Part shown: positions 1 to 64,000 of the stretch, one piece after another
Layout: each line of letters begins with the position of its first letter
Position numbering within the stretch: the first letter of the stretch is position 1
Assembly: GCA_963835065.1 (NCBI GenBank)
Contig: CAWIEK010000049.1
Span: 512,001 to 576,000, forward strand
Reading direction: 5' to 3'
DNA length: 64,000 bases
From: an uncultured Chthonomonadaceae bacterium
GTDB lineage: Bacteria; Armatimonadota; Chthonomonadetes; Chthonomonadales; Chthonomonadaceae
Notes under the pieces: model-generated
What the model saw: only the letters and a program-made list of their open reading frames with translations
What the model was told of the DNA's origin: nothing
The model's database searches: none
Position numbers and translations under genes: made by a program

Positions 1-82
1 AAGGCTGCCTCTAAATATACGCAACTTCGCGCTATGCCTCCTGTCCAACAGAGCATATAAACGCCTTTTTTCGCCAACGCTT

Positions 83-721
83 ATGTCCTTACTGGTTGAA
101 CTGGAAAATGTGGAGTATCGGTTCGGATTGCGGCGCGTGTTTTCGGGCGTGAACCTGACGGTGCGGACGGGCGAAATTGGGCTTGTGATGGGCGCGAACG
201 GCGCGGGCAAAAGTACGCTGCTCAAAATCATCGCCGGGTTATTGCCACCCGCTTCGGGAACCGCGCGCATACAGATGGACGGGCGTGATCTGGACTCTCG
301 AACCCGGCGGCAAATCATTGGCTACGTCGCGCCCGACCTGACGCTGTACCGCGAATTGACCGGCGTGGAGAATTTAGAGTTTTTTGCCAGTCTGCGCGGC
401 ATCCGCATGGAACGCCAGCAGTTGCGCGACGTTTTGGAACTTGTCGGCCTGCGCGGACGCGGGCGCGACCTGGTGGGCGCGTACTCGTCGGGGATGCGGC
501 AGCGCTTGAAATACGCTTTCGCCCTGCTCGGCCAGCCACCGATTTTGCTTTTGGACGAACCGACCGCCAATTTGGATGTAGACGGCATGGCAATGGTAGA
601 GCGCGTGATTGCCGGCCAGCAGACCCGACCCGGCGGCGGTTTAACCATTGTCGCCACCAACGAGCCGCGCGAGGAGCAATGGGGAACGGTGCAGGTACGC
701 TTAGGAAAGGATGAAGGATGA
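83..721 (+). CDS. ccmA: Heme exporter ABC ATP-binding protein CcmA
   Basis: Walker A GANGAGKS, signature YSSGMRQR, LLLDEP; first gene of a ccm cluster. Confidence 0.85.
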   Translation: MSLLVELENVEYRFGLRRVFSGVNLTVRTGEIGLVMGANGAGKSTLLKIIAGLLPPASGTARIQMDGRDLDSRTRRQIIGYVAPDLTLYRELTGVENLEFFASLRGIRMERQQLRDVLELVGLRGRGRDLVGAYSSGMRQRLKYAFALLGQPPILLLDEPTANLDVDGMAMVERVIAGQQTRPGGGLTIVATNEPREEQWGTVQVRLGKDEG

Positions 722-797
722 ATACAAATGATGAACGAGGAATGATGAGTGATGAATGGGGATTCAGTTCATCACTCATCATTCATCATTCATCATT
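709..797. repeat. Heptamer inverted-repeat element (GATGAAT/TGATGAG versus ATTCATC/CTCATCA)
   Basis: Tandem 7-mers in opposed orientation across the ccmA/ccmB junction; supplies the ccmA stop and the CcmB N-terminus. Confidence 0.85.
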
Positions 798-1503
798 TCT
801 CTCCGAAGCCGTCGCCCTCTTCCGCAAAGACTTGCGCGCGGAATTGCGCACCAAAGTGGCGCTCAGTTCCGTAGGATTGTTTACATTTTCTGCGCTGATG
901 CTGATCGCGCTGGCGACTCGGACGCTCAAAGACGTTAAGGTTCCGGTTTCGGATTTAACGGAATCGTTTGCGTGGAGTTACGAGAGCCGCATGGGCATGC
1001 TGTGGGTGCTGCTGTGCTTTGCCGCGTTTGCCGGATTGTCGCACTCGTTCGTACATGAGGAAGAAGCCGGCACGACAACCGCCCTGCGCCTGTCCATGTC
1101 ACCGGAAGCCGTGTACGCGGGCAAACTGACGTTCAATCTTGCCCTCGTGCTGGCGGTTACTACCGTAGTAACGCCCGTTTACATGCTGATTACCGGCCTG
1201 CCCATCTTCGCGCCGCTGCAATTCGGACTGGTAATGTTCAGCGGGTGCGTGGGATTGGCGGCGGCGGCAACGATTGTGGCCGCGCTTGCCGCCAAAGCGC
1301 GCAGCACGGGCGCGCTATACGGCGCGTTGGGACTGCCGATGCTCGTAGTCTTCCTGACGCTGCTGATGAACGCGGCGGGAACGCTGTACAAGTCCGGCCT
1401 GCCGACGTGGGTAGCCGTGCGCGACATCGGCGGCCTGTTGAGTTACGGCATTTTGCTGATCGCGCTTTCCGCGCTTACCTTTGTTTTTGTTTGGGAAGAT
1501 TAG
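718..1503 (+). CDS. ccmB: Heme exporter permease CcmB
   Basis: KDLRAELRTK start motif, F-x-x-E-E-E-x-G-T loop, about 6 TM helices; follows ccmA; exact start uncertain. Confidence 0.8.
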   Translation: MNTNDERGMMSDEWGFSSSLIIHHSSFLSEAVALFRKDLRAELRTKVALSSVGLFTFSALMLIALATRTLKDVKVPVSDLTESFAWSYESRMGMLWVLLCFAAFAGLSHSFVHEEEAGTTTALRLSMSPEAVYAGKLTFNLALVLAVTTVVTPVYMLITGLPIFAPLQFGLVMFSGCVGLAAAATIVAALAAKARSTGALYGALGLPMLVVFLTLLMNAAGTLYKSGLPTWVAVRDIGGLLSYGILLIALSALTFVFVWED

Positions 1504-1583
1504 CGCGTAGTGGCGCAGAGCGATTTTTGCGGCGTATGCGCGAACGGATTCATTCCGTCGCGTTAAAATTGGAAAACATATCA

Positions 1584-2351
1584 ATGGCGACAATACCCAA
1601 GTCACCTTCTTTTGCACAGGAAGCCCCATCTTCAGCGCCAACAGCGTTCACGCGCAGAGCGCCGGGTCCACTAAAGGGCGCAGGCTGGAAATACGCGACG
1701 GGCGCGTTGATGGCGTATGTGATTTACGGCGCGTTCTTTATTGCGCGGGGCGCGAATGGCTTTGGACGCAGCGGCAATCCCGCCCGCATCGTGTTCTTCC
1801 ACGTTCCTGTCGCCATTCTGTCGTATGTGTGCTATACGGTTGCCACTGTGTACGGGATCAAGTACCTGGTGAAAGATCAGGATTTGGATACGGACGCCAA
1901 ATCCGCCGCTTCCATGGAACTTGGCTTTGTGTTCTGTATCCTGGCGACCATCACGGGCAGCATTTTCGCCGGCGTGCAGTGGGGCAGCTTTTGGAACTGG
2001 GACCCGCGCGAAACTTCCATCGCCGTAATGCTGCTGCTGTACGGTTCGTATCTGGTACTGCGGGGCGCGGTTTCCAGTCAGCCGGAAAAACGCGCGCGCT
2101 TGTCCGCCGTGTACGCGATTGTCGCGCTTGTGCCCGCCACGTTTCTGATATGGGTCGTGCCGCGCATCCCCGGATTGGGCAGCCTGCATCCACCGGATAC
2201 GGTTGTCAACCCGGATAAGACAAGCTGGACCTACAAATGCGTGTTGTACCCCGCGTTTCTGGCGTTTACAATGCTGTACATCTGGCTGTTTCAATTGCGC
2301 GTCCGCCTGTACAAACTGCTGGCGAAACGCGAAAAACAACGCCTGCTGTGA
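1584..2351 (+). CDS. ccmC: Heme exporter CcmC
   Basis: IVFFHVP, WWD domain QWGSFWNWDPRET, SLHP; start moved to in-frame ATG 1584. Confidence 0.9.
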   Translation: MATIPKSPSFAQEAPSSAPTAFTRRAPGPLKGAGWKYATGALMAYVIYGAFFIARGANGFGRSGNPARIVFFHVPVAILSYVCYTVATVYGIKYLVKDQDLDTDAKSAASMELGFVFCILATITGSIFAGVQWGSFWNWDPRETSIAVMLLLYGSYLVLRGAVSSQPEKRARLSAVYAIVALVPATFLIWVVPRIPGLGSLHPPDTVVNPDKTSWTYKCVLYPAFLAFTMLYIWLFQLRVRLYKLLAKREKQRLL

Positions 2352-2364
2352 AGGATTCCACCGC

Positions 2365-2514
2365 ATGATTAAGCCACTTGGTGATACAATGACATTGGTG
2401 TTGGTGATGGCCGTGCCCCTCCTGGTATGGCTTGGAACCTTCGGCTACCTGCTGTTTGTGGATCGCTCGCTGCGGCAACTGGAGCGCGGCGAAACCGGTG
2501 AGGACGACCTGTGA
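2365..2514 (+). CDS. ccmD: CcmD-like small membrane protein
   Basis: 49-aa single TM plus charged tail between ccmC and ccmE; GTGA overlap with ccmE. Confidence 0.65.
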   Translation: MIKPLGDTMTLVLVMAVPLLVWLGTFGYLLFVDRSLRQLERGETGEDDL

Positions 2515-2945
2515 ATAAAGCTTACATTTTCGCGTTTCTTGTCATCAGCCTGGCGCTCGGATTTACGCTGTACGCCTTCAGCGCGTCCATGACGCCGTAT
2601 GTGGATATTCATACCGCGCGGCAGTCCACGTCGCCCGTTCAGGTGAAGGGAAACATTCTGCATGACACGGTGACGTATGACAAAGCCATCGGCGCGCTGC
2701 GCTTCCAAATCGAAGACAAGAACAAGGAGCGCATCGAAGTGGTCTATTTAGGCGCAAAGCCGGACGCTTTCGACACGGCTCCCGAAACCGCCGCGACGGG
2801 CATGATTCAGAAAGACAAGACCGACGGGCATGATATTTTCGTGTCCCGCAGCATGGTCGTCAAATGCCCTTCCAAATACGACGATCAGAACAAAGGCAAG
2901 AAATCGCAGACACCCACTGTCGCCAGCGCGGGGCAGGGAGCTTAG
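2511..2945 (+). CDS. ccmE: Heme chaperone CcmE, CxxxY variant
   Basis: N-terminal anchor, VVYxGxKPD, KCPSKY in place of KHDENY. Confidence 0.85.
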   Translation: MNKAYIFAFLVISLALGFTLYAFSASMTPYVDIHTARQSTSPVQVKGNILHDTVTYDKAIGALRFQIEDKNKERIEVVYLGAKPDAFDTAPETAATGMIQKDKTDGHDIFVSRSMVVKCPSKYDDQNKGKKSQTPTVASAGQGA

Positions 2946-2951
2946 TTTACT

Positions 2952-5729
2952 ATGACTACCGGACAATTCGGAACCTGGGCGATCTGGCTTGGCCTGATCG
3001 CTTCCCTGTTTACCTTCGGCGCGTACAGCGTGGCCCTGCTGCAGCCGCAGCGCGAACGGCAATTGCGCAATGTGGCGCGCGGCGGCTATTTGCTGACCGC
3101 GCTGGGTGTGTTTGCGTCCTTTGCGTCCCTGTGCGCGATTGTGTACAACAACAAGTACCAGTACGATTACGCTTATTCGCACACGGGCAACGATTTGCGC
3201 GCCCTGCCCACCGACACGGCCTCGCACTGGCTGTTCCACCACTGGATACGATTGGCGGCTACCTGGTCGGGACAGGAAGGCAGCTTTTTACTGTGGGCGT
3301 TCTGGACGGCCTTGCTCGGCTTCCTCGTGTTCGCCAAGGCGGGCAAGTACGAGGCGCGGGTAATGCCGTTCTTCGTGTCTGTGCTGACGTTTTTGTGCGC
3401 CATTCTCATTAAGCAGTCGCCGTTCCACTACCTCAGCGTAGCCCATCCCGATTTGTGGTCAACGGTTCCGCCGGATGGTCAGGGCTTGACACCGAGCCTG
3501 CAAAACTACTGGATGACCATACATCCGCCCACTATTTTCTTCGGCTTTGCGTCCCTTGCCGTTCCGTATGCGTATGCGATGGCCGCGCTGCTGTGGAAGG
3601 ATTACAAAGGCTGGACAAGCCGCGTGATGCCGTATGCGCTGTTGACGTGCGCCACGCTGGGACTTGGCCTGTTCATGGGCGGGTATTGGGCCTACGAGAC
3701 GCAGGGCTGGCACGGCTTCTGGGCGTGGGACCCGGTTGAAAACGCGAGTTTCTTCCCCTGGCTGGCGATTACCGCCCTGGTGCATGGCCTTGTTGTACAG
3801 AAATCCCGTGACGGCATGGCGCGTACCAATACATTCCTGGGTCTGTTCGCCTTCTGGCTGTTTCTGCTCGGCACGTTCCTGACCCGTTCGGGCGCTCTGG
3901 CTGGTAAAGGCGCGGACGGCAACATTATGTCGGTTCACGCTTTTGACAACATCAGCAAAAGCGGCCTGATATTGATGGAAGCCATGCTGCTTGTGTACGG
4001 CGTCGGCGGACTGGTTCTGTGGATTGCGCGCGTTCGCAACATGCCGCGCCGCCGGACAACGGGCGACACGCTGGTATCCCGCGATTTCGCGTTCTTCGTC
4101 AGTATCCTGCTGATGATACTTGCGTGTCTCGCCGTGACGTTCGGAACCACGACGCCCCTGTTTATGAGCTGGATGAACAAGCGTCCCACGCAGCCGCAGC
4201 CGTTCTTTTACAATCAGGTGATGCTGCCGCTCACGGTTCTGTTCGCGCTTGTTTTGGGATGCGTACCCTGGCTGGCGTGGAAGCGGACTGACCCCGAAAA
4301 GTTTTTGCGCAAATTGATCGCGCCCTGGCTGATTATGGTGGGCTTCGGCTTCTTCATGATCTTCTGGGTGCAGAACGCGACAGCCGGCTTGCAGCAGGCG
4401 ATGGAAGCGAGTGATTACACCAGTACCCTGCACTACTGGTTCGGGCCGGTTGTACAGCGCGTTCTTGTGGTGCTGCTGTCTTCGCTCGGCGTGTTTGTCG
4501 CGCTGTCCAATGCGATGCTGGCATACCGCGTGTTCCGCGCCAAGCCGCTCAATGCGGGCGGCTGGCTGGCCCACGTCGGCATGGGACTGCTGATTGTCGG
4601 CGTCGTTGTGTCCAACACGTTTGAGCGCACCGTCCGCGTTGTCGTGACGGAAGGCGAACCCGCGCAGAACGTGTACGGCTACAAAATCGCGATGGAAGGC
4701 ATGACGGGCAAGCCCAAAGACATTCGCCCGATTGACGCCAGCACCGACCCGACCAATTCCGTGAAACTGCGCGTCACGCCCCCCGGCGTGGATGAAGGCA
4801 GCACTTCCAGCGCAGGGGCAGGCGAAGCCAAAACGTTCGTGCTGGAACCGCGCTGGTTCATTCACAACCTGGGCAAAGCGTATCCCTGGAAGCTGGAGCG
4901 GATGCGCTGGCCGTCCATCGAAAAGTATCTTGGACACGATCTGTACGTGGGATTGGCAAGCGACGCGGAATACGAGTGGCCGTTCGGCAGCCAGTTTAGC
5001 AGCAAAATGGCGTTCACGCTCAAACCCGGCCAGAAAGTAGACATCGGCGGCTACCGCATCGGCTATTACGAGCCGATCATGCAGGTGACGAAACTGATGG
5101 GCGCGCGGATCGTGATTTTGCCTATTGACGAAAAAGGTAATCCGACCGGCGCTCCCATTATCACGGAGCCATGCCTGCGGATGATGATGCCCGCCCCGGA
5201 TTACGACCCCACGCAGCCGGAAAGCGATGATAACCAGCAAATGCGTCTTTTCCCTATCAATGAGGACATTCCGCAGTTGAAGGACGCGGACGGCACATTG
5301 GGCGCAATTGAGGCCGTACAACTCGATCCGGCGACAAAAGCGTTCTCCTTCAAACTGAGCCTGCCGCATTATCGCGGACGGTGGGCTGTGCCGCTGGAAG
5401 TGACGCACAAGCCCTGGGTCAATCTGGTCTGGATCGGCGTGATCGTGGCCGTGTCGGGAACCCTGCTCGCCATGTTCCGCCGCATCCTCGACGCCCGCAA
5501 TGTGGACAAGCCGAACCCGAAGAACGGCAAGGGCGGCGACAACAAGGACGGCAACGAGCCGAACGGTTCCGACGACGGCGTGAACTTCGGTGATGGCGAT
5601 AAGATCGTTGGCGCGCAGCCCTGGGATATGCCCGACGCCCCGCCTACCGCGCCCGAAACCGCTATGCCGATTGCCGTCACGCCCAGGCCCCTGCCAACTA
5701 AGGGGCGGCTGAAACCGGCGAAAGAATAA
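2952..5729 (+). CDS. ccmF: Cytochrome c heme lyase CcmF with long C-terminal extension
   Basis: WSGQEGSFLLW, IHPP, WAYETQGWHGFWAWDPVENASF, LTRSG...SVHAF, KPWVNLVWIG. Confidence 0.92.
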   Translation: MTTGQFGTWAIWLGLIASLFTFGAYSVALLQPQRERQLRNVARGGYLLTALGVFASFASLCAIVYNNKYQYDYAYSHTGNDLRALPTDTASHWLFHHWIRLAATWSGQEGSFLLWAFWTALLGFLVFAKAGKYEARVMPFFVSVLTFLCAILIKQSPFHYLSVAHPDLWSTVPPDGQGLTPSLQNYWMTIHPPTIFFGFASLAVPYAYAMAALLWKDYKGWTSRVMPYALLTCATLGLGLFMGGYWAYETQGWHGFWAWDPVENASFFPWLAITALVHGLVVQKSRDGMARTNTFLGLFAFWLFLLGTFLTRSGALAGKGADGNIMSVHAFDNISKSGLILMEAMLLVYGVGGLVLWIARVRNMPRRRTTGDTLVSRDFAFFVSILLMILACLAVTFGTTTPLFMSWMNKRPTQPQPFFYNQVMLPLTVLFALVLGCVPWLAWKRTDPEKFLRKLIAPWLIMVGFGFFMIFWVQNATAGLQQAMEASDYTSTLHYWFGPVVQRVLVVLLSSLGVFVALSNAMLAYRVFRAKPLNAGGWLAHVGMGLLIVGVVVSNTFERTVRVVVTEGEPAQNVYGYKIAMEGMTGKPKDIRPIDASTDPTNSVKLRVTPPGVDEGSTSSAGAGEAKTFVLEPRWFIHNLGKAYPWKLERMRWPSIEKYLGHDLYVGLASDAEYEWPFGSQFSSKMAFTLKPGQKVDIGGYRIGYYEPIMQVTKLMGARIVILPIDEKGNPTGAPIITEPCLRMMMPAPDYDPTQPESDDNQQMRLFPINEDIPQLKDADGTLGAIEAVQLDPATKAFSFKLSLPHYRGRWAVPLEVTHKPWVNLVWIGVIVAVSGTLLAMFRRILDARNVDKPNPKNGKGGDNKDGNEPNGSDDGVNFGDGDKIVGAQPWDMPDAPPTAPETAMPIAVTPRPLPTKGRLKPAKE

Positions 5730-5764
5730 ACCACGGGGAACACGGGGAACACGGGGAGGAGAAC
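5727..5764 (+). repeat. 9-nt periodic repeat AACCACGGGGAACACGGGGAACACGGGG
   Basis: Seen directly; an inverted near-copy lies at 14896-14942. Confidence 0.8.
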
Positions 5765-5844
5765 AGGGAAAGATACGGAGAGAACCGCAAAACACGCTAA
5801 GGGCGCGTAAGGCTATGGCTTCCCGAACCATCGGGAAGCCTAAC

Positions 5845-5880
5845 TTTTTGCCAACGGCAAGTGGTGGAAGCGTTGGCAAA
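5845..5880. terminator. Hairpin terminator between convergent units
   Basis: TTTGCCAACG...CGTTGGCAAA stem with flanking T/A runs. Confidence 0.6.
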
Positions 5881-5999
5881 GCGGTAGATAGAAAAAAGGA
5901 TATGTAGAGTCATCGTCGAAATCTTGGCAATACAGCGCTTCCAGCCCGATGTCTCGTTGTGTCAAGTTGTAGGAGAGAGGCGTCGTGACCTCAGCAGCA

Positions 6000-6026
6000 T
6001 CAGGGCGAACGGGAGGGGTGAAACAT
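6000..6026 (-). CDS. Putative 8-aa peptide MFHPSRSP
   Basis: AGGGAGGTG SD 8 nt before ATG; same spacing, length and SRSP-TGA end in copy 2. Confidence 0.45.
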   Translation of the reverse strand: MFHPSRSP

Positions 6027-6084
6027 AGGCTCTGCACCTCCCTTCTTGTGTGTAACATCTGTATAGCAGACGTTGTTCTACTGT

Positions 6085-6112
6085 TTAGACGGCTGTGTGG
6101 GGCAAAGGGTTC
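6085..6112 (-). promoter_or_regulatory. ECF-sigma-like promoter GAACC-N17-GTCTAA
   Basis: Both boxes and spacer length conserved in copy 2 while the spacer sequence diverges. Confidence 0.6.
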
Positions 6113-6218
6113 ACTGTTTTTTGCGTTGTCTGAATCTTTTTTCTATCTTTTTTCTATCTTTGGCGGGATTGTTTCGGGATTGTTGCTGTTGGCGTCGTGG
6201 GAACGGACAAGAAAATAA

Positions 6219-6266
6219 AGAAAGAGAAGAGGGGAATTGCTTCCCCTCTTCTCTTTCTGTTTTTTG
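6219..6266. terminator. Bidirectional intrinsic terminator after hsdR
   Basis: AGAAAGAGAAGAGGGGAA-TTGC-TTCCCCTCTTCTCTTTCT stem with A/T tails. Confidence 0.75.
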
Positions 6267-6267
6267 T

Positions 6268-9200
6268 TTATGATGGTGGCTGATAGGTACGGAGGAAGGA
6301 CACGTTTGTAATAAACCGCTTGATGTCCGGGTTGTCCTTGAACAGCTTGTAGAGCAGAGTGTTGTCTTTAATAAACGTGACGAGGGCGCGTTCCAAAGCG
6401 AAGTCGTGTTCGATTTCCGCGCTCTGCTTATCGGAGTGCTGCATGGCGTTCTGGTACTTCACGTCGCCGGCAACCTTTGCCGGAATCTCGTTGGTAATCA
6501 GCTTTAACAGCTTGTCCTCGTCGCCGAAATTGAAACTGCCAAAAAGGTCGTTGAACTGGCTGATGATGTTGCTCAAGTGATCCAATTCCGGTTCGGGCGC
6601 GTGACCACTGCCGCCCACGTCAGAAGGGTCTATCTCCGCGTCCTGCGCTTCCAGTGAGAGCGACAGCATGGAACGCTTTTCGGCGCGGTAACTGTCCATA
6701 TCAATCGCTTCCAAAATGCCCTGCGCCAGATCGTCACCCTGCGGCGCGGGCAGTTTCGACACAAGAAGCGTCAGGAAGATGGACAGCTTCTCCCATTCCG
6801 GCAGGCTGTACGGCAAAATGGCGGCGAGAAAATTGTAATTGCGCACAAACGCTTTGGCGCTGCCCTTGAATTCGATTTGCGCGTTGGCATCCAGCGAATT
6901 CTGATAGGCGGCAGCGCAGGCATCCAGTATGGGATCAAGGACAGGACGCTCCGCGCCGTTCAGGTAACATTCGACAAGGCTATCCACCTGCTCCGGCGTA
7001 TACACCTGATGCGCGTCCATGACGGCTTTGAGATCATGGAGGCGGTTGGGGTCGCTTTCCTTACTCAAAATCGTCGTCTGGTAATAATCCTGAAAGGCGG
7101 CCTGTATGATGTCCGTATCGTTGTAAAAGTCCAGTACGAAGGTATCATGCTTTTTGGGATGGGCGCGGTTCAGCCGCGACAGGGTTTGCACGGCCTTGAT
7201 ACCGGCCAGCGATTTGTCTACATACATCGTGTGCAGGAGGGGTTCGTCATACCCTGTCTGAAATTTGTCGGCGCAAATGAGGAAGCGGTACGGGTCTTCC
7301 CGAATCTTCGACTCGATTTCGCCGCTTGGAAAGCCGTTCAGGGTGGCTTCCGTTACCTTCTGCCCGCCGTACTCCGGTTCGCCCGTGAACGCGACAATGG
7401 CTTTGTAGGGACTCTGACGCGCCTGCAAACACTTGTTGATGGCGTGAAAATACTCAATTGCCCGCGCTATGCCGCCCGTGACTACCATTGCCCGCGCCTG
7501 CCCGCCGATCTTTTGTTTGGCGATAACGTGAGCGTGGAAATGCTCTACCATGATTTCGGCCTTTTCGCCGATGGCGTGGGCATGACTTTCGACATAGCCG
7601 CGCAGCCGTTTTTGCGCCCGCTTCACATCGAATTCCGGGTCTTCCTCAACGGTTTTCATCAGGCGGTAAAAGGACGCGACGGGCGTGTAGTTTTGCAGCA
7701 CGTCCAGAATAAAGCCTTCCTGAACGGCCTGCTTCATAGTATAGGCGTGGAATGGGCGGAACTTCTTTTCGCCGTTTTCTTCGTAAGCGATGCCGAACAT
7801 TTCCAGCGTTTTGGGCTTGGGCGTGGCGGTGAAGGCGAAGTAACTGGCGTTGGGCAGCAGTTTGCGCGATTCGAGGATGCGGAGTATCTTGTCTTCCGTC
7901 GTTTCTTCCTCATCGTCCGCGCCCTGTTCCGATAAGGCCATGCTCATTTTTGCGGACGCGCTTCCGCTCTGGCTGGAATGGGCTTCGTCAAGGAGAAGCG
8001 CGAACTTGCGGCTCCGGTGGGAATTACCGATTTCATCCAGAATAAACGGGAACTTCTGAATGGTGGTGATAATGATCTGCTTGCCGCCCGTGATGAATTG
8101 CTTCAGATCGTCCGAGTTGTCGGTATGGCCTACGGTCGCGCCTACCTGCGTAAACGCCTTGATGGTGTTGTAGGTTTGCTTGTCCAGTATGCGGCGGTCA
8201 TTGACAACGATGATGGAGTCGAATACGGTGTCGCCGTTCCGTTGCAGGCCGACAAGCTGATGCGCCAGCCATGCGATAGAATTGCTTTTGCCGCTGCCCG
8301 CCGAATGTTGGATGAGATACCGCTGCCCCGCGCCATTCAGCCGCGCGTCGGCAAGCAGTTTCCGCACCACGTCTAATTGGTGGTAGCGCGGAAACACCTG
8401 CTTTTCCACGATTTTGCCCGTCTTCGGGTTCGGCTCTTTTACTACTTTGGCGTAGTTTTCCAGTATGTCGGTCAGGCGTTCGCGGGTCAGGATTTCGCGC
8501 CACAGGTAGTCGCTCATCAGGCCGTCGGGGTTGGGCGGATTGCCCGCGCCGCCCTTATAGCCCTTGTTGAACGGCAGGAACCAGGAGGCTTCGCCCTCCA
8601 AGCGGGTACAGAACTTCACTTCGCAATCGTCTACGGCCCAGTGCGCGAGACAGCGCTTGAATTGGAACAGCAGGTCTTTGGGGTCGCGGTCGTTCTGGTA
8701 CTGCTTCACGGCGTTTGCAATTGTTTGCCCGGTAAGATGGTTTTTCAACTCAAAGGTGAAGAGGGGGAGGCCGTTGATAAACAGGGCGAGATCAAGCGCG
8801 TCGTTGGGCTTGCTTTTGCTGAAATGAAGCTGCCGCGTGATGCTGAATCGGTTCAGGGCGTAGAAGGTGGCGGCGGTCGTGTTGCCGGGCGTGGGGCTGC
8901 CATAAAAGAGGGTGACATGGGCGGGGCCGTGCTTGACGCCATGCCGCAATACGTCTACGACGCCGCGTTTGCCGATTTCCTGCGAGAGGCGGGCGAGAAA
9001 CTGCGTTTGCTTTGGGCCGTCCATGTCAAGGCCGAGCGATTGAAACGCGGCGGGCTGCGTAGCTTCCAGAAAGGCGAAGAGCTGCCTGCGGTCAAGCGCG
9101 AATTCTTTGTCATAGTCGGACGACGCGCCGGAAACGTACAGCCCGGATTGGTACGTGGGGCGTCCGTCCTGCACGGTCGGGGCTGCGCTAGGGTTGGGCG

Positions 9201-9276
9201 TAGCCGCGCTTGCGCTGCCGGTCAGCGCGGCGACAATAATGTTTTCAAGTCCCTTTTCGGTGGTGTCGGTTGGCAT
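6268..9276 (-). CDS. hsdR: Type I restriction endonuclease subunit R
   Basis: DLALFINGLPLFTFELKN nuclease motif, HSAGSGKS, DEAH, FTATP, FQTGYDEP, VQTLSRLNR. Confidence 0.95.
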   Translation of the reverse strand: MPTDTTEKGLENIIVAALTGSASAATPNPSAAPTVQDGRPTYQSGLYVSGASSDYDKEFALDRRQLFAFLEATQPAAFQSLGLDMDGPKQTQFLARLSQEIGKRGVVDVLRHGVKHGPAHVTLFYGSPTPGNTTAATFYALNRFSITRQLHFSKSKPNDALDLALFINGLPLFTFELKNHLTGQTIANAVKQYQNDRDPKDLLFQFKRCLAHWAVDDCEVKFCTRLEGEASWFLPFNKGYKGGAGNPPNPDGLMSDYLWREILTRERLTDILENYAKVVKEPNPKTGKIVEKQVFPRYHQLDVVRKLLADARLNGAGQRYLIQHSAGSGKSNSIAWLAHQLVGLQRNGDTVFDSIIVVNDRRILDKQTYNTIKAFTQVGATVGHTDNSDDLKQFITGGKQIIITTIQKFPFILDEIGNSHRSRKFALLLDEAHSSQSGSASAKMSMALSEQGADDEEETTEDKILRILESRKLLPNASYFAFTATPKPKTLEMFGIAYEENGEKKFRPFHAYTMKQAVQEGFILDVLQNYTPVASFYRLMKTVEEDPEFDVKRAQKRLRGYVESHAHAIGEKAEIMVEHFHAHVIAKQKIGGQARAMVVTGGIARAIEYFHAINKCLQARQSPYKAIVAFTGEPEYGGQKVTEATLNGFPSGEIESKIREDPYRFLICADKFQTGYDEPLLHTMYVDKSLAGIKAVQTLSRLNRAHPKKHDTFVLDFYNDTDIIQAAFQDYYQTTILSKESDPNRLHDLKAVMDAHQVYTPEQVDSLVECYLNGAERPVLDPILDACAAAYQNSLDANAQIEFKGSAKAFVRNYNFLAAILPYSLPEWEKLSIFLTLLVSKLPAPQGDDLAQGILEAIDMDSYRAEKRSMLSLSLEAQDAEIDPSDVGGSGHAPEPELDHLSNIISQFNDLFGSFNFGDEDKLLKLITNEIPAKVAGDVKYQNAMQHSDKQSAEIEHDFALERALVTFIKDNTLLYKLFKDNPDIKRFITNVSFLRTYQPPS

Positions 9277-9305
9277 CTGCGTTTTCTGCGGCTTTCTTTC
9301 GGCTA

Positions 9306-9713
9306 TCAGGGAACAACGGTAAAGGCGCTTCCATCGGCTTTGCGGTACGCATAAAAATGGCTATCCAGGGTAAAAATGCGCGTCGTGTTCAGGGTTTCCG
9401 ATGCGGCGACGAGGGAAGCGTCGGCGAGGTCGCAGGGCAGGTCACGGTATTGCGTCATAACGGCAACGACGCGGGCCAGTTCCCCGTCATCTGCATGGTG
9501 AACGCGCAGCGCCCTTGCGGACAGCATTTGCAGCAGTATGGCGACACGCGGCCAGCCGCCGGATTTGTCCAGCAGATAAGCGGTTTCGGCAAGGCACGGC
9601 CAGGTAGTTTGCAGCCCCTCGCGGAATGAGGCAACGGCGGCAGTACATCGGGCGTGAGCCGGTTCGCGGGGATCAATCAGCGCAACAAGCGGCGTTGTAT
9701 CTGTGAGCATCAA
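9306..9713 (-). CDS. vapC: PIN-domain toxin (VapC family)
   Basis: LTDTTPLVAL, CLAET, DLADASLV, TLDSHF. Confidence 0.85.
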   Translation of the reverse strand: MMLTDTTPLVALIDPREPAHARCTAAVASFREGLQTTWPCLAETAYLLDKSGGWPRVAILLQMLSARALRVHHADDGELARVVAVMTQYRDLPCDLADASLVAASETLNTTRIFTLDSHFYAYRKADGSAFTVVP

Positions 9714-10048
9714 CGGCTGTTCTCTTTTGCTAAATCCTCAGCCCAATGGTTCCAGAGAGACTCCTCGACGTGATCCCCAAACTGCTGGTGCGTCGTGTTC
9801 GGCTGATACTGTTCCGGGTGAGCCGTTTGTGCGTCCCAGTGCGGCTTGAGAAACGCAAGCAGGCGCTCGCCTTCAGTAGGTTCCGGCGGATACTCAATAG
9901 ATTGTTGTTCTTCGGTTCGGGCGGTGTCGGTCAATTGCTGCAACGCCTCGGTCGCCAGTTCGTTCAGGCTTTTGCCCTGCGCGGCAGCAATGTGCATCAA
10001 TTGTTCCGCCAGTTTGTCATCAAGCGTCAGTGTCGTCATGGGCATCAT
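9710..10048 (-). CDS. Putative antitoxin with RHH-like N-terminus
   Basis: TLTLDDKLAEQL...GKSLNELATEAL; overlaps the vapC start; start codon uncertain (10039-10060). Confidence 0.6.
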   Translation of the reverse strand: MMPMTTLTLDDKLAEQLMHIAAAQGKSLNELATEALQQLTDTARTEEQQSIEYPPEPTEGERLLAFLKPHWDAQTAHPEQYQPNTTHQQFGDHVEESLWNHWAEDLAKENSR

Positions 10049-11490
10049 TCTCGCTTTCATCGCCTGTCTCGTCTGCCTCGTCGTCCGCTTCGATTTCTTC
10101 CCCGATGGTTTCCCACTCTGCCGCCGATTCCGAAACCGGAAAGTTCACGCCGCGCACGTCTATCTTTCCGGTGACAACATCGGCAATCAGGCGGGTACGG
10201 TACTCACGGATAAGTTCGATCTCGCATGTTGGCTTTATCTATTGCCATGCGTAATCCGCGCTGTCTCTACTCAATATAGGAATAATCTGATCCTTCCAAC
10301 ATCGGCCTTGCTCGTCAATTGACGGAACCGGGATGGTTATTGCCATTAAGCGGTCTTTGGTGAGTTTCGGTTGCGCGGCTCCGGTAATCCAAGGTCGGTA
10401 ATTTAGAGTTTCCATGACGAGAGCAAGGTATTCAAGTCTACCGCTTTTCGGCTTGAGAAAGTGCGCGTGATTGTTGACCCAAAATTTTCCTCGTGCGATA
10501 ATAGCGAGTGGCAGATTGCGAAGAACAAGATTCGCTCCCATCTACAATGGCAATTCACCAAGTAGGTTGTCTTCAAAGAGATAGACGTCACTTGTCAATT
10601 GCGGCTGACTGCGCCATAGTACTGTCATATTCTGCCGCAGATGTCATTCCTACGCCCGCTCATAATGCCATAAGCGTTGGGATGCGGCGCGTGATAAGGA
10701 AAACGCCACTTTCAGTTTTGTTCGGTGTCTTGCCTCTGTAATCAACTATCGAACTACCAACTTCGTAAGTGCTGTACTTGCCAATGCGCGGGGATGTCGC
10801 CGAGCCAGTCTACGCCGGAAGGCTTGCGGGGCGCGTCGGGGTCAAGGCCGACGGTGACGGCGCGGTGAATGACGGCCTGTTTCTGCTCGTGCAGGAGTTC
10901 GATCAGGCGGCGTTTGGCTTTGATGAGACGGTTTACGCGGTGGTCAGTGTGTTCGAGAAAACGTACAATAGCGTCTTGTTCGTCACGCGGAGGGCAGATA
11001 AGGCCTGAATGCGAAACGCTCGTATGTAAAGGCGTCAATGCCACTTCCCAACTCCGGTTAGAACGCTGTTCAGATTGGTCACATAATGCTGGCTGACTTG
11101 AATAAGTACTCGATAGTACCGCGGCATTGCCGTTTCCATGGGGGCGATAAACACGTGTACGCAGGACTAACAAGGCCATTTGCCGCGAGAACGGCGCATA
11201 CTCCATTCCACGCCAGCAGAGGTTATACGCAAGATCATTCGCGTCGTACTATCTCGTAGTTTCACCAGATGACGACTGTCTGCGAGTTCAATACTCGCTT
11301 TCATTCATCCAGGCGCGACGCCTGAATATTGGGATAGCCGACAGTATCTGAGCCGTCTTCGGATACGCCTGAGTTTACCTTCGTAAATAACAGATCTTAA
11401 CGACGCATATCGCCAATGCGCGGGTATCTGTCCAAGCCATTCGACGCCGGAGTTTTTGTAGGTAGAATAAGGTTTTAGACAAAGACTCAT
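10020..11490 (-). pseudogene. hsdS: Type I RM specificity subunit, multiply frameshifted as assembled
   Basis: KPYSTYKNSGVEWLGQIPAHW, central EQKQAVIHRAVTVGLDP...SGVDWLGDIPAHW, TRD fragment GKFWVNNHAH, C-terminal EYRTRLIADVVTGKIDVR; no continuous frame. Confidence 0.85.
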
Positions 11491-11535
11491 TGTGATTTTC
11501 CAATTGGGAGCGATACCGGATGTAGGATCGATACG

Positions 11536-12509
11536 GGGCAATCACGGCGGATTGCCCGTACCGCCGTTTATCTCTATCTATTGCGCTGCCAATGTAGGGG
11601 CAACCCCCTGTGATTGCCCTGCTATCAATTGGGCCGTGTTGGGGCAATCACGGGAATCAGGGCAATCACGGGAATCAGGGCAATCACGGGAATCAGGGCA
11701 ATCACGGGGGATTGCCCCTACGCATGGTTTGTGTTCTCGGCGTCCTTGTCCCATTGACCGGGATTGTTTTCGATGTAGGCGCGTATGGAATTGAGCGATA
11801 CCTCGTTGCGGACGATGTGTTCGTAATAGTTGCGTTGCCAGAGCCGTCCGGCGTAGGGTGTCCATCCCTGCCCCTTAACGCCGTCCGTGTACCGTTTCGT
11901 TGTCATGGTTTTGAAACGATGCACCACGTCCGGCAAGGACATGGTAGGGACAATCCCCCGTGATTGCTCCCGTTCCAATGATTGCTCCCGTTCCAATGAT
12001 TGCCCTGCTTCCCGTGATTGCTCGGTAGGTACAGGGGCAACCACAGGGGGTTGCCCGTACACTATTGAGTCACGATTTTGTGCCTGCCCGGTATTATTTA
12101 CCGTTTCCGGCGCGTCGTTGGGCGTCAAAACAATGATACCGTGAAAATGGTTGGGCATGACTACGAAGGCGTCCGTATCCACGCCATAATAGAAAATGGA
12201 CAATTCCTGCCAGATTGTTTCTATCATGCGGCCTGCGTCATTGAGAAGCATCTGCCCGTCAATGATCTCGCCGAACAGATTTTCCCGGTTCTGGACGCAG
12301 AACGTAACGAAGTACGCTCCGGCGCGAGTGTAGTCGTACCCTTTCAATCGAATAGAACGGCGATGATGTTGGTCTGGATCATGTTTTGTGGTCATGCCTG
12401 CGCCTTCGTTCGTAATGGGGGCAACCACGGGGGGTTGCCCCTACACGGTATTGTTTCGTTAATTATAACGGCAATGACATGGTACGGGCAACCCCCGTGG
12501 TTGCCCCTA
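11536..12509. repeat. REP palindromes GTAG/GTAC-GGGCAA(C/T)CCCC(C/T)GTG(A/G)TTGCCC around and inside the RAYT gene
   Basis: Copies near 11536, 11594, 11696, 11944, 12034, 12417 and 12482; 18-bp tandem GGGCAATCACGGGAATCA at 11642-11710. Confidence 0.85.
11718..12395 (-). mobile_element. REP-associated tyrosine transposase (RAYT, Y1 HUH)
   Basis: HRRSIRLKGYDY, YFVT, MPNHFHGII (HUH), WQRNYYEHIVR, YIENNP; flanked by REPs. Confidence 0.9.
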
Positions 12510-12819
12510 ATGACCTCACCCGGTAGCCCACCGAAATAATGACATCGAGGTTGTAGTAAGCGGAACGGTATCTTTTGCTATCGGCGGCAGTTGTCAAGTA
12601 ATACTTGACAACTGAATCTTCCTCCAACTCCCTTTCCGCAAAAATGTTACGAAGGTGCAGGCTGATATTCTGTTTTGTGGTCTGGAAAAGTTCCGACATC
12701 TGAGCCTGAGACAGCCAGACCGTCTCTCCCTCCAGACGCACTTCGATCTGCGTTTGCAGGTCTTCCGTTTGGTAGAGGATCAGTTCGGATTGTGGGGGAT
12801 TCTCATTGGCTTCGTTCAT
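12463..12819 (-). pseudogene. rhuM: RhuM-family protein, C-terminally truncated at a REP
   Basis: ETVWLSQAQMSELF...YNLDVIISVGYRVRS, then runs into REP-derived sequence. Confidence 0.75.
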
Positions 12820-14891
12820 TCTGCCGCCTCCGTTTCAATCAGGATTTCGCCAAGCAAACCTTCGGTTTCGCGCTCTAAGGCTTCTATGTCGGCGCGTATG
12901 GCGTCCAGCGAACGCAAGGGCTGCGGTTTGTAGAAATAGCGCGTGAACGAGATTTCATAACCGATTTTGGTGGCGTCCGTATCTATCCATGCGTCGGGAA
13001 CGTAGGGCTGCACTTCGCGGCAGAAAAAGGCTTCGATGCCGCCCGGTTCCAGAAGCGGAACCTGCTCCGTATCGCGCAATTCGGGGTCGGGTTCGTACTC
13101 GGTCGCGCCCCTGATGCGCCGAACAATGGGCGCGGCGGTTTCGTCTCGGACGGCAAGCGCGGACTGCAGCAGTTTCAAGCGCTTGGCCGGCAGCTTCACG
13201 CCCTGTTTGGCTGCGTCCCGCGCGATGGCCTCCGAAAACACGTTGTAGTCGGGATGGGGGCCGGGGCCGAGTGTGGCGGCAACGCGCTCCACGAGTGGCG
13301 CCAGCGGTTCCTCTTTCGCGTCCGCGCAGGCCGTCCGAAACGCAGCAAGACGCTCCGGCGACAGAGTTACGGACAGCCGCAGAGGACGCTCGACCGTGAT
13401 TTTCCAGTACCCGAACGCCTCATTGGGGAAAATCCGGCTTTGCGGGGTTTCTTCAAACTTGAGAAACGTATCCAGAATACGCTGCTGATCGGCATGGGAC
13501 AGTTCGCAGTTTTTCTTGCCCAGGTTTTTGCGCAGGGGCTTGAACCATTGCGTGGCGTCAATCAACTGCACCTTGCCGCGTCGGTGGTCGGGCTTGCGAT
13601 TGGACAGCACCCAGATATAGGTGGCGATGCCCGTATTGTAGAAGATATTGAGCGGCAGGGCGATAATGGCTTCCAGCCAGTCGTTTTCGCAAATCCAGCG
13701 GCGGATATTGCTTTCTCCCTGTCCCGCGTCACCGGTGAACAGGGATGAGCCATTATGGACTTCGGCGATGCGGCTGCCGTGCGGCGCGTCCGGCTTCATC
13801 TTGGACAGCATGTTGACCAGAAACATCAACTGCCCATCGGAAGAGCGCGTCAGCAGGCTGTATTCCGGGTCGCCCGCGTGGGTGATCATAAAGCGCGGGT
13901 CGCTCATGTTCTTCTTGCCGTCCCATCGGTTGAGATCGGCCTGCCAACTTTTGCCATACGGCGGATTGGAGAGGAGAAAATCAAAGCGGCGGTTGTGGTA
14001 TTCGTCCTGTGAGAGGGTGGAGGCCAGGCGGATGTTATCGGCGTCCGCGCCCTCGCCTTTGAGCAGCAGATCGGCTTTGGCAATGGCATAGGTTTCCGGG
14101 TTCACTTCCTGCCCGTACAGGTGAATGGAGGGCGTCACGCCGCGCTGCGCGGCCAGTTCCAATAGCCGCTCCTCGGCAACCGTCAACATTCCGCCCGTGC
14201 CACAAGCCCCGTCGTAAACGTGGTAACTTCCCGGCGTGATTTTGTCGGCAATCGGCAGCAGAATCAAATCCGCCATCAGCCGCACCACGTCGCGGGGCGT
14301 CCAGTGTTCCCCGGCCTCCTCGTTGTTGTCTTCGTTGAATCGGCGTATCAGCTCCTCAAAGATCGTTCCCATCGAATGGTTGTCAAGACCGGGCAGGCGT
14401 TCCGTGCCGTCGTCGTTCAGAACGGGGTTGGGCGACAGGTTGATTTTATCGCTGAGAAACTTGTCCAGCAGGCCACCGATAAGGTCAGCCTCCGCCAGAT
14501 GCGGTATCTGGTTGCGAAACTTGAACTTGTCCAGAATGGTACGCACGTTCTCGGAATAGCCGTCCAGGTATTCCTCGAAGTCGGCTTTCAACTGCGCCTG
14601 TTTCGTCTGCTTCTTCAAATCGCGCAGGGTAAACTTCGACGTGTTATAGAACGCCTGCCCTGCCTCGGAGCGCAGGGCGGCTTCCTTATCAATGACGCCT
14701 GCATTGTCGAGCATCGCGTTCATAGCGAGAACCGCCTGCTTGGTGTCTTCCAGCAGGGCGTCTAAGCGGCGCAGAACCGTCATCGGCAAAATCACGTCAC
14801 GGTATTTGCCGCGCACATAATAATCGCGCAGCACATCGTCGGCGATATTCCAGATAAAGCTAACAAGACTGCTATGCAGTGCCTGATCCAA
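12816..14891 (-). CDS. hsdM: Type I RM methyltransferase subunit M
   Basis: AGEHWTPRDVV, YDGACGTGGML, LSNPPYG, FYNTGIATYIW. Confidence 0.95.
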   Translation of the reverse strand: MDQALHSSLVSFIWNIADDVLRDYYVRGKYRDVILPMTVLRRLDALLEDTKQAVLAMNAMLDNAGVIDKEAALRSEAGQAFYNTSKFTLRDLKKQTKQAQLKADFEEYLDGYSENVRTILDKFKFRNQIPHLAEADLIGGLLDKFLSDKINLSPNPVLNDDGTERLPGLDNHSMGTIFEELIRRFNEDNNEEAGEHWTPRDVVRLMADLILLPIADKITPGSYHVYDGACGTGGMLTVAEERLLELAAQRGVTPSIHLYGQEVNPETYAIAKADLLLKGEGADADNIRLASTLSQDEYHNRRFDFLLSNPPYGKSWQADLNRWDGKKNMSDPRFMITHAGDPEYSLLTRSSDGQLMFLVNMLSKMKPDAPHGSRIAEVHNGSSLFTGDAGQGESNIRRWICENDWLEAIIALPLNIFYNTGIATYIWVLSNRKPDHRRGKVQLIDATQWFKPLRKNLGKKNCELSHADQQRILDTFLKFEETPQSRIFPNEAFGYWKITVERPLRLSVTLSPERLAAFRTACADAKEEPLAPLVERVAATLGPGPHPDYNVFSEAIARDAAKQGVKLPAKRLKLLQSALAVRDETAAPIVRRIRGATEYEPDPELRDTEQVPLLEPGGIEAFFCREVQPYVPDAWIDTDATKIGYEISFTRYFYKPQPLRSLDAIRADIEALERETEGLLGEILIETEAAE

Positions 14892-14895
14892 TCGG

Positions 14896-14998
14896 TTCTC
14901 CTCCCCTGAATTCCCCGTGTTCTCCGTGTTCCCCGTGGTTTATCTTCTCTTGTGTTTTTCTCTGTGACCCCTCTGTGTCTCTGTGCCTCTGTGGTGAA
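14896..14998 (-). repeat. Two 9-nt periodic repeats upstream of hsdM
   Basis: Reverse complement reads TTCACCACAGAGGCACAGAGACACAGAG and AAACCACGGGGAACACGGAGAACACGGGG. Confidence 0.75.
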
Positions 14999-15008
14999 GG
15001 GTTCTCTC

Positions 15009-16421
15009 CTACTCCCCCGTGACGCCTTCCACCTGCCCCCGGTAATTGGGCGCGGACAGGGCGGCGGCTTCCACGGCTTCGGGGAAACTCGGATAGGCAT
15101 GCATGGTGTCGGCGATTGACGTGACCGGTAAGTGGTGCTTCATGCAGATGGCGAGTTCCGCGATGATGCTGGATGCCTGCGGGCCGATGAGATGCGCCCC
15201 TAAAATCTGGCCGTCCAGTTCGTCCAGCACCAGTTTCACCATGCCTTTGGGTTCGCCGTACAGAATGGCGCGGTCCAGATCGGCGAACGAGAACGTCCGC
15301 GTCACCACATCCATATCTTTTTCGCGGGCTTCTTTTTCCGTGCAGCCGATGCTGGCGACTTCGGGGTGGATGTAGGTGCAGCGCGGCACGACGCGGTGAT
15401 CGAACGGTTCCGGCTTGTCGGCAAAGGCGTTCATGGCGACAAGTTTGCCCTCATAACTGGCGACGTGCGTGAACAGATACCCGCCCGCAATATCGCCCGC
15501 CGCCCAGATATGCGGCACTGACGTGCGCAAATAGTGGTCGGTCTTGATGTGGCGCGGGTCGGAGTCAAGGCCGGTTGCGCCGATGTTCAATCCCTCGAAC
15601 GCGCCCATGCGCCCAATCGCCACCAGTATCTCGTCGCAGACCAAATCCTCGCTGCCGCCCGAATGGTGAACGCGCACCTGCTTGGCAGCCACGCCGTTCT
15701 GCACCTTCTGAACATTCTCCACCTTTACGCCCGTCAGGATACGTATCCCCTCTTCGGTCAAGAACTGTGCCGCTAAACGGGCAATGTCCTCATCTTCGCG
15801 GGGCAAAACGCAGCTATCGCGCTCCAAAACGGTCACTTCCGCGCCGAACCGCCGAAACACCTGCGCGAATTCCAGTCCAATCGGCCCCGCGCCCAAAATC
15901 ACCATGCGCTTTGGCAGCGATTCTAAATGCACGGCCTCGCGGTTGGTAATGAAGCCGGTTTCCACCAGTCCGGGAATCGGGGGCACGGCGGGCACGGTTC
16001 CGGTTGCTATGATAATCTGCTTGCCCGTGACAACCTCATCCCCCATGCGGACTTCATGCGGCCCTTCAAACTGCGCCCGCGCCTTGAAGAACGCGCCGCC
16101 CATTTTGCCCAGCCCGCCGTCCAGCGAGGGCGAATCGCCTTCTATCCGGCGCACCGCGCGTTCCTTATAAGCCATTGCGTCGGCAAAGTCGGCTTTGGTA
16201 ACATCCACGTGGATGCCGAACTCCTGCGCGTTGCGTACCGTGTGCCACACTTCCGCCGCGCGCACCATCGCCTTTGTCGGCACACAGCCGGCCCAAAAAC
16301 ACTCGCCGCCCACTTCGCGCTCTTCGGCCATCGCCACTTTGCGGCCCAATTTGGCGGCGGTCCGCGCGGCCTTCAGTCCCGCCGAACCGCCCCCAATAAC
16401 AACCAGATCAAACTCCTGCAC
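15009..16421 (-). CDS. Class I pyridine nucleotide-disulfide oxidoreductase (Lpd/MerA-like)
   Basis: GGGSAG, GGECFWAGCVPTK, GAGPIG, WAAGD, HAYPSFPE; lacks the MerA C-terminal CC. Confidence 0.85.
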   Translation of the reverse strand: MQEFDLVVIGGGSAGLKAARTAAKLGRKVAMAEEREVGGECFWAGCVPTKAMVRAAEVWHTVRNAQEFGIHVDVTKADFADAMAYKERAVRRIEGDSPSLDGGLGKMGGAFFKARAQFEGPHEVRMGDEVVTGKQIIIATGTVPAVPPIPGLVETGFITNREAVHLESLPKRMVILGAGPIGLEFAQVFRRFGAEVTVLERDSCVLPREDEDIARLAAQFLTEEGIRILTGVKVENVQKVQNGVAAKQVRVHHSGGSEDLVCDEILVAIGRMGAFEGLNIGATGLDSDPRHIKTDHYLRTSVPHIWAAGDIAGGYLFTHVASYEGKLVAMNAFADKPEPFDHRVVPRCTYIHPEVASIGCTEKEAREKDMDVVTRTFSFADLDRAILYGEPKGMVKLVLDELDGQILGAHLIGPQASSIIAELAICMKHHLPVTSIADTMHAYPSFPEAVEAAALSAPNYRGQVEGVTGE

Positions 16422-16440
16422 GTTCGTTCCTTTCGAGGAG

Positions 16441-16562
16441 GTAGTCAGTAGTCAGTAGTCAGTAGTCAGTAGACAATGCTCCTCTACTCATAACTTTAGT
16501 TGTCAAAACAGTCTTGCAGGAGCAGGCATTTCTACTGACTACTGACTACTGACTACTGACTA
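16441..16562. repeat. Heptamer inverted-repeat element (AGTCAGT versus ACTGACT)
   Basis: Opposed tandem arrays; supplies the esterase C-terminus VVSSQ-stop. Confidence 0.85.
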
Positions 16563-17355
16563 CTTCTACTATGCTCGTTAATGCCGCCCGGATCGCCCGA
16601 TCCCAGTAGGGCAGCGTGTGATGGCCCGACGTTTCGACATAAGTGTGCCGGTAGCCGAGGAAGTCGAGATGCTGATGGAAGCGGCGGTTCGCTTCTAAGA
16701 GGGGGTCTTCCACGCCGCAGGCAAGGTAGAGATTGGGGCGGGCGGGGGGCCATGTGGAAAGCGCGTCTTCGGCCAGCGCGAACACATTGGACGCGCGGCG
16801 CAGGGCGGCGTTTTGCTGCGGGTCGCCGAAAACAGGATGCGGTTCTTTGGCGCGGGTGATTTCAAACGCGCCGCTGAAACTCAGCGCCAGCGAAAACATC
16901 TGTCCGTACTTCAGCGCGATTTTCACGGCTCCCTGCCCCCCCATGCTCATGCCGCCAATCGTCCAATTTCTGCCGGGGGAAAGCAGGGGCAGGGTTTGCT
17001 GAAGATGCGGGACAAAATCCTGCATCAAGTCGTCCTCATAATTGGCCTGCCCGTCGTAAGCGTTCGTGTACCAGCCCTGAGCGCCTTCGGGAAAGGCAAT
17101 AAACAGGTTGTACGCGGCGGCATAGCGGGCAAGGCGCGTATGTTCCGGCCACGTACGATAATCGCCTTTCCGTCCGTGCAGCAAAATCAGCAGGGGGAAG
17201 CGCGTATCCGGCGGCGTTTGTTCCGGCTCAAATCCGGGCGGCGCAAAGTAACCGTAAGGCTGTTCGCGTCCCAATGCGCGAGAAAAATACGCGCTTGTAT
17301 GCAGGGGAAGCGGCGTTACGTCATTCACCGCCGAATCATTGTGACGAACGGGCAT
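16546..17355 (-). CDS. Alpha/beta-hydrolase esterase (S-formylglutathione hydrolase/tributyrin esterase type)
   Basis: PLLILLHG, GMSMGG nucleophile elbow, CGVED, GHHTLPYW. Confidence 0.85.
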   Translation of the reverse strand: MPVRHNDSAVNDVTPLPLHTSAYFSRALGREQPYGYFAPPGFEPEQTPPDTRFPLLILLHGRKGDYRTWPEHTRLARYAAAYNLFIAFPEGAQGWYTNAYDGQANYEDDLMQDFVPHLQQTLPLLSPGRNWTIGGMSMGGQGAVKIALKYGQMFSLALSFSGAFEITRAKEPHPVFGDPQQNAALRRASNVFALAEDALSTWPPARPNLYLACGVEDPLLEANRRFHQHLDFLGYRHTYVETSGHHTLPYWDRAIRAALTSIVEVVSSQ

Positions 17356-17401
17356 TGCTAAAAACCTCATGAACACCGTCCCAAATCTGTTATAATAAAT
17401 T

Positions 17402-18005
17402 GTGAACGACGAACTTTTCCTCAAACAACTGGATGACAATATCCCGCAGATGGACAGTACCCGGCATACCCGCACTCCTGCCGACGACCAGCAATTTCAG
17501 CAGGCGCTTCATGCCCGCGCCTGGGAGTCGGAGCGTACACAGCACATCATCTGGGAACTGCCTGCCAATCCCCGTTTTCAGGTGACGCGCGGCGGCTTGC
17601 GGCGGGATTGGACATGGCTGCGCCCCATAGCGGCGAACATCGCGTTTTTGAGCCTGTTTATTTTTACGCTGATGTTATGGCCTCATTCTCACCCACGCCC
17701 CGCGTCTTCCGCTATCCCTTCACAACCTGTAGTTCCTGCCGCGCAGGTCCACTTTGCCGTCCTCCCCTGCCGCTTATCGCGTGGCGGCGACAAACTGGCA
17801 GTCAAGTTCCCTGAGAACAAACCTTCGCCCCGGCTATTCTCCCGTTGCGCGTTCGTTCCCGGCAAGGCCGTCGCTGTATGCGGGCAATCCCATCCACGAT
17901 TATACGCCCGCGCGCCCCGCAATTCCATTCCACGCCACCAGTTACCGGGTTGCGCCATCCGCCCCTATCGCCAGCAGCATCCCCGCCCTGCAATCTCCCT
18001 ACTGA
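17402..18005 (+). CDS. Hypothetical single-TM protein, probable frameshift near 17765
   Basis: Helical N-terminus plus TM segment; Pro/Ser-rich tail continues in ORF 17754-18005. Confidence 0.4.
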
Positions 18006-18237
18006 GGCGTTTACAAGCGCCCCGACGCGATGCTTGTAAATCGCTGCTTGTGTATTGTACTCCAAAGGGTTTTTCCTGTCTACTTGCGCTTTGCAGTGGC
18101 AATAAAATGCTGTCTGTGCCGCGTACATATCTTCCTTTCCGCCGGTTCAGCAATGCTCGCCTGTCCACTTCAACACAGGAATATCGCCCGTGCGGCAAAA
18201 GAATCCAAATAAATTTACATCTAGGGGCATTAACCTC

Positions 18238-18267
18238 TTGACAACCTACCGCTAGGGATGATATTAT
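18238..18267 (+). promoter_or_regulatory. Sigma70 promoter for nrdR
   Basis: TTGACA-N18-TATTAT with extended TG. Confidence 0.65.
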
Positions 18268-18346
18268 CTTCTCAGGCCGTATTTAGATACAATTTTGAAC
18301 AGATCACGGGAATAATACAGACAGGTAGCGTTGGAAGGCGCGATTA

Positions 18347-18362
18347 CCGCTAGATATAGGCC
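18347..18362. promoter_or_regulatory. Putative NrdR box
   Basis: ccgCTAGATATAGgcc fits CwAnATaTwG; weaker boxes 31 nt upstream and at 18212-18227. Confidence 0.5.
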
Positions 18363-18448
18363 ATCGTAGGGTGGAAAGCAAAAGTTCGCGCGCTTGTCGG
18401 CAAGCAGTCGCTTTCTCACATAAAAGCAGGCAGGAACCATTGTAACGT

Positions 18449-18922
18449 ATGAAGTGTCCGTTCTGCGGCATTGTCAACCGGGATCGCGTGCTGGAAACGC
18501 GCACGCTCAATGAAGGAGCCTCCATCAAGCGACGGCGCGAATGTGAACATTGCGGTCGCCGCTTCACCACGATGGAGGAGATCGAAGAACTGCAGCTTTT
18601 TGTGGTCAAAAGCGACAATCGCCGCGTACCCTTCGACCGCAACAAGATCGTCGAGGGCATGCGGCTGGCCTGCAAAGGCCGCAAAAACATCGAGATGCAA
18701 ACGCTGGAAGAAGCCGCCGCCGACATCGAGCGGATGCTGTACAACCGCCTGGAAAAAGAAGTCCCGTCCCGCGAAATCGGCGAACTGGTAATGGACAAAC
18801 TCAAAGCCATTGATCAGGTAGCCTATGTGCGCTTCGCTTCCGTGTACCGCCAATTTGAGGACGCCACGCAGTTCAAGGAAATCGTCAACATGCTGCGGCG
18901 GCGCAATACGAAGAAGTCGTAA
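18449..18922 (+). CDS. nrdR: Transcriptional repressor NrdR
   Basis: MKCPFC, RRRECEHCGRRFTTME, ATP-cone, VAYVRFASVY. Confidence 0.97.
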   Translation: MKCPFCGIVNRDRVLETRTLNEGASIKRRRECEHCGRRFTTMEEIEELQLFVVKSDNRRVPFDRNKIVEGMRLACKGRKNIEMQTLEEAAADIERMLYNRLEKEVPSREIGELVMDKLKAIDQVAYVRFASVYRQFEDATQFKEIVNMLRRRNTKKS

Positions 18923-18924
18923 AG

Positions 18925-19080
18925 GGTGTCGGGTATTCGGTGTTGGGGTGTTCGGAAGCGCTCACCTTCGCGCACTGATTTGAGCGGAAGTACACGGGTT
19001 GTTACTACAAATTTTAGCCTGCCGAATACGAACATCTGCAACTGCCCGAACACCCAACACCTGAACACCGAACACCGACA
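18925..19080. repeat. Heptamer inverted-repeat element (TCGGTGT versus ACACCGA)
   Basis: Opposed arrays between nrdR and the HAD gene; same family at 26095-26120. Confidence 0.8.
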
Positions 19081-19083
19081 AGC

Positions 19084-19728
19084 GCCATTCTGTTCGACCT
19101 TGACGGGACGCTCGTGGACACGCACGGCCTGATTATGCAGTGTTACGAGCATACGATAGAAACGCATTTGGGGCGTCCGATGCGGCGCGAGATTTGGGAG
19201 CGGCTTGTCGGCCTGCCATTGGACAACACGCTGACGGAAGTATGCGCGTTTTACGGCGTGGAACGGACGCCCGCATTGCTCAACGCCCTGCGGCAAACGT
19301 ACCGCGCCCACATGCGCGACAACTGCGACGGCATACGCGCCTTTCCCGGCATAGTGGAAATGCTGAACGGCCTGCGCGAACGGGGGCTGCGCATGGCGAT
19401 TGTCACGACCAAGTTCCGGCACATGGCGACGCGGCATCTGGAAACATCGGGACTGACGGAGTATTTCGAGTTCATCGTTCCCGGCGACGAAGTGACCAAC
19501 GCAAAGCCGGACGCGGAGCCATTTGTACGCGCTTTAGAATTGCTCCATCTTGCGCCCGAACACGTCGCGCACGTCGGCGACAGCAGCCACGACATCACAG
19601 GCGCAAAAGCCGCCGGCATCTACGCCATCGCTGCCCTGTGGGGCACGGACAACAAAGAAGCCCTGCTTTCCGCCGCTCCTGATTTGATTGCAGCAGCGCC
19701 GGGGGAGTTGATACCGGCAAGATATTGA
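19084..19728 (+). CDS. HAD-family phosphatase (PpaX/Gph-like); start unresolved
   Basis: In-frame AILFDLDGTLVDT from 19084, IVTTK, KPDAEP, VGDSSHDI. Confidence 0.85.
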   Translation, partial: AILFDLDGTLVDTHGLIMQCYEHTIETHLGRPMRREIWERLVGLPLDNTLTEVCAFYGVERTPALLNALRQTYRAHMRDNCDGIRAFPGIVEMLNGLRERGLRMAIVTTKFRHMATRHLETSGLTEYFEFIVPGDEVTNAKPDAEPFVRALELLHLAPEHVAHVGDSSHDITGAKAAGIYAIAALWGTDNKEALLSAAPDLIAAAPGELIPARY

Positions 19729-19859
19729 CAATGTAAACTGTTGACATGACCAGCAGCCTTGTCCTCCATAGTGTTTGCTGCCTTCAGCCATTTTGTTCTC
19801 ATCCATTGTTCGTTACCGTTTATGGTAACTCAACGTAACTCGAAAGGGAGTTCGCACCC

Positions 19860-22800
19860 ATGCAAGACCCCCAGCAAACCAACATTGACAGCGTGATCCA
19901 TTCCGATGACCTGCAAACCCCGCCCACCGATGTTGCCGTAGCGCGCGTCAGCAACGGTCATAGCGGCAGCGACAAAGCCGAAAAGACCGACAAGGCCAAT
20001 GGCCGCGTGAAAGTGCCCGCCGACCCCGCCAATGGCAATACCAGCAACTTCCGGCTCAACAACGCGCCCGGCCTGACCGTCGAGCGCCGCTTCACCAAAC
20101 CCGGCGAGGATGTGTACAGCACGGTGGAATGGGAACTGCGCGACGCGGTAATCTCCAATGAGCGCGGCGAAAAGGTGTTCGAGCAGAAGAATTGCGAAAT
20201 TCCCAAGTCGTGGACGCAGCTTGCCACCAATGTCGTCGTGTCCAAGTATTTCCGGGGGCACGTCGGGACGCCCGAACGCGAACACAGCGTCCGGCAATTG
20301 ATCGGGCGCGTGGCGGATACCATTGCCAACTGGGGCCGCCGAATGGACTATTTTGCGACCGAAGCCGACGCGCAAACCTTTCAGGACGAACTCACCCACA
20401 TTCTGCTGCACCAGAAAGCCGCCTTCAACTCCCCCGTCTGGTTCAACGTCGGCCTCAAAGATCAGCCGACCCCTCAGGCCTCGGCCTGCTTCATCAACAG
20501 TGTAGATGATACGATGGAGTCGATTCTGACGCTTGCCAAGACCGAGGGCATGCTGTTCAAGTTCGGCAGCGGCACGGGAACCAACCTTTCCACTTTGCGC
20601 GGCTCCAATGAAAGGCTCAAAGGCGGCGGTACGGCGTCCGGTCCTCTCTCCTTTATGCGTGGTTTCGATCAGTTCGCGGGCGCAATCAAGTGCCTGACGC
20701 CGGATGCCTACATTTACACAGAGCGAGGTATGCAAACGCTTGGCGAAGTGATTGATACCGCGCAAGCGTCCGGCTTCCACCCAACGATTCAGTTGTGCTG
20801 GCGACCAAAGATGCCCCGACGCGCATCTCGCATGTCTACGTCAGCCCGGAAGCGGAAACCTTTCGCCTGACCTTGCAGCATACCAATCTATCCCTGCGTG
20901 GAACCGGTGAACATCCTGTCTTGACACTCACGCCCGAATTTGAATTGGTGTGGAAACGCCTGACCGACCTTGCCGTTGGAGATCGCGTGGCGGTTTCGCG
21001 TCATACCGACCTGTGGCCGAACGAACCGCCTTCCTTCGCGGACTTTCAGCCCTACATGAAATCCGCCAAAAAAACGCTGACATATCCCACGCAAATGACG
21101 CCGGAACTGGCGCGATTGCTCGGCTACATGATTTCGGAAGGCTGCATGGATGCGGAACGCTTCCGCTTCTGCAATGCGGATGAGGATGTGTTCGCTGATT
21201 TCATCGCGTGTGTGCGCTCCGTTTTCGGCATTGACCCGGTTCGCAACATCAGCAAGCGCGTTCATCCGACTACGGGAGTGACCACATGGCTTTTCGAGGC
21301 TTGCTGGACAAACGCGCTCCGGTTCTTGCAGCATGTCGGCCTGACAACGGCTCTTTCTAATGCCAAAACCGTTCCCTGGAGCATTCGCTGCGCCCCGCGT
21401 TCTCTGGTGGTCGAGTTCCTGCGGGCTTATTTCGAGGGCGACGGGCACGTTTCCACGCATGTTTACGCCGCCAGCGCGTCCGAAATCGCTGCTGCGCGAA
21501 GTACAATTGTTGCTGCTGAACATGGGTATGGTGTCGCTATTGCGTCCGCATCCCGTCAACGGCAAAAACTATTGGAGCCTGTATCTGCGTGGCGAACAAG
21601 CATGGCTGTTTGTGCGCGACATCGGGTTTGTGTCCGCGCGCAAGCAACAGGCGGCACAACTGGCAGGCGACAAGAACACCAACATTGACTCCGTGCCGTT
21701 TCTTGCAGACGTGCTGCGAACGCGCGTGTATGGCAAATATTTCCGATGCGAGGATGGCGTAAGCAGGCGGCTTGGCTTCAATTTCTTTGCCCGAAGCCCT
21801 GGCACTAATCTATCTTATAAACAACTCCGCAATGCGCCGGGGGTGGTGGAGAAGGTACGCCAGATAAATTCGGATTGGGGCGCAACTCTGGAAACCATTT
21901 TGCAGCGAGAGTTCTTCTGGGACAAAGTCGCCGGTGTGGAAGCTGCGGAGGCCGCAGTCACCTACGATTTCACCGTTCCTGAGACCCATTCTTTCATCGC
22001 AAACGGCATTGTAAACCACAATAGCGGTGGAAAAACCCGGCGCGCGGCAAAAATGACATTGCTTGATATATCACACCCGGACATAGAGGCGTTCATTGTC
22101 AGCAAGGCGGCAGAAGAGAAAAAGGCATGGGCGCTGATTGACGCGGGCTACAGCGGCATGTTCAACGTGCCCGGCGGCGCGTATGACAGCGTCCAGTTCC
22201 AGAACGCCAACCATTCCGTGCGCGTCACCGATGAGTTCATGCAGACCTACCTCAAAGGCGGGCAGTGGACCACGCGCAACGTGATGGATAAGCAGCCCAA
22301 CAAAACCTACGAAGCTGCCGACCTGATGAAGAAAATCGGCGAAAGCGCGTGGATTTGCGGCGACCCCGGCATGCAATACGATACCACCATCAACAAGTGG
22401 CACACTTGCAAAAACACAGATAAAATTAATGCAAGTAATCCATGTTCAGAATTCGTTTTCCTAGATGATACCGCATGCAACCTGGCTTCATTAAATCTGA
22501 TGAAGTTCCGCAACGAGCAGTACGACTTTGATGTGGAGCCGTTCAAGCATGCCTGCCGCGTCCTGATTATTGCGCAGGAGATTCTGGTGGACAACGCCAG
22601 TTACCCGACGCCGCGCATTCAGGAAAACTCCCACGATTACCGCCCGCTCGGATTGGGCTACGCCAACCTGGGCGCGTTGCTTATGGCGCGCGGCTTGGCC
22701 TACGACAGCGATGCGGGGCGCGCGTATGCCGGCGCGATCACGGCCATGATGACGGGCGAAGCGTACCATCAGTCGGCTATCATTGCCCGCGATCACGGTT

Positions 22801-25479
22801 GGGCGTTCCCCGGCTACCACAAGAACCGCGAACCCATGCTGGATGTGATGCGGATGCACCGGCAGGCGGTAGAAGACATTGACGGCAAACTGGTTCCCGC
22901 CGAGATGATGCAGTCCGCCCGCAAGTGCTGGGACGATGCCGTAGAAGTGGGAACCGGACACGGCTATCGCAATGCGCAGACAACAGTACTTGCGCCTACA
23001 GGTTGTCTTGTCGGCAACAGCCTGGTGCTGACCAGTCGCGGCCTGGTGCGGCTGCAAAGTCTGGGCAATCCAAACGGCAGCCAGTGGCAGCCGCTGGATG
23101 TGGAAGTTTCCACGAATGAGGGGGCGCGGCAGGCCACGCAGTTCTATGTCAATGGCGCGGAACCGGTTGTCACCATCGAAACCAAACGCGGCTACCGGAT
23201 TCAGGGTACAACTCTGCACCGCATCAAGGTTGTGGACGCGCAGGGCGAATGGCAGTGGCGGCGTTTTGGCGACATTCGGCCCAACGACCGCATTCCCCTG
23301 ATGCTTGGCGGGTTGGTGGGCGTTCCGCAGCAGGTGGCGTTGCCGCCTCTTGCCGAAGCGTACTGGACGTCTGACCATGCCACATTCGCGCCGCGCCGCA
23401 TGAACGCGGAATTGGCGGAGTTCGTCGGCTACTTTATGGGCGACGGTTCGCTGCACAGCAAAGGCATTCGCCTGTGTGTCGCCAATGAAGATCCGGATGT
23501 TGTCGCGCATCTGTCCGCATTGGGCAAGCAATTGTTCGGCCTGGAAGCGGCAATTACGGCAAAGCAGGGCTATACGGAAGTGTCCTTTAATTCCGTCGCG
23601 CCTGACGCTGTGGTGGGAAGCCTGCGGGTTTGCCAAAACTGCGCCGTCTGCGGATCACAGCGGCAAAGGCTATGCGCCCCGTATTCCCGATGCCGTTTTA
23701 CATGCCAACGATCCACAAGTTTACGCGGCGTTCGTGCGCGGTTTGTTTGAAGCAGACGCCTGCTGCACGAATGGCTATGTCGCCTGGACAACCACGCACG
23801 ACCAGTTCAGTCGGGATATGCAATCCCTCCTGCTCACGCTTGGGTTTGTGACGACCCGCAAGATAGACATGCCTGGCGAAGGCAGTTTCGGGACCAACCC
23901 GAAATATGTGCTGCGCCTGCTGAACGTATCCGTGACAGGACGCTTCGGTGAAGAAGTCGGCTTTCTGTCCGCGCGCAAGCAAGCGCTGACAAGACTCGGT
24001 CAGCATCCGCAAAGCGCCAAGCACGACCAGATTCCGCTCACCCGCGAAATGGTAGACCTGCTGGCGCCGGTCAATGACAGCCTGCGCAAAAACCTGCTGA
24101 TGTCGCTGGCGCGGCACGGAACGGTATCGCGCCAGTTGGCAGAGGAACTGCTGACACGCGCCGCGCATCCCAAACTCGGCCATCTGCTCGGCTTCTTTTA
24201 CGATGAAGTGGCAACGGCGGAGTTGGGCGAGGAACAGTTTACTTACGACATTTCCGTTCCCGACAATGTCACTTACGTTGCCAACGGTTTCGTCAGCCAC
24301 AACACCATCGGCTTCCTCATGGATTGTGACACGACGGGCATTGAGCCGGATATTGCCATTGTCAAGTACAAGAACCTTGTCGGCGGCGGCGTGATGAAAA
24401 TCGTCAACAACACCGTGCCCGAAGCCCTGATGCGCCTGGGCTATTCGGAAGCGCAGGTAAAAAGCATCATCGCTTACATTGACGAGCATGACACCATCGA
24501 AGGCAATCCCGACCTCAAGCCGGAACACCTGTCCATTTTCGATTGCGCCTTCAAGCCCGGCAACGGCGAGCGTTCCATTCACTATCTTGGGCATGTCCGC
24601 ATGATGGCTGCCGCGCAGCCGTTCCTTTCCGGCGCAATTTCGAAGACGGTCAACATGCCGCATGAGGCGACGGCAGAAGAAATCATGGGCGTTTATGTCG
24701 AAGGCTGGAAACTCGGCCTCAAAGCCATTGCCATTTACCGCGACGGCTCCAAGCGCACTCAGCCGCTCATGACGAAAAAGGCGGATAAAACAGATGAGGG
24801 AAAAGGGAAAAGGGAAGAGGGAACAGAAGCCACCCCAACACCCAACACCCTTACTGTCAACAAGCCGTTGCGCCGCAAGCTGCCGGACGAGCGGGCGGCT
24901 ATGACCCACAAGTTCAGCATTGCGGGACACGAAGGCTATATTACGGTGGGCATGTACCCGGATGGAACGCCCGGCGAAATCTTCCTGACCATGAGCAAGG
25001 AAGGCTCGACGATTTCCGGCCTGATGGACTCGTTTGCAACCGCCATATCGCTCGCCTTGCAATACGGCGTTCCGCTGCAAACGCTTGTGGACAAGTTCGC
25101 GCACGCCCGGTTTGAGCCGTCCGGCGTCACCAACAACCCGGATATTCGCTTCGCCAAGTCCATCATGGATTACATCTTCCGGTGGCTCGGCTCCAAGTTC
25201 CTCAACCGCGTGCCGGAACCCACGCAACCCACGCTGTCGAATGGACACGGCGAAGAGACTGTGGCGCTTGCCGCCGATGCCCCTCCCCTGACCCTGACCG
25301 CAGCCCCGGCAGTCGAGACGCCGGTTCCGGCGCAATCGCTGTCGCTGGCCGAACGGGAACACCAGACGTTCCAAAATCAGGCTGACGCGCCTATCTGTAC
25401 GGAGTGCGGCGCAATCATGGTGCGCAACGGCGCGTGTTTCAAATGTCTGTCGTGCGGTTCCGTGTTCGGCTGTTCGTAG
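19860..25479 (+). CDS. nrdJ: Vitamin B12-dependent (class II) ribonucleotide reductase with two inteins; frameshifts near 20780, 21480 and 23597
   Basis: FNSPVWFN, QASACFI, SGGKTRRAAKM, SNPCSEF, APTG|TI, SGAISKTVN, C-terminal TSCPD-like domain and Zn ribbon. Confidence 0.93.
20691..22022 (+). mobile_element. Intein 1 with LAGLIDADG homing endonuclease
   Basis: GAIK|CLTPD...FIANGIVNHN|SGG; blocks LGYMISEG and FLRAYFEGDG. Confidence 0.9.
23004..24303 (+). mobile_element. Intein 2 with LAGLIDADG homing endonuclease
   Basis: APTG|CLVGN...YVANGFVSHN|TIG; blocks VGYFMGDG and FVRGLFEADA. Confidence 0.9.
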
Positions 25480-25485
25480 TGCAGA

Positions 25486-25601
25486 CATTAGGCATCAGGC
25501 ATTAGGCATTAGAATATTCTTTTCCTGCCAAGCTGTCCGTGTGCTGTACAGTTTTGAGTAGACAGGCATTTCAAATGCCTGATGCCTGATGCCTAATGCC
25601 T
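25486..25601. repeat. Heptamer inverted-repeat element (AGGCATY versus RATGCCT)
   Basis: Opposed arrays immediately after nrdJ. Confidence 0.8.
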
Positions 25602-25616
25602 CCCCGGAGATTTCTC

Positions 25617-26057
25617 ATGCTGAAAATCGTAGAAGTCCATCCTTCGGCCAACCCGCAGGGGGAATACGTGGTGCTGCAAAATCTGGGATTGGTCACGGTC
25701 AGCCTGCGCGGATGGGCGGTATGTACGGACGATTATCTGGAGGGTTGTCCGCAGGCGGCGGCGGGCGGCATGTACATTTTCCGGGAAGATATTACTGTCA
25801 GGCCGTATACCCGCGTGGTGCTGTTCACGGGTTGCGGCGAGGATGGATGGGTTCCCACGGTAGACGGCAAGCAGGCATACTGCGCGTTTTGGAAGCGAAC
25901 TGAAAGCGTGTGGAAGCGTTCACAAAACGTTCATGTGCTGCAAATCGCCACATCACGCAAGGTGATGCCGCCGGAAGGTAAAACCCCCCATACCAACCAG
26001 CCTTCTGCGCCTCCTTCCAATCAGCGCGAAGAGAAGAAAACACCACAGTTTGCATGA
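25617..26057 (+). CDS. Lamin-tail-domain (LTD)-like protein
   Basis: KIVEV...GEYVVLQN...VSLRGW...YIF...VVLFTG pattern; GGAGA SD. Confidence 0.6.
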   Translation: MLKIVEVHPSANPQGEYVVLQNLGLVTVSLRGWAVCTDDYLEGCPQAAAGGMYIFREDITVRPYTRVVLFTGCGEDGWVPTVDGKQAYCAFWKRTESVWKRSQNVHVLQIATSRKVMPPEGKTPHTNQPSAPPSNQREEKKTPQFA

Positions 26058-26176
26058 ACTACGTTCACCTTGGAGTATGAATATGCCGGATTGTCCGAAC
26101 ACCGAACACCGAACACCGGCATTTTCAGGATAGAGGGAAGCGGCTTGCTCCGTATAGACAGAGTACAGGCACCAAA

Positions 26177-26212
26177 GTAACGCAGGACGCACTCGGGCGC
26201 GTCCTGCGTTAC
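26177..26212. terminator. Hairpin between convergent genes
   Basis: GTAACGCAGGACGC...GCGTCCTGCGTTAC. Confidence 0.7.
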
Positions 26213-26241
26213 TGTTAGACTTTAGCCGTTACTGCTGGAAT

Positions 26242-27243
26242 TTAGCGCTGCTGGGCGAAGTCGGGCGATTTGGCGGCTTGATCTTCGATGTCGCCTACCG
26301 TGCCGACGTTTTGCTGATCTCCGGGCATTGTGCCGATGGCGCCGCCCTGACGCGGACCACCATCGTGCATGGTTTCCTGATCTACAACCAGTTTTTGTGA
26401 GGCCGCGCCGCTTTTCTGCGGCGGAACGGGGAACTCGCGGTCACGCAGTTCTTCGCCAACCGCCAATTTGCCTTCGGCCTGCGTGGACAAAGCCTGCTGT
26501 GCCGGCTCGGAGGAAGATGAGGCGGGAGCGGGCGCAGCGGCGTCAACAGTTGTTGTGCCTGCCTGCGCTTTGCCGGTGTTGGCGGACATATTTCCTGACA
26601 TAGTTTCGGCTTCCATTCTTTGATTTACCCGCTCCCCTTCGCGGCCATCGGTGGACAAAGCGTTGGCTTGCAGCGCCTGATCGTACTCCTCGCTCATTTT
26701 GCCGCGCTTGCGCGAACTCCCGGAGACTGCTGTATTCGTGGTGGCCGCAGTTGCTGTCGTTGCCGTTGTCGCAATGGCGGGCGGCGCTATCATGTCCGGT
26801 GTTGCTGCGGTTGATTTGGCCGTTTTGCTTGTTCTGGCTTTCTTCGAAGTGTCAGCGGAAGTGTCGGACGGCGGCAGCGGGTTTGCCGCTTGATTTTCGA
26901 TATGTTCCGAGGCCAGTTCCGGTTCCACAAGGGCGGTACGCGCATCGTTGGTAGGCGCGGCGCTTTGCGGCATTCCAGTAACAAGCGGAACAGGAGTGCC
27001 TGTGCCTTCCGCTTGCTGCGTCAAATCTACCGTTTGAACGCCATGCGGCAAGGCATTGACGGACGGAGCGGCGGAAGTTCCCTGACGGGCCTGCATCGCC
27101 CACTTTGCGATTGCGCCTGCCACGCCCACCGCGCCCGCTCCCAAAATCAACCAGGAACGCGCCTGCCGTTTACGCGCCGCAAGCGACGTTTCCTCAAAAT
27201 CCTGCGTTTGTTTTGATTGTGGGCGTGATGACCGGGTTCGCAT
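26242..27243 (-). CDS. Hypothetical membrane-anchored low-complexity protein
   Basis: GGGAGA SD, one hydrophobic segment, Ala/Thr/Ser/Gln-rich body. Confidence 0.6.
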   Translation of the reverse strand: MRTRSSRPQSKQTQDFEETSLAARKRQARSWLILGAGAVGVAGAIAKWAMQARQGTSAAPSVNALPHGVQTVDLTQQAEGTGTPVPLVTGMPQSAAPTNDARTALVEPELASEHIENQAANPLPPSDTSADTSKKARTSKTAKSTAATPDMIAPPAIATTATTATAATTNTAVSGSSRKRGKMSEEYDQALQANALSTDGREGERVNQRMEAETMSGNMSANTGKAQAGTTTVDAAAPAPASSSSEPAQQALSTQAEGKLAVGEELRDREFPVPPQKSGAASQKLVVDQETMHDGGPRQGGAIGTMPGDQQNVGTVGDIEDQAAKSPDFAQQR

Positions 27244-27430
27244 AACAAAGTCTCCCTGTTCGGCACAGTTTGGCAAAATGACGTTGATTCGCTCGCGCTT
27301 GTTCCGGCAAAGCGATGAGAAGCAAGGGCAGCAATCATCTCTCCTTATAACTGTTCCCATTCGATTCGCGTGATGCGCGTGTTGTCCATTATGTATTTTC
27401 CAGCATGTATTCCAGCAGAATTCGTTGTAC

Positions 27431-27988
27431 TCAGGAAGGTGAGGAGGCGGTGTGCTGCGCTTGTCTGCGCGAACGCCGATGGGAAGGGGACGGTGGCCCC
27501 ATCAGCAGCACCAATGTAAAACCAATCAACAAAATGATCAGCAGGATGACTGCTATCCGCCGCGTTTTTTGCGATTCCGCTTTCCGATTGCGTTCGCGTT
27601 CCGCTTCTGCCCGTTCCGCTTGATCAACTTCCCGATTCGAGTCTTCAACAAACGCGCTCAGACTTGCCCACTCTTCCACAATAGAAAGATCTTCGTGACT
27701 TATCAGATACACGGGCGAGTGGGTAAGCGCCGTATCTATCAGATGTTCGTCACCCGCCGCGCCGTGTCCAATGACGAGGTACGTCGGCTTCCAACTCGTC
27801 CTGTCGTAGTCACTGGCGCTCATGGGAAAGCGCGTGGTGTTGATAACCGCCTCAGGATCGTCGTAGAACCAGTAGACCTCCTCGTTTCCCATAGGACGGA
27901 ACGGAAACTCCCGACTGACAGCGCGATAATCGGCGGGCAGTTTCAATCCCAATTCCGCTTCAATCTTGTCCAATTGTGTATCCGTCAT
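27431..27988 (-). CDS. SMI1/KNR4 (SUKH) family protein with C-terminal TM
   Basis: IEAELGLKLPADYR, VIGHGAAGD, VYLISHE, WASLSAFV. Confidence 0.75.
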   Translation of the reverse strand: MTDTQLDKIEAELGLKLPADYRAVSREFPFRPMGNEEVYWFYDDPEAVINTTRFPMSASDYDRTSWKPTYLVIGHGAAGDEHLIDTALTHSPVYLISHEDLSIVEEWASLSAFVEDSNREVDQAERAEAERERNRKAESQKTRRIAVILLIILLIGFTLVLLMGPPSPSHRRSRRQAQHTASSPS

Positions 27989-28067
27989 GTCGCGTTGACT
28001 CCTTCAAAACTGCCCCTTCACGCATAGGATCAATCCATTTCTTGTCTGCCCCGCTTTGCTCCTGCGT

Positions 28068-28168
28068 TTGTCTTGAACCATGATTTTGCATGATTAGGAG
28101 GATTAGCATGATCAGGCTGGTCTTCCTCATGGTAATCCTTTAATCCGGTAAATCCTGGTTCAGACAAT
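28068..28168. repeat. ~100-bp palindromic element, copy A
   Basis: TTGTC(T)TGAACCATGATT...AATCCTGGTTCAGACAA; inverted near-copy at 30363-30462. Confidence 0.85.
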
Positions 28169-30350
28169 CTCCCATTCTATAGTGACAGGGCGTGAATCTG
28201 TGTATGGCAGTTGAAATTCCAGAAGGTGGGTGTCTTCCGCGTAGGTGAAGGGCAGAATGAGATTGCCTTCGTGAACCTGCGCGGGGCGCGTTTCGCACCA
28301 GGCCAGAAAACGGCCTTCGCCGCGTAAACGCATGGCAAGCCTCCGCTGCGTTGCCGTTTTTTCCATCGCGTCATATTCCAGAATCGCGCCTCCGCTGTTG
28401 TACATATCCGCAAGGCCGATAGGCGCAAAACCTTCCATGATCCGCGCAACGGTGAATATATCGCCCGTCAGCGCAGGCATCTCGATTTTCCAGCGCTCTG
28501 AAGCCTGCATTTTGCGGCACTCGCCGGTGGAATGGCGGTAAACGGCAAACTCATCAAGGCCGCGCCAATCATGTATATCAGAGGGAGAGACATGCCCGGC
28601 AATGGTTTCCGCCTGTTGTACTTCCGGTTGCGGCGCGGCAACATCCGACAGCGAGGCTTTCTCCACGTTTGCAGCGTCACCGGGTACGGGCGGCGTGTCG
28701 GGCGCATGGTAGCGCGCATTGAACACGCCAATCACGCCACACATCATCCGGCATATAATTTTCATTGAAGATTTTGAGCAGAATATTTTCTTTCGTCGGG
28801 TCGTGGAACAGGCAGTCGCGGGTCGGGAGTCCGGGATTGGGCGCGCGCAAAACGGTTCCATTGGGCAGTACCAGTTTGCGCAGTATGTCAAAGTTGTGCG
28901 TACCGGGCTTGTCGGAAACGTATACGGGACTGCCACTGACGGCGCGCGCCATCGCGTGAAATTCGCCCATCGCGTGTCCCGACTGAAACATATCCCAATC
29001 GGGGTGTACGAACTCGCCGAACCACAGGCTGACGAGCGCGTTGACGTACAGGTGTTCGCCGTGCGATTCGGGCTTGTTGGGCCAGAAATCGGTTGATGTG
29101 CGCGTGATCGTGGAATTGAGCGCGCTGTACAGCATGTCATTGGCGCAGGACATGCAGTTGATAACATTGCCGTCGAAGTGCGTGTTTACCGAGCCTTCGA
29201 GCGCCTCGTGGTAGTTGCGCATCAGGCGGACGCGCCCACCCTCGCCATACGCGATGCCTTCAATCGTGGCCTGCGTATCCACCTTCACGCCGTCCACGCC
29301 CTGTTTGCGCAGATGCCGGTGATAATCCTGAAAGAAGCGGTAAATATCCTTGCCGCTGACCAGCCCGACTGTTTCGCCCCACCATTGCGTGTTCATCATG
29401 GGACGATGGTGCAGGATTCCGGGCGCAAAACGGCGCGAAGTCGGGCGAACGTCATACTCAGGAAAGGCTTCCTCATCCACGCCGCCCCAGTAGCCATTGA
29501 GCGCATGCCAGACAAGAAACGTTTTTACGCCGTATTCTTCCTTCGCCATGCGGATCATGGGAGCCAGATCGCCCGGAAACTTTTCGTTGGCGGCAAACGC
29601 GGTCAGGCGCGTTTCGCCCGAATCGCGCTTGCGAACGGATTGCCAGCCGTCGTCCAGAATCAGCAGGCGCGGCTGTATTCCGCCCGCCTTGAAACTTTCC
29701 AGCCCCTCTTTCACTTTGTCCTGCGACACGTCCTGATAAAAAGCGTCCCACGTACACCAGCCGAATTGATCTACAAATTCGGGCAGAAACTTCTCGCTGC
29801 GGATTCGTCCCGTCTGCATCCGGTCCATGACGCTGTAGCGCGCCGCGCCCATGAGCGGATAAGGGCTGAAACAGTCAGCAATGAACAGGGCTGTGGCTTC
29901 GCTTGCGCAAACGGATGGATCGTTGGACTCGACCACCAATTCCAGGCCGTTTTCGCCCGCGCCCTGCAAACTCGCCCGAAAGTTGCCATCCAGAATGGGC
30001 GCGAACAGAATCACGCTTTCATCCGCGCGCTCGCACAGCAAGAATTGCGTTTCCGGGGGCACATCGCCGCCTGTCGCGCCCACTTTCGCGGTCATCCAGA
30101 ACGGCTCATAGCGGTGGGCGCACACAAGGCGCGTCACGTTCTGCAATTCGCCAAGCGGAAACACAAGCCGCGAACTCGGCTTTTCCGCTATGCCCCCGAC
30201 GAACACGCCGCTATCCATGGATTCGTCGGCTGCCAGAGTTGTCGCAGCGGGCATGTTGGCGAGAATAGCAACGCCATCGGCGCTTAACACGCCGTCTTCC
30301 AGCGTCCAAACCGTTTCAAAACCGCTTTCTGAGGGAACATTGATAGGCAT
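28160..30350 (-). CDS. Sip1/raffinose synthase-like alpha-galactosidase (GH36); frameshift near 28740
   Basis: FGWCTWDAFY, ILDDGWQ, VWHALNGYWGG, GVDGVKVD, INCMS, PDWDMFQS, VYVSDKPG. Confidence 0.9.
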
Positions 30351-30362
30351 AGTGGGTTCCTG

Positions 30363-30462
30363 TTGTCTGAACCATGATTTCACATGATTTAGATGATTAC
30401 CATGATGAAGACCAACCTGATCATGCTAATCCTCCTAATCATGAAAAATCATGGTTCAGACA
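30363..30462. repeat. ~100-bp palindromic element, copy B
   Basis: TTGTCTGAACCATGATTT...AAATCATGGTTCAGACAA. Confidence 0.85.
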
Positions 30463-30466
30463 ATTC

Positions 30467-31766
30467 CTAATGGTACACAGGCAAAAGGTCGGCATGGGCA
30501 TGGACGCAGGCATTGAGGGTTTCGTATCCCGCCCGCTTGTCCAAAATCGTCGGGTCGAGTTCTGCCGCTTCGTATAAGCGAGTCAGGCTGCGCTCCTTTG
30601 CGGCGCGAACAATGGCGTTGGTGACATTGGCTGTTTGGCGGCACAATTCCACAATGGGCGCGGGCAGTTCAACCGCATTCGGGATGCAGTCCATCGGCGT
30701 CCGCATTGCAGGCCGTTTCTACAAAAACGTTGGGCGGCAATTGGGGAATTTGCCCCGCGTTCGGCAAGTTGAGCGAATGAAGACGCTGCGGGCGGCCATA
30801 CGCGAGGGCGGCAATCACGTCGCCGGGGCGTTCCCACGAAGGCTTTTGCAGCAGCGCGTCCCACGATTGGCTGCCGTCGGCTATGCCGCGCATCAGTTCG
30901 AGCCGCTGGTGGCGCTCGTCGGGCGAGCCGTGTCCGGGGGCAGAGCGCGAATGTTGCCCCTGTGGCGGCAGGAAATCTCGGACGTGATCGTCACCGGGCA
31001 TCAGCAAAAATCCGGTTTCGCGGGCGATTTGCTCGGAACGAACCTGTCCGCAGGTCGCGCCGTTTTGCAGTCTTTGGTGCAGGACGGGAAGCAGGTCTGC
31101 ATCCGTGTCCCGATTGCGCAGGTCGCACAGCCATGAAAAATGGTTGACGCCCGCCATTGTCGCTTTGTATTTAGCTTGCGGTTCGGCGAAAGGGTAGTAC
31201 GCGGGTTGGCTGTCGAGCAGGCGCGACAGCATCCCATAGCCCTGGATGCTGACGGAACAAAAGCCCGCCGTTTTAATTCCGTTTTCCTGCGCGGCCTGGC
31301 ACACGCGGGGCAGAGGATTGGACACGTTGAGCAGCCATGCGTTCGGGCACAAGCGCTTCATGTCGGCGGCAAGGCTTTCAATAAGCGCGATCTGGCGCAG
31401 GGAGTAGCTGATGCCCGCGATTCCGCCGAACTCCGTAACCAGATGGCCGGGCAGGAGGCTGTCAATGATTTCGCAGTCCATCGCAAAGCGCCGCCACATT
31501 TGCGGAGCCGCGCAGCAAATCACGAAATCGGCTCCGTCAAGCGCGGGTTCGCGGTCCGTATCGGCTGTGGTAACGCGGGTATCCAGTCCCATTTCCCGCG
31601 CCATGCGCCGCGCCACGCCTGCCATGCCGTCCAGCGCTTCCCGGTCAGGATCAATCAGCGCGAGTTCCAGACCGGGCAGGCGGTGGTGCAAAAGGGTCTG
31701 CTCCAGCACACTCGGCCCAAACACAAAACTCCCCGCGCCCACAACCGCCACTTTGCAGTCCGGCAT
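30467..31766 (-). CDS. Glycoside hydrolase family 4 (MelA-like); frameshift near 30690
   Basis: KVAVVGAGSFVF, ALDGADFVI, LNVSNP, AGVNHFSW, NLPNAGQIPQLP...VET. Confidence 0.8.
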
Positions 31767-31828
31767 TGCCCTGTTCCCCTTCCATCCGTTTCTCTCATTC
31801 CACTGTACGCGGCCTTTCGCCATAAGCC

Positions 31829-31859
31829 AAGAAAATTCCTGCCGATAAAGCGGCAGGAA
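31829..31859 (-). terminator. Intrinsic terminator downstream of module copy 2
   Basis: TTCCTGCCG-CTTTAT-CGGCAGGAA-TTTTCTT on the minus strand. Confidence 0.65.
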
Positions 31860-32065
31860 GGCTGCACAGGACGAAAGGCCAGCTGTAGGCGCGACGTATG
31901 CCGACAGAGTATAACTTTAGAGCCACCCCAATTTGAAGGATGATGGATGAGGGTATGTAAAAAAGATATGTAGAGGCAACGTCGAAATCTTGGCAATACA
32001 GCGCTTCCAGCCCGATGTCTCATTGTGTCAAGTTGTAGGAGAGAGGCGTCGTGACCTCCAAAGCG

Positions 32066-32092
32066 TCAGGGCGAACGGGAGTGGACAGGCAT
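32066..32092 (-). CDS. Putative 8-aa peptide MPVHSRSP
   Basis: AGGGAGGC SD 8 nt before ATG; parallels copy 1. Confidence 0.45.
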   Translation of the reverse strand: MPVHSRSP

Positions 32093-32175
32093 CTTCTTGC
32101 GCCTCCCTTCCTGGTTAGTTGATAGGAACTGCGAACGTTCAGTCTTCCTTTTTGTTTAGTAGACACTTGTACTGT

Positions 32176-32203
32176 TTAGACATCGGCAGTGGGAAAAAGG
32201 TTC
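32176..32203 (-). promoter_or_regulatory. ECF-sigma-like promoter GAACC-N17-GTCTAA
   Basis: Conserved with 6085-6112. Confidence 0.6.
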
Positions 32204-32426
32204 GTTATTTTCGCGTTGTACGGCTCCATTTTTTATCTTTTTTCTATCTTTTTTGCGGGATGGCTGCTCGGGATGGTTGCTGTTGGCGTTGTGCAAATTT
32301 GTACATGCGTGAAGGATTTATTAAAGCATGTGGCGAAGAGGATAGTAATTGGCAGTTCTCTTGCTTTGCGTTGCGCAGCAACAACATACAGTGATTTCTT
32401 TCTGCATATTGCGCGTGAGGTAAATT

Positions 32427-35400
32427 ATGTCTTCCGAAGTTCCTGTTGAATTTTCTGCCGGGGAGGTGGTTTGCCTGCGCTCCGACCCCGATGTTAGCGG
32501 CGTGGTGACGAAGGTTCTGCCGGGTGTTCCTGAGAACCGATTTCAAGTCTTTTTGAACAACAAGCAGGTTTTCTACTACGCCAGTCAGTTACAGCGCAGT
32601 ATTCCGCAGAACGCGGCTTCCGACATTCTGCCCCTTTCCATGTTTCAGGCGCATCTTTGCGCCCTGCAAATACGCCATCCTTCCCTTTCCACGCTGTATT
32701 CGCTTCATGCGGCTCGCGTGAATTTCATTCCTTATCAGTTTCGGCCCGTGCTGAAGTTTATTCATTCGGACCGCCCGCGTCTGCTGATTGCCGATGAGGT
32801 GGGCGTTGGCAAAACGATTGAGGCGGGCTTGATTTTACGGGAACTGCAAGCGCGGCGAGAAATTAACTCTGTACTGGTAATTTGTCCGCGTTCGCTGGTG
32901 AAGGAGCATAAATGGAGAGACGAACTGAAAAAGTTCGACGAAGAATTTGAAGAGATGGATGGCGGTAAGCTGCGCGTCTGTCTGAATGAATTGGATATGG
33001 ACGGGGAGTGGCCGCGCAATCGGCGCAAGTGTATCCTGCCATTTTCCGTGTTCGATAAGCGGCTTGTGTTTGGCGAAGACGGGCGGCGTTCACGCAGCAG
33101 AGAAGGCCTGGTGAATCTGGACACGCCGCCTCATTTCGATCTGGTGATTGTGGACGAAGCCCACCACCTGCGCAATTCCAGCACCTATCTGCATCAGGGA
33201 GTGAAGTTCTTTTGCGACCATGCGGATGCCGTCGTGCTGCTGACCGCAACGCCGATACAGCTTGGCGACAATGATTTGTATACGCTGCTGCATTTGCTGC
33301 GTCCCGATTTGATTTTGGATACAACCAGCTATCAGAGCATGGCTGCGCCCAATCCGTTCATCAACAGGGCTGTGGAATGGGCGCGGGGCGGGGCGGAAGA
33401 CTGGCAGGAGCAGTGTGAGGAAGCCTTGCAGGGGGCGGGGCAAACAGAATGGGGACAGCGCCTGCTGTCGGGCCTGCCGGAGTTTCAGGAGATGTGTGAG
33501 CGCTTGCAGGGCGCGGCTTTGCCGGATTCCGCGCGGATTGCCTGCATCCGCGATCTGGAAAAACTGCATACGTTTGCCGGCATGATCAATCGCACACGCC
33601 GCCGCGATATTGGGAATTTCACGACGCGCAAGGCGGAAACCGTCACCGTGAATTTTACGCTTGCGCAGGAACAATTGCACAATGCGTTGCTGGCGGTACA
33701 GGCGCGTATTTTGCGCCGCGCCCATAAGGTGGAAGTGGCGCAGGCCGTACAGTTTATGATGACCACGCTGCGGCGGCAGGCGGCAAGCTGCCTGTACGCG
33801 CTGGCTCCCCTTATCGAACAGATATTGACGCGCCGTTTCGATCCTGAGAGCGCGGACGAATGGGACACAGAAGACGAGGAAGATGGTGACGCGGGGGGCA
33901 TGGAAAGCATTGCTCCGGGCGCGTTGGTTTCCTTGCAGGCGGAAATAGCAAGCGTACTGCAAATGGCGCGTAACCTTGATCCGTTCGACCCAAAATTAGA
34001 GGCGTTCCTGAAGTTGGTGCGCGATAAGCAGGCGCTGCCGAACAAGAAAATTTTGATATTCAGCACGTTTCGGCATACGCTGAACTATCTTTTGACGCAT
34101 CTGCTGCGGGCAAACATTCGCGTCGGTCTGGTGCATGGCGGCGTACCGGATGAGGAACGCTCCGAGTTGCGCAGGCGGTTTGCACTGGATGCAAACGATC
34201 CGCAAGCGATTGACGCGCTGTTGTCCTCGGAAGTGGGCTGCGAGGGATTGGATTACCAATTTTGCGACTGCCTGATTAACTATGACTTGCCCTGGAACCC
34301 GATGCGCGTGGAACAGCGAATTGGACGCATTGACCGCTATGGGCAGAAAAGCGAAACCGTTGCTATTTACAATCTGGTGACGCCGGGTACGGTAGATTTC
34401 GACATTTACGAGCGTTGTTTGTGGCGTATCGGCGTGTTTCAGCAGGCATTGGGCGGCAGCGAAGAGATATTGGGGAATCTGACGCGGGAACTGAAAGCGG
34501 TTGCGGAAAATCTGGAACTGACGGAAGCAGAGCGGCAGGCGCGTTTGCAGCAGATTGCCGACAACGAAATCCGATTGGTACAGGAGCAGCAGGCGTTGGA
34601 AGAGCAGCAGGCGGAATTGTTCGGCAACGCGCTGCCCTTAAAACAGTTTGAGCAGGATGTAAAGGACGCCACAAGCGCGTGGCTATCCCCGTCCGCGCTG
34701 CAAAACCTGATTGAGCATTATTTATCGGAAACCTGCGGCGGCGAGGGGCATATTCTGGGCGGAAAGGCTTTGAAAACCCTGCGGCTCAATCAGGAAGCGC
34801 GTAACCGGCTCTTGCAGGATTGCAACAAATTGCCTGCTGCAAAGTCCGCCCCGCGCCGCGATTGGGAACTCTGGCTGAAACGCGACGAGGCGCATCTGGC
34901 AATTACGTTTGAGTCGGCCTGCGCGGGCGATAATCGGTCAACGGCGTTTATTACGCCGGTTCATCCCCTCGCGCAGCAGGCGGCGCGTTTGTTTACGGAC
35001 GTGCCGCCGTTTCGCACCGTTTGCCGCGTGACAGACGATGAAATTCCGCCCGGAACCTACCCGTTCGCCATTTACCAGTGGCAGAAGCGAGGTATTCGGG
35101 ATGATGTCGAATTTCAGCCTGTTTGCGCGAATAAACAATTGACGTGAGCGTTTCTTAACCCTACTGGAAACGGCGCAGTCGGCGGAGGGTTTGCATTTCG
35201 ACTTTCCCGATGCGGGGGAATTCGACGCGCTGGATCAGCAGCACTATCCGCTCTGGTTGCAGGCGCGGGCCAAACATCAGGAATTGACGCGGCGGATTGT
35301 GGAGCAGAGAGGGGAAAGCCTGCGGGCCAGCCATCGGGCGCGAATAGCACAGCTACAGTATCAGCGCGACAACATCGCCGACGAGAAAATACGGATTATG

Positions 35401-35535
35401 CGGGGTTCGGAAATCCGCTCCGCAACTGCCGACTTCGACCGCCGCATGGCCGAAATCAACGCCGCCGAAGGCCGCGCCGACCTCGCGGCAACGCAGGTAG
35501 CCATTGGAATACTAATCGTGGAGGCAAAACAATGA
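32427..35535 (+). CDS. SNF2-family helicase (RapA/DrmD-like); frame disrupted near 35145-35165
   Basis: LLIADEVGVGKTIEAG, IVDEAHH, LLTATP, EGLDYQ, NYDLPWNPMRVEQRIGRIDRYGQ; C-terminus in ORF 35191-35535. Confidence 0.88.
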
Positions 35536-38500
35536 CTGACTGGTTTAACGAACTGCAACAGAAGAAGCAGAATATGTTGGCAGGGAACCTAGCCACAGGA
35601 GATTGGGATGGTATCCGGGATACCATCGTGAACCCAGTACTCTGAGGATGGACATTTCATATACGAATTGCTGCAAAATGCTGACGATCAGAACGCGCAT
35701 GAAGTGCGTTTCCATTTGCAGGCAGACCATCTGATATTTGAGCATGATGGTAAACCCTTCGAGCGCAGCGATGTGGAAGGCATCACCCGCATTGGCACAA
35801 GTGTCAAACTGGAACAACACAATAAAATTGGACGCTACGGCATTGGTTTCAAATCCGTGTACGCCGTAACAGACTGTCCGCAGATTTATACGCCATCTGG
35901 ACGGGAAGCCCTTTGCATTTGAAATCAGCAACCTGGTTGTGCCGCAACACTTGCCGATTTGAGAGGATCATCCGCAAGGGGGTTCAACGCGCTTTGCGCT
36001 GCCGTTCAAGGCAGGCCATGAAGCTGAAACACATGCGAAACTCGCTGGCAAATTGCGAGGTTTAGGCGCGAAAACAATTATGTTCCTAAACCACTTGAAA
36101 CTTGTGTCATGGGAGACAGCAAGCCAATCCGGGGTATATGTTTGTGAGCGGCCAGCTACCCCGGATGGTATCTGCCGGTTGGAACGCGAACTTACCTCAG
36201 AGGGCGTTGTTCCCGAACGGGAAGAAGCGCGTTATCTGCGCTTTTCAAAGCCTGTACCATCCGTTGATGACAGAACCAATTTATCGGTCGCTATCGCGTT
36301 CCGATTAGATGATGACGAGCAGATCACAGAAGAAAAAGGCGAAACCTTCTTGAGTGTGTACTTCCCAACTAAAGAGAAGACACGCCTCAAATTCTGCTTA
36401 CATGCGCCTATGCTGCTGACACTGGAACGCGCCAACGTCCAAGAGAACCACCCGACAAATTCAAGCCTGATCAGAAGAATGTGCCTCCTTGCTTGCTGAA
36501 ACATTGCCAAAACTTCGGCAGCGAGGATTGCTTACGCCGGAATGCTTGTGTTGTTTGCCCCTTCGGCATCAAGATTTTCCTGCTTCGGCGTGAAGTGAAT
36601 GGCACAGCGTATGAGCGTGGTTCATTTTTCAGACCGCTTTACGATGCTGTACGCTATACAATGCTCAGTGATGAGCCTCTCATTCCTACCGACACAGAGC
36701 AAACATGCCACTGTTAAACAAGCCAGAATCCCTGAAACTGCCTGTTCGTATCCTGCTAAACCAAAAGCAAATCACTGGCCTGCATAACCAAACGTCTGCG
36801 AACCCGATATGTTGGACTTCAGGAAAAAATCAAAACCGGCGTGAGCAGCCCTACGAGCGAACTGTACTCATACTTGCAGGAATTGGGCGTAAAACCTGTT
36901 GATCTTGCAGACTTTGCAAAGATGGTCAAGGCTAACCCTTGGTTTATGGAGGAGCAATCGGAAGATTGGTTGATACGCTTCTACAATGTTTTGCTGGACA
37001 GACCTTTTTTATGGGAGAAAGGTAAACCTGACGCGATCCTGCGTCGAACCAACATCATTCTGACTGGAAGATGGCAGCCATGTCGTACCTTTCGATGTGA
37101 ATGACAAGCCAGCAGTTTACTTTCCTCTCCCAAACATCAATGATGCCCGCTTTCCGGCAGTAAACAAAAACATTCTGCTAAATTCGGGAGCGGTGAACTT
37201 TCTACGTCGTTTAGGATTGAGCGAACCTGATAAGGTTGATGTTGTGATTGACTACGTATTGCCCAAGTACAAGTCGAATGCAACGCCCTATGATGTGGTG
37301 CAATACGCTAAAGACATTGCCGTAATTGGGCAAGCGGTTGAGGAAGCCAGCCATTCCGCTTACGCATCAGCAAGACGCAGTGACTTGGAGCGTGAATTGA
37401 AACGCGCGAAATTTGTTCTCGCTACCAACCAAGCAACCAAAAAGAATACATTGCTACGGGCAAAAGATGTCTACTCTCCGACGCCTGAATTGTCAGCATG
37501 GTTTGATGGTTGTTCAGAAGCGTGGTTTATCAGTGATGCCTTGCAAAATCTGCAAGGTTGGAAGGCTATCGCAGCGTTCCTGAACCAGCATGGCGAAACG
37601 ATCACTGATACGCTTGTCATACAAAGAACTCAACTGTTGAGAGATGACCGAATGGAGGCGCAACTACCGGATAAGAAAGGATACGTGAAACTAACCGACA
37701 AAAAGCCATATAAACGCGGATTGAACCGCTTTGATCCGGGCGCAGATATCGCAGGGCTTGCCCATGCTGTTCAGCATCCAACTTTAGAAAGAGCAAGATT
37801 GCTCTGGAAAATGCTGGGTGAACACTCTCATCTTCTGATAGGCGAAGTTGAAACTGCCATTGATGCGCGTTTTACTCTGCCTGACAAGGACAGAATTGCA
37901 TCCAAAATTTGGGATGCTTGCCATAACACAGTATGGCTGCCCGACATTAACAACGTTTTTCGAAAACCAGCCGAGTTAGACTTAGCGAGTCTGCCCCATG
38001 ACTTTGACAAAAACACGTCCGCAGCCAAACAAGTGGCACTGGATTTGGGCATGAAGAAGGTTGCGCCGCAAACAGATACGGAAAAACTCGCGGAAAAGTT
38101 GGGTGTTCCGCCTTCTGCTATTGACCTCATCAGTAAGAATCCTGAAGGATTCAAACAATGGGCCAAAGACCAACAGAACTCCGCTAATTTCCCAAGTGGG
38201 GATCCAGCTTCGGAAAGACGCTTGAACAAACTAGGAGAATATCAACCAAACGCGCCAATGGTGGAGCGAGCGGAAAAATTGCGCAGCATACGAATTTCGT
38301 CAACGCAAATAAGCGCTGAGGATAAGGCACACCTTCGACTTTTGTATGACAAAGACGGAGATATGCAGTGCCAAATCTGCTGTGGAAAAATGCCGTTCAA
38401 AGTGAATGGGGCAGATTACTTTGAGGCAGTACAATGTATCCGCTTGGAAAAGCAGGAACTTCTTGTCAACAGATTGGCGCTTTGTCCAACCTGCGCCGCC

Positions 38501-38689
38501 AAATACCTTCATGCCAACAGCTATAAAGCCACTCAGGCGGATATGGCAAAACTCAAGCAGGCCATTCTATCCCTTGAAGGAGAATGTCTGCCAATTACAC
38601 TGGCAGGGGTTCCACATAAAATCCATTTCAAACGTAAACATCTGGATGAACTGAAGAAGGTTTTCAGCACAGCGAAGCATCAAGATTAG
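35532..38689 (+). CDS. Sacsin-like GHKL/HSP90 ATPase with C-terminal HNH-like Zn domain; many frameshifts in the 5' half
   Basis: HFIYELLQNADD, EHDGKPF, IGRYGIGFKSVY, VYFPT...LHAP; C-terminal CQIC...YFEAV...NRLALCPTC; ATGA-coupled to the SNF2 gene. Confidence 0.75.
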
Positions 38690-38737
38690 GTTGCCACTTG
38701 CTGTTTTGGGGTTTTGGAAGCGTTCTATAACGGGAGC

Positions 38738-39053
38738 TTCAACCCTCATCCGGCCTCCGGCCACCTTCTCCCTGCAAGGGAGAAGGCTAAACTGTGAGCG
38801 TCGCGTATTGTATAAGACCCTTGTTGGCGCACCAGACTACCACATTCGCCTTCTCCCTGCAGGGCTTATTGCACGACAGTTTTCAATGAAGGGCCGACGA
38901 TGAGATAAGAGTGACAGCAACAGACTGCATAGAATGTTCGTTCGTCTGCCATTCCCTTATCTCAAAGCACGTCATTTTGGGATGCTAAACAAAAACTGTC
39001 GTGCAATAAGCCCTTGCAGGGAGAAGGTGGCCGGAGGCCGGATGAGGGTTGAA
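38738..39053. repeat. Inverted REP-like doublet CCCTCATCCGGCCTCCGGCCACCTTCTCCC..GGGAGAAGG
   Basis: Left arm 38738-38786; right arm 38848-39053, split by an insertion. Confidence 0.85.
38861..39014. mobile_element. 154-bp MITE
   Basis: 23-bp perfect TIR AGGGCTTATTGCACGACAGTTTT, flanking TGC duplication, no ORF. Confidence 0.75.
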
Positions 39054-39096
39054 ACAAACAAAACGGCAGTTCGCCTTTCTTGCGCGAACTGCCGTT
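39052..39096 (-). terminator. Intrinsic terminator
   Basis: AACGGCAGTTCGC...GCGAACTGCCGTT followed by TTGTTTGTTT on the minus strand. Confidence 0.75.
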
Positions 39097-39120
39097 GGTG
39101 ATTGGCTCCGTCAAAAGCGA

Positions 39121-39621
39121 TTAGCGGGCCTTGCGAACCTCGCGGCCACTGCCCTGTTCGTGGTAGCGGGCGCTGTTGTCGCCGACGCGGTAGCCGCTCT
39201 GCCCGTCGTTGTAACGATCCCGGTCATGGTTGTACTGGTCATGGGCGTACTGATCATGATTGTACCGGTCCTGGTTGTTACGGACATCCTCATGGTAACG
39301 GCGGTTGTCGTTGTTGCCGTAGCCGTCGTTGTAGCGGCGCTGGTCGTAGTAACGACTGTCGTAGCCGTAATCGTGGTCACGGCGATAGCGGTCATGGTCG
39401 GAACCGATTTGCGTGGCCGCAACCAACGCGCCTGCCCCGACGATAATTCCCGGCGCTTTGTTCTTCTGAGTCAGCAGCAGAGCGGCAGCGGCTACGCCCA
39501 ATCCAAGCGCGGTGTTGCGCCTGCCTTCTTCGCTGGCGCGCGCTCCCATCGGCAGCGCGACAAACCCGGTTCCCATCGTTACGGCAAGGGTCAAAGCGGC
39601 AAAACGGTTGGTATATTTCAT
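39121..39621 (-). CDS. Hypothetical secreted protein with Gly-zipper-like segment and D/R/Y/N-rich tail
   Basis: Signal peptide ending ARA; followed by a terminator. Confidence 0.7.
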   Translation of the reverse strand: MKYTNRFAALTLAVTMGTGFVALPMGARASEEGRRNTALGLGVAAAALLLTQKNKAPGIIVGAGALVAATQIGSDHDRYRRDHDYGYDSRYYDQRRYNDGYGNNDNRRYHEDVRNNQDRYNHDQYAHDQYNHDRDRYNDGQSGYRVGDNSARYHEQGSGREVRKAR

Positions 39622-39817
39622 GGTGTTCAATCTCTCTTTCGGGCTATGCAAGTGTTCTGTGTATGCTTTCAAACAACGCAAACCCGACTGTGTTGTGACA
39701 CGAGAAATTAAAGCGTTGAGCGTAAATTGAGTACCAGGCCGTTAACGGGCCGTGAACGGCCTGGGTAAAGCCATTAGGAATTTAGATGCCACGGCCTTAA
39801 CACTTAACGCTTAATGC

Positions 39818-39863
39818 TTGCCGAAGGCAGAAATTTGTGCTACTATTAGAAATTCCGTGTTAC
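39818..39863 (+). promoter_or_regulatory. Sigma70 promoter overlapped by a putative NikR-type operator
   Basis: TTGCCG-N17-TACTAT; GTGCTAC-N13-GTGTTAC at 39837-39863. Confidence 0.6.
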
Positions 39864-39955
39864 GGTTTGCGCGGCTTCTGCATTGGCGCGTATCTGATTT
39901 TGTCTCCGCCGCGTTTTCAGCCTGTTCCAGCCAGCCTGTTCTATGAGGAAATTGC

Positions 39956-40693
39956 ATGCACATTCCTGATGGCGTACTCAGTCCTTCCACCTCCGCAGTT
40001 GCGGGGGTGGCGATGCTGCCTGTGTGGACGCTGGCGGCGCGGCGAGTTCGCTCCGAATTGGGGATGCGGCAAATTCCGCTGCTGTCATTGGGCGCGGCTT
40101 TTTGTTTTACGGTGATGATGTTCAACATTCCCGCGCTCGGCGGAACCACCGCGCACCCGGTAGCGGGAACCCTGCTGGCGATCCTGCTCGGTCCGTGGGC
40201 GGCGGTTATCGGCGTTTCCGTCGCATTGGGCATACAAGCCCTGTTTTTCGGGGATGGCGGCCTGCTGGCGTTTGGCGCGAACTGCTTTACGATGGCGTTT
40301 GCCCTGCCCTTTGTCGGCTATAGCGCGTATCGCCTGTTTGCGGGAAGAGGTACGGCATCCTCCCTGCCCCGCCCGCTTGCCGGAGCCATCGGCGCGTACA
40401 TCGGCCTGAACGCCGCCGCCGCTTTGGTCGCCGTGTTCCTCGGTATTCAGCCCGCCCTGTTCCACGAATCTAGCGGCCACGCCCTGTATTTCCCTTTTGG
40501 CCTGAACATCACCCTGCCCGCCATGCTCGGAACGCACCTGCTCGTTGCCGGCCCCGCCGAAGCCGTCGTCACCGCTCTCGTCGTGCAGTACCTGCAAACG
40601 GCGGGTATTGCATTGTATAGGGAACAGGGAACAGGGAACAGGGAACAGGGAACAGAAGGAAATGCTGAACGCGGAATGATGAATGATGAATGA
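39956..40693 (+). CDS. cbiM: ECF Co/Ni transporter S component CbiM/NikM
   Basis: MHIPDG N-terminus, GGTTAH, QALFFGDGG...GAN. Confidence 0.92.
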   Translation: MHIPDGVLSPSTSAVAGVAMLPVWTLAARRVRSELGMRQIPLLSLGAAFCFTVMMFNIPALGGTTAHPVAGTLLAILLGPWAAVIGVSVALGIQALFFGDGGLLAFGANCFTMAFALPFVGYSAYRLFAGRGTASSLPRPLAGAIGAYIGLNAAAALVAVFLGIQPALFHESSGHALYFPFGLNITLPAMLGTHLLVAGPAEAVVTALVVQYLQTAGIALYREQGTGNREQGTEGNAERGMMNDE

Positions 40694-42143
40694 CAATGCA
40701 GAATCCAATTCATCACTCATCACTCATCACTCATCATTTTCTCCTTCCCCAACCCCCACTCTTCTCATCGGCTTGCTGGCTTTGATTGCGCTGACGCCGT
40801 TGGGGTTGCTGGCGAAGGGGGAGGCGTGGGGCGAGTGGGATGCGGCGGGCGTTCGGGAGCAGATCAAGCAGGTACAGGGTACGGAGTACGTGCCGCAGGG
40901 GATCGCGCAGGCGGAAGAACACGGCTATAAAGGTGTGCGCGGCTTACAGGATTATGCAAGTGACCGGGGCAAACTTGCATACGCGGGCGCAGGCTTGCTC
41001 GGCGTCAGCACGATTGCCGTTTTGCTCCTCCTCGCCGGACGCCTGCTGGCAAAACCGGAGGAAGGGATAAGGGATAAGGGAAAAGGGGAAAGTCAGGGAA
41101 CAGGGAACAGGGAACAGGGAACAGGGAACAGAAGAAGAAGAGAAGAAGAGAAGACAGAAGAATCTCATTCGGCAATCGGCAATCGAAAATCGGCCATAGA
41201 TTCATCCTTGCCTGCCTTCCCAATCGAAAATCGAAAATCGAAAATCGAAAATCTTCCTGATTGGCTGCAAACCTCCGCCTCTGCATCGGAGGCAGCGCCC
41301 AATATGGAGGGGCCGCGTCCGAACCCGTTTTTGGAGCGGACGCTGGCGGGACTGGCAAGTAATGCGCGGGTTGGACTGCAATCGGAGCGGTGGGCGCGGC
41401 AGGCGGGGTACTTGCAGCGGCTTGATCCGCGCGCCAAAGTTGGCGGTTTCCTGACGCTGATTGTGGTTGTGGCGGGACTGCACCGGTTGCCTATTCTGCT
41501 GATGCTGTATGCGCTTGCGCTTGGGATGGCCGCGCTGTCGCGCCTGCCAATTTCGCTGTTACTAAAGCGCGTGTGGCTGTCCGTACCAATTTTTGTCGGC
41601 GCATTGGCCCTGCCTGCGACGCTCAATCTGGTTACGCCGGGACGCGCGCTGTTCATCCTGTCGGAACATCCCTTTATCGCCATTACCGCGCCCGGCCTGC
41701 TGGCAGCGGCAACGCTCACGCTGCGCGTCGGAGTCGCGGTTACGTTCGCCGTTCTGCTGACGCTGACGACGCGCTGGAACGATCTGCTGCGCGCCCTGCG
41801 GATTTTGTTTGTGCCGCGCCTGTTCGTTCTCGTGCTTGCCATGACGTACCGCTATCTGGCCGTGCTGATGCAGATTGCCGGGGAGATGTTTGTGGCGCGG
41901 CGCAGTCGCACAGTGGGCAGAATCAGCCATGCAAGCGGACGCAGGTTTGTCGGCGGCAGCATGGGCGCGTTGTTTGGCAAAACGCTTGCGCTGTCCGAAG
42001 AAGTCCATAACGCGATGCTGGCGCGCGGCTTCAACGGCGAGATACGCGCCCTTGTTCCCCTGCGCTGGCGTCCCGCCGATTCGGTCTGGACGGGCGCGAT
42101 GCTGCTTGTCGCGCTCCTGTGCGTCATTGGCAGCAGGCATTAA
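40683..42143 (+). CDS. cbiQ: PDGLE/NikN-like domain, repeat-derived linker and CbiQ/NikQ T component
   Basis: LTPLGLLAKGEAWGEW...LQDY; then LQRLDPRAK, MTYRYL, ARRSR, AMLARGF. Confidence 0.8.
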   Translation: MMNDNAESNSSLITHHSSFSPSPTPTLLIGLLALIALTPLGLLAKGEAWGEWDAAGVREQIKQVQGTEYVPQGIAQAEEHGYKGVRGLQDYASDRGKLAYAGAGLLGVSTIAVLLLLAGRLLAKPEEGIRDKGKGESQGTGNREQGTGNRRRREEEKTEESHSAIGNRKSAIDSSLPAFPIENRKSKIENLPDWLQTSASASEAAPNMEGPRPNPFLERTLAGLASNARVGLQSERWARQAGYLQRLDPRAKVGGFLTLIVVVAGLHRLPILLMLYALALGMAALSRLPISLLLKRVWLSVPIFVGALALPATLNLVTPGRALFILSEHPFIAITAPGLLAAATLTLRVGVAVTFAVLLTLTTRWNDLLRALRILFVPRLFVLVLAMTYRYLAVLMQIAGEMFVARRSRTVGRISHASGRRFVGGSMGALFGKTLALSEEVHNAMLARGFNGEIRALVPLRWRPADSVWTGAMLLVALLCVIGSRH

Positions 42144-43075
42144 ACACGATTGTTGTGTGTCGCCGGAGATTGAAAATCTCCGGCAACAAACAGGAGCAAT
42201 ACCCAATCGAAAATCGAAAATCGAAAATCGAAAATCCCAACACCTTTTCCCTGTCCAACGTCTCTTACCACTATCAGACAGGCGTTGCCGCGCTGGAAGA
42301 CGTGTCACTGACGATTGCGCCGGGCGAGAAGATCGCCATTTTGGGCGCGAACGGCTGCGGCAAGAGTACGCTGCTGCGTATTTTGAGCGGGCTGGCGTTT
42401 CCGCAGTCGGGGCAGGTGCAGGCGTTCGGGCAGGACGTAAACGAAGCGGCGTTGCAGGACGAAGTGAGCGCGTATCGCTTTCGCCGCCGCGTAGGGTTTA
42501 TCTTTCAGAACTCCGACGCGCAGTTGTTTTCTCCTACCGTGCGCGAGGAGATCGCGTTCGGGCCGCTGCATATTGGATTGGCGCAGGCGGAAGTGGAAAG
42601 CCGCGTTCTCGACGTTGCCCGCCTGCTCGACATCGAAAACCTGCTGGATCGCGCCCCATTTCAATTATCGGGAGGGGAAAAGAAGAAGGTGGCTATCGGC
42701 TGCGTTTTGACCCTCAACCCGGACGCTCTGCTGCTGGATGAGCCGACGGCTGGACTTGATCCCCGTTCGCAATCCTGGCTGCTCGACCTGCTGCTGCGCC
42801 TGAACGCGGCGGGCAAAACCCTTGTCACGGCCACGCATGACCTGAATATGGTTCCCACTCTTGCGGATCGCGTGTTCGTGTTCAGCGAACAGCACCGGCT
42901 TGTCGCCGAAGGGCCGAGCCGCGACATTCTGGCCGACGCGGACTTGCTGCTGCGCGTCAACCTCATTCATGCGAACTGGCATCGCCACAACGGTCTCTGG
43001 CACGTCCACTCGCACCCGCAGAACGTTCCCCACCAGCACACGCACACCCATGAACACGACGCGCCTGATCTTTAG
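42119..43075 (+). CDS. cbiO: ECF transporter ATPase CbiO/NikO with His-rich tail; start uncertain
   Basis: GANGCGKS, FQNSDAQLF, LSGGEKK, LDEPTAGLDP; HRH...HVHSH...HQHTHTHEH. Confidence 0.88.
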   Translation: MRHWQQALNTIVVCRRRLKISGNKQEQYPIENRKSKIENPNTFSLSNVSYHYQTGVAALEDVSLTIAPGEKIAILGANGCGKSTLLRILSGLAFPQSGQVQAFGQDVNEAALQDEVSAYRFRRRVGFIFQNSDAQLFSPTVREEIAFGPLHIGLAQAEVESRVLDVARLLDIENLLDRAPFQLSGGEKKKVAIGCVLTLNPDALLLDEPTAGLDPRSQSWLLDLLLRLNAAGKTLVTATHDLNMVPTLADRVFVFSEQHRLVAEGPSRDILADADLLLRVNLIHANWHRHNGLWHVHSHPQNVPHQHTHTHEHDAPDL

Positions 43076-43169
43076 AGCCTGTCCCAATAGATGCGGCATT
43101 TGCGTCTGAGGGACGCTTGATTTTTCCTGCCGGGTTAGGCAATGCCCAGCCTGTTGGGAGTGGCTCTTA
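43073..43169. mobile_element. Possible ~97-bp degenerate MITE
   Basis: TAGAGCCTGTCCCAATAG...CTGTTGGGAGTGGCTCTTA imperfect IR between two stop codons. Confidence 0.35.
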
Positions 43170-44156
43170 ATCCTGATGCCGACGACTTTTCACCATCTGC
43201 GCGGCGATGCGGAGGGCTTCCAGCAGGCTTTTTTCACTGGCAATGCCCCTGCCCGCAATATCGAAGGCCGTACCGTGATCTACCGAAACGCGGATGATGG
43301 GCAGACCGATGGTGACATTGACTCCCGTATCAAAGCCGTGCAGTTTCACGGGGATGTGTCCCTGATCGTGGTACATGGCAATGACGAGATCGAACTCGCC
43401 CTTTGCGGCGCGGGCAAAAACGGTATCGGGGGGATGCGGGCCGCTTGCGTCTATGTTTTCCTGCCGCGCCTGCACAATAGCGGGCGTGATTTCCGTTTCT
43501 TCTTCGGTTCCGAACAGGCCGTTTTCGCCCGCGTGGGGGTTCAGGCCGGCAACGGCGATGCGGGGATGGGCAATTCCCAGGTCGCGGCAGGCGCGATCCG
43601 CGAGGCGAATACACTCCACGATGCGCGGCGTTCGTACCCGTTCAATCGCTTCCCGCAGCGAAACATGCGTACTCACGTGAACCACGCGCAGGTTTCCCGA
43701 CAGCAGCATCATGCCATAGCGCGGCGTCTGCGTCACTTCGGCCAGCAGTTCGGTATGGCCGGGATAGGGATAGCCGCCCATTGCCATCGCTTCTTTGTTG
43801 AGCGGCGCGGTGACAACGGCGTCCACGTCGCCGCGCAAAGCCGCTTGCGCCGCCGCAATCACGCACTGCGCCGCCGCTTTGCCCGCCTGCGCCGACAATT
43901 CGCCCCACTGCAACCCGCTTAAATCCGCGTCCGTCGCCTGCTGCACGAGTTTGGATGCAAGTTTCGCGTAATTCACGCGAACTTCTCCCGGTTCAATTTC
44001 GCAATGTGGCAGGAGGCTGGCAGTTTGCTGCATCCATGCCCTGTCACCGTAAATCACAGGCTTGCAGTGAGCGTATATTCCTTCGCATCCCAGTGCCTTC
44101 AAAATGATTTCCGGCCCGATGCCTGCCGGATCGCCCATCGTAATCGCAATTCGCAC
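43167..44156 (-). CDS. pdxA: 4-hydroxythreonine-4-phosphate dehydrogenase (PdxA/PdxA2)
   Basis: TMGDPAGIGPE, PGHTE, GLNPHAGE, MYHDQG, SVDHGTAFDIAG. Confidence 0.95.
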   Translation of the reverse strand: MRIAITMGDPAGIGPEIILKALGCEGIYAHCKPVIYGDRAWMQQTASLLPHCEIEPGEVRVNYAKLASKLVQQATDADLSGLQWGELSAQAGKAAAQCVIAAAQAALRGDVDAVVTAPLNKEAMAMGGYPYPGHTELLAEVTQTPRYGMMLLSGNLRVVHVSTHVSLREAIERVRTPRIVECIRLADRACRDLGIAHPRIAVAGLNPHAGENGLFGTEEETEITPAIVQARQENIDASGPHPPDTVFARAAKGEFDLVIAMYHDQGHIPVKLHGFDTGVNVTIGLPIIRVSVDHGTAFDIAGRGIASEKSLLEALRIAAQMVKSRRHQD

Positions 44157-44199
44157 GTTTTCTCCTGATGATGTGAAGATAGCTCCATATCACTGTATA

Positions 44200-44643
44200 A
44201 TGGAAGCAGGCGACATTTGCGCCACTTGCGGGAAGGATACGCTCTTGCCTCTAGCCAACCGAATCGGCGTTCGCTGCCTGCTCTTGATCGCGCTGCTGTG
44301 GGCTGTGTCTCTGCCCCTGCGCGTCGCTTCGCAGGCCGCTTTTGTCGGGGGCGCAAATGTTATTTTGGGCGGCTTGTTCGGCTTGTGCCTGGCTTGTATT
44401 ACGCGCACACGACGCGCTGCGCTGATTTATCTCTGGCTGGCGCTGGCCTGCCTGACGCTGTGGCCGCTATTCGAGGCATGGCCGCCCGTGAGCCTCTTTG
44501 ACGCGCCTTCCACCCGCGCCTGGCATTATCTGAACGTATTGCGCGTGTGTCTGTTCGTTCTCGGCCTGCCCTATCCCTTCGCGCGTTTCGGACAGCACGG
44601 CCCCGACCCACTTCCCGACCCTCCAAAATCGGAGGAATCCTGA
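44200..44643 (+). CDS. Hypothetical 4-TM membrane protein
   Basis: Hydrophobic ORF; start uncertain. Confidence 0.5.
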   Translation: MEAGDICATCGKDTLLPLANRIGVRCLLLIALLWAVSLPLRVASQAAFVGGANVILGGLFGLCLACITRTRRAALIYLWLALACLTLWPLFEAWPPVSLFDAPSTRAWHYLNVLRVCLFVLGLPYPFARFGQHGPDPLPDPPKSEES

Positions 44644-44833
44644 CTGCCATTTGGACGAGGTGAGCAACACCCCGGCCATTAGTAGGCGCATCAAGCAGAG
44701 GCAATTCGGGCGCGGCAAGCAACGCCCCTGCCGATTTTACGGGAACTTGTTCTCTTATGAACCCTTAACTTGCCACGAGGGGCTTTCGGACGTAAAAGAA
44801 ATGAAAAAAGTTCCCAAAATTCGATAAAAGTGG

Positions 44834-44862
44834 TTGACAACCGCGCAAAGGTCTGTTATACT
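44834..44862 (+). promoter_or_regulatory. Near-consensus sigma70 promoter
   Basis: TTGACA-N17-TATACT with TG and an A-rich upstream tract. Confidence 0.8.
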
Positions 44863-44868
44863 TAAATT

Positions 44869-45022
44869 GCTTCACACGAAGCGAACTCATAAGCATCCGG
44901 CGCAAGCCGGGTGAGGATCGACCCCTTGAACTCAAGATGTGCCATTGGCCTGACGATGTGATCCTCCATGTCGTTTTCAAAGGCGCACACTGACGAAGGT
45001 AGACCTCATTGATGCCTCATAA
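44869..45022 (+). ncRNA. ssrS: Probable 6S RNA
   Basis: No credible ORF between strong promoter and terminator; nested pairings GCATC/GATGC, GTGAGG/CCTCAT, CCTT/AAGG, GTGCC/GGCGC around a central bubble containing CCTTGAAC. Confidence 0.55.
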
Positions 45023-45024
45023 TT

Positions 45025-45062
45025 ATGGCGGCGGGGCTTCGTCCCCTCCGCCATTTGTTTTT
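45025..45062 (+). terminator. Intrinsic terminator
   Basis: ATGGCGGCGGGGC-TTCG-TCCCCTCCGCCAT-TTGTTTTT. Confidence 0.8.
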
Positions 45063-45090
45063 GTCTGCTTACTTCACGATGAGGAGACTT

Positions 45091-46134
45091 ATGAAAGGCA
45101 TAATTATTGCAGGTGGATTAGGTACGCGCCTGCGCCCGCTTACGTATCAGCGCCCCAAACCCCTGGTTCCGGTTGCCAATCGTCCTTTTTTAGAATATCA
45201 GGTGGCATTGCTGCGTCAGCATGGCGTAGACGATATTGTCTTTGCTACCAATTACATGGCCGACAAGATCGAAGGGCATTTTGGCGACGGGAGCCGGTTC
45301 GGGGTAAAAATGCGCTACGCGGTGGAAGACAAGCCACTGGGCACGGGCGGCGCTATTCGCAACGCGGCCAATCAGTTTCCGGGCGAGGCCGTGTGCGTGT
45401 TCAATGGCGACGTGATGACCGACTTCGATTTGGGCGCGATTTTTCGGTTTCATCAGGACAAGCAGGCGATAGCGACGATCACGCTTTCCGAAGTGCCAAG
45501 TCCGAACCCGTTTGGCGTCCTGCTGCTGGACGCAAACGGGCGCGTGGACAGTTGGGTGGAGCCGAGCGAAGAAAAGAAAAAAGCGCTGGCTGCCAACCAC
45601 GACGCGCCGCCTGAAGGCACGGACTTGATTAACGCGGGTTTTTACGTGTTTTCGCCGGAGTTCATCGCCCGTATCGCGTCCGGCAAGCCTTCTTCGGTGG
45701 AACGCGATATATTCCCGCCCCTGCTGGCGGAAAAGGGACCGGTGTACGGTATCGCGCCCGGAGGCTTCTGGATGGATGTGGGCCGCGCCGAGCAGCTTCT
45801 CATCGCAACACAGGCCGTTGTCCGCGAAACCGTGCAGACGGCGCTGCCCCTCGTAACTTTGGGAGAAGGCACAACTCTCGCGCCGGACGCAATCTGCAAG
45901 GAAGCCACCGTAGTCGGGCGCAATTGCCGCATCGGGGAGGGCGCGCGTCTGGAAGGCTGTATTCTGATGGATGGCGTGACGGTGGGCAGTCACGCTTATT
46001 TGCGCAATGTGATCGTGGATGATAACGTCACCATTGAAGACGATGTGATTGTGGAAGGCAAAGGCGTGTCCGGCCCGGTTCCCGTGCTTGCCGTCGGCAG
46101 TGTTCTGAAACGCGGGACGCGCTTGTTGATTTAG
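45091..46134 (+). CDS. NDP-sugar pyrophosphorylase (mannose-1-phosphate guanylyltransferase-like)
   Basis: IAGGLGTRLRPLT...PKPL, PLGTGG, NGD, WMDVG, C-terminal hexapeptide repeats. Confidence 0.9.
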   Translation: MKGIIIAGGLGTRLRPLTYQRPKPLVPVANRPFLEYQVALLRQHGVDDIVFATNYMADKIEGHFGDGSRFGVKMRYAVEDKPLGTGGAIRNAANQFPGEAVCVFNGDVMTDFDLGAIFRFHQDKQAIATITLSEVPSPNPFGVLLLDANGRVDSWVEPSEEKKKALAANHDAPPEGTDLINAGFYVFSPEFIARIASGKPSSVERDIFPPLLAEKGPVYGIAPGGFWMDVGRAEQLLIATQAVVRETVQTALPLVTLGEGTTLAPDAICKEATVVGRNCRIGEGARLEGCILMDGVTVGSHAYLRNVIVDDNVTIEDDVIVEGKGVSGPVPVLAVGSVLKRGTRLLI

Positions 46135-46338
46135 AGAACCGCTTGATGCTTTTCTGTTTTTGCGTAAACTCGGCAAATACAAGCCAACGCCGCTTCAATC
46201 TTATGAGATTGAAGCGGCGTTGTTCGTCTCCTTGTGCGGCGCAGCATGGTAATGGGGCACAACAGAAAACGCGCAAAGCGAAAGGGCGATGAAAGTTTGT
46301 AGTTCCTGCCTTGCTATCAACTATCAACTATCAACTAT

Positions 46339-46551
46339 TCAGTGCGTCTGCCGGGGTTTGCGGCGCGAAGATAGGTTTTGATCGGATGTAATAGTAAACT
46401 CGGCTTGCCGCATCTCCTGCGGATACCAGAGCGACAATTTGCTGAAGTAGCCGGACGCCTCGCGCTCGGAAGCGAAAGGACCGTGCGTATGGTCGCGCAA
46501 ATGCGGCTGCGGAACCGATTGCGCGGGTGTCATAACGTGCAGATAGTACAT
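46339..46551 (-). CDS. Small hypothetical protein (70 aa)
   Basis: AAGGAG SD 7 nt before ATG; GPFASEREA motif. Confidence 0.5.
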   Translation of the reverse strand: MYYLHVMTPAQSVPQPHLRDHTHGPFASEREASGYFSKLSLWYPQEMRQAEFTITSDQNLSSRRKPRQTH

Positions 46552-46906
46552 GGCTCGTCTCCTTCCCGTCCCAACGACGTGATACTGCTGTTACGGAACC
46601 GCCGACGATGGGAGTTCCCTCTTCATTATCGGCGTTCCCCCGCATTTTTACAGTTCGGTTTTCCGCCCGAAACGCTTTTTGCGCAAAGCAGGTGTTTTTA
46701 GACACAGGAACGCAGGGGGAAGCGGGACGCAGCACAAAACGCCGATGCCGTCCCTGTGCATGGACGACCTCGGAGCGGAAAGGTTCGAGCGTAAGACGTT
46801 TGTGGCAGAAAGCGACGTAAACTGTTGCGGTATGCGCGAGTATAGGACAAACAAGCCATGCCCCACAATGGAACACAGCCTGCATGTCTATCAACTATCA
46901 ACTAAC

Positions 46907-47128
46907 TCAGGCTTCGGACGTGGGCGCTTCCGCCACAGGCGCTGCAGGAGCGGCGGCAGGACGCGGGGGGCGTTGGCGCGGCGCGGAAGCCGGGCGGGCA
47001 GCGCCACCGGCGGCGGGACGCGGGGCGGGCTTGACGGGACGAGCGGCGCGGGCGGCTTTCACTTTGTCCAGAATACGGTCTTCTTCGCGCTTGCGGCAGC
47101 GGCGAATCTCTTTAGATCGAATACGCAC
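46907..47128 (-). CDS. Small basic Ala/Pro-rich protein
   Basis: GAGGAG SD then GTG; RIRSKEIRRCRKREE; TTGACA-N18-TATAGT promoter at 47287-47316. Confidence 0.6.
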   Translation of the reverse strand: MRIRSKEIRRCRKREEDRILDKVKAARAARPVKPAPRPAAGGAARPASAPRQRPPRPAAAPAAPVAEAPTSEA

Positions 47129-47409
47129 GATGACTCTCCTCAAAATGCCTGAGCATGGCAGATGAACACGGCCATGATCGGCACGACAACGGTTAGAACA
47201 TTTCGTTAGAACGTTTGGAATGATTGGCAGGATGGACGCGCCGCAACATTCTGACGGCAACACACTCCCATCCGGCGCGGCGATATACTATACCCAAGCC
47301 GGGTTCGCTTTGTCAACTTGAAATTCTTGAAATTTCAGGAGGAATGAATTCAGGATGGATGCGAGTAGAGCGGACCAAGCGCTATTTTTCGCGGGTTATT
47401 TTCTCGATT

Positions 47410-47970
47410 TCATGCCGTCCGATTGCCGGTTGGCGCGGTTGGCGACGCTTCCTGAACTGCCTCCCGCGCGATTTGCGCGTATTCCGGGTCGGTTTGCAGC
47501 CGGTGGACGAGTTGCTGTTTGAGGGCGGCGTGGTGGGCGGCATCGGGCTTGTACAGGCGTTTGGCGTACTGCACTTCCAGATCGAGCGTTGCCATGCCGC
47601 GCCGGATGTCCGCGCCCGTCAGCACAAACGCGAAGCCAACGGCGGTCAGGCCACTGTAAAATAAAATCGTTGCAGGGGTGAGGGAACGGCTGCTCGCGAA
47701 CAGGTTCATCAGCAGGAACAGCAGCAGGGCGCAGGCCAGCGCGCCGACCGCCAGTTCGTTGAAAACATACCGCTGCCGAAACTGGTCTATCTGATCCAGC
47801 AGGTTCACACGCCGAAGCATGTCCATGTCGGGATGGTCGTCGTTAATCAATCGGGCCGCGCTGCGAACGCGATCCGACAAATTGGCGTTACGCGCCGTCA
47901 GCATCACGAGCAGGGACGCGCTGACCAGCATCAGGGGCGTGAACACGCCGGTAAAGAAGGATTGTTCCAT
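47410..47970 (-). CDS. DUF2721-like membrane protein
   Basis: TPLMLVSASLLVMLTARNANLSDRVR pattern, 3 TM. Confidence 0.6.
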   Translation of the reverse strand: MEQSFFTGVFTPLMLVSASLLVMLTARNANLSDRVRSAARLINDDHPDMDMLRRVNLLDQIDQFRQRYVFNELAVGALACALLLFLLMNLFASSRSLTPATILFYSGLTAVGFAFVLTGADIRRGMATLDLEVQYAKRLYKPDAAHHAALKQQLVHRLQTDPEYAQIAREAVQEASPTAPTGNRTA

Positions 47971-48047
47971 GCTTTTTCATAAATCGTTTCAATAAGACAG
48001 CCTTTGTGCCGTTCACGAGGACGCAGGAAAGAGGGCTGTGGCGACAC

Positions 48048-48824
48048 TCAGATTTGCGTCATGCCGGCATCAATGGTATATCCCTGCGCGGTAATGGAGC
48101 GGGCGACGTCCGAGCAAAGGAAGAGCGACAGGTACGCGATTTCCGCGGGCGCGATTAGATGTTTCATCGGGACATTGCGTAAAATCACGGACGCAATGGC
48201 GTCTTCTTCAGATTCGAGATTGTGGGCTGCCGCAAGCGCGCTGAGTTGGTTTCTTACCAGCGGCGTATCCACGTAACCGGGGCAGATCGCATTGACGGTA
48301 ATGCCATAAGGGGCGAGTTCCAGCGCGACCGTCCGGGTCAGCCCTAAAAGCCCGTGTTTGGCCGACACATACCCCGACTTGTAGGCGGAGGCGATTTTCG
48401 CGTGGATAGACGCGATGTTGATAATGCGCCCGAAACCACGCGCTTTCATTCCCGGCGCGGCGGCCTGCGTGAGCAGAAACGGCGCGACGAGCATCACTTC
48501 GAGCATCTGCCGGAACACTTCGGGCGGAAAGTCTTCCAGCGGGGCGACATGCTGAAAGCCGGCGTTGTTGATTAAAATATCAATCGGCAGGCGTTCAACG
48601 GCATGAAGAAAATCAGGTGTGGTAATATCTCCGGGCAGGGCTTTGCCTTGCAGCGCATCCGCCGCTTCCTGCGCCCATTCGGAAACCACGTCATTGATAA
48701 ATACCTTTGCGCCTGATTGCGCCAAGGCGGCGGCAATGCTGTACCCGATGCCGGAACCCGCCCCTGTCACCAAAGCCGTCTTGCCTGACAAGTCCACCGA
48801 AAAGTTTACTCCTGAACTCTCCAT
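48048..48824 (-). CDS. bdhA: 3-hydroxybutyrate dehydrogenase (SDR)
   Basis: TGAGSGIG, NNAGFQHVAPLEDFP, YVSAKHG, CPGYVDTPLVRNQ. Confidence 0.85.
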   Translation of the reverse strand: MESSGVNFSVDLSGKTALVTGAGSGIGYSIAAALAQSGAKVFINDVVSEWAQEAADALQGKALPGDITTPDFLHAVERLPIDILINNAGFQHVAPLEDFPPEVFRQMLEVMLVAPFLLTQAAAPGMKARGFGRIINIASIHAKIASAYKSGYVSAKHGLLGLTRTVALELAPYGITVNAICPGYVDTPLVRNQLSALAAAHNLESEEDAIASVILRNVPMKHLIAPAEIAYLSLFLCSDVARSITAQGYTIDAGMTQI

Positions 48825-49129
48825 TTCCCCTTCCTTCCTGCTTACATCGCGATTTTACCTCATTTTGGCAAATCTGTTGAAAGCGTGACCGGCGCGATAG
48901 TCACGCCCCGAATCGTTCTAAATCTTTCTAATTTGAGGCTTTCGGCCCATGCCGGGAAAGCAGGAACGGCTTATACTCTTGTTGATAATTTCAAAAATGC
49001 GGCAGGTTTTACATTGCCATTGATGGAATACGATACTGAGGTAAATTGATTGTGCCGTATTTGATTATGCCCTGATAGAAGCGACGGCTTGATAAGTTCG
49101 TTGATAAGTTCGACAGGAGAAAGACAGCC

Positions 49130-52100
49130 ATGGAATCCCGGCCCCCGGCAGGCGCTCCATTCCCCACAATCCGGCAGTGGAAATCGTGTTCCCACTGTGG
49201 CGCTCCTAATCCGCCCTGGGCATCGGGCTGCGGACAGTGCCGCCAGCCGTTCCCGGACGCCCGCGAAGCCGCCGCCGAGGAAGCCGCGCACATCGAATAC
49301 CTGCTGCAGCAATTGCCCGGCTGGCGGCAGCATGGCCTGCTGTCGGAAAGCGCCCACCAGCGTCTGCGCTCCGATTACCTTCATCTTCAAAAGGAGTTTG
49401 GCGACTATTTGCTTCAGCAGCAAACAGGCATGTCGGACGCGGCGAAGCCTGGCGTTGCGTCCTCAGTCACGCCTGCCGCGTCTGCTGCCTTGCCCGTCGC
49501 ATCTGCTGCCGTCAACCCCGCGCTGCAATCTGCCGCTCAGGGTACGCCGGTGTTCTGGCCGATGGACTTGCCCGGCATCTTGCCCGGACAGCCTGCCGCT
49601 GCTGCGCCCGGATTGTCGGTAACTGCCGCGCCCATAGGAAGTATGCCGCATACGCCGCCCTTCACTTCTGCTCCTGCTCCTTCTATTGCGCCGCCGCATC
49701 CGCCTGCCGGTCAAGGGTTACGCCGCTTCTTCCAGAAACACGCTTTGCAAGTACTCTTCGCCCTGGCAACCGTTCTCGTTCTCGCGGCGCTGCGGACGAT
49801 GCTCGGCTGGACCTGGATCGGGGATTTGGCGATGCGGCTGCTGCCCGTTGTTCCACTCGGATTAACGGCGATGTTCTGGACGTTCGGGCAGAAGACGCGG
49901 ACGGAAAACCCGTGGGCTGCGTTCGCGTATCATGGGCTTGCCGCCGCGTTGTGCGCGTTCGACGTGATTGCCGTGAACAAATACTGGCTGCCCACTCCCC
50001 TCCCGGCCAAACCCGCCTTTATGCTGGCGTCGCTGGCTGCCGTCGGCGTATCAGGCGCGCTGCTGCGCAGTTGGCGTGAAATCGCTTATCTGCACCTGTT
50101 CCAAACTGCCGCCGTGACCATGCTGTTCGCCATCGCGCAAATGCTGCGGCTGAATGTCCCGCCCGGCGACTTCCGGCTGACGCCCCTGTGGCTGTTTGGC
50201 GCGGCCTATCTGTCCTACGCGGCGTTTTGCCTGTGGATGGCGCGGCGGAGCGAAGAAACCACGCCGGACAACAGCGCGGATACAAAATCCGCAGCACATA
50301 CCACGCAAGGCTCTGAACACAGCGATGCTCCTGCCCCGCAAAATGCGCCTTCCTTCGGGCAAAACGCGCCTCCTGTGGAGCAAAACGCGCCTCCTGCCGT
50401 GTCTATCCCAGCGCCGGCACTCCCAATTCCCGGTTTTGCGCAAGGTGCGGGCGGGGCGTCTTGGCGACTGGCGTGGATATTTTGGGCGCATTTCAGCGTT
50501 GTCGGCGTGATGTTCCTGGCTGCCGTCAATATCGCGCTGGAACATCCGGGACCGAACGATTTTGCCGTGCTGTCGCTTCTGGCCGGCTTGATCTATGTCA
50601 GTGGCGCGCAATTGCTTCAGGATGCCCGCATGGTGCGAGTTTCCTGCGTATTTTTGATGGCAAGCGGCCTGTTCTGGCTCGGCAGCCACCACCCGGCGCG
50701 AATGTGGGAGGGCGCGAGCGCGTTCCTGCTCCTTCTCAGCGCCCTCGCCCTTGTTTTTGCCCGCTACAATCGGCAGCGGGCAAACGGACACGGAACCGGG
50801 GAGCATCTTGCGCAAGCCTATCTGACAGTTGGCATGTGGAACGTTGGGGTTGCTTCCATTTTGTCGTGCCTTTACGCGCTGCTCGCTTTTGAGGAAGTCG
50901 GCCAGCAGAATTATCACGTATACGGGGTTAGGGGATGCGTACTGACGCTCGCCTGCGGCATGTTTTATTTTATTTTTGCGCGATGGGAGGCCAAACCCGC
51001 CCTGCTTTACGCGGCGTTCGTGACCTGGGCCGTTGGGCTTACAAGTTTGCTGTCCGCTTTCTCCGCGTCGCGTGGGATGTATCCTCTTGCGTTAACTCTG
51101 TACGGAGTCGGACTTGCGCTGCTCGCGCGCCGGCAATCGCGCAGGGCAGAGGAGGTCCGCGCTGATGGGCTGGATTGGGCGACTCCGCAGCGCAATAGCG
51201 GCATCGGGATGGCGACAGCGGGCGCGCTGCTTGCGGTCGGGCTGCCGTTTCAGGACACGCTCGGCGCGTCCTGGCTGTGGACAGTTGCGACCCTGACGCT
51301 CGCGCTCCTGCTTTACACAGACGAAGCGCGAACATCGGGGGCAGCGGTTTACGCCTACGCCGCTTTGAGCTGCGCGGCCTGCATCAGCGCCCTGCTGACG
51401 TGGCGCGTCCTGGTTCCGCAGCCGTTCCGGCCTGCCGACTGCCTGGCCGTCTTCACGCTGGCGGCTTCGGCCACCTCCCTCGTTTTGGCGCGGCGCGGCA
51501 GCGCGGCAAATGGAGGGATTACATCAAACTCGGAGAACGTGTCAGACGCAAAGAACCTGTCAGACGCAGCAGAACGTCTCGAACACAGCAAACGTGTTGA
51601 ACACGAAGAACGTGTCAGAATACACAGCAAAGTCATGTGGCGGGAGTGTGTCACGCACGCAGCGCTTGTGGCCGCGCTGATCTGCCTGGGGGATGGCGTT
51701 TACGCCTTCTGCGCAGCATTGGAAACGCGCCATTATGCTGTTTCTCTCCTGCCTTGTTTGGTTTCGAGCCTGCTGTTGTGCGGGGGGCGCTATGCCGGAA
51801 ATCGGAACGCCAATGACGCCCTGCGCCGGAGCGCGCTGGCCTGCGCGGGCATAGCGGCAGCCGCAGAAGCCGGGCTGCTGTGCCATGCCTGGCAGGGCGC
51901 GGGAAGTGGGTGGCAGCCGACTGCTTTACGAGCATGGGGGATCAGCCTTGTCGCGCTGGGATGGGCATGGAAACTGGCAGCGCGCTTGGCGCGCAATTGG
52001 AACGAGCAGGAATGGTGGCGGCATGAACTGACGCTTGCCGCCCTGACAACCGCATTTTTGGGACTTTTGCCGCTTACATTGGGCGCGGAACAACCGCCGC

Positions 52101-53221
52101 ATGGGAGCGCTCCCCTGCTGTTCGAGACGGCTTTTGCCGCCGCGTTTGCCCTGTTCGCGCTGGAAGCGGATCGAACCCGCAGAGCCATTCCGGTGGTGTT
52201 TGGCCTGCTGATTGTGGCGCTTGCCGCGCTTGCGAACCGCGCGTTTGCGCCGGATGGCGTCACGCTTACGCTTGCCGCGTATGGGATCGCGTATGCGCTG
52301 CTGGCATTGCGCTGCCGCGAAGCCGTATTTGTGGCTGCCGCTTCCTGTACACTTTCCGCCGCTTATGTGCATCATCTGCTGTCGCTGACCGCATGGTATG
52401 CTTCATGGTACGCGCCTTCGCATGTTCCCGCGCCCGCGCTGTCGTGGCCCCGTTTCGCGTTTGATATGGCGCAGGCTTCGCTGCTCTGGCTGCTGATCGG
52501 CTGGCAATTACGCAAACGGCTGAATTGTCCCGACCTGGCGCTGCCGCTCCTTCCGCTCGCGGGCAGTCTGGCGCTGGCAAGCGGGATTATCGCCCTGCTG
52601 AACGTGCAGATGCCGAGGGAGGGAATGTGGTCTATTCTGACACTGGGAGCAGCGGGCGTGGCCTGGTTCGGGCTGTGGGCGATGGAACAGGGCGATATTT
52701 GCCTGCACGTCGCCACCTGGAACCTGCTCCTCGCGTGGGGCCTTGTTGTTTACGATCATATGGGAGCGGACGCGGCGTTTCTGGACGTGTACTTGCTGCC
52801 TGTTGGCCTCTACCTGGTTATCATCGGGTATCTGCAAAGCGGGCGTCAGCGGCGTGAGCAGGCGCAATCGCTGTGGACAGGAGGGCTGCTGCTGACGATT
52901 ACGCCCGCCTTTCTCGCGTTTTGGAACCATGCCGGAGATATTCACACGCTGCTATTTATCGGCGAGTGTCTGGTGTCCGCGCTGTGGGGCATCTGGCAGC
53001 GTATCCGGGCTTTTGTTCTTGTCGGCATGGGCTACATTGCCTTGTATGCCGCTGCTGTCATTTCCGGGCATTTGCCCGACGTGTGGGGAACCCTCGTTAC
53101 GCTTATCGTTGGCGTTATCCTGTTCATCGCGGGTTTTTACATTCTCACGCACCGCGCCGTGATGCAGCGGTGGGCTGCGGTTGTTGAAAGGCAATGGGAA
53201 GCGTGGAAGGCATGGCGCTGA
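49130..53221 (+). CDS. Giant polytopic membrane protein with N-terminal zinc ribbon
   Basis: CSHC...CGQC, Pro/Ala linker, many TM helices; AGGAG SD. Confidence 0.8.
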   Translation: MESRPPAGAPFPTIRQWKSCSHCGAPNPPWASGCGQCRQPFPDAREAAAEEAAHIEYLLQQLPGWRQHGLLSESAHQRLRSDYLHLQKEFGDYLLQQQTGMSDAAKPGVASSVTPAASAALPVASAAVNPALQSAAQGTPVFWPMDLPGILPGQPAAAAPGLSVTAAPIGSMPHTPPFTSAPAPSIAPPHPPAGQGLRRFFQKHALQVLFALATVLVLAALRTMLGWTWIGDLAMRLLPVVPLGLTAMFWTFGQKTRTENPWAAFAYHGLAAALCAFDVIAVNKYWLPTPLPAKPAFMLASLAAVGVSGALLRSWREIAYLHLFQTAAVTMLFAIAQMLRLNVPPGDFRLTPLWLFGAAYLSYAAFCLWMARRSEETTPDNSADTKSAAHTTQGSEHSDAPAPQNAPSFGQNAPPVEQNAPPAVSIPAPALPIPGFAQGAGGASWRLAWIFWAHFSVVGVMFLAAVNIALEHPGPNDFAVLSLLAGLIYVSGAQLLQDARMVRVSCVFLMASGLFWLGSHHPARMWEGASAFLLLLSALALVFARYNRQRANGHGTGEHLAQAYLTVGMWNVGVASILSCLYALLAFEEVGQQNYHVYGVRGCVLTLACGMFYFIFARWEAKPALLYAAFVTWAVGLTSLLSAFSASRGMYPLALTLYGVGLALLARRQSRRAEEVRADGLDWATPQRNSGIGMATAGALLAVGLPFQDTLGASWLWTVATLTLALLLYTDEARTSGAAVYAYAALSCAACISALLTWRVLVPQPFRPADCLAVFTLAASATSLVLARRGSAANGGITSNSENVSDAKNLSDAAERLEHSKRVEHEERVRIHSKVMWRECVTHAALVAALICLGDGVYAFCAALETRHYAVSLLPCLVSSLLLCGGRYAGNRNANDALRRSALACAGIAAAAEAGLLCHAWQGAGSGWQPTALRAWGISLVALGWAWKLAARLARNWNEQEWWRHELTLAALTTAFLGLLPLTLGAEQPPHGSAPLLFETAFAAAFALFALEADRTRRAIPVVFGLLIVALAALANRAFAPDGVTLTLAAYGIAYALLALRCREAVFVAAASCTLSAAYVHHLLSLTAWYASWYAPSHVPAPALSWPRFAFDMAQASLLWLLIGWQLRKRLNCPDLALPLLPLAGSLALASGIIALLNVQMPREGMWSILTLGAAGVAWFGLWAMEQGDICLHVATWNLLLAWGLVVYDHMGADAAFLDVYLLPVGLYLVIIGYLQSGRQRREQAQSLWTGGLLLTITPAFLAFWNHAGDIHTLLFIGECLVSALWGIWQRIRAFVLVGMGYIALYAAAVISGHLPDVWGTLVTLIVGVILFIAGFYILTHRAVMQRWAAVVERQWEAWKAWR

Positions 53222-53399
53222 CCAAGTAGTTGATAGTTTGTAGTTGATAGTTGATAGAGATGCTGGAACTACGAACTTGCAGCGCCTCGCCGTTTGGGAG
53301 CAGAGGAAGGCCGGCAGTCGCTCTATTGCCGGAACAAACCTGCCTCGGAAACGTCAGGACTGCAGCGAGAAAACTACGCCCCTGGAGATATGCCTGTTT

Positions 53400-54356
53400 A
53401 TGAACATGAAAATGAACACCCGCGTACACTACACCTTAAAAACTTTAGGGGAGGCGGAAACCACCCTGCCGTTTTCTCGTCCTACCGGCTTTTTCCTATG
53501 GTTTCTCAGCATGCTCCTGCTCCAGTGCCTTGCCACTCCTCCGGCTGTTGCTCAGGCGCGTCTGCCCAAGCCCGACCATGTGATTGTCGTGATTGAGGAA
53601 AACAAAGGGTATTCGCAGATCATAGGTTCCGCAGCCGCTCCCTATCTGAATGTTCTTGCCCAACAGGGCGCGTCGTTCTCCAACTTTCTGTCCTTCCACC
53701 ATCCCAGCCAGCCCAACTACCTTGAGATTTTTTCGGGTTCCAATCAGGGCGTGTGGAATGATACCTGCCCTGCCAGCCGCCTGCAAGTTCCCAGTCTCGG
53801 CGGCGCGCTGATCAAGGCGGGCTTGACTTTTCGCGGGTATGCGGAAGACCTGCCGAGTGTGGGCGCAGCCGACATCTTCTTTCCCAAAATCAACCCCTCC
53901 TATGCTCGCAAGCATTGTCCCTGGGTTGACTTTGCGGATGTAGCCCCGCAGTTCAGCCAGCCGCTGACCGCTTTTCCCGCGCGCTACGAGACCCTTCCCA
54001 CCCTCGCTTTTGTGATCCCTAATCTGTGGGACGATATGCACAATGGCCGCGATCCGCAGCGCATCACTCAGGCCGACACCTGGCTGCAAAAGCATCTCAG
54101 CGGGTATGTCGAGTGGGCCAAAACTCACAACAGCCTGCTCATTGTCACCTGGGATGAGGACAACCATTTGCGCTACAGCCTTGCGCGCAACCACATCCCG
54201 ACCATCATGGTAGGCCCGATGGTTCAACCGGGCGTTTACAAGCAGGCGTACAATCATCACGACTTGCTGCGAACTCTGGAGGCGATGTATGGCCTGCCGC
54301 TGCTCGGCGCAAGCAAGCAGGCGCAGGTAATCACCGAGATTTGGAAAACGCATTGA
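53400..54356 (+). CDS. Secreted acid phosphatase/phosphoesterase family protein; start uncertain
   Basis: DHVIVVIEEN, HPSQPNY, YARKHCPW, DMHN, IVTWDED, YNHHDLLRT. Confidence 0.85.
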   Translation: MNMKMNTRVHYTLKTLGEAETTLPFSRPTGFFLWFLSMLLLQCLATPPAVAQARLPKPDHVIVVIEENKGYSQIIGSAAAPYLNVLAQQGASFSNFLSFHHPSQPNYLEIFSGSNQGVWNDTCPASRLQVPSLGGALIKAGLTFRGYAEDLPSVGAADIFFPKINPSYARKHCPWVDFADVAPQFSQPLTAFPARYETLPTLAFVIPNLWDDMHNGRDPQRITQADTWLQKHLSGYVEWAKTHNSLLIVTWDEDNHLRYSLARNHIPTIMVGPMVQPGVYKQAYNHHDLLRTLEAMYGLPLLGASKQAQVITEIWKTH

Positions 54357-54390
54357 GACTGCTGCGAGTACGAGAGAATGGAGCGGATGA

Positions 54391-54705
54391 ATGGGATTTG
54401 ATCAATACCACGAGCCACCGGGCGAACTGCCGGAAGAAACGCGCACCTTTGCGCGGATGATGCTTTCGATGATCGAAGAAGCGCAGGCGATTGACTGGTA
54501 CGAGCAGCGCCTTGCGGTGGAAAAAGACGCGCAGGCCAAAGCCATCATGCGCAACGCGCAGCAGGAAGAGTTCAAGCACTTCGGCATGGACTTGGAATTT
54601 CTGTTGCGCAAGAAACCCAAGTGGCGCGCGATCCTTCAGGACATTTTGTTCAAAGAAGGCGATATTGTCCAGCACGGCGAAGAGGCCGAAGAAGCGGCGG
54701 GTTAG
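54391..54705 (+). CDS. Half-ferritin (EncFtn-like) protein
   Basis: YHEP, EEAQAIDWYEQR, EEFKH, LEFLLR. Confidence 0.8.
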   Translation: MGFDQYHEPPGELPEETRTFARMMLSMIEEAQAIDWYEQRLAVEKDAQAKAIMRNAQQEEFKHFGMDLEFLLRKKPKWRAILQDILFKEGDIVQHGEEAEEAAG

Positions 54706-54719
54706 GAGGACGCAGGGAT

Positions 54720-55502
54720 TTGGCACAGCCCCAGACTCATGCGGACGCGACTTGGCATCCCGTTTATATCGGCACGGCTGGATGGTCGCTGCCAAAGGAG
54801 TATGCCGCCCACTTCCCCGAAGCCGGTACGCATCTCGCGCGTTACGCCCAAAGTTTCAACGGAGTGGAAATCAACTCGTCCTTTTACAAGCCGCATCGTT
54901 TCGCCACGTATGCGCGCTGGTCGGCGTCCGTGCCCGCAGGCTTTCGTTTTGCAGTCAAGGTTCCGAAAGAGATTACGCATCAGCTGAAACTTGTAGACGC
55001 GATCCCGCCGCTTGAGCGCTTTCTCGCAGAAATATCCGGCCTGGGAATCAGTCTCGGTCCTCTGCTCGTCCAACTGCCGCCGAGCCTGGCCTTTGACATG
55101 CCGGTTGCCCAAGCGTTCATTGCCTGTTTGCGGGCGCGTTTCACGGGCAATATTGTCTGTGAGCCTCGCCATGCCGGTTGGTTTGGCGGGGAAGCCGAGC
55201 GCGTTCTGACGGATTTCCAGATCGCTCGCGTCGCCGCCGATCCCGCGCCTGTGCCGGAAGCCGCGTATCCGGGTGGGTGGCAAGGACTTGCGTATTATCG
55301 CCTGCACGGTTCGCCGCGCATGTACTATTCGGCCTATTCCGACGACGCTCTGAGAACGCTGGCGCAGAACCTGCGCGCAAGGCTGCAATCGGCGTCCGCC
55401 TGGTGCATCTTCGACAATACCGCGTTGGGCGCCGCTACGGGAGATGCGCTCCACACGGCAAAGCGGCTGCAACAGCAAAATGAGGACGAGACGAAAAGAT
55501 GA
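54720..55502 (+). CDS. DUF72 family protein
   Basis: IGTAGW, VEINSSFY, FAVKVP, QLPPS, CEPRH, YRLHG, IFDN. Confidence 0.88.
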   Translation: MAQPQTHADATWHPVYIGTAGWSLPKEYAAHFPEAGTHLARYAQSFNGVEINSSFYKPHRFATYARWSASVPAGFRFAVKVPKEITHQLKLVDAIPPLERFLAEISGLGISLGPLLVQLPPSLAFDMPVAQAFIACLRARFTGNIVCEPRHAGWFGGEAERVLTDFQIARVAADPAPVPEAAYPGGWQGLAYYRLHGSPRMYYSAYSDDALRTLAQNLRARLQSASAWCIFDNTALGAATGDALHTAKRLQQQNEDETKR

Positions 55503-56554
55503 ACATTGGAATTATTGGGGCGGGCGGGATTGCGCAAAAGATGCACCTGCCGCAGCTTGCAGCATTGGCGCAAACGGAAGACGTTCGCGTGACGCATCTG
55601 GCGGGGCGCAAGGAACACCGCCTGCGCCTGCTTGCCGAACGCTATGGTGTGCCGCACTGGACAACCGATTACACCGAATTGCTCAACGCGCCTGATATAG
55701 ACGGCATTATCGTCGCGCTGCCGCATCCGATGCACGTTCGCGTTGGCCTGGAAGTGTTGCGCGCGGGCAAGCATCTGTACATGCAAAAACCATTGTGCGC
55801 CGATATGGACGAGGCGGACGCTTTTGTCGCCGCTGTGGAGAAAACGGATCGCATCGTGTACTGCCTGCCGCATTTCGGCGCGGAAGTTTACGCTTGCCGC
55901 CATCTGGCGCGTGAGGGCGCGATTGGCAGACTGTCCGGCGCGCATTGCCGCGTCAGTCACGGCGGGCCGGAAGTGTACTATGCGGAAATCCGCGACAACT
56001 TTGGCGAAGCCGATGAGGGTTTATGGTTTTTTCAGCCGGGCGAGGCGGCGGTGGGCGCGCTGTTCGACATGGGCGTGTACGCTGTCGCCGCCCTTGTCGC
56101 CACGCTTGGCAGCGTCACAAGCGTTATGGGCCAAACCGCCACGCTGGATAAGCCGACAACGCTGGAAGATACCGCCACCCTCCTGCTGCAATTCGCTAAT
56201 GGCGCGCTTGGCACGGCAGAAACCGGCTGGTGCGACCCCGCCCGCACGTGGCTGCTGCGCATAAATGGCACACGTGGCAAGCTGGTAACGCCCGGACACG
56301 AGGGCGCGCGCCTGACCCGCTGGGAACCCGGCAGCTACACCCGCGAAGACGAACCTGCCCAACCGCATGATGTAGATGTTGCGAGCTATGAGCGCGGCAA
56401 TTCCCACGCAGAATGGCTGCGCTGCATCCGCGAAAACCGACCGCCCGAACTCAGCCACGCCCGCGCCGCCCGCCACGTCACCGAAATCCTGCTGGCCGGC
56501 CTGGAATCCGCCCGGATGGGACGACGGATAGACCTGCAAACCACCGCAGAGTAG
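55499..56554 (+). CDS. Gfo/Idh/MocA oxidoreductase
   Basis: IGIIGAGGIA, GKHLYMQKP, GALFDMGVY. Confidence 0.88.
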   Translation: MNIGIIGAGGIAQKMHLPQLAALAQTEDVRVTHLAGRKEHRLRLLAERYGVPHWTTDYTELLNAPDIDGIIVALPHPMHVRVGLEVLRAGKHLYMQKPLCADMDEADAFVAAVEKTDRIVYCLPHFGAEVYACRHLAREGAIGRLSGAHCRVSHGGPEVYYAEIRDNFGEADEGLWFFQPGEAAVGALFDMGVYAVAALVATLGSVTSVMGQTATLDKPTTLEDTATLLLQFANGALGTAETGWCDPARTWLLRINGTRGKLVTPGHEGARLTRWEPGSYTREDEPAQPHDVDVASYERGNSHAEWLRCIRENRPPELSHARAARHVTEILLAGLESARMGRRIDLQTTAE

Positions 56555-56817
56555 AAAAGAAGAAAAGAAGAGAAGAAGAGAAGATTAGGAACCGCGAAAC
56601 ACACGAACCATACGAAAAAAGACGAAAAGAACATGAAACCGCAGAGGCCATCACTTGTTCGGAACAAGCAGGCTTCCTTTCGTCTGTTCGTAATCCTGTT
56701 TAATCCTTCTAATCCTGTTAATCCTGTCTATTTTCTTTTTTGTCCTCTTTTCGTTTGGTTCGTGTGTTTCGCGGTTCCCAATCTTCTCTTCTTCTCTTCT
56801 CTTCATTCTTTTCTTTC
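56555..56817. repeat. ~260-bp compound palindrome
   Basis: GAAGAGA arrays plus GGAACCGCGAAACACACGAACCA and their reverse complement; inner AATCCTGTT array. Confidence 0.85.
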
Positions 56818-57015
56818 AAAAATCAGGAAGGTATCTCCCGCGTTCATGTCCAATTAGAGGGTAAAGTTGCTATCGTACCTTTCAGTACCCCTTTCGCTGC
56901 TGTTGTTGGGCGTTTGGACTTGGTTGAAGTTTTCGTTGTAGGTTCCTGATTTTTCGATTTGCGCGGCTGGTGACGCGCGCATCACGCGCTGACGCGGGAA
57001 AGGCAGAAAACAGCC

Positions 57016-58354
57016 ATGAACTGCAAGACTTGTGGGATGGACAGCAAGACGGCGGGAACATGCAGTTGGTGCGGGGCGTCATTGGTGTCGCCGGAAGACG
57101 CACCCGCTGTTGTAAAACCGGAACGGGCGCGGCCTGTTGTCCGGGAAGAATTAGAAGAACTGGACGCGCCGGAAACGGAAGTCGAGATCGGCACGGTTCC
57201 CTCCCTGCATAGCCTGCGGACGGAACCCAGGCCGGGAGATTCCCCGGCCCCTGTCTCACCCTCTTCGTCCGCGCCTCCGGCCTCTGCCCCGCATGTGACC
57301 GTCACATCAGCGCGTAAAATGGCTCCGCCGGTTCCGCCTCCCGGCAAGCTGCGCGCTCCCGCGCCTGCCGTGCCCCCGCCTTCCTCGCGCTCGGCTTCTT
57401 CACCTTCCTCCGCAACCGGCAAATTGCCGCCGCTCAGTTCGGTGTCGGAGGCCCACGCCCCTGCCGCGTCTGTCCGTGCCCCGATAGCCTCCCTTCAGGA
57501 GCAGGCCGACGCCCTTGTCACTCCTTCCGGCGCGAAAAACGAGGTTTCTGCTGATGCGCTCTCCCCAACAACGACAACAGCGGCAACAACAGCGACGACA
57601 ACAGCTGATGCCGTCACCAATGACGCCCCTCGCGGCAACGCTGACCGCAGCCCCTGCCGCGTCCGTCCAGCCCCTCACTTCCACCGCGCCGCTCCTTAGT
57701 GCAAGCGCGGCTTCGAGCGGGGTGGATACGGCTATTGGTACGGGCGTGACGCCGGTCAAACCGACCACGCCATCTGCGCCCGGTAAGCCACCAATAACGG
57801 AGCAGCAGAAACGCGCCGCCGTAAATGCCGCGCTTGCCGAGTCCACCTACTCCCTGACCGAACTGCTGGGCCGCTATCTGGGCGTGTTTACCGTGATTGT
57901 CATTGCGACAGGTTTACTGGCGCATCTGCAGCCGCGCTTTTACCTGGTTCCGATGCTGATTGCCATGTTCGTTTCGGCAATGCTGCTGCCCATTATGCGG
58001 GTCACGCCCTGGGTGGAAGAAGACGGCGAGGATGTGGCCCTGTTCATCGGCCTGACGCTGCTGTTCGGGCCACTGGTCGCCTTTATTATCTACGGCGTGA
58101 TTGCAGTAGTGCGCCAATCGTTTAATGCGTCGGTGATGGGCGGGTTGGCGGTCGTCGCCCTGCTGCGCATCGTGGCGGAAGTGAGCGCGGGCAATGTGGG
58201 CAGCATAAGCCAATTGTTCACCATGACCTCGCCCTTCGCCAGTTTGCAGCACGTAGACAGCGGCATCCTCAAATTGCTGTTCCGCAACTGGTCGGGACTT
58301 GCCGCCCTCGCCGGCTGGTACGCGGCCAGTTCGTTCCATAAGGAAGACGAGTAA
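57016..58354 (+). CDS. Zinc-ribbon, Pro-rich linker and C-terminal membrane domain; frameshift near 57600
   Basis: CKTC...CSWC start; TM domain in ORF 57515-58354. Confidence 0.6.
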
Positions 58355-58363
58355 AGGAAACTT

Positions 58364-59248
58364 ATGTACCTTTCTATACGCGATGAGATTGTGTTTGCCG
58401 CCGGGTATGACACCTTGGCGGAGGGACTGCGCGACCTGAACATTCGGGGCGTGGAGTTGTGGGTCAAGCGCGACGATACGGTTCCTGCTATTGCGCCGTC
58501 CCGTGACCCGGAAGGCCGCGCCCGCCTGCATTTGACTTCAGCAACGGACATAGACGAACTGTACGGGCAGGCGCGGGCGGAAGCGGTTCATATTGCCGCG
58601 CTGTGCCTGGGAACCAACTTCAACGCGCCCGACAAAGCCGGGGAAATCGCATGGGCGATACGCGCTGTTCACGCGGCGCAGGCGTTGGGAGCGCCCGCCG
58701 TACGGATTGATGCGGTGATGAGCGGCGAAAAGGATTTGCCATTAGCACAGAGGCAGCAGCTTGTGGCCGAAGCGGTAGAACAAATTTTGGCGGCAACCGC
58801 GCACACGGGCGTTGATCTTGGAATCGAAAATCACGGCTTTCAGGGCAACGATCCCGATTTTATCGAAGGCTTGCTTTCCCGCGTCAACTCTCCCCGACTC
58901 GGCCTGACGCTGGATTCGGGCAACTTCTACTGGCGCGGTTGGCCGCTGTCGAGAGTGTATGAAATTTTTGAGCAGTTCGCGCACCGCGTCAAGCACACAC
59001 ACATCAAAAACATCGCGTACCCGCCCGAACTGCGCGAAACCCAGCGCGAAATGGGCTATGAATACGGCAAATACGTTTCGCCCATCCATGAAGGCGACAT
59101 TGACCACGCCCGCTACATCCAAATCCTGCATACGGCGGGTTATGACCGCGACATCTGCCTGGAAGACGAATCCTTCGGCAAATACACGCTCGAACAGCGC
59201 CAGGCCAACCTGCGCGCCGCCGCCGACTTCTTCCGCCCCTTGCTGTAA
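58364..59248 (+). CDS. Sugar phosphate isomerase/epimerase (xylose-isomerase-like TIM barrel)
   Basis: GIENHG, LDSGN, HTHIKN, EGDID, CLEDE. Confidence 0.85.
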   Translation: MYLSIRDEIVFAAGYDTLAEGLRDLNIRGVELWVKRDDTVPAIAPSRDPEGRARLHLTSATDIDELYGQARAEAVHIAALCLGTNFNAPDKAGEIAWAIRAVHAAQALGAPAVRIDAVMSGEKDLPLAQRQQLVAEAVEQILAATAHTGVDLGIENHGFQGNDPDFIEGLLSRVNSPRLGLTLDSGNFYWRGWPLSRVYEIFEQFAHRVKHTHIKNIAYPPELRETQREMGYEYGKYVSPIHEGDIDHARYIQILHTAGYDRDICLEDESFGKYTLEQRQANLRAAADFFRPLL

Positions 59249-59284
59249 CAGGCCCTCACCGCAACCCGTTCAAATAAGAGTCCG

Positions 59285-59466
59285 TAGGGGCGCAATAAAT
59301 TGCGCCCTCTGCCGCGCCTGCGCCCTCTGCCACACTTGCTCTCTGAACAGACATCTTGCGGGCGTGATGCGGTAGGTTGCGGGCGTGATGCGGTAGGTTG
59401 GGGCGTGATGCGGTAGGTTGCGGGCGTGATGCGGTAGGTTGCGGGCGTGATGAATCACGCCCCTAC
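59285..59466. repeat. REP doublet with internal 21-bp tandem array
   Basis: GTAGGGGCGCAATAAATTGCGCCC...GGGCGTGATGAATCACGCCCCTAC; (GCGGGCGTGATGCGGTAGGTT) about 4 copies. Confidence 0.85.
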
Positions 59467-59507
59467 AAACCTTATTTGAATGGTATTGATTTTAGCTGCC
59501 AACTCGT

Positions 59508-60566
59508 TTATCTTATGGCGGCAAAGGCGGACTGCGCGGCGGCGTAAACTGTTTTGGCGGGAACATTATGCGCGCGGGCCGCGGCTTTCACATCTTCGTA
59601 TTCCGGGGAGGCGGTAGTGTCCTTGCCCTGCCAGTGGCCGATTTTGACGCGGATTGCGCCATACGGCGTTTCTACGCTTTCCCACCGTCGTTCCAGGGTG
59701 AAACGCTGCATGGTGGTATAACGGATGCCGAACGTGCTGGTTTCCGCAAACAGAACCGCCGCCAGTTCGTCGCGCTTGTCCTCCGCTCCCAAGATGGTCA
59801 GCAGAATCGCCGGACGGTTCTTTTTCATTTGGATATCCGTCAAAAACACATCCACCGCCCCCGCCGCAAACAGCCGCTCCATGACAATTTCATACAACTC
59901 CGGCGAAAAATCGTCCAGATTGGTTTCCAGAACCGCGACAGTTGATAGTTGATAGTTGATAGTTGATAGCGCATCCTCTTCTTCCGTCTTCCGTCTTCCG
60001 TCTTCCGTCTTCTCTTCTTCTGTTCCCTGTTCCCTGTTCCCTGTTCCCTCGCTTTTCCCTTTTCCCTTTTCCCTTTTCCCTTCCTCCGGCGTATGATCCA
60101 CCGGCTCGTCGCGCAGCAGGGCGAGGGCGTGGGGCAGGAGGGGCAGGAGGGTTTCCAGACCGTCGCGCACACCGCCGGGGCTGCCGGGCAGGTTGACGAT
60201 CAGGGTTTGCTGCCGAATGACTGCCATGCCCCGCGACAGCGCGGCGCGAGGGAATTTCTGGTAGCCGGTCCAGCGCAGCAGTTCCGCGAGGCCAGGCGCG
60301 TCGCGCTCCATTACAGCGCGGGTCGCTTCCGGCGTAATATCGCGGGGCGCGAAGCCCGTGCCGCCCGTCGTCATAATCAAATCGCAGCCCAGATTGCACC
60401 ACTGCCGCAACCTATCGGCAATAGTTTCCAAATCGTCCGGCACAACCCCGCGCTGAACAATCTCAAAGCCATTCGCGTGTAACCCATCGGCAAGCGCTAC
60501 CCCGGAAACATCTTCCCGCTCCCCCCGCGAACACCCATCACTAACCGTCAGAACTCCCGCTTTCAA
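59508..60566 (-). CDS. MogA/MoaB domain fused to a LarC C-terminal-like domain
   Basis: LTVSD, TTGGTGFAPRDITPEAT, NLPGSP; then LETNLDD, MKKNRP, ETSTFGIR, TPYGAIRVK, PEYED. Confidence 0.8.
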   Translation of the reverse strand: MKAGVLTVSDGCSRGEREDVSGVALADGLHANGFEIVQRGVVPDDLETIADRLRQWCNLGCDLIMTTGGTGFAPRDITPEATRAVMERDAPGLAELLRWTGYQKFPRAALSRGMAVIRQQTLIVNLPGSPGGVRDGLETLLPLLPHALALLRDEPVDHTPEEGKREKGKGKSEGTGNREQGTEEEKTEDGRRKTEEEDALSTINYQLSTVAVLETNLDDFSPELYEIVMERLFAAGAVDVFLTDIQMKKNRPAILLTILGAEDKRDELAAVLFAETSTFGIRYTTMQRFTLERRWESVETPYGAIRVKIGHWQGKDTTASPEYEDVKAAARAHNVPAKTVYAAAQSAFAAIR

Positions 60567-60593
60567 TTATTATTCTCCCGCTTAAAGAAGAAA

Positions 60594-60663
60594 GTGATGA
60601 GTGATGAGTGATGAGTGATGAATTAGCATCCCATTCATTACTCATCATTCATCACTCATCACT
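60594..60663. repeat. Heptamer inverted-repeat element (AGTGATG versus CATCACT)
   Basis: Same family as 709-797 and 40676-40737. Confidence 0.85.
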
Positions 60664-60678
60664 TTCTTTCCCCAACCC

Positions 60679-61863
60679 TCAATTACTGAGCCTCTCATGC
60701 AGCAGCCGCTCGATTGCCGCTTGAAATGTGCCGTAGTCGCGGTCGCCTTCCCACCGATAGCGCACACGCCCCTGCGCGTCTATCAGGAGCGATACGGGAA
60801 CCTCCTCCATGCCGCCAAATGCCCGCCGCGCTTCTTCGGTGGACAGCGCCTGCCGGTATTCGACACCGTTGGCGCTGCACCAGGTTTGTACAACTTCCCG
60901 GCTTTTGTCCCCAACAGTCAGGCCAACCACAGCGACATTGCGCGTCCGGTACGTCTTGTCAATCCTGACTAGATCGGGGATTTCCCGCTTGCAGGCGGGA
61001 CACCAGGTTCCCCAAAAGTTGAGGAGCGTGATTTTGCCTTTCAAGTCGTCGCTCCGAAACGGCTTGCCTGTCAAATCTTCCACGTCAAACGTCGGCGCAG
61101 GGTCGGAGCGAGTCGGAACCTGCGCCGTAACATCGGCAAGCAGCGCGGAAGCGGGCCAATTGCCCTGTTCCCCCTGCCACCACTGCTGCCACTGCGCCAC
61201 AATCGGGCGGCGCTTGGCTTCCCCATCCAGCGTAGAGTAGTGCCAGGGGTTGCCGGTCAATTTGTTAAGCGCATGTATCGCACTGGAGGACACGGCTTCA
61301 TTGGGGTCGGTAATAGCGCGCATGAGCATGGGAACCGCCTGTTTGTCTACGCCGCTGTTGGGGCGTCCGGCGCGGGTATTAAGCTGTACGGCGGCGTCTT
61401 CGCGTATCCAGGTATCCTCATCCCGTAATCCGGCCAGCAGCAGGCGCAGGCCGCGCGGCTTGTCCATGGCAATCAAATCTTCCAGCGCGCGCTTGCGCAC
61501 CTCGCTGTTCGAGTCGGTAAACGCCTGTTCCACCGCATTCACGGCGGCAGGTGAACGCAGTTTCATCAGCGAATCCACTGCGGCGTAGCGGATCGCGGGG
61601 TTGGCGTCTTGCGCGTAGCGCAGCGTTTCCGCTTCCACGCGCTGGGCAGGAACACCCGCCAATCGCTTCTCCAAAACTCCACCCGCCTCGTCCATGTCCA
61701 CCTGCGGCGTCGCGTTCGCAGCCGCATGACGGACGCGAACAAAGATACTGCCCATTATAGCGATAAGCGCCAGACTCCACAGCAGACGCCTACGGATATG
61801 TCGGGACGAGCGCGATGGAAGAGGTAAATTGGGCGCGTTGGGCGCGGTTCGGGTGGTAGTCAC
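60679..61863 (-). CDS. Membrane-anchored HEAT-repeat plus TlpA/redoxin protein
   Basis: HEAT-like repeats; LKGKITLLNFWGTWCPACKREIP. Confidence 0.8.
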   Translation of the reverse strand: MTTTRTAPNAPNLPLPSRSSRHIRRRLLWSLALIAIMGSIFVRVRHAAANATPQVDMDEAGGVLEKRLAGVPAQRVEAETLRYAQDANPAIRYAAVDSLMKLRSPAAVNAVEQAFTDSNSEVRKRALEDLIAMDKPRGLRLLLAGLRDEDTWIREDAAVQLNTRAGRPNSGVDKQAVPMLMRAITDPNEAVSSSAIHALNKLTGNPWHYSTLDGEAKRRPIVAQWQQWWQGEQGNWPASALLADVTAQVPTRSDPAPTFDVEDLTGKPFRSDDLKGKITLLNFWGTWCPACKREIPDLVRIDKTYRTRNVAVVGLTVGDKSREVVQTWCSANGVEYRQALSTEEARRAFGGMEEVPVSLLIDAQGRVRYRWEGDRDYGTFQAAIERLLHERLSN

Positions 61864-62083
61864 AGATCGCTCCTCAGAAAAAATAAGCCGCAAATAGACG
61901 CGAATACGCGGAAGGCAGGAAACGCAGTCAACACTGTAAAAAGCACGTATAAGAAGTTGGCGGCGCGTTTGCTAATTTTCCTTCTGCTTCCTTATAGCAG
62001 ACGCCCTTGCCCATACAACAAACTTTGGTGAAAGAAGGTTCCCTAATGCCGAAAACATACGCCCTGCGAGGAGAAATCCGCCC

Positions 62084-63142
62084 TTGATGCGCTGGCTGCT
62101 GCTGTTTGTTCCCATCAGTCTTGTGATGACGCTGCTGAAAGCGCCTCCCGTCTGGATGTTCGCGGTTTCCTGCCTGTCCATCATCCCCCTTGCCGGCGTT
62201 TTGGGCGAGGCGACGGAAGAACTGGCGAAAGCGCGGGGTCCGGCGGTTGGCGGCCTGCTCAACGCCACCTTCGGCAACGCGACGGAATTGATTATCTGCA
62301 TCGTCGCCTTGCAGCGCGGCGAGATCGCGATTGTCAAAGCGTCTCTCATCGGCAGCATCATCGGCAATATATTACTCGTTTTGGGGCTGTCTATCCTGCT
62401 TGGCGGCGTAAAACATAAAATCCAGACGTTCAACGTGGATGTGGCGCAGGCGCATGCGACGATGCTGGCGCTTGCCGCCGTCGCCCTGCTCGTGCCCGCG
62501 CTGTTCGCGCGCAGCGTACCCGGCATCAACGAACACGCCAGTAATCCCGATATTCAAAAACTCAGCGTGGGCGTTGCCATTGTGGACATTGTGATTTACA
62601 TCGGCAGCCTGATTTTTGCGTTTTGCACCCATGAACAACTTTTCCAGCCGGGGGGAGAACACGAAAGCGAACCAATTAAGTGGTCGCAGGGCAAGGCCAT
62701 TTTGATTCTGCTCATTGCTACCCTTGCCATTGCCTTTGAAAGCGAAGTTCTGGTCGGCAGCATCGAGCCGGTCGTGCATCAATGGGGATTAAGCAAGCTG
62801 TTTGTGGGGATCATTATTGTCCCGATTATCGGCAATGCGGCGGAACACAGCACGGCGGTCATGATGGCGATGCGCAACAAAATGGACATCAGCCTCAACA
62901 TTGCCGTATCGTCAAGTACGCAGATCGCCATGTTTGTCGCGCCCCTGCTGATTTTCGTCAGCCTGCTGGTGGGGCATCCCATGACCATTCTGTTCAGCAA
63001 TTTCGAGCTGATCGCCGTATCCGCCGCCGTCCTCATCGGCGTGTTGATTTCGCTGGACGGCAAAAGCCACTGGCTGGAAGGCGCTCAATTACTGGCCGTG
63101 TATGTGATTATCGCGCTGGCGTTTTTGTTTGTAGCAAGGTAG
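62084..63142 (+). CDS. cax: Ca2+/H+ antiporter
   Basis: LNATFGNATE, GSIIGNILL, IIGNAAEH, SHWLEG. Confidence 0.93.
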   Translation: MMRWLLLFVPISLVMTLLKAPPVWMFAVSCLSIIPLAGVLGEATEELAKARGPAVGGLLNATFGNATELIICIVALQRGEIAIVKASLIGSIIGNILLVLGLSILLGGVKHKIQTFNVDVAQAHATMLALAAVALLVPALFARSVPGINEHASNPDIQKLSVGVAIVDIVIYIGSLIFAFCTHEQLFQPGGEHESEPIKWSQGKAILILLIATLAIAFESEVLVGSIEPVVHQWGLSKLFVGIIIVPIIGNAAEHSTAVMMAMRNKMDISLNIAVSSSTQIAMFVAPLLIFVSLLVGHPMTILFSNFELIAVSAAVLIGVLISLDGKSHWLEGAQLLAVYVIIALAFLFVAR

Positions 63143-63146
63143 GGGG

Positions 63147-63244
63147 AAGATAAGAGATAAGAGTTTGGAACTGACGGGCTTTTTCTGCTTAGAGAAAACA
63201 TTGAGTAACAGAGGCATTTACTCTTATCTCTTATCTCTTATCTT
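63147..63244. repeat. Heptamer inverted-repeat element (AGATAAG versus CTTATCT)
   Basis: Opposed arrays after cax. Confidence 0.8.
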
Positions 63245-63260
63245 CCCCTGGGAGTTCCCC

Positions 63261-63731
63261 ATGCCCACCAACACCGAAGTAGCCCGCATCTTTTTGCGCA
63301 TTGCCGAATTGATGGCGTTTCGGGATGAGAATACGTTCAAGGTGCGCTCGTACTATCGCGCCGCCCTGACGCTGACGGCTCTGACTACGCCCTTGCAGGA
63401 AGTGGCGGAGCGTAAGGAACTGCAAACTCTGCCGGGTGTGGGCGACGCGATTGCGGGCAAAATCAGCGAAATACTTAAAACCGGAACCTGCGATCTTTAT
63501 GAGCGGCTGAAATCGGAAGTGCCGGAAGCGATACAAACAATGATGAGGGTTCCTGGCCTGTCGCCGCGTCTGGTGCGCTTGCTGGAACTGGAATTCGGCG
63601 TAGACACGCCCGCCGGATTGGTTGATCTTGTTGAGCGCGGCGATTTAGCCGAACTCGAAGGCTCGCCCCTGAAAGTGGAAGACGCCGCGCAGATACTGCG
63701 CACTGTAGAAGGGATAAGGGATAAGGGATAA
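63261..63731 (+). CDS. Stand-alone PolX N-terminal (HhH/lyase-like) domain protein
   Basis: NTEVARIF...ENTFKVRSYYRAA, LPGVGDAIAGKI, VPGLSP; no palm or PHP domain. Confidence 0.75.
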   Translation: MPTNTEVARIFLRIAELMAFRDENTFKVRSYYRAALTLTALTTPLQEVAERKELQTLPGVGDAIAGKISEILKTGTCDLYERLKSEVPEAIQTMMRVPGLSPRLVRLLELEFGVDTPAGLVDLVERGDLAELEGSPLKVEDAAQILRTVEGIRDKG

Positions 63732-64000
63732 GTGGTAAGGAATGAGACGTTTTCGACGCTGGATGTATTCGCGCCTTCCGTCACGCTGCTGCCTGCCCTG
63801 CCGCGCGCATTTTATTTGCAGGACACGCTTGTTGTCGCCAGACGCCTGCTGAACTGCTTACTGGCGCATGACAGCCCGGAGGGACTGACTGTTGGGCGCA
63901 TCTCGGAAACCGAAGCGTACACCCATGACGACCCGGCCTGCCATGCGTTTACGCGCAAGACCACCCGTAACGCCGCGATGTTCGGGCCACCCGGACATGC
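63732..64000 (+). CDS. mpg: DNA-3-methyladenine glycosylase (MPG/Aag), runs off the window
   Basis: Own translation: LPRAFY...GRISETEAY...DPACHAF...[11 protein letters not shown]. Confidence 0.88.

Follow-up and report, generated by a model that had tools for sequence, protein, structure and literature searches.

Dispersed repeats that reach the copy number described here are usually read, in bacteria, as neutral MITE or REP debris. The LDR and SIB/Ibs loci of Escherichia coli (sibling small RNAs, type I toxin-antitoxin) are self-contained repeated units with their own promoter and a small reading frame, as is the element described here, and its copy number is far above theirs. Unlike them, the element has no hydrophobic toxin frame on either strand (its sense frames encode eight or nine polar or Pro-rich residues, and antisense frames from the one conserved GTG run from <10 to >100 codons), and no antisense promoter was seen. 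Termination-arrest leader peptides, among which we take RAPP-type peptides to belong, resemble the frame of the element. TnaC, PheL and PepNL share with it a short frame, a strong Shine-Dalgarno (SD) sequence, Pro before the stop, Arg two residues earlier and RNA structure downstream, whereas the element has no regulated downstream gene, 8-16 codons with a variable N-terminus, and 160 copies rather than one (PMC11890864, PMC3082878). Published accounts describe the C-terminal Pro-UGA of E. coli pheL as a site of readthrough, tmRNA tagging and frameshifting (PMC3082878) and report that TnaC overexpression depletes tRNA-Pro (PMC11890864). Toxic tRNA-sequestering minigenes also combine an SD with a very short frame and a slow last codon, so that dosage could drain one tRNA. 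Their inhibition weakens with length across 3-8 codons; the frame of the element differs in lying at or above the upper length tested, in its several Pro codons and in its conserved structured 3' domain (PMC2490762). The nearest described case is that of QMITE1 and QMITE2 of Coxiella with CbsR3, CbsR13 and CbsR16 (PMC5896051). QMITEs have tens of dispersed intergenic copies, a promoter inside the repeat, full and truncated forms and a small RNA output, as does the element, whose expression is predicted; unlike QMITEs, 137 of the 162 copies here, both window copies among them, lack terminal repeats of the shell, and selection acts on promoter, SD, frame and helices in nearly all of the 162, whereas about one QMITE2 copy is reported to be transcribed (PMC5896051). 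Finally, 15 copies share inverted ends with autonomous ISAs1 insertion sequences (PF13808) of a same-genus relative, G002, and a near-perfect 10-bp target duplication accompanies eight of the 15; unlike ISAs1, the module is cargo and is absent from the autonomous elements. The module belongs to none of the known families with which it was compared, except as MITE cargo in a subset of copies.

Well over 100 copies, spread across three species, retain promoter, SD, Pro-stop frame, 7-nt spacing and three helices, whereas their transposon shell decays. An RNA that did hold ribosomes would let a small RNA throttle translation through the number of its genes. Two testable questions follow: whether a motif of 2-3 residues plus a hairpin suffices to stall termination, and how copies stay even and homogenised in a chromosome.

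The window is a 64,000-nt stretch of a genome of 8.0 Mb in 71 contigs (92% complete; G000), compared here with two genomes of the same genus, G001 and G002; L-numbers denote loci in relatives. It holds two copies of the element on the minus strand, copy 1 at 5886..6195 and copy 2 at 31953-32289, as the original prediction had placed them. That prediction described their anatomy largely correctly: the cores are identical at 110 of 117 ungapped positions (best start 6015), short direct repeats lie upstream in both, GAACC-N17-GTCTAA stands at 6112-6085 and 32203-32176, and 8-codon frames ending CCC-TGA encode MFHPSRSP (6026-6000) and MPVHSRSP (32092-32066). The AGGGAGG motif of a strong SD is also present (6043-6037; 32108-32102), but its distance to the ATG is 10 nt in copy 1 and 9 nt in copy 2, not 8 nt. 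The features are as follows.

5760..6205, strand not assigned: block present in G000 and absent at the orthologous G002 ccmF-hsdR junction (L125); approximate, as are its ends
6113..6195, minus: copy 1, conserved upstream shoulder with A-tracts and short direct repeats (column conservation, 162 copies), putatively UP-element-like
6085..6112, minus: copy 1, ECF-type promoter pattern, -35 GAACC 6112-6108, 17 nt, -10 GTCTAA 6090-6085 (box conservation)
6066..6071, minus: copy 1, second -10-like box, 19 nt downstream (columns 0.90-0.99 conserved)
6037..6043, minus: copy 1, Shine-Dalgarno (SD-like motif in 158/162 copies)
6000..6026, minus: copy 1, mini-frame MFHPSRSP-stop (frame statistics, three genomes)
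5977..5992, minus: copy 1, hairpin H1, 5 bp, starting 7 nt past the stop (consensus fold, compensatory changes)
5956..5976, minus: copy 1, A/C-rich, G-poor linker, predicted single-stranded (unpaired in consensus fold)
5901..5955, minus: copy 1, 3' domain with P1, P2 and near-invariant loop, then conserved CAUA (consensus fold)
5955-5951 with ~5911-5907, minus: copy 1, helix P1; 5946-5939 with 5921-5915: helix P2 (consensus fold)
5938-5925, minus: copy 1, near-invariant 14-nt loop, closed by P1 and P2
5890..5900, minus: copy 1, U-rich tract past the core, without adjacent terminator stem (terminator scan)
32204..32289, minus: copy 2, upstream shoulder and A-tracts (alignment)
32159..32203, minus: copy 2, -35 32203-32199, -10 32181-32176, second box 32164-32159 (alignment)
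32066..32108, minus: copy 2, SD 32108-32102 and frame MPVHSRSP-stop 32092-32066 (alignment)
31956..32058, minus: copy 2, H1 32058-32043, linker, P1/P2 domain, invariant loop 32004-31991, CAUA, U tract (covariance model)

The window pair had been taken for a two-copy duplication; the two are in fact members of a set of 162 dispersed copies in G000, found by BLAST with a 153-nt core as query. These lie on 60 of the 71 contigs at a density of about one per 50 kb, and 161 of the 162 cores are distinct. A profile search of G000 gave no copies beyond the BLAST set. G002 holds 47 copies and G001 13, for a three-genome total of 222, of which 218 were parsed for the frame and spacing counts. Copy 2 scores 135 bits with covariance model R1, a model built with copy 2 included. 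No homologue was found by BLAST in 38 other relatives, nor by covariance model among 80 candidates scored per genome in 39 other genomes of the family or 23 candidates scored in 140 genomes of the phylum, a set that overlaps the family set. Metagenome contigs searched with one exact pattern held no copy, and 11 pattern matches in viral sequences all scored <=13 bits. The family had been called unrecognised, and rightly so: Rfam 15 covariance models gave 0 matches at gathering score across the window, and in E-value mode left the cores of copy 1 and of three related loci unmatched. No description of it was found in the main texts of open papers; supplements or motif surveys in closed journals could hold one. 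The module is a real, selected and undescribed high-copy family of mini-gene RNAs, restricted to one genus among the genomes searched, with a predicted function. A reading as attL/attR-type direct repeats flanking an island was rejected because 162 copies exist and housekeeping genes lie between the window copies. At G000:C54:109036, C19:86542 and C6:695, promoter-side fragments are severed from the core by intervening sequence, at least one of them by another repeat; copies are therefore also being destroyed.

Selection on the module had been predicted, and promoter boxes, frame, spacing and compensatory helices all bear it out. When the 162 copies were aligned with no requirement for the motif, conservation was mostly 0.91-0.99 in the box columns and 0.63 in the spacer, and all nine box bases are intact in 134 of 162 copies, where spacer decay predicts 1.5%. 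The expected ECF-type pattern is thus present as conserved boxes at fixed spacing, GAAC/GTC being what we take to be the ECF consensus; judged from this pattern alone, the RNA would be stress-induced. The second -10-like box occurs in 132 of 145 promoter-bearing copies, 15-21 nt past the -10 (17-20 nt in 121), and one guess is that it may be a sigma-dependent pause site. Of 158 matches to the promoter pattern genome-wide in G000, 111 lie inside elements, and the copies would therefore make up most of the regulon of that sigma factor. None of the 57 sigma-70 region 2 matches in G000 was identified as the cognate sigma, nor does any ECF gene clearly carry a self-promoter of the element type (best score 9.6 against an element median of 25.6). 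The ECF promoter is replaceable. A different upstream motif stands in about 10 of the 47 copies of G002 (a regex gives 11, of which one is spurious), and the ECF pattern is absent from 4-5 of the 13 G001 copies. The core persists beneath three or more classes of upstream sequence and is therefore no by-product of a single promoter. The alternative class of G002 has an extended -10-like motif (L028, L034, L075, L078-L080, L082, L084, L085, L094), and that of G001 has a long hairpin leader, 15-16-codon frames and non-ATG starts (L012, L015, L019, L021).

The conserved micro-peptide also withstood comparison, as the frame behaves as if translated: its length changes keep frame and its stops switch synonymously. 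Pro stands directly before the stop in 216 of 218 copies from the three genomes, against 8.4% of 4914 ordinary genes, with all four Pro codons in use, and Arg occupies position -3 in 198. Stops are TGA in 180, TAA in 37 and TAG in 1, and the next base is C in 193 of 218. An SD with an in-frame ATG is found in 204 of 218 copies, against 4 and 1 in the other frames, and frames are mostly 8 or 9 codons long, with a maximum of 16. The N-terminal half of the peptide varies freely and 13 of 218 frames end Leu-Pro-Pro; any arrest would therefore rest on 2-3 residues. A longer protein made by readthrough or a +1 shift was rejected because linkers of 20-27 nt break frame and 14 of 162 copies have an internal +1 stop.

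A structured RNA had been predicted, and a consensus fold with compensatory changes supports it. RNAalifold was run on 53 sequences, the two window copies and 51 of the relatives' 58 copies, and gave H1 followed by P1 and P2, which close the near-invariant 14-nt loop. With the structure derived from the same alignment, 98.6% of cells in these 53 sequences are paired against 46-55% in slid controls, with 12 double changes and 0 of 500 shuffles. Compensatory changes occur in all three helices and G-U wobbles favour the element (sense) strand. The double changes lie mostly in one G001 subfamily and therefore represent few independent events. H1 is paired in 100% of cells, with A-U to U-A in five G001 copies and a third paired version in G001 copies L117 and L118, outside the 53-sequence alignment. 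Its distance from the stop is 7 nt in 208 of 218 copies, and G makes up 257 of 4591 linker bases in the 218 parsed copies. Single window strands fold no better than shuffles (z -0.12 for copy 1, +1.60 for copy 2), and G000 strands alone fold weakly, with a P2 probability of 0.37.

Two features proposed for the 3' part did not hold. There is no terminator-like site at the core end of either copy, where a terminator hairpin had been expected. Around copy 1 the main terminator matches are that of hsdR itself (6258-6219) and the plus-strand ccmF terminator (5817-5840), with a weak 5-pair minus-strand match at 5745-5731, ~155 nt beyond the core; copy 2 has one minus-strand terminator-like site at 31859-31836, ~110 nt beyond. 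The downstream anti-SD proposed to pair with the SD is present in 104 of 159 G000 copies and in 0 of 59 from the relatives, and its 5' half overlaps the 3' arm of H1, a local hairpin. The SD is mostly paired in silico (0.84). Pairing of the invariant loop with 16S or 23S rRNA was rejected, the longest matches of 7-9 nt equalling those of shuffles. One uncontrolled 10-nt match of the loop to a tRNA-Gly was set aside. Outside elements the full 14 nt recur exactly at three places, each in coding or probably coding sequence and unaccompanied by the remaining core. A covarying inverted repeat that would join the A-tract upstream to the T-tract downstream was likewise rejected (own pairs 7.18, cross pairs 7.21, p 0.63). 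Likeness to a Cas12a repeat, Y RNA, tRNA arms, group II intron ends and small ribozymes, judged by eye, was dropped because diverged copies lose it.

A soil RNA run (X1, share 0.06) contained one 197-nt contig of a related copy, with 98 nt of core and then an SD and frame of the same family. This is a weak hint of transcription only, since the organism could not be demonstrated in the run and unitigs break at repeats; contigs matching a control stretch with tmRNA were mostly diverged (79 of 106 <90% alike).

We propose, tentatively and with somewhat less than even confidence, that each copy is a stand-alone stress-induced small RNA gene whose RNA parks ribosomes at the Pro-stop and exposes the invariant loop. 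An ECF sigma factor would switch on the element, to judge by its promoter pattern, and yield an RNA of ~170-260 nt. This RNA would load a ribosome through its SD and the mini-frame would be translated, as the frame-keeping length changes and synonymous stop switching suggest. The ribosome would then be held at Arg-x-Pro-stop; slow termination is proposed because Pro precedes the stop, C follows in 193 of 218 copies and H1 lies 7 nt on. The mRNA entry channel would meet H1 about 7 nt past the stop. The held ribosome may present the folded 3' domain and invariant loop, on a flexible linker beyond its footprint, to a partner, and the RNA would act in trans through its dosage, either soaking up ribosomes or prolyl-tRNA or carrying the loop. 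In keeping with a stand-alone RNA, no consistently co-oriented downstream gene is present among 153 copies. The in silico pairing of the SD argues against very efficient ribosome loading. Copies are spaced more evenly than chance would have it: of 105 gaps, 4 are <10 kb where 23 would be expected, and the CV is 0.74 against 0.97. The short-range deficit holds for direct and inverted pairs alike, and ribosome parking does not account for the even spacing. A wider version, which we regard as doubtful, is a chromosome-wide, gene-dosed translational brake: ~160 evenly spaced mini-genes under one stress sigma would make RNAs that park ribosomes at the Pro-stop and hold or hand them over through the tethered domain. 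In that version the family would travel as transposon cargo, and its copies would be renewed where they lie, promoter included, through replacement by other copies.

Spread would have been partly as cargo between ISAs1 ends, with homogenisation by conversion or replacement, the ends and duplications being seen in a subset. ISAs1-type inverted ends flank 15 of 162 copies on both sides and 10 on one; the other 137, including both window copies, have neither. A 10-bp target duplication, identical at 9 or 10 positions, accompanies eight of the 15 shelled copies. The shell ends match autonomous ISAs1 elements of G002 (L121, L122), which do not carry the module; no PF13808 (ISAs1 transposase) was found in G000, 92% complete, and no autonomous same-end partner in G000 or G001. 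The 137 unshelled copies show duplications in 20 (21.7 when shuffled) and no excess of flanking direct or inverted repeats, and other repeats lie in the flanks of 90 of 162 copies. Sites were compared at 81 loci covering ~1.6 of 7.5 Mb of G002: three of four strictly syntenic G000 sites are empty in G002 and one G002 site is empty in G000. At 13 of 37 testable G002 loci the G000 counterpart of the neighbour lies within 1 kb of a copy, as against 5.5% of genes. Of 20 flank comparisons at shared sites, 17 match in both side and orientation, and in 19 of 20 the copy of the relative (G002 or G001) is closer to copies of its own genome than to its positional partner. The site of copy 2 is syntenic on both flanks, and G002 holds there a copy with a different promoter class. 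Such comparisons suggest that copies at shared sites are converted or replaced in situ; hot spots that repeatedly take up oriented insertions are a possible alternative source. A 110-row tree, its resolution poor, groups copies by genome with a degree of mixing, and copies are not enriched at synteny breaks (4 of 28 against 90 of 388, p 0.35).

Some reverse transcriptases (RTs) of G000 are presumably CRISPR-linked, to judge from their neighbours. Its Y1 transposase genes at C42:76421-76894 and C51:103020-103472 are flanked by their own multi-copy palindromic repeats, and we take these loci to be RAYT/REP-like. As mobiliser of the element, a retron type XIII RT, a CRISPR-type RT and a Y1 transposase were each rejected, there being no shared core sequence at their loci (PMC7736814, PMC13712802). 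PADLOC assigns a retron type XIII RT to 3 of 3 genus genomes and also to 4 of 39 others without the element, and the three RT loci have no core match. Nor does the element resemble a retron ncRNA, as its transcript ends share a mean of 2.3 predicted pairs and no long 5'-3' inverted repeat. The type XIII RT operon is kept in all three genus genomes (G000:C50:52482-58854, L220, L221), where the RT follows the upstream gene after a gap of only ~94-128 nt that consists partly of heptamer repeats; no ncRNA of the operon was found at the three loci.

The same data can be read as a selfish expressed repeat, in which the RNA domain would promote the element's own copying or replacement, as a scaffold for some recombinase or transposase, and the mini-frame would only shield the RNA from Rho or decay. 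Copy numbers of 13, 47 and 162, sites gained or lost between relatives, shared sites that agree in orientation (17 of 20) while sequences are genome-specific (19 of 20), the promoter difference at the site of copy 2 and an under-dispersed spacing such as target immunity would give all favour it. Yet no enzyme travels with the module, the autonomous ISAs1 elements lack it, the RT and Y1 loci share no core, and 137 of 162 copies are without ISAs1 ends or a flanking-repeat excess; with 161 of 162 cores distinct, there was therefore no burst of identical young copies. We consider this reading rather unlikely. That the element is a neutral MITE relic with a chance promoter and SD could draw on the 15 copies between ISAs1-type ends, the eight near-perfect 10-bp duplications and the repeat-rich flanks (90 of 162), but the contrast of boxes with spacer, stop switching and compensatory helices across three species, in a cargo kept while its shell decays, largely refutes this reading and leaves it a slight chance.

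Gene context bears on the remaining readings. With genes called by the analysis's own caller, 153 intergenic copies have both neighbours called. The downstream gene is on the opposite strand in 94 of these (p 0.006), 54 of the 94 ending within 100 nt, and of 82 elements in tandem gaps 58 are antisense and 24 sense (p 0.0002); there is no leading-strand bias (54 of 120). Together with the lack of a terminator at the core end, this bias would suit a dispersed cis-acting silencer, whose ECF-fired unterminated transcripts run antisense into neighbours and damp ~100 loci. The same bias follows, however, from selection against polar sense insertions; neighbours inspected have no common function and ordinary GC content, sites are often unshared between relatives, and a silencer needs neither the invariant loop nor the Pro-stop frame, all of which makes it improbable. 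The orientation bias argues against a TnaC-like leader attenuator, in which a stalled ribosome would hide a Rho site so that the downstream gene is read. Although a Pro-stop frame precedes a C-rich, G-poor linker, and in G000 and G002 alike a glycoside hydrolase gene follows copy 2 on the same strand, only 59 of 153 copies have a co-oriented gene, sense placement is disfavoured in tandem gaps (24 against 58) and copy 1 faces ccmF head-on; we give this reading very little credence. The last reading is that the element marks or regulates defence islands, the original prediction having raised the marking of defence-gene hotspots as a possibility. Both window copies do touch such genes, hsdR (type I R subunit) at copy 1 and an SNF2/DrmD-like helicase at copy 2. 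The sacsin named beside copy 2 was not confirmed: 37097-38689 has no Pfam or PADLOC match, and 36053-36499 only weak PADLOC TmtA matches. Four gene families served as defence proxies: adenine-methylase, PIN, ResIII and AAA_21 (for the last, the 19 best of 71 matches). Within 1 kb of these there are 11 of 162 copies where 6.1 are expected (uncorrected p ~0.03), and 5 of 16 adenine-methylase loci have a copy within 3 kb where 2.2 are expected (uncorrected p ~0.05). These excesses are weak: PIN and AAA_21 sets are at chance, and within 3 kb of the four sets there are 14 copies against 12.0 expected, leaving 148 of 162 without any. In G002, moreover, ccmF and hsdR abut with the same terminator and without the element (L125; gap 95 nt against 538 in G000). 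Copies genome-wide thus largely lack a defence association, and hotspot marking is the least credible of the readings.

Several other observations concern the window and the genome. The type I RM locus at window 9306-14891 (minus strand) is split between hsdM and hsdR by an insert with a RhuM fragment, a Y1-transposase-like gene, a 100-aa specificity-domain fragment and a PIN/RHH toxin-antitoxin pair, and no full-length hsdS was seen. Elsewhere in the window, a class II ribonucleotide reductase with intein and LAGLIDADG matches spans three long frames (19860-25479, plus strand), and a raffinose-synthase-family gene lies in two overlapping frames, possibly by frameshift (28160-30383, minus strand). 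At G000:C49:430274-432286, 16 tRNA genes on one strand form a phage/island-array-like cluster with an element copy <1 kb upstream. Intergenic tandem arrays of 7-9-mers are abundant genome-wide, often as inverted pairs (for example window 5730-5760 and G000:C54:97021). One array type occurs at 316 places, and arrays sit in many element leaders and tails; they are reminiscent of the heptamer repeats of cyanobacteria.
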